Source: an uncultured archaeon
GTDB lineage: Archaea > Thermoplasmatota > Penumbrarchaeia > JASLWR01
Assembly: GCA_964430885.1 (NCBI GenBank)
Contig: CAYSHM010000018.1
Coordinates: 28,205-61,232, forward strand
Reading direction: 5' to 3'
Length of the DNA stretch: 33,028 bases
Below are positions 1 to 33,028 of this stretch, in pieces. A program made the position numbers and the translations under genes. Below the pieces are notes generated by a model. That model had not been told where the DNA came from, searched no databases, and saw nothing but the letters and a program-made list of their open reading frames with translations. Within the stretch, counting starts at the first letter, position 1. Every line of letters begins with the position of its first letter.

Positions 1-857
1 GCAATTTCAGGCTGCACCTCAGGCTCTGCGGCCTCGGGTTCTTCATGAACTTCGGGTTCCGCTGCTGTTTCCGGTTCTTCGGCAACTTCAGGCTCGGCTG
101 CCGCTGGTTCTTCCTGGACTGCGGTAATCCGTGCCTCCAGGATTTCACATCCATCCTGAAGCACCGAGAGCATCCCAGCGAGGTCTCCGCTCTTCCTAAG
201 CTCTGCTATGAGAACAAGTTTTGATCTGACATCGCGGATATCCATTCCCCTTTCCTGGGCGTTCTTCATAAGTGATTTCATCTTCACCGATGCTTCCTTT
301 ATCTGCTGGCCTAGATTTGAGGAGGGGGGGGGACTGGGGGGTTTGGGGGCTGAGGGAAGGGCCGGCCTTTGGGGTTCCGCCAGGGGTGCGGTATCCTCAG
401 AAGGCCCAGGGACTTGTTCTTCCTGGTCCCCTGCATCGCCCTCCAGCAGTTTGAACAGATCGTTCAGCTTACCCAGGGCGCCCAGATAATCCCTTTTCTT
501 TGTCTGAGAGGAAATCTGGATAAAATAGTCCCTGGCGCCATCCGGCAGAGTACCCGCCTGCATGCGCTGGGACAACTGGGTCTTGGCTCCCAGAAGCTTC
601 TCCTTTATCATATCCCTGACGGCTCCGGCCTCGAAGGCTTTAAAATCCTCATCTACGGCCTGCCTCTGTTCTATAAGCTCAGTCATATCACTGGAGTCAA
701 ATTTTCCAGTTATGGCCTCCATTTTGGCCATGATAGAGCTAGTATCGAGACCCAGGGAGGAATATCCATTCACAACTTCAAACCTATTCTTGTACCAATC
801 CAGGTAATCTGCATCTATTCCGGTTCCGCTTTGATCAGGTTCAGCATCATTCGGCAT
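1..857 (-). CDS. Hypothetical protein, truncated at the window edge (N-terminal ~285 aa visible); helical segments separated by Pro-rich and Glu/Pro/Ala-rich linkers
   Basis: Absent from the ORF track because it has no stop inside the window. I translated it manually from ATG at 857 (preceded by GTGAG): MPNDAEPDQSGTGIDADYLDWYKNRFEVV...PALPSAPKPPSPPPSSNLGQQIKE...EEPAAAEPEVAEEPETAAEPEVHEEPEAAEPEVQPEI, open to the edge. The + strand ORFs at 208-875 are its antisense shadows. Confidence 0.85.
   Translation of the reverse strand, partial: MPNDAEPDQSGTGIDADYLDWYKNRFEVVNGYSSLGLDTSSIMAKMEAITGKFDSSDMTELIEQRQAVDEDFKAFEAGAVRDMIKEKLLGAKTQLSQRMQAGTLPDGARDYFIQISSQTKKRDYLGALGKLNDLFKLLEGDAGDQEEQVPGPSEDTAPLAEPQRPALPSAPKPPSPPPSSNLGQQIKEASVKMKSLMKNAQERGMDIRDVRSKLVLIAELRKSGDLAGMLSVLQDGCEILEARITAVQEEPAAAEPEVAEEPETAAEPEVHEEPEAAEPEVQPEI
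3..115 (-). repeat. Three degenerate tandem 10-12 aa repeats, EEPx(x)AAEPEV, within the truncated CDS
   Basis: Translation reads EEPAAAEPEVA / EEPETAAEPEVH / EEPEAAEPEVQ; GGTTCTTC recurs on the + strand. Confidence 0.7.
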
Positions 858-1340
858 GTATCTCACAACCTATAAAATATGTATAAGAACAAAAATCGCT
901 TATCGTGTTCATATATCAGATAGAACGGATCGTCTTAACAGATCATATCCGCCCGGTTTTCCACTCTTTCCACTGTCATATTCAAATTTCTCGGGAATGG
1001 AATTTTTTTCTACATTATACTGATTATATAATTAAGTTTTCCCCTAATGAAATAATTCTGCTTTATACCAAGGGTTTTTGGGGTAGTCCTCAACAGTCTA
1101 AAAAGGTTTATGGCCAACATATAAAGAATCAAAGCGGAATTTAAAATCCAACGAACATATCAAGAAAAAGTTCAGTTCCATGGGGTTTCACTTCTAAATG
1201 AATTCAGAAATAATTTCAAAATAGTACGGTAGAGATACTTCCATGAAAGATTTATTAACGAATTTAAGCTATTCATTGGGATTGTTCAGGATCACACGTA
1301 AAGTGTCCAAGCTGGATGATCCATATAATATGATCCATTC

Positions 1341-2525
1341 ATGGAAAACTCCAAAGGATCGCTGCGGAGGGTATTGACAATGACTAAGAGCGGACCGGCA
1401 AGGGTTCAACTATCCGAGGAATGCAGGGGCGTCATAGCCCAGGCTGACGACGCTAACAGGATACACAACAAACACTACTTCGGCGTCCCCCTTCCAGGAG
1501 GCGGACTTGAACTATCATCACTGGAAAACGTCTATCTCCATGAGAAAGGGCGTGTAAGGGTGTTCTTCCAGGAGAGGGAGCTGGGATTCCAGGAGATTAT
1601 TTCCTTTCTCAAAGGGAGAACAGGGTTCGACTATCAGCTCTATATCGCCTACAGGGACCTCAAGTCCCGGGGCTTTATAGTGAAGTTCACCTCCCCCTTT
1701 GCCTTCTCACTCTATCCGGGTGGTGCCAAGATCTCCAAGACCCTTTCCAAGGTATTTGCAGATGTGTTCTCGGAGAGGGACAGGGTGGACACCTCGGAAC
1801 TCAGGAACAGGGTAAAGAGGGCCGTTGACCTCCGAAAGGATTATATGGTTCAGATAATAGACGAAGAAGGGGATGTGACCTATTACAGAATCGGTCTCAT
1901 GAGGCCCAAGGGCAGTGCAGCCCCCAAGGTAAGGGATGCCAGGATAAAAGGGACCCTCCAGGGGGGCCGGATAGTGGTGTTCGATACCCGGGACATGGAC
2001 CTGCTATGGGTAAGGGAGTTCCTGGGCCAAAGACAGCTTTCCACCCATCAGTTCTCACTTGTGGAAGGGATACACCTTATGGACAGAGGAGTCCTGGAAC
2101 TGGAGGATAGTGACGAGAAAGCACCTGACATCGAGGCATTGATGGAATTGGGCAGGGAGGCCGAAAAGAACTTCGATAAAAGGTATGAGCTCTACTGTGA
2201 CCTGAAAAAGAGAGGGTTCATCGTGAAGACAGGGTTCAAGTACGGTGCACATTTCCGCGCCTACCAGAGCGATCCGGACAGGGAGCACGCTGACCTTCTT
2301 TTCCACTATATTGACGGAGATGCCGAGCTGACATGGTCAGATGTTTCCAGAAGCGTAAGGGTGGCCCACGGAGTGAAAAAGAAGATGGTGTTCGGCTTCA
2401 CACTTGCCCTGCCCAAAGAGATGGACGGTAACGAAACGGAAGAGGGGGAAGGTAAAGGAAGTGACCCCAAGGCCAGGGATAAACTCGACTACATCATGAT
2501 AAAGAGGGAGAAACCCTACAGCTGA
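1341..2525 (+). CDS. endA: tRNA-intron (splicing) endonuclease, two-unit homodimeric (alpha2) type; start may be 1380
   Basis: Two repeats of the YxDLKxRG(F/Y)IVK motif. The C-terminal unit has GFKYGAHFRAY (Tyr), HAD (His) and GVKKK (Lys). The N-terminal unit lacks them but has the acidic loop DEEGDVTYY. GGAGG at 1366-1370 precedes ATG 1380. Confidence 0.93.
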   Translation: MENSKGSLRRVLTMTKSGPARVQLSEECRGVIAQADDANRIHNKHYFGVPLPGGGLELSSLENVYLHEKGRVRVFFQERELGFQEIISFLKGRTGFDYQLYIAYRDLKSRGFIVKFTSPFAFSLYPGGAKISKTLSKVFADVFSERDRVDTSELRNRVKRAVDLRKDYMVQIIDEEGDVTYYRIGLMRPKGSAAPKVRDARIKGTLQGGRIVVFDTRDMDLLWVREFLGQRQLSTHQFSLVEGIHLMDRGVLELEDSDEKAPDIEALMELGREAEKNFDKRYELYCDLKKRGFIVKTGFKYGAHFRAYQSDPDREHADLLFHYIDGDAELTWSDVSRSVRVAHGVKKKMVFGFTLALPKEMDGNETEEGEGKGSDPKARDKLDYIMIKREKPYS

Positions 2526-2704
2526 ACAGGCTGATCCCTGATGTATGGCAGGGGTCATTTTGGCTATGGAAAATACAAAATTAAGCATAGATTAAAATAA
2601 TATTGTCAAATCTTAGTGAAGTATCATTGACCAAGGATGTGCGAGGGACATCCTATGGCCGGATTCTTGTATCAGCTATCAAATAACTTATACGGTGTAG
2701 AGAG

Positions 2705-3217
2705 ATGCCCAAACTGCCAACGGAGATACTACAGAAAAGACTGCAGCAGGAGCTGATGATGTGCAAGCGAAAACTGCGCCATGAGATCAAGATAGACAAA
2801 CCCGATTTCGCAGATTTCCCGGTGACATTGGAGGTCACCATGAGCAGGGTCCCGGGACCGGTGGTGAAGATGAACAGGGTCACCCACAGATGGAAGCATG
2901 TGTTCACCATGAGGATCACCGATGAGTATCCCTACAAGAAACCCATTGTCAGATGGCATACGGAAATATTCCATCCCAACATAATGCTTCCACTGGACGG
3001 CGGTTACGTCTGCACAAAACTACTTGATACATGGGATTTCCAATCCAACCTTCTGTCCTTCATTCAGGCGGTGGAATCACTGCTCTCCAATCCAAATCCC
3101 CGAAGCCCCTACGGCTCGGAGAGCTGCATGAACGCTGCCAGATATTTCATAGATAATGATTACAATCCTCCAGGGATAGTCTCATCCACCAAGAGCGGGC
3201 CCCAGATAATAAAGTGA
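2705..3217 (+). CDS. Ubiquitin-conjugating enzyme E2 (UBC fold), eukaryote-like
   Basis: YPYKKPIVRWHTEIFHPNI...GGYVCTKLLDTWDFQSNLLSFIQAVESLLSNPNPRSP matches the UBC consensus YPxxPPxVxFxTxIxHPNI-G-(I/V)C...W...SLLxxPNPxxP. HPN is at aa 90-92 and the active-site Cys at aa 103 (TGC 3011-3013). Confidence 0.92.
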   Translation: MPKLPTEILQKRLQQELMMCKRKLRHEIKIDKPDFADFPVTLEVTMSRVPGPVVKMNRVTHRWKHVFTMRITDEYPYKKPIVRWHTEIFHPNIMLPLDGGYVCTKLLDTWDFQSNLLSFIQAVESLLSNPNPRSPYGSESCMNAARYFIDNDYNPPGIVSSTKSGPQIIK

Positions 3218-3363
3218 TATTTCATATCTTCATACTCTAGTTCACAATATTCATTTACATATAATCAATATAATATGGAACAATCAATTTAATACCTGAT
3301 AATCAGTCAAATACCGAATGATCAAGATAATACTGTATAGAACCACTTTCCGGGTGATATAGA

Positions 3364-3504
3364 ATGGGAAAGATAAAGATCGTCAGCGAGACAAAGAAAG
3401 AGACAGTGGAAAAGGAGCCCCCTGCAAACATCGACTTCAAATATGTGCCGGGGGAGACAGACATGAACGATATGAAGAAATTCTTGAAGAAATACCTCTC
3501 ATGA
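3364..3504 (+). CDS. Small 46-aa ORF (MGKIKIVSETKKETVEKEPPANIDFKYVPGETDMNDMKKFLKKYLS); stand-alone peptide or frameshifted N-terminus of the downstream JAMM protein
   Basis: Below the ORF-track length cutoff. GGTGA Shine-Dalgarno at 3353-3357, 6 nt before the ATG. Composition is coding-like after an AT-rich spacer. Confidence 0.65.
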   Translation: MGKIKIVSETKKETVEKEPPANIDFKYVPGETDMNDMKKFLKKYLS

Positions 3505-3556
3505 AAGAAGAGGATTTCCTTCATACCTAGAATCAGTCATACAGGCAGGTATCCAT

Positions 3557-5089
3557 ATGCAACTGAACCCCACTAGAGAGGACAAGACCGTAGACATGTT
3601 CATAGACAAGAGCGCGGTCAAGAAGATGCTCAAGCACTGCAGGGACTTCCGGGACGCCCGGCTGGAGGTTATGGGGTTCATGTTGGGACACAAGTACTCC
3701 TGGGGCGGAAAGGACTATACCGTAGTGGAGGAGGTCCTGACTTCTGATCTGGACACCTCATCGGTATCCGTGAAGTTCGCATCCTTCGAGCCTCTTTTCC
3801 AGGAGCTGGACCGTCTGGAGAAGGAAGGAAAGGACTATATTCTGGTGGGCTGGTATCATTCCCATCCAGGACATACGTCATTCATGTCACCCACGGATGT
3901 CAATACCCAAAGACAGATGTTCAGCAAGGAGTACCAGTCAGCCATAGTCATCGATCCCATCAGCATCGAGATGAAGGCCTTCGCACTTCAGAACAACGAG
4001 GTATACGAGAAACCCTACGCCATTCTTGATACCGAAGCAGGCGCTCCGGACGATGAGGATATCTACGAGGCCGAGATGGTAGAGGAGGAGTTGGTGGAGG
4101 CGGAGATGGTGGATGAGCTCACCAGTAAACCCGGCAGGAAACCCTCCTACAAAGAACCACTGAATCCTATACTGGACACCAGAGAGGTTGACCTTTTCAT
4201 CAGGAAGAAGGCAGCTGAGAAAATGCTGGAGCACTGCCGGGAATACCGGGACAGCCAGCTCGAGGTAATGGGATTCATGGTGGGTCACAGATTTGCATGG
4301 GGCGGTAGCGAGTTCACCGTGGTGGAGGATGTGGTAACCTCGGAGCTGGATGCCTCAGCAGTATCGGTAAAGTTCGCAAGTTTTGACGGTGTGTTCTCCG
4401 AGCTGGACAGAATGGAGAAACAGGGCAAGGACTACATTCTTGTGGGATGGTACCACTCCCATCCCGGCCATACATCCTTCATGTCCCCTACGGATATCGA
4501 TACCCAGCGGCAGATGTTCAAGAAAAAATATCAATCAGCCATTGTCATCGATCCCATCAACATCGAGATGAAAGCCTTCACCCTCAGGGGAGAGGATGTT
4601 TACGAGAAACCCTTTGCAGTACTCTGGGGCGAGGACGATGCACCAGCTATGGACGCTCCGGACGACATCTATGACGTCTTTGAGGACGACAGCATCCTTG
4701 ACGCTGACATACTTGAGGAGAAGACCAGAGGCGAGCTTACTGATGAATGGAAGGAGGAATGGCAGACTGAAGAACTTCCTCCTGCGGAACCGGAGATAGA
4801 ATTCGAGGCCGGTGAAGAAGAAGAGGACGAGGACGTTCTTTTCGACCCCATCTTGGACGATGAATTGTACGACGATATTGAGAACACAGAAGGCCCGGAA
4901 GAACACGATGACAAACTGGGCATTCTGGATTACAGCATGATCGCGGCCCCGGTGCTCTTCGGGGTATTGGGCGGCGCCTTCGGTTATATTTTTGAAAAGG
5001 ACAAGAGCAGGTCCTACAGCTATTTCCTGCTGATAGCCGGCATTATACTCTCCATCTTTTGGTACAGCATGAGCTATGTGATATATTAA
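3557..5089 (+). CDS. Tandem JAMM/MPN+ (Mov34/Rpn11-like) metallo-isopeptidase with acidic linker and two C-terminal transmembrane helices
   Basis: Two copies of EVMGFM(L/V)G...ILVGWYHSHPGHTSFMSPTD(V/I)xTQ...AIVIDP (E37/H101/H103/D114 and E236/H300/H302/D313). A ~100-aa D/E-rich stretch follows, then the hydrophobic segments MIAAPVLFGVLGGAFGYIF and YFLLIAGIILSIFWYSMSYVIY. Confidence 0.92.
   Translation: MQLNPTREDKTVDMFIDKSAVKKMLKHCRDFRDARLEVMGFMLGHKYSWGGKDYTVVEEVLTSDLDTSSVSVKFASFEPLFQELDRLEKEGKDYILVGWYHSHPGHTSFMSPTDVNTQRQMFSKEYQSAIVIDPISIEMKAFALQNNEVYEKPYAILDTEAGAPDDEDIYEAEMVEEELVEAEMVDELTSKPGRKPSYKEPLNPILDTREVDLFIRKKAAEKMLEHCREYRDSQLEVMGFMVGHRFAWGGSEFTVVEDVVTSELDASAVSVKFASFDGVFSELDRMEKQGKDYILVGWYHSHPGHTSFMSPTDIDTQRQMFKKKYQSAIVIDPINIEMKAFTLRGEDVYEKPFAVLWGEDDAPAMDAPDDIYDVFEDDSILDADILEEKTRGELTDEWKEEWQTEELPPAEPEIEFEAGEEEEDEDVLFDPILDDELYDDIENTEGPEEHDDKLGILDYSMIAAPVLFGVLGGAFGYIFEKDKSRSYSYFLLIAGIILSIFWYSMSYVIY
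3560..4625 (+). repeat. Intragenic direct duplication of the JAMM domain (period 597 nt, 199 aa)
   Basis: Residues ~2-157 align with ~202-356. A 24-aa core is identical in protein (nt 3827-3898 vs 4424-4495). Confidence 0.9.
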
Positions 5090-5146
5090 AACCGAGCGGG
5101 GAACGCGCCGGCGGGCACATCGGAGCAAAGAAAAAGATCCGCTTTT
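5090..5146. terminator. Probable terminator region between convergent genes
   Basis: GC-rich segment flanked by U-tracts: TCTTTTTCTTT on the minus strand after the DUF355 stop, and GCTTTTT on the plus strand. Confidence 0.35.
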
Positions 5147-5635
5147 TCAAACCAGTTTGTAGCCGATGGTTCGGAGGAACTTTCTTCTGGCTTCCTTCTG
5201 CTCCTTGTTCTCCACAGCCGAGGCCGAACCGCCGTCTATGACACCCAGGATCCCGCGGCCCTCTCCGTCATCAGCCACTATCACCTTGGCGGGATTGCCT
5301 GTAGCGCAGAAGATATGGCATATCTCGGGGATGTTCCTTACAGCGCTGAGGACGTTAAGGGGGAAGGCGTTGCCTAAAAATATGATAAAGGAATGACCTG
5401 CGCCTATTTTCATTGCATTCTTTGCTGCCAGCTCTGCAAGCTCTTCATTATTCCCCTCAGTCCTTACAAGTCTTGAATCCGATGCCTCACAGAAGGCCAG
5501 CCCGAACTCGATCCCAGGTACGCTGTTCATAAGAGCCTCGTAAAGACCCTCTGCGGATTTGGGCGCAAAGTGTGCTTGGCCAAGTATGAAGTTCATATCC
5601 TCTGGTTTATCTATATCTACCTTTAGGATTTTCAT
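5147..5635 (-). CDS. Adenosine-specific kinase family protein (DUF355)
   Basis: KPEDMNFILGQAHF, FGLAFCEAS, IGAGHSFIIFL, IFCATGNP, GRGILGVIDG and RRKFLRTIGYK are characteristic of the family. GGTGA RBS upstream. Confidence 0.88.
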   Translation of the reverse strand: MKILKVDIDKPEDMNFILGQAHFAPKSAEGLYEALMNSVPGIEFGLAFCEASDSRLVRTEGNNEELAELAAKNAMKIGAGHSFIIFLGNAFPLNVLSAVRNIPEICHIFCATGNPAKVIVADDGEGRGILGVIDGGSASAVENKEQKEARRKFLRTIGYKLV

Positions 5636-5757
5636 AAAAAATCACCTTTGAGATTACTGTTGTTATTAGTGAATTATTTTGATTTTTTATACGTGCTGAA
5701 TTGGTTCTTGAAGTTTCAATATGTGCCGAGGTTATGGATTGGTATGTTCTCGGCCGG

Positions 5758-6657
5758 CTACTGGTCCGCGGGCTGAGGGGTATCATTTTCCGATGAGGGT
5801 CCATCATCCTGAGTAGCGTTCTTTGGACCCTTCCCGCCCTTGAACCTAAGATCCAGACAGTTCACCGGGCAGACATCCTCGCACCTACCGCAGAGTATGC
5901 ACTCCGGTGATCGGTTCTCCTTGACAACATCGATGTCCATGGGACAGGCTCTGGTGCATTTGTTGCAGTGTATGCAGGCGTCGTCATCCCTGTAAAGCCT
6001 CAGGAAGGATATCTTGTTGAAGGGAGCGGTCCAGGCCCCGTAGGGACATAGGTATCGGCACCAGCCTCTTGTGAATAGAAGAACCAGTAGGAGGAAGATC
6101 ACGGTGAACACTATCTTCATAGTCAGATAATCCCCGGCCACCCATTGATCTCCGTTGTAGAGGGATACCCCCAGTGTGGGAATGGTGGCAGTGACCATGC
6201 CCCCGGGACAGTAGAGACAGAACCATTTAACCTTGGTGAAGTAGGGCATGACCAAAAGAATCCCCAGAAGTCCGTACTTGACATAGCGTGCCCATTTTAT
6301 GCTGGGCGGTTTTATCTTCTTGTTTATCCTTCGGGTGAAGGGAGAGATCAGGTCCTGGAGTGTGCCCATGGGACAGGCCCAGCCGCAGAAGGCTCTGCCG
6401 AATATCATTGCCACTACACCCACGAAACCGAACACGTAGAGTCCCATCTTCAGCCATGAATCGGTTGTTATACCAAGTACAGAATGCTGAGCGGCACCAA
6501 GGGGACAGTTGCCTACCGCTCCAGGGCATGCGACACAAAAGAAATAGGGATAGATGATCCCTGTCATTGCAATGCCGAAGACACCTATGACCGATACTAT
6601 AAGGAACAAAGCCTGGGATGCCTTTCTCAACGAACCCTTCCTCATATAAATCCTCAT
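5758..6657 (-). CDS. Membrane polyferredoxin (NapH/MauN-like 4Fe-4S binding protein)
   Basis: Several TM segments; GRAFCGWACPMG and RGWCRYLCPYG motifs; C-terminal CIHCNKCTRACP and CILCGRCEDVCP. Confidence 0.88.
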   Translation of the reverse strand: MRIYMRKGSLRKASQALFLIVSVIGVFGIAMTGIIYPYFFCVACPGAVGNCPLGAAQHSVLGITTDSWLKMGLYVFGFVGVVAMIFGRAFCGWACPMGTLQDLISPFTRRINKKIKPPSIKWARYVKYGLLGILLVMPYFTKVKWFCLYCPGGMVTATIPTLGVSLYNGDQWVAGDYLTMKIVFTVIFLLLVLLFTRGWCRYLCPYGAWTAPFNKISFLRLYRDDDACIHCNKCTRACPMDIDVVKENRSPECILCGRCEDVCPVNCLDLRFKGGKGPKNATQDDGPSSENDTPQPADQ

Positions 6658-6899
6658 TTCAACATATCAACATATTAATTATTTTGCTGGAAATTCTGTG
6701 AGAATGATACCAGGGCGTTATTTAGTTCAGAAAGGGAGCCATTGTATTATTATTATTGTAAGATTATGGATAAAAAAATCATAAATCCAGGTTTGTAAAT
6801 TTGTAGAGAAAACATTATAAGGTATAAATTTAATTCTTTCTTCACTGCCTTCTTATTGGAATTCAGCTGAAAAGGGCTATACACCAACAGGAGTGTGAG

Positions 6900-9770
6900 T
6901 TGATTTTGACAAGCGATAAACTTAATCAGATCCTGGGCAAGGGTCCGTTGGAACTGGTCCGGGAAAACCAACGCTATACCTTGAAAATAGATCCTGTTCC
7001 TCCGTGCACTGTCTCCTGCCCCGCAGGGGTCAACGTGAAAGGATATATCAATCTCATATCACGGAAGAGATACAGGGAAGCACTGAGAGTTATTCTTGAA
7101 TCCAATCCCTTTCCGGGAATATGCGGACGTGTATGCACACACCCCTGCGAAGCATCATGTGCTTTGGAAGAATTGGAGGGAGCTTATCGGGGTATAGCCA
7201 TAAAGGACCTTAAACGATTTGCGGCTGACCAGGAGCTTTCATTAAGGGGGCTGGTAGTTGAGAAAAGGCCGGTATTATATGATGATCGGATCGCCGTGAT
7301 TGGAGCGGGGCCTGCCGGATTGACCGCAGCCTCGGACCTCGCTGATATGGGCTACAGTGTGACGGTATTCGAAAAGGAGGACCGTCCAGGAGGGATGCTC
7401 AATCAGTGCATCCCGCGATACCGCCTCCCGGAGGATATTGTCGAGTTTGAGATAGAGAGTATCAGAAGAAAGGGCGTGAATATTGTTACCTCACGGAAGA
7501 TCGAAGATATTGATTCCCTTTTCCACGAGGGTTTCTCAGCGGTGGCCATTGCTACCGGTGCGGGCAAGGATAGGGAACCCCGGATAGAATCCGCAAACAA
7601 GAAAGGCATCCTCGGAGCCCTGGAATTCCTATTTGACATCAATAAGGATATATGTGTGGAACTGGGCAGGCAGGTCCTGGTAATAGGAGGAGGCAGCTCG
7701 GCCTTCGACGCGGCAAGAACAGCCAAGAGATGCGGTGCCCAAGAGGTGACCATTGTATACCGCAGAAGCCAGGAGGAGATGCCTGCTAACCGGGAGGAGA
7801 TCCAACAGGCCCTGAGGGAAGGGATCAAGATCCGGACCCTTGCGGTACCCGTTAAGGTTGAGGGTGATGAACAGGTAAGTGGAATGACATTTCTCAAAGC
7901 TAGATTGGGGGAAAGGGACGAGGTAGGAAGAAAGCGCTTCATTCCCATAGAGAACTCGGAGTTCACCCTTCCCGCCGATAACATCATATTCGCTATCGGT
8001 TCGGTCCCCGAACCATTTGATTTCGGGCAGGAACTGGTGATCACAAAATGGGGAACCATTGACGCGGGCGATGCTGGCAGGACCCCTAGGGAGAAGGTTT
8101 TTGCGTGCGGCGATGCGGTCACTGGACCGTCCACCGTGGTGGATGTGATCGGATCCGGCCACAGGTTGGCAAATTCGGTGCACCGTACCCTCAGGAACAT
8201 AGCCGGTGAAGAAAGGCAGGATAGGGGAGGCATCGCTGTTGTTAAACCCAGTGAAATGGACACCGGTGAGCGGGCGGCCCCTGAGCACATATCATCCCAA
8301 GAATGGACCGGAAACTACCTGGAAGTAGAACTTGGATACCCTGAACACCTGGCAGTGGGTGAGGCCCTGAGATGTGCCGGATGCGGCAGCTGTCTGGAAT
8401 GCGACACCTGCGTCAGTTCATGTGACGGAGGCGTGCTGTATGGCGCCATGGATGGTCATTCCTTCTTACTCAAGGCCCCGGGAGAGCTGAGGGCGGAGGT
8501 CCTTCAGGGAAAAACTGATTGGGCCGTGATGAACAGTGAAGGGGAAAAAGCCCTGGAACTGATGAGTCTGGTACCCCGTGTTGACGGGAACAGCTGTATC
8601 GCCTGCGGAAGATGTGAGGAAACCTGTCCCTACAATGCTGTCCAGATCGTATTATCCATGGATTCCAAAACCCAGGCCGCTATTAACCTGGACATCTGCA
8701 GAAGCTGCGGCGAGTGCCAGGCGGTATGCCCCTCTGGAGCCCTTGATCAGGGTCCCTTTTCAAACTCCGCAGTTCAAGATATGATAGGGAATACGATCGG
8801 GAAGATAGGTGATAAACCCTTAATATTTGCCTCGTACTGGACCATGAACGGGGGAACTTTCAGGGATGATATTGTGGAGCTCATGGGAACAAGGAACCTG
8901 TCCGCCTTCCTGTTCATAGAGGCGCTGGCACAGGGCGCCGGAGAAATTTCAATAGTTACCTCGGCCCCTGAAAGCGGCGGAGATCATTATTTTCCTTCGG
9001 GCAGGAACATAACCGACATAGTATCCAGGACAAAGGAGGTCCTGGAGATCATCGGTATTGACCCGGAACGGATAAAGGTCATGAACAGCATGGAGGAAGC
9101 GGAATCCATGGACAGTTACCACCCGTCCCTAGGATCCAATCCCCATCCGCCATCTCCGAAAGAAGCTCCATTGTCAAGAGCATTAGCTCAGCTGAAATGG
9201 CTCACGGAGAACCCGAACCTGAAGCTTACTGAGAATAATAAGGAAGGAGAAGAGGTCAAAAAACAGTTCGCTTACTGGAAAGCTGCAGGCAAGCTTCTGG
9301 AGGCAGAGGGTTTCAGAGCCCTGGACCGGATGATGGGCTCCCTGGAAAAACTGTCGGCCAGCGGATCCCTGGAAGGGGAGGGGGCGAAAATAGCGAAGTC
9401 AGGAGACCGCACCATTACCGCAGCCCTGTTAATCTCACCGGAAGAACCGGACCATACGGGTTACGGAGGGCGGAGCTCGGGAGAGGTTCTCGGATCCATC
9501 CCTGGGATCAGGACCGTCGATATCGAAATGGGGAGTTCCGGCCCTGACCTGCTCCGATTCTCAAAGAGGACGAGGGATGAAATTTCTGAATATGAAAGAA
9601 TAGCCGGAGAACAGGGGGCATCCCTTATCCTGACCTCAACACCCTATGCTGCAATTTATATGGACATCTGCAAATATAGGGGTTCCTGGCAGACAGGAGG
9701 CATACCGGTAACCGACGTTTATACCCTGCTTCATGATCATCTTCGGGAAGAGAAGGGGGTGGAACAATGA
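6900..9770 (+). CDS. GltD/NfnB-like FAD/NAD(P) Fe-S oxidoreductase fused to ferredoxin, degenerate MvhD-like and degenerate CCG-like domains
   Basis: TTG start after GGAGTGTGAG. Motifs: PCTVSCP and NPFPGICGRVCTHPCEASC; IAVIGAGPAG; VIGGGSSAFDAAR...YRRS; FACGD; CAGCGSCLECDTCVSSC; CIACGRCEETCP; CRSCGECQAVCP; C-terminal LEIIGIDPERI and GASLILTSTPYA. Confidence 0.85.
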   Translation: MILTSDKLNQILGKGPLELVRENQRYTLKIDPVPPCTVSCPAGVNVKGYINLISRKRYREALRVILESNPFPGICGRVCTHPCEASCALEELEGAYRGIAIKDLKRFAADQELSLRGLVVEKRPVLYDDRIAVIGAGPAGLTAASDLADMGYSVTVFEKEDRPGGMLNQCIPRYRLPEDIVEFEIESIRRKGVNIVTSRKIEDIDSLFHEGFSAVAIATGAGKDREPRIESANKKGILGALEFLFDINKDICVELGRQVLVIGGGSSAFDAARTAKRCGAQEVTIVYRRSQEEMPANREEIQQALREGIKIRTLAVPVKVEGDEQVSGMTFLKARLGERDEVGRKRFIPIENSEFTLPADNIIFAIGSVPEPFDFGQELVITKWGTIDAGDAGRTPREKVFACGDAVTGPSTVVDVIGSGHRLANSVHRTLRNIAGEERQDRGGIAVVKPSEMDTGERAAPEHISSQEWTGNYLEVELGYPEHLAVGEALRCAGCGSCLECDTCVSSCDGGVLYGAMDGHSFLLKAPGELRAEVLQGKTDWAVMNSEGEKALELMSLVPRVDGNSCIACGRCEETCPYNAVQIVLSMDSKTQAAINLDICRSCGECQAVCPSGALDQGPFSNSAVQDMIGNTIGKIGDKPLIFASYWTMNGGTFRDDIVELMGTRNLSAFLFIEALAQGAGEISIVTSAPESGGDHYFPSGRNITDIVSRTKEVLEIIGIDPERIKVMNSMEEAESMDSYHPSLGSNPHPPSPKEAPLSRALAQLKWLTENPNLKLTENNKEGEEVKKQFAYWKAAGKLLEAEGFRALDRMMGSLEKLSASGSLEGEGAKIAKSGDRTITAALLISPEEPDHTGYGGRSSGEVLGSIPGIRTVDIEMGSSGPDLLRFSKRTRDEISEYERIAGEQGASLILTSTPYAAIYMDICKYRGSWQTGGIPVTDVYTLLHDHLREEKGVEQ

Positions 9771-11890
9771 GCCACAGGATAATGGAACATCCCGTTCTCG
9801 ATAAGAAAAGAGACCCCGTCATAACTTTTCTATTCAATGGGAAAGAGCTCAAAGCCCTGGAGAACGAGATGATATCCTCCGCCCTTTTCGCTTCAGGCAT
9901 CCATGAATTTGGAAAACATCACATGGATGATTCTCCCCAGGGTATATTCTGCGCCAACGGCCAGTGCGGCCAATGCCTGGTCCTGGTTGACGGAATACCC
10001 AAAAAGGCCTGTTTGACCCCGGTGACCCAGGGAATGAAGGTGGAATCCATGAACGGTCTGCCTCCCCTGCCCCCGGACGATAGACCTGTCCACCTCAGGG
10101 ATATCCAGGTGGAGAACATAGAGGTGCTTATTGTAGGAGCCGGACCCGCAGGTCTAGCCGCAGCAATGGAGCTGGGGGCCATGGATGTCCCCACCATAAT
10201 AGCCGACGATAAGGACATCCTTGGAGGAAAGCTCATTCTACAGACCCATAACTTCTTCGGATCCAAGAAAGGATGTTTCGCCGGGATGAGAGGGGCTGAG
10301 ATAGCCTCCTATCTGGCCCAAGGAGTGAGCGCACTTCCCTCGGTGGACATATGGATGGACTCCCCGGTGGTGGGAGTCTTCTCAGAGGGTGTTGTGGGCG
10401 TGGCCAAAGCAGGTTCATACAGGCTGCTTCAACCACGCTATTTCATAGTTGGGACTGGTGCAAGGGAGAAAATGCTGGCCTTCCCGGGCTGCGACCTCCC
10501 CGGAATTTACGGAGCCGGGGCCTTCCAGACCCTGGTGAACAGAGATCTGGTAAAGGCCGCCGACAAGCTCTTTATAGTGGGAGGAGGTAATGTGGGGCTT
10601 ATCGCAGCATACCAGGCACTCCAGGCAGGCATAGATGTCCTGGGTATTGTAGAGGCGCTACCCCGCTGCGGAGGCTACAAGGTGCACCTTGACAAGATAA
10701 AGAGATTGGGAGTTCCCATCTACACGTCCCATACAATACAGGAGGCCATGGGGAAGGACCGGCTGGACAAAGTCGCCATAACCCGGATCGACAGCTCATT
10801 CAAGCCCATTGAGGGTACTAGAAAGGAATTCTCGGTGGATACACTCTTGATCGCTGTGGGGTTATCCCCGGTGAACGAGCTCTATGACAAGGCAAAGGAG
10901 TTTGGTATCAATGCCGTATCCATAGGGGACACACAGGAGATTGCCGAGGCATCCGCGGCAATGTTCAGCGGTAAGATAGCCGGCAGACGAATACTTGAGG
11001 AAATGGGACATTCAGTCATTGTACCCCGCAGATGGGACGAGATGCTGGACATACTTAGAAAAAAGCCCGGACCTGTCCACGATTTCCGTATGGATACACA
11101 GGATGAGGGAATTTACCCCATAATAAGATGCATACAGGAGATCCCCTGCAATCCATGTTCCGAGGTCTGTCCCCTGGGGAGCATAACCATACCAACCTCT
11201 GTGATAGAGGATCTTCCTGCCTTCAAGGGTGAATGCGTGGGATGCGGCAGATGCGTTGCCATCTGTCCAGGGCTCGCCATCAATCTGGTGGACCGGCGCT
11301 ACGACCCCGGCAAGGAAAAGGCCTTGGTCATATTGCCGTGGGAGATGCCCAGGGGTACCATCGACCCGGGAATGAAGGTCAATGTAACGGGTTTTGAGGG
11401 TGAGGTGATGGGCCAGGGAAAGGTAGTTGCCATCAAGGGAGCGGAATGGCAGAACAGGAGACAGCTTGTCTCTCTGGAAGTGCCCTGGGACCTGGCTGAC
11501 GGTGTTGCAGGTATACGCACATATGGAAATGAACCCCTTGGCAGGGAGGTGGGCCAGGCAGAAAATGAGAGACTTGTACAAGGGGATGAGGATATCATCA
11601 TATGCAGATGCGAGAGAATAACGAAGGGTGACATACTGAGAGAGATCAGGGCTGGTGTCAGGGATATGAACGACCTCAAGGCCAGATTGAGGGTAGGCAT
11701 GGGACCCTGCGGGGGCAAGACCTGCATTCCGCTGATAGAACAGCTCTTCAGATGGGAAGGGGTAAAAGCGGATAATATCGCGCCTCATGTGAACAGGCCC
11801 TTCTTCCAGGAAATTCCAATGGATATTTTTTTCCGGACCTCTGTACAGAAAAGTGGTGAGGATCTGAACGAGTCAGGGGGTGAGAATTGA
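9767..11890 (+). CDS. Proline dehydrogenase/sarcosine oxidase alpha-like fusion: 2Fe-2S, FAD/NAD domain, 2x4Fe-4S and BFD-like 2Fe-2S
   Basis: GIFCANGQCGQCLV...KAC; VGAGPAGL; GTGARE...FPGCDLPG; VGGGNVG; CIQEIPCNPCSEVCP; CVGCGRCVAICPG; IICRCE...GMGPCGGKTC. ATGA overlap with the upstream gene. Confidence 0.88.
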   Translation: MSHRIMEHPVLDKKRDPVITFLFNGKELKALENEMISSALFASGIHEFGKHHMDDSPQGIFCANGQCGQCLVLVDGIPKKACLTPVTQGMKVESMNGLPPLPPDDRPVHLRDIQVENIEVLIVGAGPAGLAAAMELGAMDVPTIIADDKDILGGKLILQTHNFFGSKKGCFAGMRGAEIASYLAQGVSALPSVDIWMDSPVVGVFSEGVVGVAKAGSYRLLQPRYFIVGTGAREKMLAFPGCDLPGIYGAGAFQTLVNRDLVKAADKLFIVGGGNVGLIAAYQALQAGIDVLGIVEALPRCGGYKVHLDKIKRLGVPIYTSHTIQEAMGKDRLDKVAITRIDSSFKPIEGTRKEFSVDTLLIAVGLSPVNELYDKAKEFGINAVSIGDTQEIAEASAAMFSGKIAGRRILEEMGHSVIVPRRWDEMLDILRKKPGPVHDFRMDTQDEGIYPIIRCIQEIPCNPCSEVCPLGSITIPTSVIEDLPAFKGECVGCGRCVAICPGLAINLVDRRYDPGKEKALVILPWEMPRGTIDPGMKVNVTGFEGEVMGQGKVVAIKGAEWQNRRQLVSLEVPWDLADGVAGIRTYGNEPLGREVGQAENERLVQGDEDIIICRCERITKGDILREIRAGVRDMNDLKARLRVGMGPCGGKTCIPLIEQLFRWEGVKADNIAPHVNRPFFQEIPMDIFFRTSVQKSGEDLNESGGEN

Positions 11891-13047
11891 TGAGCTACGA
11901 TGTCATAGTCATAGGAGGCGGAAGCGTCGGCGTCCCCATCACATATTATCTGGCCGAGAAAGGGGTAAAGGTGCTCTGTATTGAGAAACATCCCTCCGTG
12001 GGCCAGGGCCAGAACAAATCCGCTATAGGCGGTATCCGTGCCACCCACTCCCATCCCGCAAAGATAGAGCTCTGCCTGGAAAGCCTCAGAATATTATCCA
12101 CATGGGAAGAGAGGACAGGGATGGATATAGACTGGAAACCGGGCGGGTATTCCTTCCCAGTTTACAGAGAGAAGGAGGAGATTATGCTCAAGGAGCTAGT
12201 ATCCCAGCAGAGAAAGTACGGCCTGAACATATCCTGGGTTGATGGCGCGGAGCTTCTGAAGATCATACCTGGTATCGAACCAAAAGGTCTTCGGGGAGGG
12301 ACCTACTCCCCAGGTGACGGTATGGTGAGCCCACACAAGGTGATTACCTCATTCGCAGTTCTGGCCAGGAAACTCGGTGCTGAATTCCTCTTCAATACCG
12401 AGGTTGATGACATAATTACCGAGAATAACGAAATCGTGGGTGTAAAGGCAGGAGGAGCTGAATACCATGCCCCCGTAGTGGTCAATGCGGCGGGAGCAAT
12501 GGCCAAGGAAGTAGGAGAGATGGTAGGACTGGCGCTTCCAGTGGTACCCGATAGTCACGAGGCTGCGGTCACCGCTCCGGTCCGGGAATTCCTGGAGCCG
12601 CTGGTCGTGGATATCAGGCCGGGTCCGGAAAGTAAGACCGCCAATTTCTATTTCGGACAGGAGAAGGGAGGCCATATCATATTCTGCTACACTCCAATAG
12701 ATAAGATATTGGGAACCTCAAGAGAATGCACCTCGGAGTTCATGCCCATAATATCCAACCGCCTGGTAGGACTGATGCCGAGACTGAAGAACCTATTGAT
12801 CAGAAGACAGTGGAGAGGGCTTTACCCAATGACCCCGGATGGTATACCGATGATAGGCCAGGCCGGACCAAAAGGGCATTATGTTGCCGTTGGAATGTGC
12901 GGACACGGACTGATGCTGGGCCCTGGCGTGGGCAAGAATATGGCAGCGCTCATAACTGAAGGAGAACCTCTTATGAACAGTGATGATTTCGATCTTTTAA
13001 GTCCCCAGCGCGGTTTCTGTGAGGATGATTGCGAGCTTCTGGATTGA
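11890..13047 (+). CDS. DAO-family FAD oxidoreductase (sarcosine oxidase beta / dye-linked L-proline dehydrogenase beta-like)
   Basis: YDVIVIGGGSVG, VVVNAAGA, WRGLYPMTPDGIPMIG, GMCGHGLMLGP. ATG 11890 overlaps the upstream TGA; GGGGGTGAG RBS. Confidence 0.88.
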   Translation: MSYDVIVIGGGSVGVPITYYLAEKGVKVLCIEKHPSVGQGQNKSAIGGIRATHSHPAKIELCLESLRILSTWEERTGMDIDWKPGGYSFPVYREKEEIMLKELVSQQRKYGLNISWVDGAELLKIIPGIEPKGLRGGTYSPGDGMVSPHKVITSFAVLARKLGAEFLFNTEVDDIITENNEIVGVKAGGAEYHAPVVVNAAGAMAKEVGEMVGLALPVVPDSHEAAVTAPVREFLEPLVVDIRPGPESKTANFYFGQEKGGHIIFCYTPIDKILGTSRECTSEFMPIISNRLVGLMPRLKNLLIRRQWRGLYPMTPDGIPMIGQAGPKGHYVAVGMCGHGLMLGPGVGKNMAALITEGEPLMNSDDFDLLSPQRGFCEDDCELLD

Positions 13048-13063
13048 GTTTCCATTTATATTA

Positions 13064-14416
13064 TTAGATAAGTATCTGGATGATCTTGGCTGCTCCCAGA
13101 TAAGTTCCGGCAACCGATCCCAGATTGGCCAGGGCGGTTACCATGAGGAGACGGACCAGACGGTTGTTGAAAAAATCCCTGAACTTTTCCAGGGAACCCA
13201 ATTTTTCCACATCCGACACCTTGGGAGGCCTCAGCCAGCCTTCCACAATACCTGCAAACCAGCCTGCGGCAAGAAGCGGATTTAGGGATGTCAGCGGGGC
13301 CGCAATAAAAGCTGTGATAATAGAAAGCGGATGACCCCGGGCCAATAGTGCCCCCAGGGCTGAAAGGGTTCCGTTTATCAAGAACCACCATAAGATCACA
13401 TCTCCCAGGGTACTGTAGTCGCCCTGCCATATCAGATATGCTACAAGACCGAAGAAAAGGGAGGGGATAGTGTATTTCAGAATACTGCCAATGGAGAATC
13501 GCTTCTTCTTGACCTTTTCAAGACGCTCTATCTCGCCCTTCTTTGGACCTTTTTTCAGATTGTCCACAACCCCGTTCAGATGTCCGGCCCCTAGAACTGC
13601 CAGCACCTTTTTGGGTTCGGGTTTTTTCCCGGGTTTTGGGGTTACAGGTGCAGGTATGCGTCCTGTAGGGCGGGCCTTGGACCTCTTTTTGCTTTTCCCT
13701 TTCTTCTTATTCTTTTTATCCTCACCAGGGTCCAATGATATGACTGCGCGTTTCACCCTCTTGTTTGTAGACTTTATCACACCTTCCCGGCCGTCCCTGA
13801 GTGCCAATATCCTCTGGGCGATATAGGTGTCCCTCTCGTCGATAAAGGCCTTCCCGATACCGGGTGCGAACTCCTTCAGGGAATTGATCATCACAGTGAT
13901 GGTGTCCTCCTCCAGAAGGTCGTCGATCTTCATTTTTTCATTACTGCCATCCTCCCCATCCTCCTCTTCCGAGAAACCTATGATAGCGTTGATCCCGTAC
14001 CAGAACATCTTGATCTTTTCAAAGAAACCCATGTTCTGCCAGCCGCTCTTGAATGTGACGCTGATGTCCCGGTCCACCAGAGCAATGGGAACCCCCTGGG
14101 CCCGGGCCTCTTTGATTGCCGCTACCATCTCCATTCCCGGAGCTGCCTCCTCTTCGAGACCCATCTGCTTCTGTATAGTGCTGAGGAATAACTGGGTGAG
14201 CATTAGTCCGGATCTGCCCTCCCTTATCACCTTGAACACAGATGTGTTGCGCCATTTCTCCTTCTGTATCAGAGAAAGGTAACGGGCCCGGTCCAGCTCC
14301 ACCGCTACAATGTCGGGCTTCACCTCGGTGATGGCCTTCTTCACCTCCCTGGCGCTCTTGTGTGATATGTGGGCAGTGCCCACAAGGCAGATGCTGTCTC
14401 CATGTTCCTTGATCAT
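13064..14416 (-). CDS. TraB/GumN (pheromone-shutdown/Tiki-like) family protein with C-terminal membrane domain
   Basis: LVGTAHIS, PDIVAVELD, PGMEM, LVDRDISVT, DERDTYIA, AVLGAGH, APLTSLNP, ANLGS. I placed the start at 14416 (MIKEHG) because GGTGA lies 7 nt upstream. Confidence 0.88.
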   Translation of the reverse strand: MIKEHGDSICLVGTAHISHKSAREVKKAITEVKPDIVAVELDRARYLSLIQKEKWRNTSVFKVIREGRSGLMLTQLFLSTIQKQMGLEEEAAPGMEMVAAIKEARAQGVPIALVDRDISVTFKSGWQNMGFFEKIKMFWYGINAIIGFSEEEDGEDGSNEKMKIDDLLEEDTITVMINSLKEFAPGIGKAFIDERDTYIAQRILALRDGREGVIKSTNKRVKRAVISLDPGEDKKNKKKGKSKKRSKARPTGRIPAPVTPKPGKKPEPKKVLAVLGAGHLNGVVDNLKKGPKKGEIERLEKVKKKRFSIGSILKYTIPSLFFGLVAYLIWQGDYSTLGDVILWWFLINGTLSALGALLARGHPLSIITAFIAAPLTSLNPLLAAGWFAGIVEGWLRPPKVSDVEKLGSLEKFRDFFNNRLVRLLMVTALANLGSVAGTYLGAAKIIQILI

Positions 14417-14489
14417 TTGTATGTCACCGGCTAGTGTTTTGAAAGGCTTCATCGATACTGTTGGTTCTACTGACTCAAGAATTATAACT

Positions 14490-15404
14490 CTATAATACAT
14501 TTCCGAACAAAAAGGCCATCAAGGCCACGAACATGGCTGCCTTGAGAACCTGCTGGGACATCTTGGATTTGATTATGGAATACCTCATACTGAATATTAT
14601 CATTGCGAAAACAAAGGCTATCAGGATCAGATACATCATGCCGGTAAAAAGCTGCAGGGGATAATAGGGCAGAACACCCAGAACCATAACTCCCAGGAGC
14701 AGCCCTCCTGCAATCCTAGCCGATGCCTTCTTCCCAAACTTTATCGGCAGTGTCAATCGGTCTGCGTCCCCTTCCATATCCTCTATGTCCTTGATGATCT
14801 CCCTTGCAATATTGACAGAACCTCCCAGAAGGGCAAGGACGCCCAGTTTTTTCCAGCCCCCCACTGCAGCTGCGGCCCCTAGGAACACACAAGCTACCAG
14901 AAGGCCGATCACAAAATTGCCCAGCAGAGGATATCTTTTGAGGTACAGCTCATACCCTCCCAGGATCAGTTCGCCTCCCAGAACAAACAGGAAACAGTGA
15001 ATGTTGACCGTAATTGCGAAGAACAGCGCCACAAGGTAGAATATCAAGGCCCAAACCAGGAGGAACCTCCTTGTGAAAAGCCCCTTTGGAATGGCCCTTG
15101 TAGGATGGATGGTCCGGTCTATGGAAGCATCGGACACGTCGTTTATCATGTTGCCCCCGGCCATGAGGAAAAAAGCCGCAAGACCTGCGGGCACCACCTT
15201 GTCCAGAGAATCCAAAGAATCATTGCCCAGCACCACCGCCGAGCTAACCGCGACTATGAGAATACCCATTAGACAGTTGCCTATACGGAATGAATGAAAA
15301 AATGCCCGGATCAGCCGGAGGTACTGCTTCATGGAGAAACCGGCTTTCTTCATCATTGGATCGCCCATTTGGTCTTCTGTATTCTCTCTATCGGTCCCGG
15401 GCAT
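14490..15404 (-). CDS. UbiA-family prenyltransferase, probably digeranylgeranylglyceryl phosphate synthase
   Basis: GGNMINDVSDASIDRTIHPTRAIP, LKRYPLLGN and AREIIKDIEDMEGD...TLP motifs; multiple TM helices. Confidence 0.87.
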   Translation of the reverse strand: MPGTDRENTEDQMGDPMMKKAGFSMKQYLRLIRAFFHSFRIGNCLMGILIVAVSSAVVLGNDSLDSLDKVVPAGLAAFFLMAGGNMINDVSDASIDRTIHPTRAIPKGLFTRRFLLVWALIFYLVALFFAITVNIHCFLFVLGGELILGGYELYLKRYPLLGNFVIGLLVACVFLGAAAAVGGWKKLGVLALLGGSVNIAREIIKDIEDMEGDADRLTLPIKFGKKASARIAGGLLLGVMVLGVLPYYPLQLFTGMMYLILIAFVFAMIIFSMRYSIIKSKMSQQVLKAAMFVALMAFLFGNVL

Positions 15405-15420
15405 TGGGCATCAGCAACCT

Positions 15421-17955
15421 TCAGTTCTTCCCCCGGCTCCCTTTAAGATGGTACTGGATCCTGAGAATTATCACCAGAAGGAAAATGAAGAGCACGAAGA
15501 TTATCCAGAAGTTCAGTTCATCCTTGGTGAAAAGGGAACTGAACCTTTCACTCAGGGGAGTATCGACCTCGAGCCTGATAGTATTCACCACCTCATTTCC
15601 AGCGGCGCTCTTGAAGGTGATTTCTATCTCCTTCTCATCCCCGTTCTCAAGGTCCTCGGGAGGTTCAAGGGTCACGGTCACTATCTTGTCCTCCTTGGAA
15701 GAGAGTATCAGTTCTCCAGTGTAATCCACCTTCCAACCGCTGGCATCCTCATCGCTTATGATTATATTATCCACGCAGTTGCCGTTGTTCATCACCTTGA
15801 ACCTGAAATCCAAGGAAGTGTCCTTGGAGGATATGGTCAGGTCCAGTCCGTCAAGGGCCTCAACCGTCATATCATAATGGTAATCCACTACGGCTATAAG
15901 GGTCAAGTCGGCACTCATACTGGCGGGAAGGCTCTTGTTGAAAGGCTCGGCCGATACCCTGAATTGGAGCCCCCCGTCCTCGGTGCACAGGGCGTCATCA
16001 GGAGGTTTGACAGAGACCGTAAAGCTCTCCTTTGACATGGCCGATACCTGAAGCGTCTCCTGGTAGTCCAGGGTCCAGCCCACCATATCCGGTCCCACGG
16101 AAATGGAGAACACCTGATCCTCCTCGTGGAGGTTATCAAGGCCCAAGTAGAATTTCAGCTCCAGAAACTCATCGTTTGCCGAATCATAACTGCTAGTGAG
16201 CTCCTCATCGTCGGCACTCAGCACTATCCGTCCCGTGGAGAAACTGGTGCTGGCGGTGAGGGTGATGGTCTTGGTCATCCCGGTGTCATTTCGGGAGTTG
16301 AACTCCACGGAAAGTACCGCCTGGGTAGGGCTGTCAGGGGACACCGGAGCGGTTATAATAATATGAAAAACCGCCTCAGATCCGCTGGTGAGGTATAAGG
16401 AATAATATCCTGAACCTCCTCCCGAGCTCTGACCTTCAAGGGTATCACCTGTGACCTCCAGACCCCATCCAGACGGAAGTACTGGAATATGAATGTCAAC
16501 TGTATCCGCAAGGTCCCCGGTATTGAACAGGGTGATTATATAATCAGCGGCAGCTCCGGGAGATATTTCCCTGATGGTATCGCCCTCCACTCCGGCTTCA
16601 AAAACATAGCTGGACTGGACCGTCAGTTTCAGGGGCTGGGGAAGATTGTCCTTCTCGCCTCCGTCACCCTGTGAAGTTGCCGATACTGTGATATGGGAGA
16701 ACTCCCCGCCTTCAGCATCCCCGGGAACCGTGATCCCCAGGTCCACCAGGGACTCCTCTCCAGGAAGCACTTCCACCGATCCGGGAATGGACAGGTCCCA
16801 CACGGGATCTGATTCCGCCTCCAAAAGGATGGCATCCTGGCTTCCCCCGATGTTGAGGACCCTTATGGTAAACTCGGTTGTTCCAAGGGGAACGCCGGTC
16901 TGTTCGGTGATATCTGCGTTGATCCGCACCCCGAACTCACGCATCTCCAGTTCGGTAGAGGCATTGAACTGACTGCCGGACCTGTCAGTTATCCTGACAT
17001 GGACGGGGTATGTACCCGGCGGATGGCCACCGGGATAGTTCCACCTGGTAAAGAAACCCATATGCTGATCCTTGGGGCCTAGTAGAAGGGTGGCGTTCAG
17101 TACCGCTGCGGGGATGTCATCAGGGTCCATTATTGTTACCTTGATCTCGGAGATGTCCTGGTCACCCATCACATCGGTAACGTTCCCCACAATATCCGCG
17201 TATCGTTCCCCCTCGCCGAGATTGGGATAGAAACTGCTCAGCGTGACCCCGTCCCTTTCGGTCCCGGCGTCCATCTCCCTCATGTGGTCAGTGAAGAGAG
17301 ATAGATGGCTGTCTGTATTGGTGCTATCGTAGCTCAGCGTGACAGCCCCGCTGAGGGGACCTTCCTGTACCGATGCATTAATGCTGACCCGGATCCGGCT
17401 TCCCTTCTGGAACTGGTATTCGCTCCCAGGAGCCACTTCAGGTATGAAATAGATGAACTTGGGATTGGTGCGGAGGTCCTCCTCGCCGAAACTGTTCTCG
17501 GCTATTGCCTTGGCTCCGTCAAATATTCGGATCGTGACGCTGCAGGCTGTGTTTCCGGTATAGACCGTGGTGAAAAAAAGCTTGAAAGCGTTCATATCCT
17601 GATCCACAGTGGCCTTCACATCGAGGTTGTCATATAGGGGCTGATCCGTTGAGAAATCAAGACGTTCTCCGTCACCAAGCGTATCAACTGATGGGGTATT
17701 ATTGGATGGGGCCGTGGTGTTCATCTTGGGTCCTTCCTTGAAATAAAGGTTCACATTGGTGAACTCCCCGGTCCTTTCGGCATCTGAAAAGGGAATTGAG
17801 CCTTCATCCATAAGTGGTGAAGCGGTATCCTGGTGAGTAGGGATATCCCCCGAAAAATGTAATACCCCGGAAAAAAGGGTGAAAAGCAGGGTCAGTGTTA
17901 ACACTGCTGCGCCGACATATGCTCTAGTACCTGTTCTATCTCCGATAAGCTTCAT
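15421..17955 (-). CDS. Large cell-surface protein: N-terminal signal/TM, repeated Ig-like (COG1470/NEW3-like) beta-sandwiches, C-terminal TM anchor
   Basis: Repeated (V/L)xNxGxxxD-x-(I/V)...W pattern (VLNIGGSQDAI, LFNTGDLADTV, LDNLHEEDQVF, VMNNGNCVDNI); C-terminal FWIIFVLFIFLLVIIL followed by a basic tail. Confidence 0.75.
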   Translation of the reverse strand: MKLIGDRTGTRAYVGAAVLTLTLLFTLFSGVLHFSGDIPTHQDTASPLMDEGSIPFSDAERTGEFTNVNLYFKEGPKMNTTAPSNNTPSVDTLGDGERLDFSTDQPLYDNLDVKATVDQDMNAFKLFFTTVYTGNTACSVTIRIFDGAKAIAENSFGEEDLRTNPKFIYFIPEVAPGSEYQFQKGSRIRVSINASVQEGPLSGAVTLSYDSTNTDSHLSLFTDHMREMDAGTERDGVTLSSFYPNLGEGERYADIVGNVTDVMGDQDISEIKVTIMDPDDIPAAVLNATLLLGPKDQHMGFFTRWNYPGGHPPGTYPVHVRITDRSGSQFNASTELEMREFGVRINADITEQTGVPLGTTEFTIRVLNIGGSQDAILLEAESDPVWDLSIPGSVEVLPGEESLVDLGITVPGDAEGGEFSHITVSATSQGDGGEKDNLPQPLKLTVQSSYVFEAGVEGDTIREISPGAAADYIITLFNTGDLADTVDIHIPVLPSGWGLEVTGDTLEGQSSGGGSGYYSLYLTSGSEAVFHIIITAPVSPDSPTQAVLSVEFNSRNDTGMTKTITLTASTSFSTGRIVLSADDEELTSSYDSANDEFLELKFYLGLDNLHEEDQVFSISVGPDMVGWTLDYQETLQVSAMSKESFTVSVKPPDDALCTEDGGLQFRVSAEPFNKSLPASMSADLTLIAVVDYHYDMTVEALDGLDLTISSKDTSLDFRFKVMNNGNCVDNIIISDEDASGWKVDYTGELILSSKEDKIVTVTLEPPEDLENGDEKEIEITFKSAAGNEVVNTIRLEVDTPLSERFSSLFTKDELNFWIIFVLFIFLLVIILRIQYHLKGSRGKN

Positions 17956-18133
17956 TTCTTACCCACCCTGGTCTTAATAGGTAATAATATAGAAATGGTA
18001 TTTTAATTTAAGGGTGGTCTCGGGCAAACTCGCCATTATCAATCAATCGCTTGTAGGCTGCTGCAAACAGGGCACAACAAATAAATTTGATATCACCATA
18101 AATAATTAATCGAATGTCCACCTTAACCTATCC

Positions 18134-18901
18134 ATGAAGATCGGCATATCATCACCTGGTTTCTGCACAACACCCTTTCCGGAAATGCTTGACACCCTTT
18201 CCCGGCACTATGATGTGTGGGAACTTATAGGAGAACATATGCATTACCTGCCTGACATCTCGGAGGTCGCTTCAGAGCTCACGGAGAGCTATGATACGGG
18301 TCTCCAGGTGCATCTGCCCTTCTCGGACATCAACATCGCATCTGTGATCCCGAGGGTAAGACAATTGGGAGTGGAATTCATCACGGATTCCATTGAAGCA
18401 GCTGCCGGGATCGGGATCGGTAAGGCAACCCTTCACCCTGGTTCCGCTTCTTCCATAAGCTTCCGGGACAGGGACTGGGTAATGGCCACAGCCAGAAGGT
18501 CAATGGAGACCATATACGAATGTGCAGTTGAGCATGGAGTGACGATATGTCTCGAGAACATGCCCTACAGATCCATGATAGGTCCGGATATGGATGAGCT
18601 GCTTGCTCTCTCGGAGGGATTCGAACCGGAGATATGGAGTATATGCTATGACATGGGCCACGGGCATATAAGCGGGCTGGAGGGGAGCATTGAAAAGCAC
18701 ACGGACAGAATATACAATCTCCATGTCCACGACAACCGGGGTAAGAAGGATTCACATCTGATACCAGGTCAGGGAAACATTGATTTCGATACGCTGTCTC
18801 CGGTGCTGAAAAGAAGCCCCTGTGAAATAGCAGTTTTTGAAGCCCAGGACCTCAGGGACGCCCTTTCCGGAAAAGAGGAAGTGGCAAAGTATTTCGGGTG
18901 A
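18134..18901 (+). CDS. Sugar phosphate isomerase/epimerase (AP endonuclease 2 / xylose isomerase-like TIM barrel)
   Basis: VHLPFSDINIAS, TLHPG, CLENM, CYDMGH, LHVHDNRGKKDSHLIPGQGNIDF, VFE. Confidence 0.85.
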   Translation: MKIGISSPGFCTTPFPEMLDTLSRHYDVWELIGEHMHYLPDISEVASELTESYDTGLQVHLPFSDINIASVIPRVRQLGVEFITDSIEAAAGIGIGKATLHPGSASSISFRDRDWVMATARRSMETIYECAVEHGVTICLENMPYRSMIGPDMDELLALSEGFEPEIWSICYDMGHGHISGLEGSIEKHTDRIYNLHVHDNRGKKDSHLIPGQGNIDFDTLSPVLKRSPCEIAVFEAQDLRDALSGKEEVAKYFG

Positions 18902-19851
18902 AAAGTGTCTTTTTGGAGAGTATCACTATGGAAACCAGACCTTCGGAGATTGTTGTGAAGAACGGCAGGGTATACCACCTGGGCCTGGCAAAGGGAGAGC
19001 TTGCGGGAAATATTTTCTTTGTAGGGGACCCGGCAAGGGCCCATCTGGTGGCTTCACGGTTTGATTCTATTGAGCATGAGGTTAGGAACCGGGAGTTTGT
19101 TACCTTGACGGGGCCCTACAGGAACATCCCCATGTCAGTCATGGGAACTGGAATAGGAACCGACAATGTGGAGATTGCACTGGTGGAAGCCTATAATATC
19201 AGGGAATTCGACCTTGAAACCGGACTCAGAGACGCAGCACTTCCCCCCATGAACATTATCCGTATAGGGACCTCAGGGGGTGTCCAGAAAGATATTGAAC
19301 CGGGTACACTGGGTATAACAACCTACGCTCTTGGGATTGACAGCACAGGTCTATACTATGACCATCCTGCTGTGGATACTGTCATTCCCGAGATAGAGGA
19401 AAAGGCGTTAGATGTCCTGAACAGGCATACCCCTGACGGGTCCCGATTCAAGGGAAAAATATTCCCCTATGCATCCAGAGGTACCCCTGAGATAACAGAC
19501 CTGCTTGTAAAACATGCAGAATCTTTCGGCCATGACTATGTTAAGGGAATAACCGTGTCGTCTCCTGGATTCTACGGGCCTTCCGGCAGGTTCATAGACG
19601 GTCTGAAGAACACCGTCCCTGGCATCAAGCACCATCTGGCGGAGGTCAAAGCCGCTGGTCACAGGGTCATCAATATGGAGATGGAATCAAGCCTTATTTT
19701 CCACATAGCTGAGAACATCGGCTGCAGGGCCGGGACAATCTGTCCCATAATAAGCAGTCCCGGAAAGAGCGACAAGGTTGCAGACTACAATAGATGCATA
19801 CAGGATACCATCGATATTGCCCTTGAGACCATGCTGGAACTGGCTCAGTAG
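18898..19851 (+). CDS. Nucleoside (uridine-type) phosphorylase, PNP/UDP family; start may be 18928
   Basis: VYHL, FVGDPARA, REF, GTGIGTDN, IIRIGTSG, GFYG and NMEMESS motifs. Confidence 0.88.
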   Translation: MKSVFLESITMETRPSEIVVKNGRVYHLGLAKGELAGNIFFVGDPARAHLVASRFDSIEHEVRNREFVTLTGPYRNIPMSVMGTGIGTDNVEIALVEAYNIREFDLETGLRDAALPPMNIIRIGTSGGVQKDIEPGTLGITTYALGIDSTGLYYDHPAVDTVIPEIEEKALDVLNRHTPDGSRFKGKIFPYASRGTPEITDLLVKHAESFGHDYVKGITVSSPGFYGPSGRFIDGLKNTVPGIKHHLAEVKAAGHRVINMEMESSLIFHIAENIGCRAGTICPIISSPGKSDKVADYNRCIQDTIDIALETMLELAQ

Positions 19852-20834
19852 AAGGTAGTCCTGACAAGATGGAAAGGCTCTGTGTAACTTCTCCCTTTTC
19901 TCCACAGGTAATGGTCGAAATGCAGAGCATTGATGTGTTCTTCCCTGGGCCTCAGTCCGTTTATCCTGCTCATCAATAATTGCGCAGAGTGGATCGTATG
20001 GGCCCGGATCTCCAATTCCTCCTCCGAACCCTTACTTAGGAGAACCCTTCTCTTTATCTTATCCCACAAAGCTGGAGAATATCTCATGACACCCATGGAA
20101 AGAAGTGCTTTGGGGAGCTGATAATCAGCAAAAACGGTAAGTGAATCCATATCCTCTGCATCAAAGAGGCCGCGGCTGTAGAGCCTAGCATATAATATCG
20201 AAGGGAACATCTGAGCCCTTTTGTAGAAACTGATGGTGTCTCCCGTGGGCCGGTATACCGCCTGGTCATTGAAGGAAGGAAAATCCCTGACCACTCTCTC
20301 AACTATACCCGTATTTCCCTTTTTGGAGAAACACCTTCCACCGGATCTTCTTATGAGTTCTGATACCTTGCCATTGTATTTTTCAAGGAGAACCCTTCCC
20401 ACCTTATTGAGTATTTCCTTTCTTTCCTCCAGCATGGGTATAGGACGGTCCCCTTTGAAGATATCACCTGCCTGGTCGAGCGTAAGATTGGAAAGAAAAC
20501 CAGGGTCCAGAACATCCATGCCACTCTCCATGGCCTTCAGAAGACATGCGGACATGGCCATGGAACCGGTATAACGTTCTCCGTGAAGATCGCTTTTGAA
20601 CCGTTCCTTGGTGTCCTCATACCAGAACTTGAAATTGATGCTGGATGTGATGAAGAAGAAATCCATTGTCCGGGAAGTATTCTCCTGAATGAAAGCGGGA
20701 GATACCATTGAAGGAACGGGGAAATCCTCCTTTGCCAGCTCGGGCACCAGGGTATCCAGGACATCAAGGTCGATATTAACATGTTTTGGGTTCTCTAGGA
20801 CAGGTATGATGCTTTCAGGGACGGGATTTTTCAT
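19845..20834 (-). CDS. Queuosine salvage protein (DUF2419 / QNG1-like queuosine-nucleotide N-glycosylase)
   Basis: SINFKFW, IPMLEER, FPSFND, FYKRAQ, LTVFADYQLPKAL..MGVMRYS, GSEEELEIRA, DHYLW and FHLVRTTFY match the family signature. GGAGGT RBS; overlaps the MFS gene end by 20 nt. Confidence 0.88.
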   Translation of the reverse strand: MKNPVPESIIPVLENPKHVNIDLDVLDTLVPELAKEDFPVPSMVSPAFIQENTSRTMDFFFITSSINFKFWYEDTKERFKSDLHGERYTGSMAMSACLLKAMESGMDVLDPGFLSNLTLDQAGDIFKGDRPIPMLEERKEILNKVGRVLLEKYNGKVSELIRRSGGRCFSKKGNTGIVERVVRDFPSFNDQAVYRPTGDTISFYKRAQMFPSILYARLYSRGLFDAEDMDSLTVFADYQLPKALLSMGVMRYSPALWDKIKRRVLLSKGSEEELEIRAHTIHSAQLLMSRINGLRPREEHINALHFDHYLWRKGRSYTEPFHLVRTTFY

Positions 20835-22101
20835 TGCTCATACCTCCTTCTGCCTTTTGCCTGGATAGATAAAATCTCAATAGAAAAGCGTTGATGGGAA
20901 TTAGAACCGATAGAAGTGCCAGGAAGCGGAAACTGTCGCTGTAGCCCCCTGAACGGTCCCGGATCAGACCTGTAAGATAAGGACCGAAAAGCATTCCCAA
21001 TGAGATGAACATGGTAAGTATTCCGAAGGCCTGCCCCAATTTTTCCTTAGCTACTATCCTTGAAGGGAAGGCAAAGGTGGGCGTGGGGACCAAGGCCATA
21101 CCGAGAGCTATGCACAGCAATATGGGAATATAGGCATCGGACAAGGTGATTAGAAAAATTCCCAGGGCAACAAGGGAACCGCCTCCGGCAATGAAAAGAT
21201 CGTTGTTCCCGATACGGTCCAGCCATCTTCCCACCAGGGGAGCGATGATAAGGGAGCACCACATGAGGATACTTGAAAGGAAGCCCGAATAAGATATGCT
21301 GTATCCCTCCGATACAAAGAAATCAGGTGCAAAAGTGCTGAAAGCAATGGTTGCGGCAGTGTACCACATCCAGCATAGGCCAAGTATCCAGATGGGGAAA
21401 CCAATCCTTAGAATCCTTTTGATGGAGTTAATACCCTCTCTGTTCCCTCCCGTCCCTTGGGTCTCCCTACTTCCAACGCGTCCACCCCTCTGTTTTTTCG
21501 GGAGAGATGCAGTAGAGGATCCTACAGGGGGATGCCGGTATAAAATGACAAAAAGCAGCAGCACCAGAAAACAGAATGAAGCGCTGATATAGACTGGTAT
21601 GCTCCAGTTCCAGGTCTGGGCCATACTCCCGAAGGTGGAGAAGCATATTATGGTCCCCAGAGGCACCACGATGTTGAATATGCCCATGGCCGTACCCTCA
21701 CTATCATCACGGAACCACTGGGAGAGGAACTGGGCCGAGACCACCGATATGGCAGATATTCCAAGGCCCGCTATTACCCTGGAGACAGCCGCAAGGAAGA
21801 AGGAATCGCTCACGGCGAGAAGAAGGGTTCCGACCAAGGTTATTACCAGCGACATGACCCCTATCCTGAAAGGGCCGAACCTGTCGGAGAGGATACCAGC
21901 GGCAAGGGCCAGTACTATCCCGGGGACCGCCAAGAAGGTCATGAGCATTCCCGCCTGGCTGTGGGTCATGGCCAGATCCTCCATTACTATGGTGAGAATT
22001 GGTGAGAGATTATGAAGGGTGAAGGCGAAAACCATCATAAATAGACAGCTCAGGAGAAGTATGACCCACCTGTACGATCGCGATACTTTGGTCCTGTTCA
22101 T
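20815..22101 (-). CDS. Major facilitator superfamily transporter (12 TM)
   Basis: GILSDRFG and GRWLDRIG motif-A copies, QWF...GTAMG, GLIRDRSG. Start taken at MNRTKV (22101); the ORF track extends it to 22167. Confidence 0.88.
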   Translation of the reverse strand: MNRTKVSRSYRWVILLLSCLFMMVFAFTLHNLSPILTIVMEDLAMTHSQAGMLMTFLAVPGIVLALAAGILSDRFGPFRIGVMSLVITLVGTLLLAVSDSFFLAAVSRVIAGLGISAISVVSAQFLSQWFRDDSEGTAMGIFNIVVPLGTIICFSTFGSMAQTWNWSIPVYISASFCFLVLLLFVILYRHPPVGSSTASLPKKQRGGRVGSRETQGTGGNREGINSIKRILRIGFPIWILGLCWMWYTAATIAFSTFAPDFFVSEGYSISYSGFLSSILMWCSLIIAPLVGRWLDRIGNNDLFIAGGGSLVALGIFLITLSDAYIPILLCIALGMALVPTPTFAFPSRIVAKEKLGQAFGILTMFISLGMLFGPYLTGLIRDRSGGYSDSFRFLALLSVLIPINAFLLRFYLSRQKAEGGMSNEKSRP

Positions 22102-22156
22102 AGGCTTTTGCTCCGTCCTTGAATAGATAAAAATAAACCCGAAAGAAGGGGGGCCG

Positions 22157-23110
22157 TCATTCCTCAAACCTTTTAATGATCATCTCTTTTCCGCTGTCTG
22201 CATGAGGTATGAAAACATCCATGAGGTCCTCTGCAATGTGGGCGCCAGGAAAGATAGCCTTTGCCTCGGATAGCATTCTATCAGAGTCTTCATAGCGTGA
22301 GGAGAAGTGTGTCAGGAACAGGGTGCCTGCTCCGGCCTCCTTTGCAGCCTCTGCTGCCATCTCCGAGGTGGAATGAAAGAACTCCTCGGCGCGGTGCCTG
22401 TGCTCCGAAGTATAGGTGGACTCATGGACAAGGACATCAACCCCTAAAGAAGCGTTTACCAGATCCTCACAGATATAAGTGTCCCCGGAGAAAGCCACCT
22501 TTCGTCCCCGTCTAGGGGGTCCAAGGACCATATCAGGGGTGACAACCTGTCCATCACGGGTAATGTTCTCACCCCTCTGGAGCATGCCGAAGAGTCTGCC
22601 TTCGGGAATACCCAGCTGGAGCGCCTTCATCTTGTTGAACTTCCCGGGACGAGGTGATTCTTCTATAACATAGCCCTGGCTCAATTGGCCGTGGGTATTG
22701 GGAAATGTAGAAATGGTCACATCCTTCAGTTCCTGGACTATCCCTTCCTCAGCTTCTATGCATTTTATCGGAAAGGTGCTCTTCATGAGACCAATAGCCT
22801 GGAGGGTTTCTACCAGGGTAATTGTCCCCGAGGGGCCTATGATGGTCAGCTCCTTTTCCCTTCCGTCAAGATGCATTGTTTCTGTAAGACCGAATAGACC
22901 CAGTAGATGGTCGAGATGAAAATGCGTGATAAGAACATGAGATATCTTCATGTAGGAGAAATTTGCCCACTGTATCTGTCTCTGGGTCCCCTCTCCACAG
23001 TCCACAAGGATGACCCTGTTGCCGATAACCAGAGCTGAAGATGATACGTTTCGCTCCTTGGAAGGGCGTGCAGCGGCGGTGCCTAGAAAAATCAATCGCA
23101 TGAACTTCAT
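22157..23110 (-). CDS. rnz: Ribonuclease Z (tRNA 3'-processing)
   Basis: FLGT, DCGEGTQRQ, THFHLDH (HxHxDH), exosite PGKF..KA..LGIPEG, SGDT, HEST, HST, LTHFSSRY. Confidence 0.93.
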   Translation of the reverse strand: MKFMRLIFLGTAAARPSKERNVSSSALVIGNRVILVDCGEGTQRQIQWANFSYMKISHVLITHFHLDHLLGLFGLTETMHLDGREKELTIIGPSGTITLVETLQAIGLMKSTFPIKCIEAEEGIVQELKDVTISTFPNTHGQLSQGYVIEESPRPGKFNKMKALQLGIPEGRLFGMLQRGENITRDGQVVTPDMVLGPPRRGRKVAFSGDTYICEDLVNASLGVDVLVHESTYTSEHRHRAEEFFHSTSEMAAEAAKEAGAGTLFLTHFSSRYEDSDRMLSEAKAIFPGAHIAEDLMDVFIPHADSGKEMIIKRFEE

Positions 23111-23180
23111 ATCCTGGATACCCGATTTAGATCAATACTGTTAAATGAACAACTAATACGAACGGATCAACTGCCCTTTT

Positions 23181-26100
23181 CTATGCAGGCGGGGCAGGAG
23201 GTTTCTTCTTGGGCGGTGCAGGCGGTTTTCCCGCAGGTTTCTTAGCTGGTGGAGCGGGGGCTTTCTTTTGAACTGATTTTTCCTCCTGCGCTACTTCCTC
23301 TTCTACATCAGTCTCCTCGGCCTGAGCCTCTTCCTGAGCAATGTCCTCTTCTCTAGCGGGGGGCAGGGCCTTGGGTGCTTCCTCGCTCCCTTCCAATCCG
23401 GGCCCTGGTAGAGATACTGCAGGTTCATCTTGTGTCTGGGGTCCGGCCCAAGACGGCTGTGCATGTTCATCGATGTAGCTATCTTCACCTGCATACTCCT
23501 CACCGGGCTGTGTCATGAAAGCCTGGGCGTTCTCGTCATAATAGGGTTCGTATTCTTCCTCGGGGACCTGGTTATCGTAGTAGCTCGGGGTATAGTAGAC
23601 CATGGGCGCAGGTGCTAGTTCCTCAGGCTGGGCCTCAGGCTCAAAGGAGGCGGGCTCGATCATCTCTTCCGCCTTCTTGGCCTTGCTCTTCTTGATCACC
23701 ATTATCAGACCTATGAGGATGGCTCCGATTATTATTACAACAATGATTGCAATGATGAGGAACATGGGAAAACCGTCCTCGGATTCCGAGGAACTGGCGG
23801 TCTTTGTCAGATCGCCTTCCAATCCAGGAGGAACTGACCGGTCCAGCATGGGTTCCGTGCCCTTTTCGAACTCCATAGCATTTGAGAATCCATCCTCATC
23901 GGGATCGTCCTCGGCTCCATAGAGAGCGATATTCTTGAACTTGTCCCTCTCCCAGTAATCAGGAAGTCCGTCGTTGTCCTCATCAAGGCGGACCCAGGTG
24001 ATATCGGCATCATAATTATCGGCGATGTAGTTCCAGGTGTCCAGCTCGCTCCAACCCAGAATACAGAGGGTCAGTGTCTCGTCCTCACCCTCCTCGGGAA
24101 CATCATCCACGTCAAATACACTGGTGATATTGTAATCCATTGACCAGAAGTAGACATATTCTCCCGGGCGGCTCATGTCCCTGTTCAAAGACGGGCGGGT
24201 GAAAAGCTCATAGAGATCGCTGTAGTAATTGAATGAATTAGGATTGAGGTCCTCGGCCTCTTCCTGGTCCACAAAAGGTATCCAGACATACTCACCATCC
24301 TCGTTCAGCTCCCAATCGTATATATCCATGTGGCTGATGGGGGATGAACTGCTCTTGATTGTACCTTCGATCTGAAAGGTCTTTGTTACCTCAACCTCGT
24401 CCCCTGATATCTCGGTCCGGGTGATGGTCACATCAAGAAGGTCCGCCTTTATGATTATCATGGGATCTGACAGAACCCGCTCACCAGTTGCCAGTTTTCC
24501 CTGGGTGGGATCCTCGAAAGCCTGAGCTTTCCAGATATTATCAATGGGAATTACAGGACCGAAGGGTACAACGGTTCTCTGGTAGTTGCCCCAGTTATCA
24601 AGGGCCACAACAGCCACATAATACTCGTTCCTGGGGATAATGGATATCTCCTCGTTTGTGGTCATGGACATATCGGTATCATCCTGTGTGGTGATGACCT
24701 TCACGGGGTTCATTCCCTTGACGCTTGTGAATATCTTCTGGCTCATGTATATCCTGTATTCCTCGAAGTCATCCGCATCGCATCGGTCCCACTGTAGGTC
24801 CAGGCTGCCGCCTCGGTCATTGGGGGTGTCCTCTGCCATCACATTTGTTATTGGGTCCGGTGATGTTCGGTCAGTGGCCAGTGATTCGGGGTTATTGGAC
24901 AGGGGTGCGGCATTTCCCCAGTTATCCCATACCATCATGCTGAAGTAGAATTTTTCACCCCCTTCAAGATCGGTTACCGTGACCCTCTCTGTGGTTCCCG
25001 GTGCAGAGGGCAGGGGAACGTCCTGGTAATTGGGTATTAAATCTGCACTGAAGTAATCCCACTGGTGCATTATCCGGGTATCGGAATACTTGATCTCGTA
25101 TCGGTCCACGGGGCCGCCGTTGTCATCCGGGGCGGTCCACATCAGTTCGATGGTACCGTCAAGCTCGCCCATCTCCGCTGAAAGGTCCGATATGAAGGTG
25201 GGTGCATCCCTGTCCGGGGCTATCACCCGTGCAATGTTGGAAAGGCCAGACATCTGGCCCCGGGCGTCAACTGCTATGACGGCGAAGTAGTATTCCTCAC
25301 CCATATCCAGACCATCCAATATCACGAGTTCAGTGGCTCCTGGAGCTGCGGGATCGGGTATGTCGGACTCCTCAAGGGCTTCGGCATTTTCGAAATCGGT
25401 CATCTCGTCAATATAATTGGTGGAATATTTTATCATATAGCTGGAGGCAGAACCCTCATCGGCTGTCTTATCCTCTGCGACAGCGGTCCAGGTCAGATTA
25501 ACAGCACCGCTCTCCGAGGGATCGGCTATGGCCTCCAAGTCATCTATTCCCGCTGGCGGAAAATCCTCCAGAACAACCAGTTCATCCTCCATTATGGCAA
25601 AGGGCGACCAATCGCCCTTGCTGTCCTGAACGCTGAATCTGACGGTATAGACACCTGCTGTAAGATTGTCAACTGTAATTTCTGGCTGATGGCCAAGCAC
25701 CTGAAAGGGAGTATAATCTGTCTTCACCATCCAGATGAAGCCTGAATCGGCAGTTCCGTCCTCCAGATCCTCTCCGTGGCCGGTGAATGTGATATTTGTC
25801 AGTTCCCTGGCAGGATTGGGGTCGATGGTATCGATAATGGCCAGAGGGGGTTCGTTATAAGGAAGTTCATACTCGATCTCCAACTTGGGACGGTTGTTCT
25901 GGCCCTCCATTGATGTGAACATCTTAAGGGTATCCATTCCCGGTCGGTCATGGGTTATCAATATCACACCGTAGTTATCCATGGTCCCACCCACCCATTC
26001 AGTCACGAAATCAGTAAGGTCCCAGGTAACCCATCCATAGGCTAGACCTGTTGAGGCATCCGAGCGCTTCCCTGCATCGTAATCTACTCCGGGCAGGGTC

Positions 26101-26711
26101 CAGGCGTTGATCCCGTCCCTTCTGTTCCAGGTAATACCATGGTTCTCCGTGTCCGGTGCATCCCAGGTTCCCGGACCCTGGGTCCAGGACTTGGTTATGG
26201 GATATGCACCCATTGTAACAGGTACATCAATGTTGCCTTCGTTTCCGCCCACGTCAACGGACTGTTCATAGTAGAGCTTCATCTCAGCCTTGACAATATC
26301 TATATCCGCCGGCACCTGGGTGATGTTGAACTGTATGACCGTGCGGAAGGGAAAAAAGGTATTATCCTGCTGGGTGCTCTCCCAGGACTGGTAGAGCTGC
26401 TCATCCACTCCGAAGTTCATATCCACCATTCCGTATATGCCGAAGGAATCGGCCACCATTGAATCTATTCCCTCGGTTTCCGTAACCAATTCGGTCCTAG
26501 TAATCGGTCCTTCATCACCGTAATCTTTATCGGTTAATTCCGGTAAAGAGGATATTCGAGCATCACTGCTTTCTCCATGGTATTCATGAAGGCTGTGAAA
26601 AAATCCCGTTAGGAATCCCATGATCACAAGAACGGACAACACCGCTCTAAAACCGCGCGTTCTGATTGATCCTGCCAAACTTAACTTCCTAAACATCATA
26701 TCACTCTTCAA
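23181..26711 (-). CDS. Large surface protein: signal/TM, DNRLRE-like domain, PKD-like domain, 3-4 FN3-like repeats, DxDxDG Ca-binding motifs, TM and acidic/Pro-Lys tail
   Basis: TVIQFNI..P...I.KAEMKLY, WVTWDLTDFVTEW...NYGVIL and RPKLEIEY (DNRLRE-like); LTWTAV, LMWTAP and LQWDR with YYFAVIAVD, FYFSMMVWD and YYVAVVALD (FN3-like); DEDNDGLPDYWE and DPDEDGFSN; TM LIIAIIVVIIIGAILIGLIMVI. True start is likely ATG 26699 or 26696. Confidence 0.8.
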   Translation of the reverse strand: MKSDMMFRKLSLAGSIRTRGFRAVLSVLVIMGFLTGFFHSLHEYHGESSDARISSLPELTDKDYGDEGPITRTELVTETEGIDSMVADSFGIYGMVDMNFGVDEQLYQSWESTQQDNTFFPFRTVIQFNITQVPADIDIVKAEMKLYYEQSVDVGGNEGNIDVPVTMGAYPITKSWTQGPGTWDAPDTENHGITWNRRDGINAWTLPGVDYDAGKRSDASTGLAYGWVTWDLTDFVTEWVGGTMDNYGVILITHDRPGMDTLKMFTSMEGQNNRPKLEIEYELPYNEPPLAIIDTIDPNPARELTNITFTGHGEDLEDGTADSGFIWMVKTDYTPFQVLGHQPEITVDNLTAGVYTVRFSVQDSKGDWSPFAIMEDELVVLEDFPPAGIDDLEAIADPSESGAVNLTWTAVAEDKTADEGSASSYMIKYSTNYIDEMTDFENAEALEESDIPDPAAPGATELVILDGLDMGEEYYFAVIAVDARGQMSGLSNIARVIAPDRDAPTFISDLSAEMGELDGTIELMWTAPDDNGGPVDRYEIKYSDTRIMHQWDYFSADLIPNYQDVPLPSAPGTTERVTVTDLEGGEKFYFSMMVWDNWGNAAPLSNNPESLATDRTSPDPITNVMAEDTPNDRGGSLDLQWDRCDADDFEEYRIYMSQKIFTSVKGMNPVKVITTQDDTDMSMTTNEEISIIPRNEYYVAVVALDNWGNYQRTVVPFGPVIPIDNIWKAQAFEDPTQGKLATGERVLSDPMIIIKADLLDVTITRTEISGDEVEVTKTFQIEGTIKSSSSPISHMDIYDWELNEDGEYVWIPFVDQEEAEDLNPNSFNYYSDLYELFTRPSLNRDMSRPGEYVYFWSMDYNITSVFDVDDVPEEGEDETLTLCILGWSELDTWNYIADNYDADITWVRLDEDNDGLPDYWERDKFKNIALYGAEDDPDEDGFSNAMEFEKGTEPMLDRSVPPGLEGDLTKTASSSESEDGFPMFLIIAIIVVIIIGAILIGLIMVIKKSKAKKAEEMIEPASFEPEAQPEELAPAPMVYYTPSYYDNQVPEEEYEPYYDENAQAFMTQPGEEYAGEDSYIDEHAQPSWAGPQTQDEPAVSLPGPGLEGSEEAPKALPPAREEDIAQEEAQAEETDVEEEVAQEEKSVQKKAPAPPAKKPAGKPPAPPKKKPPAPPA

Positions 26712-27032
26712 TATGATAATAAATCAGTGGTAATATCTTTAGTCTTCTTTCTAAAGCACAGGCTAACACATACATAGGCCGAGTAGCCTCCTGACTTCAA
26801 TATATATGATAATAAATAAAGCTTGCCATTTAATGATTTAATATCTGTTTTCAACCTCCCGTAATAATTAGGTTTACCAGCAATATTTTGGTAAATATTC
26901 AAATAATACTAATACTATGGCATATCGATTATGCCTCTGCAAGGGTACCAGTTCCTGATCTGATCAATGCTTCAATCAATGCATGAATCGCTTGGGAACC
27001 GTTCTGCTTAATTTATCATAGAGGGTGAAAAA

Positions 27033-27506
27033 ATGGGTTATTACCAACAGCTTCAGCTTGTTATAGAGATCCTTTTCGTGGTCCTCATCCTTCTATTGAT
27101 CTACCTGATATGGCAGAGGAAAAACCTCAACAGGGACACCGGAATTGACCGCCAGAGAGACTATCTGAGAAACTCATCGAGATTAACAAACCGGCAGAGG
27201 CGCCATCCCATATCCTCCGGGAACGTATGCCCGTACTGTTACGCAAGGAATGGTATTAATGACGTATACTGCCAGCGCTGCGGTCAGACCATCGGAGGGT
27301 GGAGCGGTCTGGATATCGAGGAGGAAATGGAAAGGGAGCCCGACCGGCATCCTCTGGATGATCTCCAGCCGGTTCCTCGGTCCATGAAAGACGAGTACAG
27401 AGGGGTATACGGCTGCCCCAACTGCCTTGAAACACTGCCTGTTGATTCAAGGGAATGCCATATGTGCGGAAGCACATTCTGGAGCACTGTGAGGAAAGAA
27501 ATGTGA
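27033..27506 (+). CDS. Membrane-anchored double zinc-ribbon protein
   Basis: N-terminal TM (LVIEILFVVLILLLIYLIW); CPYC-x10-CQRC and CPNC-x10-CHMC; GAGGGTGA RBS. Confidence 0.8.
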   Translation: MGYYQQLQLVIEILFVVLILLLIYLIWQRKNLNRDTGIDRQRDYLRNSSRLTNRQRRHPISSGNVCPYCYARNGINDVYCQRCGQTIGGWSGLDIEEEMEREPDRHPLDDLQPVPRSMKDEYRGVYGCPNCLETLPVDSRECHMCGSTFWSTVRKEM

Positions 27507-27558
27507 AATATCAAATAATCGGCTGTTATATCTGGCTGAACCAATAGGAGGGAATAGG

Positions 27559-28236
27559 TTGGCATCCATAATAAGTATGATCCAGAAGATCGCCAGAGAA
27601 GAGGTGCGTAAATTGAACACCTTGGAACTGGGCGTCGTAGAGACCGTGAACATGCACGAGAGCGAGAGCGATATTGTGAACTATGATTGTTCAGTGCTTC
27701 TGAAAGGGCGGAGCACTCCGGAAGGGGAACCCCTGAAGCTGGAGAACGTACCCATAGCCACCTATCACTCAGGATCTGTCAGAGTACCCTATGTGGATGA
27801 CCTGGTCCTAGTATCCTTCATAAACGGCGATGTGGCAATGCCGGTGATAATAGGAATAATATATTCAGCAGAGAAGAGACCCCCCCTGTATGCGGAAGGA
27901 GAACACCGCACTGAATTCGACCCATCAGTTTACAGGGCCAATGACAGTTCCGATCTGGACAAGCATGTGATGGTTTTCAATGGTACCAATGAAGAAAATG
28001 AGTTCCTCATAGAGTTCAAGGACGGACCAAAGATATCCTATAAGCCTGCGGGGATCGAGATAACAACGGGAAAAACCCTGGTTAAGATGGCCATGGACGG
28101 CGATGTTGAGGTAACTGGTGAAGCAAATATCACAGTTACGGCCAAGGGCAACCTCGAGGTAAAGACCGACGGCGACATCAAGATGGAAGCCGGCGGCAAC
28201 ATTACTATCAAAGGAACGAAAATCGAACTGAACTGA
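27559..28236 (+). CDS. Baseplate spike protein (GpV / Gp5 / VgrG C-terminal-like: OB fold plus beta-helix)
   Basis: LGVV...PYVDDLVLVSFINGDVAMPVIIGIIY (Gp5_OB signature PxxxDxVLVxFxxGDxxxPxIxG); C-terminal 8-residue beta repeats (DGDVEVTG/EANITVTA/KGNLEVKT/DGDIKMEA/GGNITIKG) ending KIELN. TTG start with GGAGG RBS. Confidence 0.85.
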   Translation: MASIISMIQKIAREEVRKLNTLELGVVETVNMHESESDIVNYDCSVLLKGRSTPEGEPLKLENVPIATYHSGSVRVPYVDDLVLVSFINGDVAMPVIIGIIYSAEKRPPLYAEGEHRTEFDPSVYRANDSSDLDKHVMVFNGTNEENEFLIEFKDGPKISYKPAGIEITTGKTLVKMAMDGDVEVTGEANITVTAKGNLEVKTDGDIKMEAGGNITIKGTKIELN

Positions 28237-28254
28237 ACTGAAGGTGATAAACAA

Positions 28255-29094
28255 ATGCCAGCTCCCCAAGGAAAGATGATGGGTCAGACCATAAAGATGT
28301 TGGCCCTTGCCGAGGCAATGCAGATACCCAAGGACTATGCGGGGGACGACACTTTCGAACATAACAGCGATTTCCCCGAATACCAGCCCGGAGTACCGAA
28401 GGGAACCAATATATTCATCCCACCCGGTGTGGACAAGATCACCGTGGACGCCTGCAACGATGTGAGCGATATAGTGATAGAGTTCATTGATGCACTTGCA
28501 GGGGGAGTTTGTACAGCCTGGCTTAACTGGCAGAGCGCAGCTATGATATCAGGGATGGTAATTAACGGACCCGCGGGAATGGTCCCCCCCGGCACCTTAA
28601 GCAGTCCGGTCATGATGAACACCGCCATGATACTTGCTACAGTGGTCCCGGGACAGGGAGCCAATTTCATGCCAATGGCCAAAGCCGTCGCCACGGGCAT
28701 TGAGACCGCCTGGAGCGCATGGGAAAAAGGTTTTACCATTCAGCTCCAGTATCCGCCCTTCGCTTCGGTCCCTGCTCCCACGGCACCGCCCACTCCCAAC
28801 ATACCTATGCCCGTGATAACCGGATCCTCCATCGGCGATCCAATGATGAAGAAAGCTGCGTTGTCAGGTCTCATGCTGGCAAACCTATCAGGGGTGACCC
28901 CTGACGACCTGACCCAACTGATATTCGATACATTTGCAGACGGATTCTGCATGATGTTCGACATATGGAAAGCTTCCACCATGGTAAGCAATGTAATGGG
29001 TACCGGACCCGTGCCCAGTTTCGCTCCGCCCTTCTCCCCTGTCGGGCCGGTGGTAGGCGGGACCAACATACCCAGTCCAGGAATATTCATATAA
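28255..29094 (+). CDS. Hypothetical Pro/Gly-rich protein with three internal pseudo-repeats, between spike and PAAR genes
   Basis: AGGTGA RBS 7 nt upstream; 18 nt downstream of the spike stop codon; no family recognised. Confidence 0.8.
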   Translation: MPAPQGKMMGQTIKMLALAEAMQIPKDYAGDDTFEHNSDFPEYQPGVPKGTNIFIPPGVDKITVDACNDVSDIVIEFIDALAGGVCTAWLNWQSAAMISGMVINGPAGMVPPGTLSSPVMMNTAMILATVVPGQGANFMPMAKAVATGIETAWSAWEKGFTIQLQYPPFASVPAPTAPPTPNIPMPVITGSSIGDPMMKKAALSGLMLANLSGVTPDDLTQLIFDTFADGFCMMFDIWKASTMVSNVMGTGPVPSFAPPFSPVGPVVGGTNIPSPGIFI

Positions 29095-29137
29095 TGTCCA
29101 AGTGATGATCAGTAATATCCAAAATGAGTTGATTGAT

Positions 29138-29458
29138 ATGCCAGAAGCTGCAAGATTGAACGATATTGCAAAATGCGAGGCCGATGTCCACGGCTGTCCA
29201 GGAGGACCCCATTCAGTCCAGGGACCAATATGCATCGGCAGTACGGATGTTTTCATCAATGGACTGCCGGCAGCAAGGGAGAGCGATACGGGAATACATG
29301 CCGTATGCTGCGGACCCAATACTTTCGAGATAAAGATTGGGAGCGCCACGGTCATGATAAATGGAAAGAAGGCTGCCAGAAAGGGGGATATGACCAAACA
29401 CTGCGGTGGTGTGGGTAAGATCGATGCAGGCAGCTCAGATGTGGAGATAGGCGGCTGA
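29138..29458 (+). CDS. PAAR-repeat spike-tip protein
   Basis: EAARLND, VFINGLPAARESD and VMINGKKAARKGD repeats; His/Cys metal ligands (HGCP, HAVCC, HCGG); ends GSSDVEIGG. Start taken at MPEAAR (29138); the ORF track begins at 29102. Confidence 0.92.
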   Translation: MPEAARLNDIAKCEADVHGCPGGPHSVQGPICIGSTDVFINGLPAARESDTGIHAVCCGPNTFEIKIGSATVMINGKKAARKGDMTKHCGGVGKIDAGSSDVEIGG

Positions 29459-29581
29459 AACAGGTAAATGTATCAAATAGAAACATAGGCATGATATAAT
29501 TCATATAATAAGCATTATTTAAATTGAAATTACAGTAATGATCAAGTGATAATTCCATTTTGATTGATCCGGTGATAATAA

Positions 29582-30988
29582 ATGTCAGCATCTGTCGAGG
29601 AAAAGATAAACCAGGGAGACGGGGCCTGGAACAATGATGAAATGAGGGAAGCGGTTTCCCATTACAACAGCATACTCCAATCAGGAAAGGCAACCGATGA
29701 GGAGAAATATCTGGCTTATACCAGAAAGGCTTCGGTTCTCAAGGAGATAGGAAATTATGAGACCGCACTGGAATGCCTTGAGGATGCCATAGAGCTGTTT
29801 CCGGATTTGGAGGAGGCATGGTACAACAAGGGAAACATCCACTCCCTACTCGAAGACTACGAGAAGGCAATCGAGTCCTACAATGAGGCTATAGTTATCG
29901 GTGTGGACAATGAGAACACCTACAACAACAGGGGAGCGATTTACTATTTCATTGAGGAATACGACAAGGCTCTGGATGATTTCCAGAACGCCCTGAAAAT
30001 CAAACCCAACTTTGAACAGGCATTCGTTAACAAGGGAAATGCCCTTCTAAAGCTGGACCTATACGAGGAAGCCCTCGAATGCTTCCAGGAAGCACTATTG
30101 ATCAATGAGAACAACTACAGGGCTTTTGTGGGGAAGGGGCTGGCATATTTCAAGACCGCTCAGTATGACGAAGCCATCATGGTATTCAATGCAGCCCTCT
30201 ATCAGAAGGAAGAGCATCTAGAGGCCCTTTTCTATAAGGGCATTGCCCTTTACAATATCGATATACTGAACGAGGCCGAAGAGACCCTTGCAAAGGCCGT
30301 GGAACTGGAGGAACTAGCTCAGGCATATTTCTATCTCGGAAACATATACAAGGCCCGCTCAGATTACCAAAATGCCCTAAAGAACTGGGACCTGGCAATC
30401 CAGATCGAGAAGAACTACGAGGAAGCATGGTTCAACAAGGCCATGACACTTTCGGAGCATTTTGACAGACATGAGGAAGCACTTTCATGCTTCAACAAAC
30501 TTACCCTCCTTAACCGGCATCTGGCCATAGCTTGGCTGGAGAAAGGGAAACTCCTGAGCAACGAGTTCGAGGAGTACGATGATGCCATGACCGCACTGAA
30601 GAATGCAAAAAAACTGGATACTGACAACCCAGAAACCCTCACGGAGATGGGGAAGATATACGCCTACCATCTAGGTGAAATGGAGCAGGCGCTGGACCTG
30701 TTCGACGAGGCACTGGAGATAAAGGAAGATGCAGAGATCTGGTTCCAGAAAGGAAATATCAACGCGCGTTTCGAGAAGAAATACCGGGAAGCCATAGCCT
30801 GCTATGACGAGGCTCTCACCCTGGACGGGCGGCATATGAAGTCATGGTTCAATAAAGGTATCGCACTGGGAAAGGTCAACCGGCTGGAGGAAAAACTGTC
30901 CTGTATGGAGAAGGTTCTGGAAATCGAACCGGCCAACCAGCAGGCCATGAAAATGAAGAAGGAATTAGAGACGGAATTGAAACTTTGA
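29582..30988 (+). CDS. Tetratricopeptide-repeat protein (about 13 TPRs, no other domain seen)
   Basis: 34-aa periodic AWYNKG / YNNRG / AFVNKG / ALFYKG / WFNKG...YEEAL..F..AL pattern over the whole length. Confidence 0.9.
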   Translation: MSASVEEKINQGDGAWNNDEMREAVSHYNSILQSGKATDEEKYLAYTRKASVLKEIGNYETALECLEDAIELFPDLEEAWYNKGNIHSLLEDYEKAIESYNEAIVIGVDNENTYNNRGAIYYFIEEYDKALDDFQNALKIKPNFEQAFVNKGNALLKLDLYEEALECFQEALLINENNYRAFVGKGLAYFKTAQYDEAIMVFNAALYQKEEHLEALFYKGIALYNIDILNEAEETLAKAVELEELAQAYFYLGNIYKARSDYQNALKNWDLAIQIEKNYEEAWFNKAMTLSEHFDRHEEALSCFNKLTLLNRHLAIAWLEKGKLLSNEFEEYDDAMTALKNAKKLDTDNPETLTEMGKIYAYHLGEMEQALDLFDEALEIKEDAEIWFQKGNINARFEKKYREAIACYDEALTLDGRHMKSWFNKGIALGKVNRLEEKLSCMEKVLEIEPANQQAMKMKKELETELKL

Positions 30989-31312
30989 TTTCCGACATTT
31001 CGGCTACATCAATTCTGGGATGATACGATTGCTCAGGTAAATTTTATAATTGTTAAAATATTTTTTAATCCTGATTCTGGAGTTATGAGGTACTTCAGTC
31101 TATGATCGATCATTGTACAGTCAATGGGAAATATTTGAGGTTCAACTAAAATGTTGTCCTAAAAATGCTTTATAACAGTTTGTCGATTTATTTTGATTGA
31201 CATGTAAACAACACCTATGTTGGGTATTGTTATATGTAAACCTTTGCCAGAAGGCAGTGGTTCACATGTGGGCCCGCAGTCATTTGACTGCTCTTGAAGA
31301 TAGGTTTACTGC

Positions 31313-32827
31313 ATGTCTCAAAAGGAGGAGATGGATATGTTGACAGACAACAATGACGGGATACACAGGTATTTGGATTCAGTAAACCAGATAATTCTTA
31401 ACCTTGACATCGCTGGAATCATCACTTCTGTGAATCGGATGGGGATGGAGTTCATAGGCATGGAGCGCTCAGAGATAAAAGGGAGACCATTTTTTATTAA
31501 TTTCATACCTGAAGACAAAGGTCCAGATGCCGCATCCGCCTTCGAGTCCTTTATTAATGACGATTCCATCCCCATGCTGTACTATAAAAGTCCGTTGATC
31601 AATCAGACCGGAGAATCATATCCAATACTGTGGCTCTACACCAAGGACAGGGATAAAACTGGGAACCTGAGGTCCATCCAGTGTTACGGGGAGATAAGGG
31701 ATGAAATGAACGGGAGTCCTGCTGTGCTCGTGAACAGCGATCTGCCCTACCAGAACCTCTTCCGATATGTGCCTCTCTTGGTCTGCAGGTTCATGTCCGA
31801 CGGCGGTATTACCTTTGTAAACGATTATTTCCTATCATTCTTCAGAATGGAAAGGGAAAACATACTGAATTCCAATTTCTTCTGGATAATAGACGACAAG
31901 AACTGGAGGTCCATGGAAGAGCAGTTCCATTTATTGAACCGCAATAATGCATGGTCCCGATACGAACAGGACATTAGATGCTCCTCCGGTAAAAGGAAAT
32001 GGCTCAGATGGACCAATCAGATAATTGCCTTTAACGAAAAGGGTATGGCCGTTGAATATCAGGCCATAGGCGAGGACATCACCCTGAGGAAGCACGATGA
32101 GGAAAAGCTTAAGAAGGCATATGAAAAGCTCAAAAGGACCAGGGACAAGCTTGTGCAATCTGAAAAACTAGCGGGTATGGGGAAGCTAGCAGCATGTGTG
32201 GCCCACGATATAAGGAACCCACTCCAGGTTGTGATAGGTATGTCCGAACTGATCAAAGATGATCTAGAGGGATCCCGGCACGAAAGGGATATCAGTACCC
32301 TTTGCGAGGCGGGCCTGCGGATCAATGATATTGTGAACAATCTCAACATGTATTCAAGGGATAAAAAGAGAAATGTGATATCCCGGGTGGATCTCAATCA
32401 GGTCATACTCAAAAGCTTGGATTCAACCAGACTGACCTCGGATTTCTCCGATGTGAACATAGATATGGATCTAGATAAGATCCCCAATGTCAATGCCAAT
32501 GAGGGGGAGCTTCTGCAGGTTTTCATAAATATAATAAAGAACTCCATTGATGCAATGGATGGAACGGGAAATATCACCATAAGAAGCACCAGAACAAATG
32601 GCAAAGTGGAGGTGGAAGTTACCGATACCGGAAAGGGATTTGCGCCCAGGGAGGCCGCTTCGGTTTTTGAACCCTTCTACACCACCAAGAAGCATGGTAA
32701 GGGCACTGGTTTGGGCCTGTATATCGTCAAGCAGATAGTTGACAGTTACGGAGGGATCATAATCGCCGACAGCATACCTGGAAAGGGAACAACCTTCAAG
32801 ATCTCCTTCCCCGATATCCTAGGTTGA
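31313..32827 (+). CDS. Cytoplasmic PAS-PAS sensor histidine kinase; start likely 31337
   Basis: Two PAS-like segments (LDIAGIITSVN, SDGGITFVN...GEDIT), QSEKLAGMGKL, H-box AHDIRNPL, N-box QVFINIIKNSIDAM, DTGKG, FEPFYTTK, GTGLGL. No TM. GGAGGAG lies before ATG 31337. Confidence 0.92.
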   Translation: MSQKEEMDMLTDNNDGIHRYLDSVNQIILNLDIAGIITSVNRMGMEFIGMERSEIKGRPFFINFIPEDKGPDAASAFESFINDDSIPMLYYKSPLINQTGESYPILWLYTKDRDKTGNLRSIQCYGEIRDEMNGSPAVLVNSDLPYQNLFRYVPLLVCRFMSDGGITFVNDYFLSFFRMERENILNSNFFWIIDDKNWRSMEEQFHLLNRNNAWSRYEQDIRCSSGKRKWLRWTNQIIAFNEKGMAVEYQAIGEDITLRKHDEEKLKKAYEKLKRTRDKLVQSEKLAGMGKLAACVAHDIRNPLQVVIGMSELIKDDLEGSRHERDISTLCEAGLRINDIVNNLNMYSRDKKRNVISRVDLNQVILKSLDSTRLTSDFSDVNIDMDLDKIPNVNANEGELLQVFINIIKNSIDAMDGTGNITIRSTRTNGKVEVEVTDTGKGFAPREAASVFEPFYTTKKHGKGTGLGLYIVKQIVDSYGGIIIADSIPGKGTTFKISFPDILG

Positions 32828-33028
32828 CATCAATGTGACTGGCCAGTATCGAAACTTCAGTTCTGTTTTAATTGCCCTGCAGGGCCCATGTTCTAGGATA
32901 GGTATATGAATCCGGTTACAGATGCTGTAATTGGATCATAACTAATAATTTGAAAGGTGTTCAACAAAATTTATATGGCTCCTCACACAAATTTGTGCAG
33001 AAATTCGGGCAATTTCAATCCACCCAGG

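Follow-up and report, generated by a model that had tools for sequence, protein, structure and literature searches.

An E2-JAMM locus from a split and enlarged cassette, probably half of a eukaryote-like ubiquitin-type system, in a marine Thermoplasmatota genome

The window analysed here, a 33,028-nucleotide stretch of DNA from an uncultured archaeon (GCA_964430885.1 CAYSHM010000018.1:28205-61232), carries three consecutive genes of interest on the plus strand: E2a (2705..3217), encoding a UBC-fold ubiquitin-conjugating-type enzyme of 170 aa recognised by Pfam UQ_con; a micro-ORF of 46 aa (3364..3504; MGKIKIVSETKKE..EPP..), recognised by alignment to the N-termini of cassette JAMMs; and a gene for a tandem JAMM/MPN+ protein of 510 aa (3557..5089), which matches Pfam JAB in two stretches. 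Two neighbours serve as context only, namely endA, the tRNA-splicing endonuclease gene, upstream on the same strand (1341..2525; Pfam and NCBIfam matches), and a gene of PF04008, the adenosine-specific kinase family formerly called DUF355, downstream on the minus strand (5147..5635; Pfam E 2.8e-66). Both matches agree with the housekeeping flanks described in an earlier, sequence-only reading of this DNA. A PF04008 gene also follows the JAMM gene in the related loci L008, L009, L109, L110 and L111, and the three other sampled genomes of family f1 keep E2, micro-ORF, JAMM and PF04008 together. Among 80 related loci, 70 have a JAMM gene 3' of the E2 gene, on the same strand and within 1.2 kb, so the pairing of E2 and JAMM is not a matter of chance; an E2-JAMM fusion protein is also on record (P0110). 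All 80 listed E2 relatives belong to MAGs whose labels read Thermoplasmata, Thermoplasmatota, Methanomassiliicoccales, Methanobacteriota/Euryarchaeota or 'uncultured archaeon', in keeping with the non-Asgard lineage suspected before, and the host is assigned to a marine lineage of the Thermoplasmatota, not to the Asgard archaea.

E2a is predicted to be a UBC-fold ubiquitin-conjugating-type enzyme. It matches UQ_con (PF00179) with an E-value of 7.7e-14 and 51.9 bits, for a cut-off of 27, and carries the HPN motif at residues 90-92 and a catalytic-type Cys at position 103; H90, P91, N92 and C103 are invariant in 23/23 aligned relatives. In a sequence search of the PDB, 239 E2 sequences matched E2a at E <= 0.01, the closest solved structure being UBE2A/Rad6 (E 2.5e-11). 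The open reading frame, the Pfam match and the motif all agree on the UBC E2 with intact HPN and Cys103 that had been noticed from the sequence.

The tandem JAMM protein is composed of JAMM-A (residues 1-163; 3557..4045, plus strand), a linker, JAMM-B (residues 199-362; 4151..4642, plus strand), an acidic linker and a C-terminal hydrophobic hairpin. It scores 88.7 bits against Pfam JAB (cut-off 22.5). JAMM-A was recognised by its motif residues, its AF2 model and Foldseek, and JAMM-B by its motif residues, the repeat alignment and AF2. The two repeats share 69% identity across 162 residues, with HSHPG at residues 101 and 300, and the residues E37/H101/H103/S111/D114 of JAMM-A and E236/H300/H302/S310/D313 of JAMM-B all occupy columns that do not vary in the alignment. 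In sequence comparison, the nearest relative of JAMM-A is Rpn11 (E 1.7e-17), followed by the Caldiarchaeum Rpn11 homologue (9.7e-12) and CSN5 (5.6e-11); BRCC36 (6.6e-4) and AMSH-LP (2.3e-3) are more distant, AMSH-type enzymes spanning 2e-3 to 6e-3. Its AF2 model (pLDDT about 90) retrieves Rpn11 as the top Foldseek match (5u4p_B, E 8.8e-13, TM 0.81) and also the Caldiarchaeum homologue (6fnn_A, TM 0.80). Both domains are thus predicted to keep a full metal site of the Rpn11/CSN5-like isopeptidase type; the motif previously read in this gene is intact in both repeats, and Rpn11 and CSN5 are indeed the closest solved relatives. As in the Rpn11-Rpn8 and CSN5-CSN6 pairs, two MPN domains are present. 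Unlike in these pairs, both are of the MPN+ type and lie on one chain, and the AF2 model of residues 1-375, in which each JAMM domain is confident, gave no confident Rpn8-Rpn11-style packing of JAMM-A against JAMM-B (pTM 0.47, linker pLDDT below 50).

At the C-terminus, hydropathy scans reveal two hydrophobic segments, residues 453-480 and 487-510 (4913..5086, plus strand), predicted to be membrane helices. This hairpin carries an FGxLGGxFG motif in helix 1 and a short K/R loop, and a homologous hairpin is found in 31/54 longer Thermoplasmatota JAMM relatives. Among the 69 resolved JAMM ORFs adjacent to an E2 gene, four have a membrane tail; a homologous hairpin is seen in L008, L009, L014 and L029. 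The protein is therefore probably tethered to the membrane by its own C-terminal hairpin, as predicted from these segments. The flank before helix 1 contains 0 K/R and 8 D/E and the loop 3 K/R, so the charge rule alone would place the loop inside. We tentatively place the JAMM domains in the cytoplasm since no signal peptide is present, sister families have 5-7 K/R before helix 1 and the pathway needs cytosolic ATP, and we infer this topology and an action at the membrane.

The sequence-only reading had proposed an eraser acting at the membrane and had compared it with AMSH, the deubiquitinase of ESCRT sorting. The first part of this proposal agrees with a predicted tether that is conserved in relatives; the AMSH/ESCRT analogy is not supported. 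AMSH/STAMBP likewise has a JAMM isopeptidase-type domain thought to act near a membrane, but its sequence similarity to the tandem JAMM is weak, the latter being nearer Rpn11/CSN5 and tethered by its own hydrophobic tail, and a Pfam scan detected no MIT domain in the tandem JAMM protein. In the source genome, which is 91.6% complete, Pfam gave no Snf7 match at E <= 0.1, a model that is weak on archaea, a Sulfolobus control also falling below its cut-off; the best Vps4_C match reached 18.9 bits, below the cut-off of 21.3.

In standard cassettes, the JAMM bears a fused N-terminal extension, 'PKIVSETKRE..EPP'. The micro-ORF aligns with the first ~25 residues of these cassette JAMMs, with P19 and P20 invariant in 15/15 sequences, and an intact separate micro-ORF also occurs in L008, L009, L029, L109, L110 and L114. 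These relatives were found by tblastn on the loci; a search among called proteins of 25-81 aa in a collection of 5.8 billion proteins returned the window's own protein only, and the micro-ORF matched no Pfam or PADLOC family. Its dN/dS is 0.01-0.18 in 3/10 pairs with unsaturated dS. Judged by the alignment, the micro-ORF corresponds to the N-terminal extension of cassette JAMMs, detached here into a gene of its own, and its product presumably still works with the JAMM. This detachment marks the conserved JAMM extension as a functional module of interest. The earlier reader had overlooked the micro-ORF, which lies between the E2 and JAMM genes, as well as the RING-like candidates encoded in other parts of the genome.

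In most related loci the E2-JAMM pair belongs to a larger cassette: a Ubl gene lies directly upstream of E2 in 67/80, E1, Ubl, E2 and JAMM are all together in 43/80, and in L041 the Ubl is placed between E2 and JAMM. The window contains no Ubl, E1 or RING-like match, as had been stated for these 33 kb, and the contig of E2a (C18) yielded no RING-like match, the small RING gene of the Caldiarchaeum/Asgard cluster type not being found there. All four cassette components nevertheless have orthologues in the source genome: contig C17 carries the E1, C1 the Ubl together with a second JAMM, C18, the contig of the window, E2a, and C14 its paralogue E2b. Candidate E1 and Ubl partners for E2a are therefore at hand, and the dispersed, eukaryote-like conjugation pathway proposed earlier is supported. 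In total the genome encodes a single Ubl, a single cassette-type E1, two E2s and, divided between two genes, three JAMM domains; the four-gene operon is not kept, and only E2 and JAMM are still adjacent. Identity to the cassette copies is 51-82% for the Ubl, 46-60% for the E1 and 45-68% for the E2.

The Ubl (80 aa) ends in ...PDPEGG-F. It scores 18.2 bits against Pfam ubiquitin, below the cut-off of 25.4, and its identity is based on orthology to cassette Ubls and on its GG end; cassette Ubls terminate at GG in 43/68 cases and carry 1-14 extra residues in the other 25/68. In the Ubl of the source genome the final Arg precedes the end by 14 residues; a tryptic remnant would thus be 14 residues long and escape the diGly proteomics suggested in the earlier reading, whereas Glu-C should cleave behind the Glu of ...PEGG and leave GG. 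The gene directly downstream of the Ubl encodes a 417-aa protein with the third JAMM domain, and the three other sampled f1 genomes also keep the Ubl with this second JAMM. The E1 is compact (286 aa); its Cys215 belongs to an SCTG motif, and it also has a Cys/His zinc site. Across 44 sequences, no variation is seen at C98, C153, C196, C199, H205, C215, C281 and H284.

From this orthology, the locus is best described as a rearranged piece of a phylum-wide Thermoplasmatota E1-Ubl-E2-JAMM cassette and not as an independent invention. Fuchs et al. 2018 (PMC6043591) mention 'JAMM-3' operons that also hold homologues of Ub, E1 and E2, and a deep 'Ca. Thermoplasmatota E2' clade appears in a preprint (bioRxiv 10.1101/2023.07.25.550441); the cassette is thus already in print, though in passing only. 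The source genome shares with it the four orthologous components and the E2-then-JAMM order. On the other hand, it splits the cassette over four contigs, has duplicated the E2, has duplicated and fused the JAMM and added a hydrophobic hairpin, encodes the JAMM N-terminal extension as a separate gene and pairs the Ubl with the third JAMM domain. Specific to the family are the micro-ORF, the pair of JAMMs that is fused and predicted to be membrane-anchored, and an enlarged set of RING-like C4HC3 fingers.

A comparable system is the operon of Ub, E1, E2, small RING finger and Rpn11 known from Caldiarchaeum subterraneum and Asgard archaea (PMC3082918, Nunoura 2011; PMC5654768, Hennell James 2017; PMC6043591). 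The enzyme logic is shared. The Caldiarchaeum Rpn11 homologue, which JAMM-A resembles in sequence and fold, trims a Ubl precursor with a tail after GG (Fuchs 2018, PMC6043591), and the source-genome Ubl also has a tail after GG. The two systems differ in that the present one belongs to another phylum, has no single operon, uses a very compact E1 and carries its RING-like domain, of the C4HC3 type, on large membrane proteins instead of a small soluble RING.

These RING-like C4HC3 fingers number at least 14-16 per genome in the family, mostly on the tails of membrane proteins; they were found on the tails of 11 proteins, nine of which have predicted membrane segments. The pattern is C-x2-C-x12-C-x-C-x4-H-x2-C-x6-C-x2-C, and its eight ligands are invariant in 13/13 domains. 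Pfam models recognise it poorly: the best score against zf-RING_2 is 25.5 (cut-off 27.3), the Prok-RING_1 cut-off of 29.1 is reached in 1/10 scanned proteins (29.2), and 3/10 have no Pfam RING match at E <= 0.05. The AF2 model of the finger (pLDDT 86) retrieves RING E3 domains in all Foldseek matches listed (ranks 1-50; TM 0.53-0.71), but with E-values of 5.7e-3 or weaker. The ectodomains of the finger proteins consist of archaeal surface modules, for instance LamG, beta-helix/NosD, BNR, PKD and fn3.

The distribution of the finger was compared with that of the E2 in 401 sampled genomes of the phylum, of which 82 have both, 7 the E2 only, 28 the finger only and 284 neither; the finger is hence present in 82 of 89 E2-bearing genomes, which are relatives and not independent samples. 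In family f11 both occur in the same 29/48 genomes, while family f3 has the finger without E2 in 15/24 genomes, included in the 28. Furthermore, 7 genomes of 3 families encode a finger upstream of E2 and co-oriented with it, at a distance of no more than about 1.1 kb. Some dozen membrane proteins whose tails are RING-like could be ligases of the Ubl system. In eukaryotes, membrane-bound ligases include MARCH/Doa10-type RING-CH and receptor-like transmembrane RING E3s. With these the finger proteins share the C4HC3 order and a tail finger beside a transmembrane segment, and their predicted finger fold resembles RING E3 domains at weak E-values, but the last loop of the finger is much shorter (6-7 residues), the ectodomains are archaeal and the E3 role is putative. 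Should these surface proteins with RING-like tails prove to be ligases, they would represent the first counterparts of receptor-type membrane E3s in prokaryotes.

We consider it likely, with a probability of roughly 0.7, that the locus represents the E2 and deconjugase half of a Thermoplasmatota eukaryote-like Ubl system, whose cassette is split and enlarged in this genome. A literature search found no biochemical data on any Thermoplasmatota component, and each step of the cycle proposed here is drawn from homology. A JAMM, in the simplest case the one encoded beside the Ubl, would trim the Ubl to GG; the compact E1 would adenylate and carry it, and then hand it to Cys103 of E2a or to E2b. 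The RING-like C4HC3 tails could recruit the charged E2~Ubl, and the hairpin-held tandem JAMM, with its two predicted active sites, would take the tag off near the membrane.

It is rather unlikely that the JAMM mainly matures the Ubl and rescues Ubl trapped on E2 or E1, without erasing substrate tags, its tail serving to concentrate or oligomerise the protein. Such a role would be consistent with the coupling of JAMM to E2 in 70/80 loci, whether tailed or not, and with the 4/69 frequency of the tail; moreover, trimming is needed for 25/68 Ubls, the FGxLGGxFG motif of helix 1 resembles a packing motif, and the Caldiarchaeum Rpn11 homologue is described as performing both jobs (PMC6043591). However, this genome encodes another JAMM immediately 3' of the Ubl, which is a simpler candidate for trimming, and several JAMM families have conserved the membrane tail. 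An artefact of assembly or a frameshift, joining two genes into the double JAMM, has very little to commend it: three contigs on record encode this 510-aa protein identically, a DNA contig 32,966 bases long extends over the stretch without differences, and other contigs, from a third sample, match it without differences in the parts that they cover. The reading frame passes through the junction directly into the conserved start of the second unit (LNPILD...), and L029 has an independent hairpin-bearing double JAMM (P0074), all this against the observation that in G170, a genome of the same family, two neighbouring genes encode the JAMMs individually (263 and 362 aa).

Equally improbable is an E2-independent sulfur-carrier system of the SAMP/Urm1 type with the E2-like protein as a non-catalytic UEV-type adaptor. 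Archaea generally use SAMPs, and the NCBIfam model of the haloarchaeal desampylase gives 73 bits with the JAMM (cut-off 130), but the genome has a separate MoeB and MoaD/ThiS pair ending in GG, and the E2, unlike UEVs, keeps the invariant HPN and Cys103. A role in antiviral defence, as a module comparable to bacterial Bil or CBASS Cap2/Cap3, is very unlikely too. The neighbours endA and PF04008 keep their position in the family, a fused E1-E2 is absent, the closest matches of E2 and JAMM are eukaryotic UBE2A and Rpn11, and an E2 occurs in 48/162 sampled genera, with whole families all positive. The matches that could speak for defence are those of PADLOC generic JAB models to the JAMM (best E 1.4e-17), of PADLOC E1-E2 (Cap2) models to the ThiF part of the E1, and a partial one to NCBIfam 6A-MBL cap2_3 (24.4 bits, cut-off 320), whereas the E2 has no PADLOC match. 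This reading was rejected because the PADLOC scan yielded generic JAB and ThiF matches only and the flanks are housekeeping genes.

E1-E2-E3 signalling of the ubiquitin type is commonly regarded as an Asgard/TACK legacy. The Ubl system favoured here would mean that a phylum on the euryarchaeal side holds the full E1-E2-E3 enzyme logic, and that its marine family diversified in the eukaryote direction, with several E2s, many RING-like proteins and a specialised, localised deconjugase. More tentatively, and at less than even odds in our view, the marine family could run a membrane-centred, eukaryote-style ubiquitin network of non-Asgard birth, comprising at least 12 receptor-like transmembrane RING E3s with cytoplasmic C4HC3 tails, two E2s, one Ubl and a tethered double Rpn11-like deconjugase with a detached regulatory micro-protein, for the reversible tagging of surface proteins, and perhaps their Cdc48/proteasome-dependent removal, without ESCRT. 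If the RING-tailed proteins are ligases, the pre-eukaryotic role of ubiquitin tagging would become testable with few soluble domains.

One RNA library also touches the locus. The run is small and stored as contigs, so gaps in its coverage of the stretch are uninformative, and strand, transcript ends and expression level are not readable from it. Its contigs cover 3392-3584, overlapping the micro-ORF, and 4175-4325, which, for a library that may contain DNA, is a hint of transcription.

Two co-oriented genes, encoding a 170-aa E2 of the UBC fold (window 2705-3217, + strand) and a 510-aa double JAMM protein (3557-5089, + strand), appear to constitute the conjugating and deconjugating half of a eukaryote-like ubiquitin-like (Ubl) system. 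The E2 scores 51.9 bits against Pfam UQ_con (cut-off 27), and the solved protein nearest to it is human UBE2A (E 2.5e-11). Its HPN motif (residues 90-92) and Cys103 are invariant in all 23 aligned relatives. The two JAMM domains, JAMM-A and JAMM-B, are 69% identical and each carries a complete Glu/His-x-His/Ser/Asp set, and the gene pair is flanked by endA and a PF04008 gene (former DUF355). The sequence-only reading had described this E2 with its intact HPN and Cys103, a membrane-anchored double JAMM deubiquitinase and these flanks, and its observations were confirmed throughout, whereas its interpretation held in part: the dispersed Ubl pathway, but not the AMSH/ESCRT picture.

In the species-level genome collection, a search for relatives of the E2 gave 279 places. 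All 80 that were retained come from MAGs, labelled Thermoplasmata, Thermoplasmatota, Methanomassiliicoccales, Methanobacteriota/Euryarchaeota or 'uncultured archaeon', and none of these 80 has an Asgard or Aigarchaeota label. A JAMM gene lies downstream of the E2 in 70 of the 80 loci and a Ubl gene directly upstream in 67; an E1 is found within 2.5 kb in 44, and all four genes stand together in 43. The window locus belongs to this E1-Ubl-E2-JAMM cassette. The ten loci with no JAMM after the E2, two of which have fewer than 600 bases of downstream sequence, may represent a paralogue of the type present on contig C14 of the window's own genome. Several E2 matches contain one in-frame stop, TGA in genomes G049, G238, G196, G140 and G096 and TAG in G021, which could reflect recoding, selenocysteine, a frameshift or a broken gene. 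According to Fuchs et al. (2018, PMC6043591), JAMMs of a 'JAMM-3' group related closely to Rpn11 and CSN5 share operons with homologues of Ub, E1 and E2, and in a 2023 preprint (bioRxiv 10.1101/2023.07.25.550441) 'Ca. Thermoplasmatota E2' branches deeply among archaeal E2s. Full-text literature searches of main texts found no paper studying the Thermoplasmatota system; the cassette is already known, though barely published. The window's enzymes are ordinary for the phylum, and three features are unusual in the family.

One such feature is that the cassette is dispersed and the E2 duplicated. In the window's own genome (3.13 Mb, 44 contigs, estimated 91.6% complete), one E1 of cassette type (286 aa, Pfam ThiF 168.6 bits) is found on contig C17, and one Ubl of 80 aa, ending in PDPEGG-F, on contig C1 (Pfam ubiquitin 18.2 bits, cut-off 25.4). 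They are 46-60% and 51-82% identical, respectively, to the cassette copies. Directly behind the Ubl lies JAMM2, a 417-aa protein with a C-terminal JAMM. The second E2 (C14:45007-45513; L004:1321-1830 in its extracted locus), flanked by genes for DnaJ and a DUF7121 coiled-coil protein, is 54% identical to that of the window and retains HPN and Cys. A dispersed pathway had been proposed from the window alone, with the lack of any E1 or Ubl partner named as the finding that would speak against it; since whole-genome searches recovered both, and a second E2 besides, this objection falls and the proposal stands. The ordinary sulfur-carrier role is covered by a MoeB and MoaD/ThiS pair on contig C8, apart from the cassette-type genes. 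Among 44 aligned E1 sequences C98, C153, C196, C199, H205, C215 (in S-C-T-G), C281 and H284 are invariant; C196, C199, C281 and H284 would form a zinc site, and C215 is the candidate thioester cysteine. The GG is terminal in 43 of 68 cassette Ubls, and the other 25 have 1-14 extra residues. The same two fragments, one with E2, micro-ORF, JAMM and PF04008 and the other with Ubl and JAMM2, recur in the three other genomes sampled from the family.

Another unusual feature is a deconjugase that seems to have been doubled, fused and provided with a membrane tail, its N-terminal module now being a putative micro-protein. JAMM-A is closest by sequence to yeast and human Rpn11 (E 1.7e-17), followed by the Caldiarchaeum Rpn11 homologue (9.7e-12) and CSN5 (5.6e-11), whereas AMSH-type enzymes give only weak values (2e-3 to 6e-3). 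In the AlphaFold model both domains have a pLDDT near 90, and Rpn11 (5u4p_B, TM 0.81) and the Caldiarchaeum enzyme (6fnn_A, TM 0.80) rank at the top in Foldseek. G170, a genome from another genus of the window's family, has two separate JAMM genes behind its E2 and micro-ORF (L114, G170:C34:4013-7549), one for a 263-aa JAMM that has a basic tail and lacks a hydrophobic segment, the other for a 362-aa JAMM with a membrane hairpin. The 510-aa protein is an in-frame fusion of the JAMMs that are separate in G170. An artefactual fusion was rejected, because the identical protein is on record from three contigs and DNA contigs of other samples match this stretch without differences wherever they cover it; as far as can be told, the fusion is genuine. 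A second, independent double JAMM with a hairpin is present at locus L029.

The C-terminus of the JAMM protein consists of a very acidic linker followed by hydrophobic segments 453-480 and 487-510, with a conserved FGxLGGxFG motif in helix 1. Such tails are a minority in cassette JAMMs (4 of 69 resolved ORFs from the 80 loci: L008, L009, L014 and L029) and common among JAMM relatives of at least 280 aa (31 of 54), a search that by design leaves out the short soluble form. The protein has no N-terminal signal sequence. In sister families 5-7 Lys/Arg immediately precede helix 1, a charge pattern that puts the JAMM on the cytoplasmic side; the clade of the window itself, however, has an acidic flank there and a basic short loop. 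The JAMM domains are presumably cytoplasmic, since the pathway needs ATP and cytosolic partners. Other architectures include a 534-aa E2-JAMM fusion with PQQ-type repeats (P0110), a 475-aa double JAMM behind a zinc ribbon, without membrane tail (P0083), and a JAMM embedded in a 1760-aa frame, with a RING-like finger about 5 kb away (L112, G186:C51).

The 339-base gap between the E2 and JAMM genes contains a micro-ORF of 46 codons (3364-3504), which the sequence-only reading had overlooked. It aligns to the N-terminal ~25 residues of JAMM proteins at related loci through the motif PKIVSETKRE..EPP, whose two prolines are conserved in all 15 sequences compared. Most relatives carry this stretch fused to a 205-225-aa JAMM, as an N-terminal extension, and the JAMM begins a few bases past the E2; in the closest ones (L008, L009, L029, L109, L110, L114) the stretch is a separate, intact ORF. 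The three of ten pairs with unsaturated dS gave dN/dS values of 0.01, 0.16 and 0.18. Among called proteins 25-81 aa long, the only match was the window's own copy. Metatranscriptome-library contigs of the same study cover 3392-3584 (micro-ORF plus the following spacer) and, as a second short contig, 4175-4325 within JAMM-B; they are only a hint of transcription, because such a library can contain DNA.

The remaining unusual feature is the apparent multiplication of RING-like tails on predicted surface proteins, which are candidate ligases. In the own genome, Pfam zf-RING_2 gave 14 full-length but sub-threshold matches, a ligand-pattern scan 14 finger domains in 11 proteins, and a profile built from 13 fingers 16 matches; neither the pattern nor the profile search placed any on the window's contig. 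The invariant C4HC3 ligands are C-x2-C-x12-C-x-C-x4-H-x2-C-x6-C-x2-C. Pfam support for a RING is marginal (best 25.5 for zf-RING_2, cut-off 27.3; 29.2 for Prok-RING_1, cut-off 29.1, in one protein). The AF2 model has a pLDDT of 86, and every Foldseek match listed was a RING E3 domain, at E 5.7e-3 or weaker. Membrane segments are predicted in 9 of the 11 proteins. Six combine an N-terminal hydrophobic segment, an ectodomain of ~950-1250 residues, a second membrane segment and the finger; a Pfam scan of five of these six showed LamG, beta-helix/NosD, BNR, PKD, fn3 and cadherin-like ectodomain modules. Two have an N-terminal anchor. The ninth, a CDP-alcohol phosphatidyltransferase with six predicted membrane helices and a C-terminal finger (L099, C5:33061-33993), joins a lipid-synthesis enzyme to a possible ligase domain.

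Comparison across 401 sampled genomes of the phylum links the finger to the E2. Of these, 89 have the E2 (in 48 of 162 genera) and 110 have the finger: both occur in 82, E2 only in 7, finger only in 28 and neither in 284, related genomes not being independent observations. In family f11 both occur in the identical 29 of 48 genomes, and in seven genomes of three families a giant frame ending in the finger precedes the E2 in the same orientation, at a distance of 16 to about 1,100 bases. Copy numbers also rise together: two E2s and at least 16-17 fingers in all four genomes of the window's family, seven and at least 17 in G158, and one of each in most others. However, 15 of 24 genomes in family f3 have one finger and no E2.

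The most economical mechanism would be that the Ubl passes from E1 to E2, that RING-assisted tagging follows near the membrane, and that the tethered JAMMs take off the tag. The membrane anchor had earlier been compared with AMSH in ESCRT sorting. This picture is not supported: Pfam searches of the own genome, 91.6% complete, found no match to Snf7 and, for Vps4_C, nothing above cut-off. A defence role of the locus is unlikely. The membrane-centred expansion appears to be new and is directly testable.

Elsewhere in the window, a 288-aa ORF rich in Pro, Glu and Ala (3-866, - strand), open at the window edge, matched no Pfam family at E <= 0.01. Three large flavoprotein/Fe-S genes (6900-13047, + strand) encode a 956-aa glutamate-synthase-small-subunit-like protein whose C-terminal part resembles HdrA2, a 707-aa SoxA-like protein and a 386-aa SoxB/ThiO-like oxidase. 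Four co-oriented genes (27033-29458, + strand) encode a double-zinc-ribbon protein, a VgrG/gp5-like 'Phage_base_V' OB-domain protein (NCBIfam phage_P2_V and VgrG-related matches), an unassigned 279-aa protein and a PAAR protein (PF05488, E 1.9e-18), and probably make up the spike tip of an archaeal apparatus of the contractile injection or phage-tail-like kind.

What the first reader, a model, noticed from the sequence alone, without database searches (positions are those of the whole stretch)
3557..5089. Two catalytically intact JAMM domains in tandem, both under purifying selection, on an acidic tether with a 2-TM anchor
Seen: both domains keep E...HxH...S..D. In the 24-codon core GKDYILVGWYHSHPGHTSFMSPTD (3827-3898 vs 4424-4495) I count 12 nucleotide differences, all synonymous, so this is an old, selected duplication and not an assembly repeat. 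No signal peptide is evident, so the domains should face the cytoplasm. Known: eukaryotic MPN enzymes work as active/inactive heterodimers (Rpn11/Rpn8, CSN5/CSN6). Inference: a covalent MPN+/MPN+ pseudo-dimer, possibly for di-Ubl chains or oligomeric membrane substrates. I do not know this architecture from any characterised protein.
Basis: partly seen in the sequence, partly recalled or inferred. Interest (0 to 1): 0.75.

Follow-up and report, generated by a model that had tools for sequence, protein, structure and literature searches.

The report
Membrane-tethered double JAMM protease
A marine archaeon encodes a membrane-anchored enzyme with two intact copies of the proteasome-type (Rpn11-like) ubiquitin-removing domain, sitting next to a ubiquitin-conjugating (E2-like) gene; this doubling has arisen several times in uncultured microbes, and no such protein has been studied.

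Summary
ORF 3557-5089 (510 aa) has two Rpn11-like JAMM/MPN+ domains, each with E..HxH..S..D. They are followed by a 95-residue acidic disordered tether and two conserved C-terminal hydrophobic helices.

The repeats are 69% identical in protein and 70.6% in DNA. Synonymous sites are near saturation (pS 0.69) and dN/dS is about 0.11. The 24-codon core has 12 differences, all synonymous. This is an old, selected duplication and not an assembly artefact.

The architecture is not unique:
- The usual form of this subfamily is one JAMM with the same tether and anchor.
- Tandem intact JAMMs occur in 10 prokaryotic proteins among the 150 best cluster representatives.
- Domain trees place them in four separate clades, so there were at least four independent duplications.

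The gene lies in a block conserved in 4 of 4 genomes of its family: E2-like gene, a 46-aa mini-gene, then the JAMM gene(s). The mini-gene is homologous to an N-terminal module that is fused to the JAMM domain in other lineages. Elsewhere the genome has a Ubl ending in GG plus one residue, a third JAMM and two E1-like genes.

Best reading: a membrane-tethered, two-headed Ubl deconjugating or processing protease. The proposed intramolecular MPN+/MPN+ pseudo-dimer and the cytoplasmic orientation remain untested. I found no paper describing this architecture.

The parts
2705..3217 (+). E2-like ubiquitin-conjugating enzyme gene (170 aa) with an HPN motif and a Cys aligned to the catalytic Cys of eukaryotic E2s
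   Evidence: Pfam UQ_con PF00179, E 7.7e-14. The best PDB sequence match is human UBE2A (6cyr_A), E 2.5e-11, with HPN..C aligned. An E2-like gene sits directly upstream of the JAMM gene(s) in 4 of 4 genomes of the family. P0040 is a natural E2-JAMM fusion.
3364..3504 (+). 46-aa mini-gene, a split-off N-terminal module of the JAMM family
   Evidence: It is conserved at the same position in the 3 other genomes (63-66% identity over 41 aa, E 2e-14 to 8e-14). It is homologous to the segment directly N-terminal of the JAMM domain in many fused homologues, e.g. P0150 2e-7 and P0162 2e-6. It has its own stop codon, lies 27-52 nt before the JAMM start, and the frame offsets differ among genomes. No Pfam family matches it. 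In the fused homologue P0135 the module is modelled at pLDDT 77-96, with whole-protein pTM 0.88.
3557..5089 (+). JAMM-JAMM-acidic tether-two-helix anchor ORF (510 aa, P0001)
3596..4027 (+). JAMM/MPN+ domain 1 (aa 14-157; E37, H101, H103, S111, D114)
   Evidence: Pfam stretch 15-121. AF2 block-mean pLDDT is about 88-96, with a dip to 68-77 at aa 61-80. All family-invariant residues are kept.
4028..4192 (+). Inter-domain linker (aa 158-212), acidic, with the EMVE..EMV motif found at the start of the tether in single-domain homologues
   Evidence: pLDDT about 38-53; a low-confidence helix at 169-188. The motif is seen in the alignment.
4193..4624 (+). JAMM/MPN+ domain 2 (aa 213-356; E236, H300, H302, S310, D313)
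   Evidence: Prok-JAB stretch 218-325. AF2 pLDDT about 88-97. All family-invariant residues are kept.
4625..4921 (+). Acidic, predicted-disordered tether (aa 357-455)
   Evidence: 42 D/E against 4 K/R in aa 361-455. pLDDT is below 50 for 364-450. Length and sequence vary among homologues.
4922..5083 (+). Two C-terminal hydrophobic helices (aa 456-480 and 485-509), the putative membrane hairpin
   Evidence: Kyte-Doolittle means up to 1.9-2.0 over 19 residues. AF2 helices at pLDDT 88-94. P465, G472, G473, G476, G495 and W502 are invariant in 16 of 16 anchored homologues. The loop is short and net positive in 16 of 16.

Best explanation
The ORF encodes a membrane-tethered protease with two catalytically competent Rpn11-like JAMM (MPN+) heads. 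It belongs to an E2-containing ubiquitin-like modifier system of a marine Thermoplasmatota-like archaeon. Proposed mechanism, all inferred: the C-terminal helix pair fixes the protein to the cytoplasmic face of the membrane. The roughly 95-residue acidic disordered tether lets the two Zn-dependent heads reach nearby proteins. Each head cleaves after the Gly-Gly end of the genome's Ubl. That could mean trimming the one-residue C-terminal extension of the Ubl precursor, removing Ubl from modified (probably membrane-proximal) proteins, or both. This activity would oppose or edit the work of the adjacent E2-like enzyme. The 46-aa product of the mini-gene between E2 and JAMM probably binds the JAMM domain in trans, replacing the N-terminal module that is covalently attached in other lineages. 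The doubling came from an old internal duplication of JAMM plus proximal tether. It gives two active sites per anchor, and whether they pack as a dimer or act independently is open.
For: Shown by computation. (1) Both domains keep every family-invariant residue. They have diverged symmetrically: end branches 0.20 and 0.22, and 68-72% identity to the same five closest homologues. Between them dN/dS is about 0.11 with near-saturated synonymous sites. (2) The fold and sequence are Rpn11-like. Yeast Rpn11 4ocl_B gives E 7.9e-17 and the Caldiarchaeum Rpn11 homologue 6fjv gives 2.2e-12. Foldseek gives 5u4p_B TM 0.81, rmsd 2.1, and 6fnn_A (CsRpn11 bound to ubiquitin) TM 0.81. (3) Linkage to E2: the order E2 - mini-gene - JAMM is conserved in 4 of 4 genomes of the family, while the gene upstream of E2 differs. 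A natural E2-JAMM fusion, P0040, exists. (4) The rest of a Ubl system is in the genome. There is an 80-aa beta-grasp-like protein ending ..PDPEGGF whose best Pfam family is ubiquitin (E 0.0022, below cut-off). It is 86-90% identical and adjacent to the second JAMM gene in 4 of 4 genomes of the family. There is also a second E2 paralogue and two ThiF-type E1-like genes. (5) Membrane theme: the two-helix C-terminus has invariant Pro/Gly/Trp positions in 16 of 16 homologues. Relatives place JAMM domains after a signal peptide, a PKD ectodomain, a TM segment and an RRRR stop-transfer plus acidic stretch (P0122), which puts those JAMM domains in the cytoplasm. (6) From the literature: CsRpn11 both processes the Ub precursor after Gly-Gly and deconjugates Ub, and JAMMs that cluster closer to Rpn11 occur with Ub, E1 and E2 homologues (PMC6043591, abstract, section 6 and passages). 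(7) RNA-library contigs from the same study cover 3392-3584 and 4175-4325. This is a weak hint of expression, because DNA carry-over is not excluded.
Against: No activity, metal binding, substrate or localisation has been measured. The Ubl and E1 genes are not in this locus, and the Ubl's Pfam ubiquitin score is below the family cut-off, so the pairing of this enzyme with that Ubl is inferred. The Ubl is adjacent to the other JAMM gene (P0026), which may be its dedicated processing enzyme. The inter-helix loop is net positive in 16 of 16 anchored homologues and the N-flank is acidic in the window's clade. By the positive-inside rule this argues for the opposite orientation, or for a hairpin that does not fully span the membrane. 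Two intact motifs do not prove two active sites. The neighbouring genes are housekeeping genes that suggest no pathway.
Confidence: 0.6

Rival explanations
1. Obligate covalent MPN+/MPN+ pseudo-dimer. The two domains pack against each other like Rpn11/Rpn8, and the tandem gene replaces a homodimer formed by the single-domain orthologues. It would create a composite binding surface for di-Ubl or oligomeric substrates.
For: MPN domains of eukaryotic complexes work as paired dimers, and solved Rpn8-Rpn11 heterodimers are the closest structures. Tandem duplication of intact JAMM domains arose in at least four separate clades, as expected if two domains per functional unit is favoured. A sister genome keeps two adjacent separate JAMM genes. 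The 45-55 residue linker is long enough to allow packing.
Against: CsRpn11 is reported as monomeric in solution, the crystal dimers of archaeal JAMMs use differing interfaces, and Pyrococcus JAMM1 is active as monomer and as dimer (PMC6043591, passage read). The linker is modelled as disordered and whole-protein pTM is only 0.48. The structure tool returns no inter-domain confidence, so the model says nothing either way. Both domains stay equally conserved, with no sign of one turning into a scaffold.
Confidence: 0.3
2. Sub-functionalised heads: one domain trims the Ubl precursor (GG-X) and the other removes Ubl from substrates or cleaves Ubl chains.
For: CsRpn11 performs both reactions (PMC6043591). 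The genome's Ubl carries a one-residue extension in 4 of 4 genomes of the family. The 50 aa differences out of 162 between the repeats lie mostly outside the catalytic core; pN is 0.20-0.29 in the flanking windows against 0.05-0.09 around the motif.
Against: Most relatives manage with one domain on the same anchor. The Ubl gene is adjacent to a different JAMM gene. No domain-specific insertions or motif changes were seen.
Confidence: 0.15
3. Extracytoplasmic or non-Ubl protease. The hairpin inserts with its positive loop inside, so the acidic N-terminal part and the JAMM domains face outward, or the enzyme cleaves something other than a Ubl, as some prokaryotic JAB proteins do.
For: The loop is net positive in 16 of 16 anchored homologues and the N-flank is acidic in the window's clade. 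The protein ends 0-2 residues after helix 2 in 15 of 16. No Ubl or E1 gene lies in the locus.
Against: There is no signal peptide, and a folded N-terminal part of about 455 residues would have to cross the membrane. The conserved cytoplasmic-type E2 partner and the E2-JAMM fusion argue for a cytoplasmic Ubl role. Relatives with clear topology signals place JAMM in the cytoplasm. In P0022 both the N-flank and the loop are strongly basic, so the charge pattern alone does not fix the orientation.
Confidence: 0.08
4. Anti-virus defence module of the bacterial E1/E2/JAB/Ubl type (Bil or CBASS-like).
For: PADLOC JAB models match both domains; the best is PDLC00890 at 1.4e-17.
Against: The E2 and the mini-gene match no PADLOC model. 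The block sits in conserved housekeeping synteny in 4 of 4 genomes of the family, next to an adenosine-kinase-like gene and an Fe-S membrane protein gene. The JAMM domains score higher on eukaryote-type JAB than on Prok-JAB. No E1 or Ubl is in the locus.
Confidence: 0.03

Closest known systems
CsRpn11 of Caldiarchaeum subterraneum (PDB 6FJU/6FJV/6FNN; PMC6043591)
   Same: An archaeal JAMM that resembles eukaryotic Rpn11 more than the SAMP-type JAMMs do. Sequence E 2.2e-12; fold TM 0.81 with 29% identity. It is associated with an E2-containing Ubl system. It cleaves after the Gly-Gly of a Ub precursor and deconjugates Ub (paper abstract and passages).
   Different: CsRpn11 is soluble, has a single domain, is reported as monomeric, and is encoded in one Ub-E1-E2-RING-Rpn11 operon. 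Here there are two domains in one chain, an acidic tether, a hydrophobic helix pair and a split-off N-terminal module. The Ubl and E1 genes are elsewhere in the genome, and no RING gene was looked for.
Eukaryotic Rpn11-Rpn8 MPN heterodimer (PDB 4OCL, 4O8X, 5U4P); likewise CSN5-CSN6
   Same: The best sequence and fold matches: 7.9e-17, and TM 0.81, rmsd 2.1, 30% identity. Two paralogous MPN domains per functional unit.
   Different: In eukaryotes the two domains are separate polypeptides, one has lost the metal site (MPN-), and both carry C-terminal helices that build the lid. Here both domains are MPN+ in one chain. The Pfam family PF23594, precomputed on the eukaryotic Rpn11 hits, is not among this protein's Pfam matches. 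No lid or PCI partners were examined.
Archaeal desampylases HvJAMM1 / PfJAMM1 (names recalled; Pyrococcus JAMM mentioned in PMC6043591)
   Same: Archaeal Zn-JAMM enzymes that remove ubiquitin-like SAMPs from proteins.
   Different: [quoted passage not shown] The window's domains score best on eukaryote-type JAB and are linked to an E2.
AMSH / AMSH-LP / Sst2 endosomal JAMM deubiquitinases (PDB 3RZU, 2ZNR, 4MSM)
   Same: JAMM enzymes that act at a membrane surface. They are fold matches at lower rank, TM about 0.55-0.63 normalised to the target.
   Different: By recalled knowledge they are recruited peripherally through MIT and ESCRT contacts, have one catalytic domain and carry K63-specific inserts. 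They are not integral membrane proteins.
Other uncharacterised tandem-JAMM membrane proteins found here (P0004; P0013/P0121/P0122; P0190-type)
   Same: Two intact JAMM motifs per chain plus hydrophobic segment(s). P0004 has the same overall plan: 472 aa, 98% coverage, 37% identity by BLASTP.
   Different: They arose by independent duplications. P0121 and P0122 are type-I receptor-like proteins with large ectodomains and C-terminal JAMM pairs. The P0190 type has one TM segment followed by a long C-terminal region. None carries a name from its source beyond 'proteasome lid subunit RPN8/RPN11' or 'Mov34/MPN/PAD-1 family'.

Membership tests
JAMM / MPN+ metalloprotease domain (Pfam JAB PF01398) | Profile match above the curated cut-off | tested here: met
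   88.7 bits against a cut-off of 22.5, over 2 stretches.
JAMM / MPN+ metalloprotease domain (Pfam JAB PF01398) | Catalytic motif E..HxH..S..D present in each domain | tested here: met
   E37/H101/H103/S111/D114 and E236/H300/H302/S310/D313. These are the invariant or nearly invariant columns of the 74-row alignments.
JAMM / MPN+ metalloprotease domain (Pfam JAB PF01398) | MPN fold | tested here: met
   AF2 domains at pLDDT about 90. Foldseek to Rpn11 5u4p_B gives TM 0.81 and rmsd 2.1.
JAMM / MPN+ metalloprotease domain (Pfam JAB PF01398) | Zn2+ binding and isopeptidase or peptidase activity | not testable with these tools
   Needs biochemistry.
Proteasome-lid Rpn11 / CSN5 orthologues | C-terminal helical region that builds the lid or CSN bundle (the Pfam family PF23594 precomputed on the eukaryotic hits) | tested here: not met
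   PF23594 is listed for the eukaryotic Rpn11 hits but is not found in P0001. An acidic tether and hydrophobic helices follow the domains instead.
MPN+/MPN- heterodimer (Rpn11/Rpn8 type) | One partner has lost the metal-binding motif | tested here: not met
   Both domains keep the full motif.
MPN+/MPN- heterodimer (Rpn11/Rpn8 type) | The two MPN domains contact each other | tested here: inconclusive
   The structure tool gives no inter-domain confidence; pTM is 0.48 with disordered linkers.
E2-associated archaeal 'JAMM-3'/Rpn11-like group of Fuchs et al. 2018 | Closer to Rpn11/CSN5 than to the JAMM-1/-2 groups, and genomic association with an E2 homologue | tested here: met
   The top PDB matches are Rpn11, CsRpn11 and CSN5. 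E2 is adjacent in 4 of 4 genomes of the family. Whether these sequences fall in that paper's cluster could not be checked, because the cluster lists were not seen and supplements are closed.
Complete eukaryote-like Ub operon (Ub-E1-E2-RING-Rpn11, Caldiarchaeum type) | All components in one gene cluster | tested here: not met
   Only E2 and JAMM are adjacent. The Ubl is on contig C1 and the E1-like genes are on C8 and C17. RING E3 was not searched for.
Bacterial defence Ubl systems (PADLOC models) | E1/E2/JAB/Ubl genes together, matching defence-system profiles | tested here: not met
   Only generic JAB models match. The E2 and the mini-gene match none. The locus lies in conserved housekeeping synteny.
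Integral membrane protein with a helical hairpin | Two hydrophobic helices of membrane-spanning length | tested here: met
   Uncharged runs of 21 and 25 residues. AF2 helices 456-480 and 485-509.
Integral membrane protein with a helical hairpin | Actual insertion and orientation | not testable with these tools
   No topology predictor was available. The charge pattern conflicts with the lack of a signal peptide.

The most novel reading that the evidence does not exclude
The protein is an obligate intramolecular MPN+/MPN+ dimer, a living analogue of the stage just after the gene duplication that later gave eukaryotic Rpn11/Rpn8 and CSN5/CSN6, with both sites still active. Together with the adjacent E2 and the 46-aa trans-acting module it forms a membrane-bound conjugation and editing station. 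This station would mark or unmark membrane proteins with the archaeal Ubl for extraction and degradation, which would be an archaeal counterpart of membrane-protein quality control by ubiquitin.
Probability: 0.1. Interest if true: 0.85.

Novelty: new variant of a known kind. Interest (0 to 1): 0.5.

Why it matters
Eukaryotic JAMM deubiquitinases of the proteasome, signalosome and BRCC36 complexes all work as pairs of paralogous MPN domains, and how that pairing began is unknown. These archaeal proteins show Rpn11-like domains duplicated in tandem at least four independent times, with both copies still intact and selected. They could be expressed to test directly whether a second MPN domain is favoured for dimerisation, for valency or for a division of labour. 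The conserved E2 - mini-gene - JAMM block, with a highly conserved GG-X Ubl elsewhere in the genome, also points to an E2-dependent Ubl system in a marine Thermoplasmatota-like lineage, part of it placed at the membrane. The split-off 46-aa N-terminal module is a candidate small subunit of JAMM enzymes that has no Pfam family.

Tried and rejected
Assembly artefact or recent repeat: rejected. The repeats are only 70.6% identical in DNA, with saturated synonymous sites. Two assemblies carry the stretch unchanged, though both may be the source sample.

Intramolecular dimer test: complex prediction with domain 1 (alignment A2) against domain 2 (A3) returned 'no answer'. The scores were 0.01 and 0.30 against a mark of 0.32, and the controls were not run. 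This is neither support for nor evidence against binding.

Same duplication as the two-gene arrangement in sister genome G001? Unresolved. The 16-row clade is a polytomy. Holding d1 together with the basic-tail type (G001A, P0015, P0016) costs 21.4 lnL (p-AU 0.034), but G001A itself does not group with P0015/16. Holding d1 and d2 as sisters is not rejected (p-AU 0.255).

Programmed frameshift or read-through joining the mini-gene to the JAMM ORF: rejected. Each of the four genomes has a stop codon and a 27-52 nt gap, and the frame offsets differ (1, 2, 2, 0).

Pfam ubiquitin (PF00240) six-frame search of the own genome found nothing, but its controls also found nothing, so it is uninformative. 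The Ubl was found by reading the ORFs next to the second JAMM gene.

PF24838 (8xMP) matches the anchor at E 0.0075, below cut-off. I ignored it.

P0227 and P0055 have two JAMM motifs but are eukaryotic (a CSN5 and a nematode gene model). They were left out of the prokaryotic tally.

Literature searches: no paper in the held library describes tandem JAMM/MPN domains in one prokaryotic protein or a membrane-anchored archaeal JAMM. The one hit for 'two JAMM domains' concerns the Neurospora signalosome; I saw only its search listing. Subscription journals and paper supplements were not searchable.

The RNA-library contigs (run X4) cover only 5 of 30 bins, so no claim about expression level or operon structure is made.
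Full report
WHAT IS THERE

ORF 3557..5089 (+) encodes 510 residues. Pfam finds the JAB/MPN family twice (PF01398, E 3.1e-25, 2 stretches) and Prok-JAB twice. A self-alignment pairs aa 3-164 with aa 202-363 without a gap. In that block 112 of 162 residues and 343 of 486 nucleotides are identical.

By Nei-Gojobori counting pS is 0.69 and pN is 0.187, so dS is about 1.9 (near saturation), dN is 0.21 and dN/dS is about 0.11. That is 12 over 15.8 synonymous sites and 0 over 56.2 non-synonymous sites. pS stays at 0.57-0.82 in six successive windows, so no recent conversion tract exists.

Both domains carry LEVMG and HSHPGHTSFMSPTD. In 74-row alignments built on each domain separately, G98, W99, H101, S102, H103, S111 and D114 are invariant, and E37 is nearly invariant. 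Both domains have all of these residues.

After domain 2 comes a stretch with 42 D/E and 4 K/R in 95 residues, followed by two hydrophobic segments.

AlphaFold2, run on a 52-row alignment in which domain 1 was covered by only about 3-14 rows, gave mean pLDDT 77 and pTM 0.48:
- Both JAMM domains are near 90.
- The inter-domain linker is at about 38-53.
- Residues 364-450 are below 50.
- Two terminal helices, 456-480 and 485-509, are at 88-94.

Assemblies of two samples hold 2600-5200 without a difference. They may be the source of this DNA, so they are not independent. A third sample of the same study holds fragments.

WHAT KIND OF JAMM

The best solved relatives by sequence are yeast Rpn11 (4ocl_B, 7.9e-17), human PSMD14, the Caldiarchaeum Rpn11 homologue (6fjv_A, 2.2e-12) and CSN5. 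By fold they are Rpn11 in the Rpn8-Rpn11-ubiquitin complex (5u4p_B, TM 0.81, rmsd 2.1, 30% identity) and CsRpn11 bound to ubiquitin (6fnn_A, TM 0.81). So these domains are of the Rpn11-like kind and not the SAMP-type JAMMs.

They lack the C-terminal region that eukaryotic Rpn11 hits carry: PF23594 is listed for those hits and is absent.

RELATIVES AND ARCHITECTURE

In the 5.8-billion-protein search, 909 proteins had E <= 0.001 among the 8000 candidates scored. The named close hits are from Thermoplasmatota or Thermoplasmata metagenome bins.

The nearest relatives (P0002, P0003, P0005-P0012, P0014; 43-75% identity in the best local BLASTP match) have one JAMM domain, a variable acidic stretch and the same two-helix end. 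In a 16-row alignment P465, G472, G473, G476, G495 and W502 of the anchor are invariant. The single-domain form is therefore the norm, and the window protein is a doubled version of it.

The exhaustive representative search gave 3205 proteins at E <= 0.001. Among the 150 best, 11 hold two full JAMM motifs. One of these, P0227, is a eukaryotic CSN5 and was dropped, leaving 10 prokaryotic representatives including the query:
- P0004, which has the same plan as the window protein (472 aa).
- P0121 and P0122: signal peptide, PKD ectodomain, TM segment, RRRR, acidic stretch, zinc ribbon, then two JAMMs at the C-terminus.
- Six proteins of a more distant type with two N-terminal JAMMs, one hydrophobic segment near residue 500 and a long C-terminal part.

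P0013, from the first search, is a short form of the P0122 type. Both domains keep the Glu and the HxH..S..D in P0001, P0004, P0013, P0121 and P0122 by pattern search, and in P0191 by reading its sequence (EVGG..HSHP).

Many further relatives carry a single JAMM at the C-terminus of very large proteins with an N-terminal and a later hydrophobic segment.

In a sample of 301 species genomes of the phylum, 57 had a match at E <= 1e-15. Two of them (G000 and G159) show two matches inside one open frame. The G159 case was not inspected further.

HOW OFTEN THE DOUBLING AROSE

In a 62-row domain tree (IQ-TREE, LG+G4), the two window domains and the single-domain P0002 form a group (92/77) inside a 15-row clade of single-JAMM anchored proteins (100/98). 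The two domains of P0004 are sisters (97/93). The two domains of P0013 lie in a separate 6-row clade (100/100).

A 50-row quick tree adds two points. In the P0013/P0121/P0122 family the first domains group together (96) and the second domains group together (91), which indicates one duplication in that family's ancestor. All 12 domains of the distant type form their own clade (100).

This gives at least four independent duplications.

The end branches of the window's domains are 0.20 and 0.22. Their identities to the same five closest homologues are 70/69/69/71/72% and 70/72/70/68/70%. Neither copy is decaying.

Monophyly of the two window domains is not rejected (p-AU 0.255).

The linker after domain 1 keeps the EMVE..EMV motif that opens the acidic tether in single-domain relatives. 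The duplicated unit was therefore the JAMM domain plus the proximal tether.

GENOMIC CONTEXT

Directly upstream, on the same strand, lies a 170-aa E2-like gene at 2705-3217:
- UQ_con, E 7.7e-14.
- Best PDB match human UBE2A, 2.5e-11, with HPN and the catalytic Cys aligned.

The downstream genes converge on the opposite strand: a PF04008 'adenosine specific kinase' family gene and an Fe-S membrane protein gene. The rest of the window is housekeeping.

The order holds four genomes, all in one family. All four carry E2, then the JAMM gene(s), then the same two convergent genes, while the gene upstream of E2 differs:
- Two genomes have one JAMM-anchor gene.
- One (G001) has two adjacent JAMM genes. 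The first is 263 aa and ends in a basic tail with no hydrophobic helices. The second is 362 aa, is identical to P0012, and has the anchor.
- The window's genome has the fused tandem.

A natural E2-JAMM-beta-propeller fusion (P0040) also exists.

A SECOND FINDING IN THE LOCUS

The 340-nt gap between E2 and JAMM holds a 46-aa ORF (3364-3504). tblastn finds it at the same place in the three other genomes, at 63-66% identity over 41 residues with E 2e-14 to 8e-14. Each copy has its own stop codon, lies 27-52 nt before the JAMM start, and the frame offsets differ among genomes.

blastp against the session's proteins shows it is homologous to the segment lying directly N-terminal of the JAMM domain in dozens of relatives: P0150 2e-7, P0162 2e-6, P0121 4e-6, P0164, P0124 and others. 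In the tandem proteins P0013, P0121 and P0122 each JAMM domain has its own copy.

The segment has no Pfam family.

In the fused homologue P0135 the whole protein is modelled at pLDDT 91.6 and pTM 0.88, with the module at 77-96 (strand 25-29, helix 36-46). The solved structures that superpose well (rmsd about 3) align over only about 135-160 of its 222 residues. From this I infer that the module packs on the JAMM domain. In the window's clade it has become a separate small subunit.

THE REST OF THE SYSTEM

The genome is 3.13 Mb in 44 contigs and 91.6% complete. It has a third JAMM domain in a 417-aa protein (P0026, contig C1), a second E2 paralogue (C14) and two ThiF-type E1-like genes:
- One E1-like gene (C8) sits beside an 81-aa MoaD/SAMP-like gene ending in GG.
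- The other (C17, 286 aa) stands alone.

Immediately upstream of P0026 is an 80-aa gene ending ..PDPEGGF. Its best Pfam family is ubiquitin (E 0.0022, below cut-off). It is 86-90% identical and adjacent to the P0026 orthologue in all four genomes. It ends in GG plus one residue in the two copies whose alignment reaches the last residue (F in G000, Y in G002).

A Ubl that needs C-terminal trimming, an E1, E2s and Rpn11-like JAMMs match the logic shown experimentally for Caldiarchaeum. There CsRpn11 cuts the precursor after Gly-Gly and also deconjugates Ub (PMC6043591, abstract and passages). That paper also states that JAMMs clustering nearer to Rpn11 occur with Ub, E1 and E2 homologues (section 6).

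MECHANISM AND ITS LIMITS

The best-supported reading is a membrane-tethered Ubl protease with two competent heads, working with the neighbouring E2 and the 46-aa subunit. Four things are not shown:
- activity;
- which Ubl is cut;
- whether the heads touch;
- which side of the membrane they face.

On contact between the heads, nothing computed here decides. The literature passage that CsRpn11 is monomeric, and that archaeal JAMM crystal dimers differ in their interfaces, makes independent heads as likely as a pseudo-dimer. The recurrence of the doubling does suggest that two heads per unit pays off.

On orientation, three things favour the cytoplasm:
- There is no signal peptide.
- The partners are cytoplasmic.
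- Relatives such as P0122 have unambiguous signals.

Against this, the loop between the two helices is short (3-9 residues) and net positive in 16 of 16 anchored homologues, and the N-flank is acidic in the window's clade. This fits a fully spanning N-in hairpin poorly. An interfacial or re-entrant anchor is possible.

The defence-system reading is weak. Only generic JAB models of PADLOC match, while the E2 and the mini-gene match none, and the locus is syntenic among genera.

NOVELTY AND VERDICT

The domain, its likely chemistry and the association of Rpn11-like JAMMs with E2s in archaea are known. What I found described in no paper (searches, within the limits of the held library) is:
- two intact MPN+ domains in one chain;
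- their attachment to a conserved membrane anchor through an acidic tether;
- the repeated independent origin of the doubling;
- the split-off N-terminal module.

This is a new variant of a known kind. The pseudo-dimer inference is open. The claim of uniqueness is too strong. Interest is moderate, at about 0.5.

Noticed in passing
window 3364-3504 (+): A 46-aa mini-gene between E2 and JAMM. It is conserved in 4 of 4 genomes of the family and is homologous to the N-terminal module that is fused to JAMM domains in other lineages. It has no Pfam family and is probably a trans-acting JAMM subunit created by gene fission.
   Followed up: yes
own genome, contig C1:24329-24571 (-) and C1:22983-24236 (-): An 80-aa ubiquitin-like gene ending ..PDPEGGF sits directly upstream of a 417-aa protein with a long charged N-terminal region and a C-terminal JAMM (P0026). 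The pair is conserved, with the Ubl 86-90% identical, in all four genomes of the family.
   Followed up: partly
L017 (G001 contig C34) 5510-6301 and 6354-7442: A sister genus has two adjacent, separate JAMM genes after the E2. The first ends in a strongly basic tail (like P0015/P0016) in place of the hydrophobic anchor. The second carries the anchor. This is a possible parallel to, or precursor of, the fused tandem.
   Followed up: partly
own genome, contig C14:45007-45516 (+) and C14:46731-48140 (-): A second E2-like paralogue (169 aa) lies next to a DnaJ-like gene. About 1.2 kb downstream is a 469-aa TPR-like protein containing an eight-cysteine, cross-brace-looking zinc-finger pattern, which might be a RING-like E3 candidate. 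This was not tested.
   Followed up: no
genome G159 (same class): One 5.5-Mb genome has 12 JAMM matches at E <= 1e-15, including two matches 67 nt apart in one 519-aa open frame. This is a lineage-specific expansion of the family.
   Followed up: no
proteins P0123, P0138, P0143, P0159, P0163, P0164, P0189: Very large proteins (1471-1901 aa). Six of the seven have a hydrophobic segment at the N-terminus (P0163 does not), all seven have a later one, and each has a single Rpn11-like JAMM at the extreme C-terminus. They look like receptor-like membrane proteins with a cytoplasmic JAMM output.
   Followed up: no
window 1341-2525 (+): A 394-aa tRNA-splicing endonuclease with both the N- and C-terminal Pfam domains matched twice (a two-unit, single-chain form). 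This is consistent with an archaeal host.
   Followed up: no
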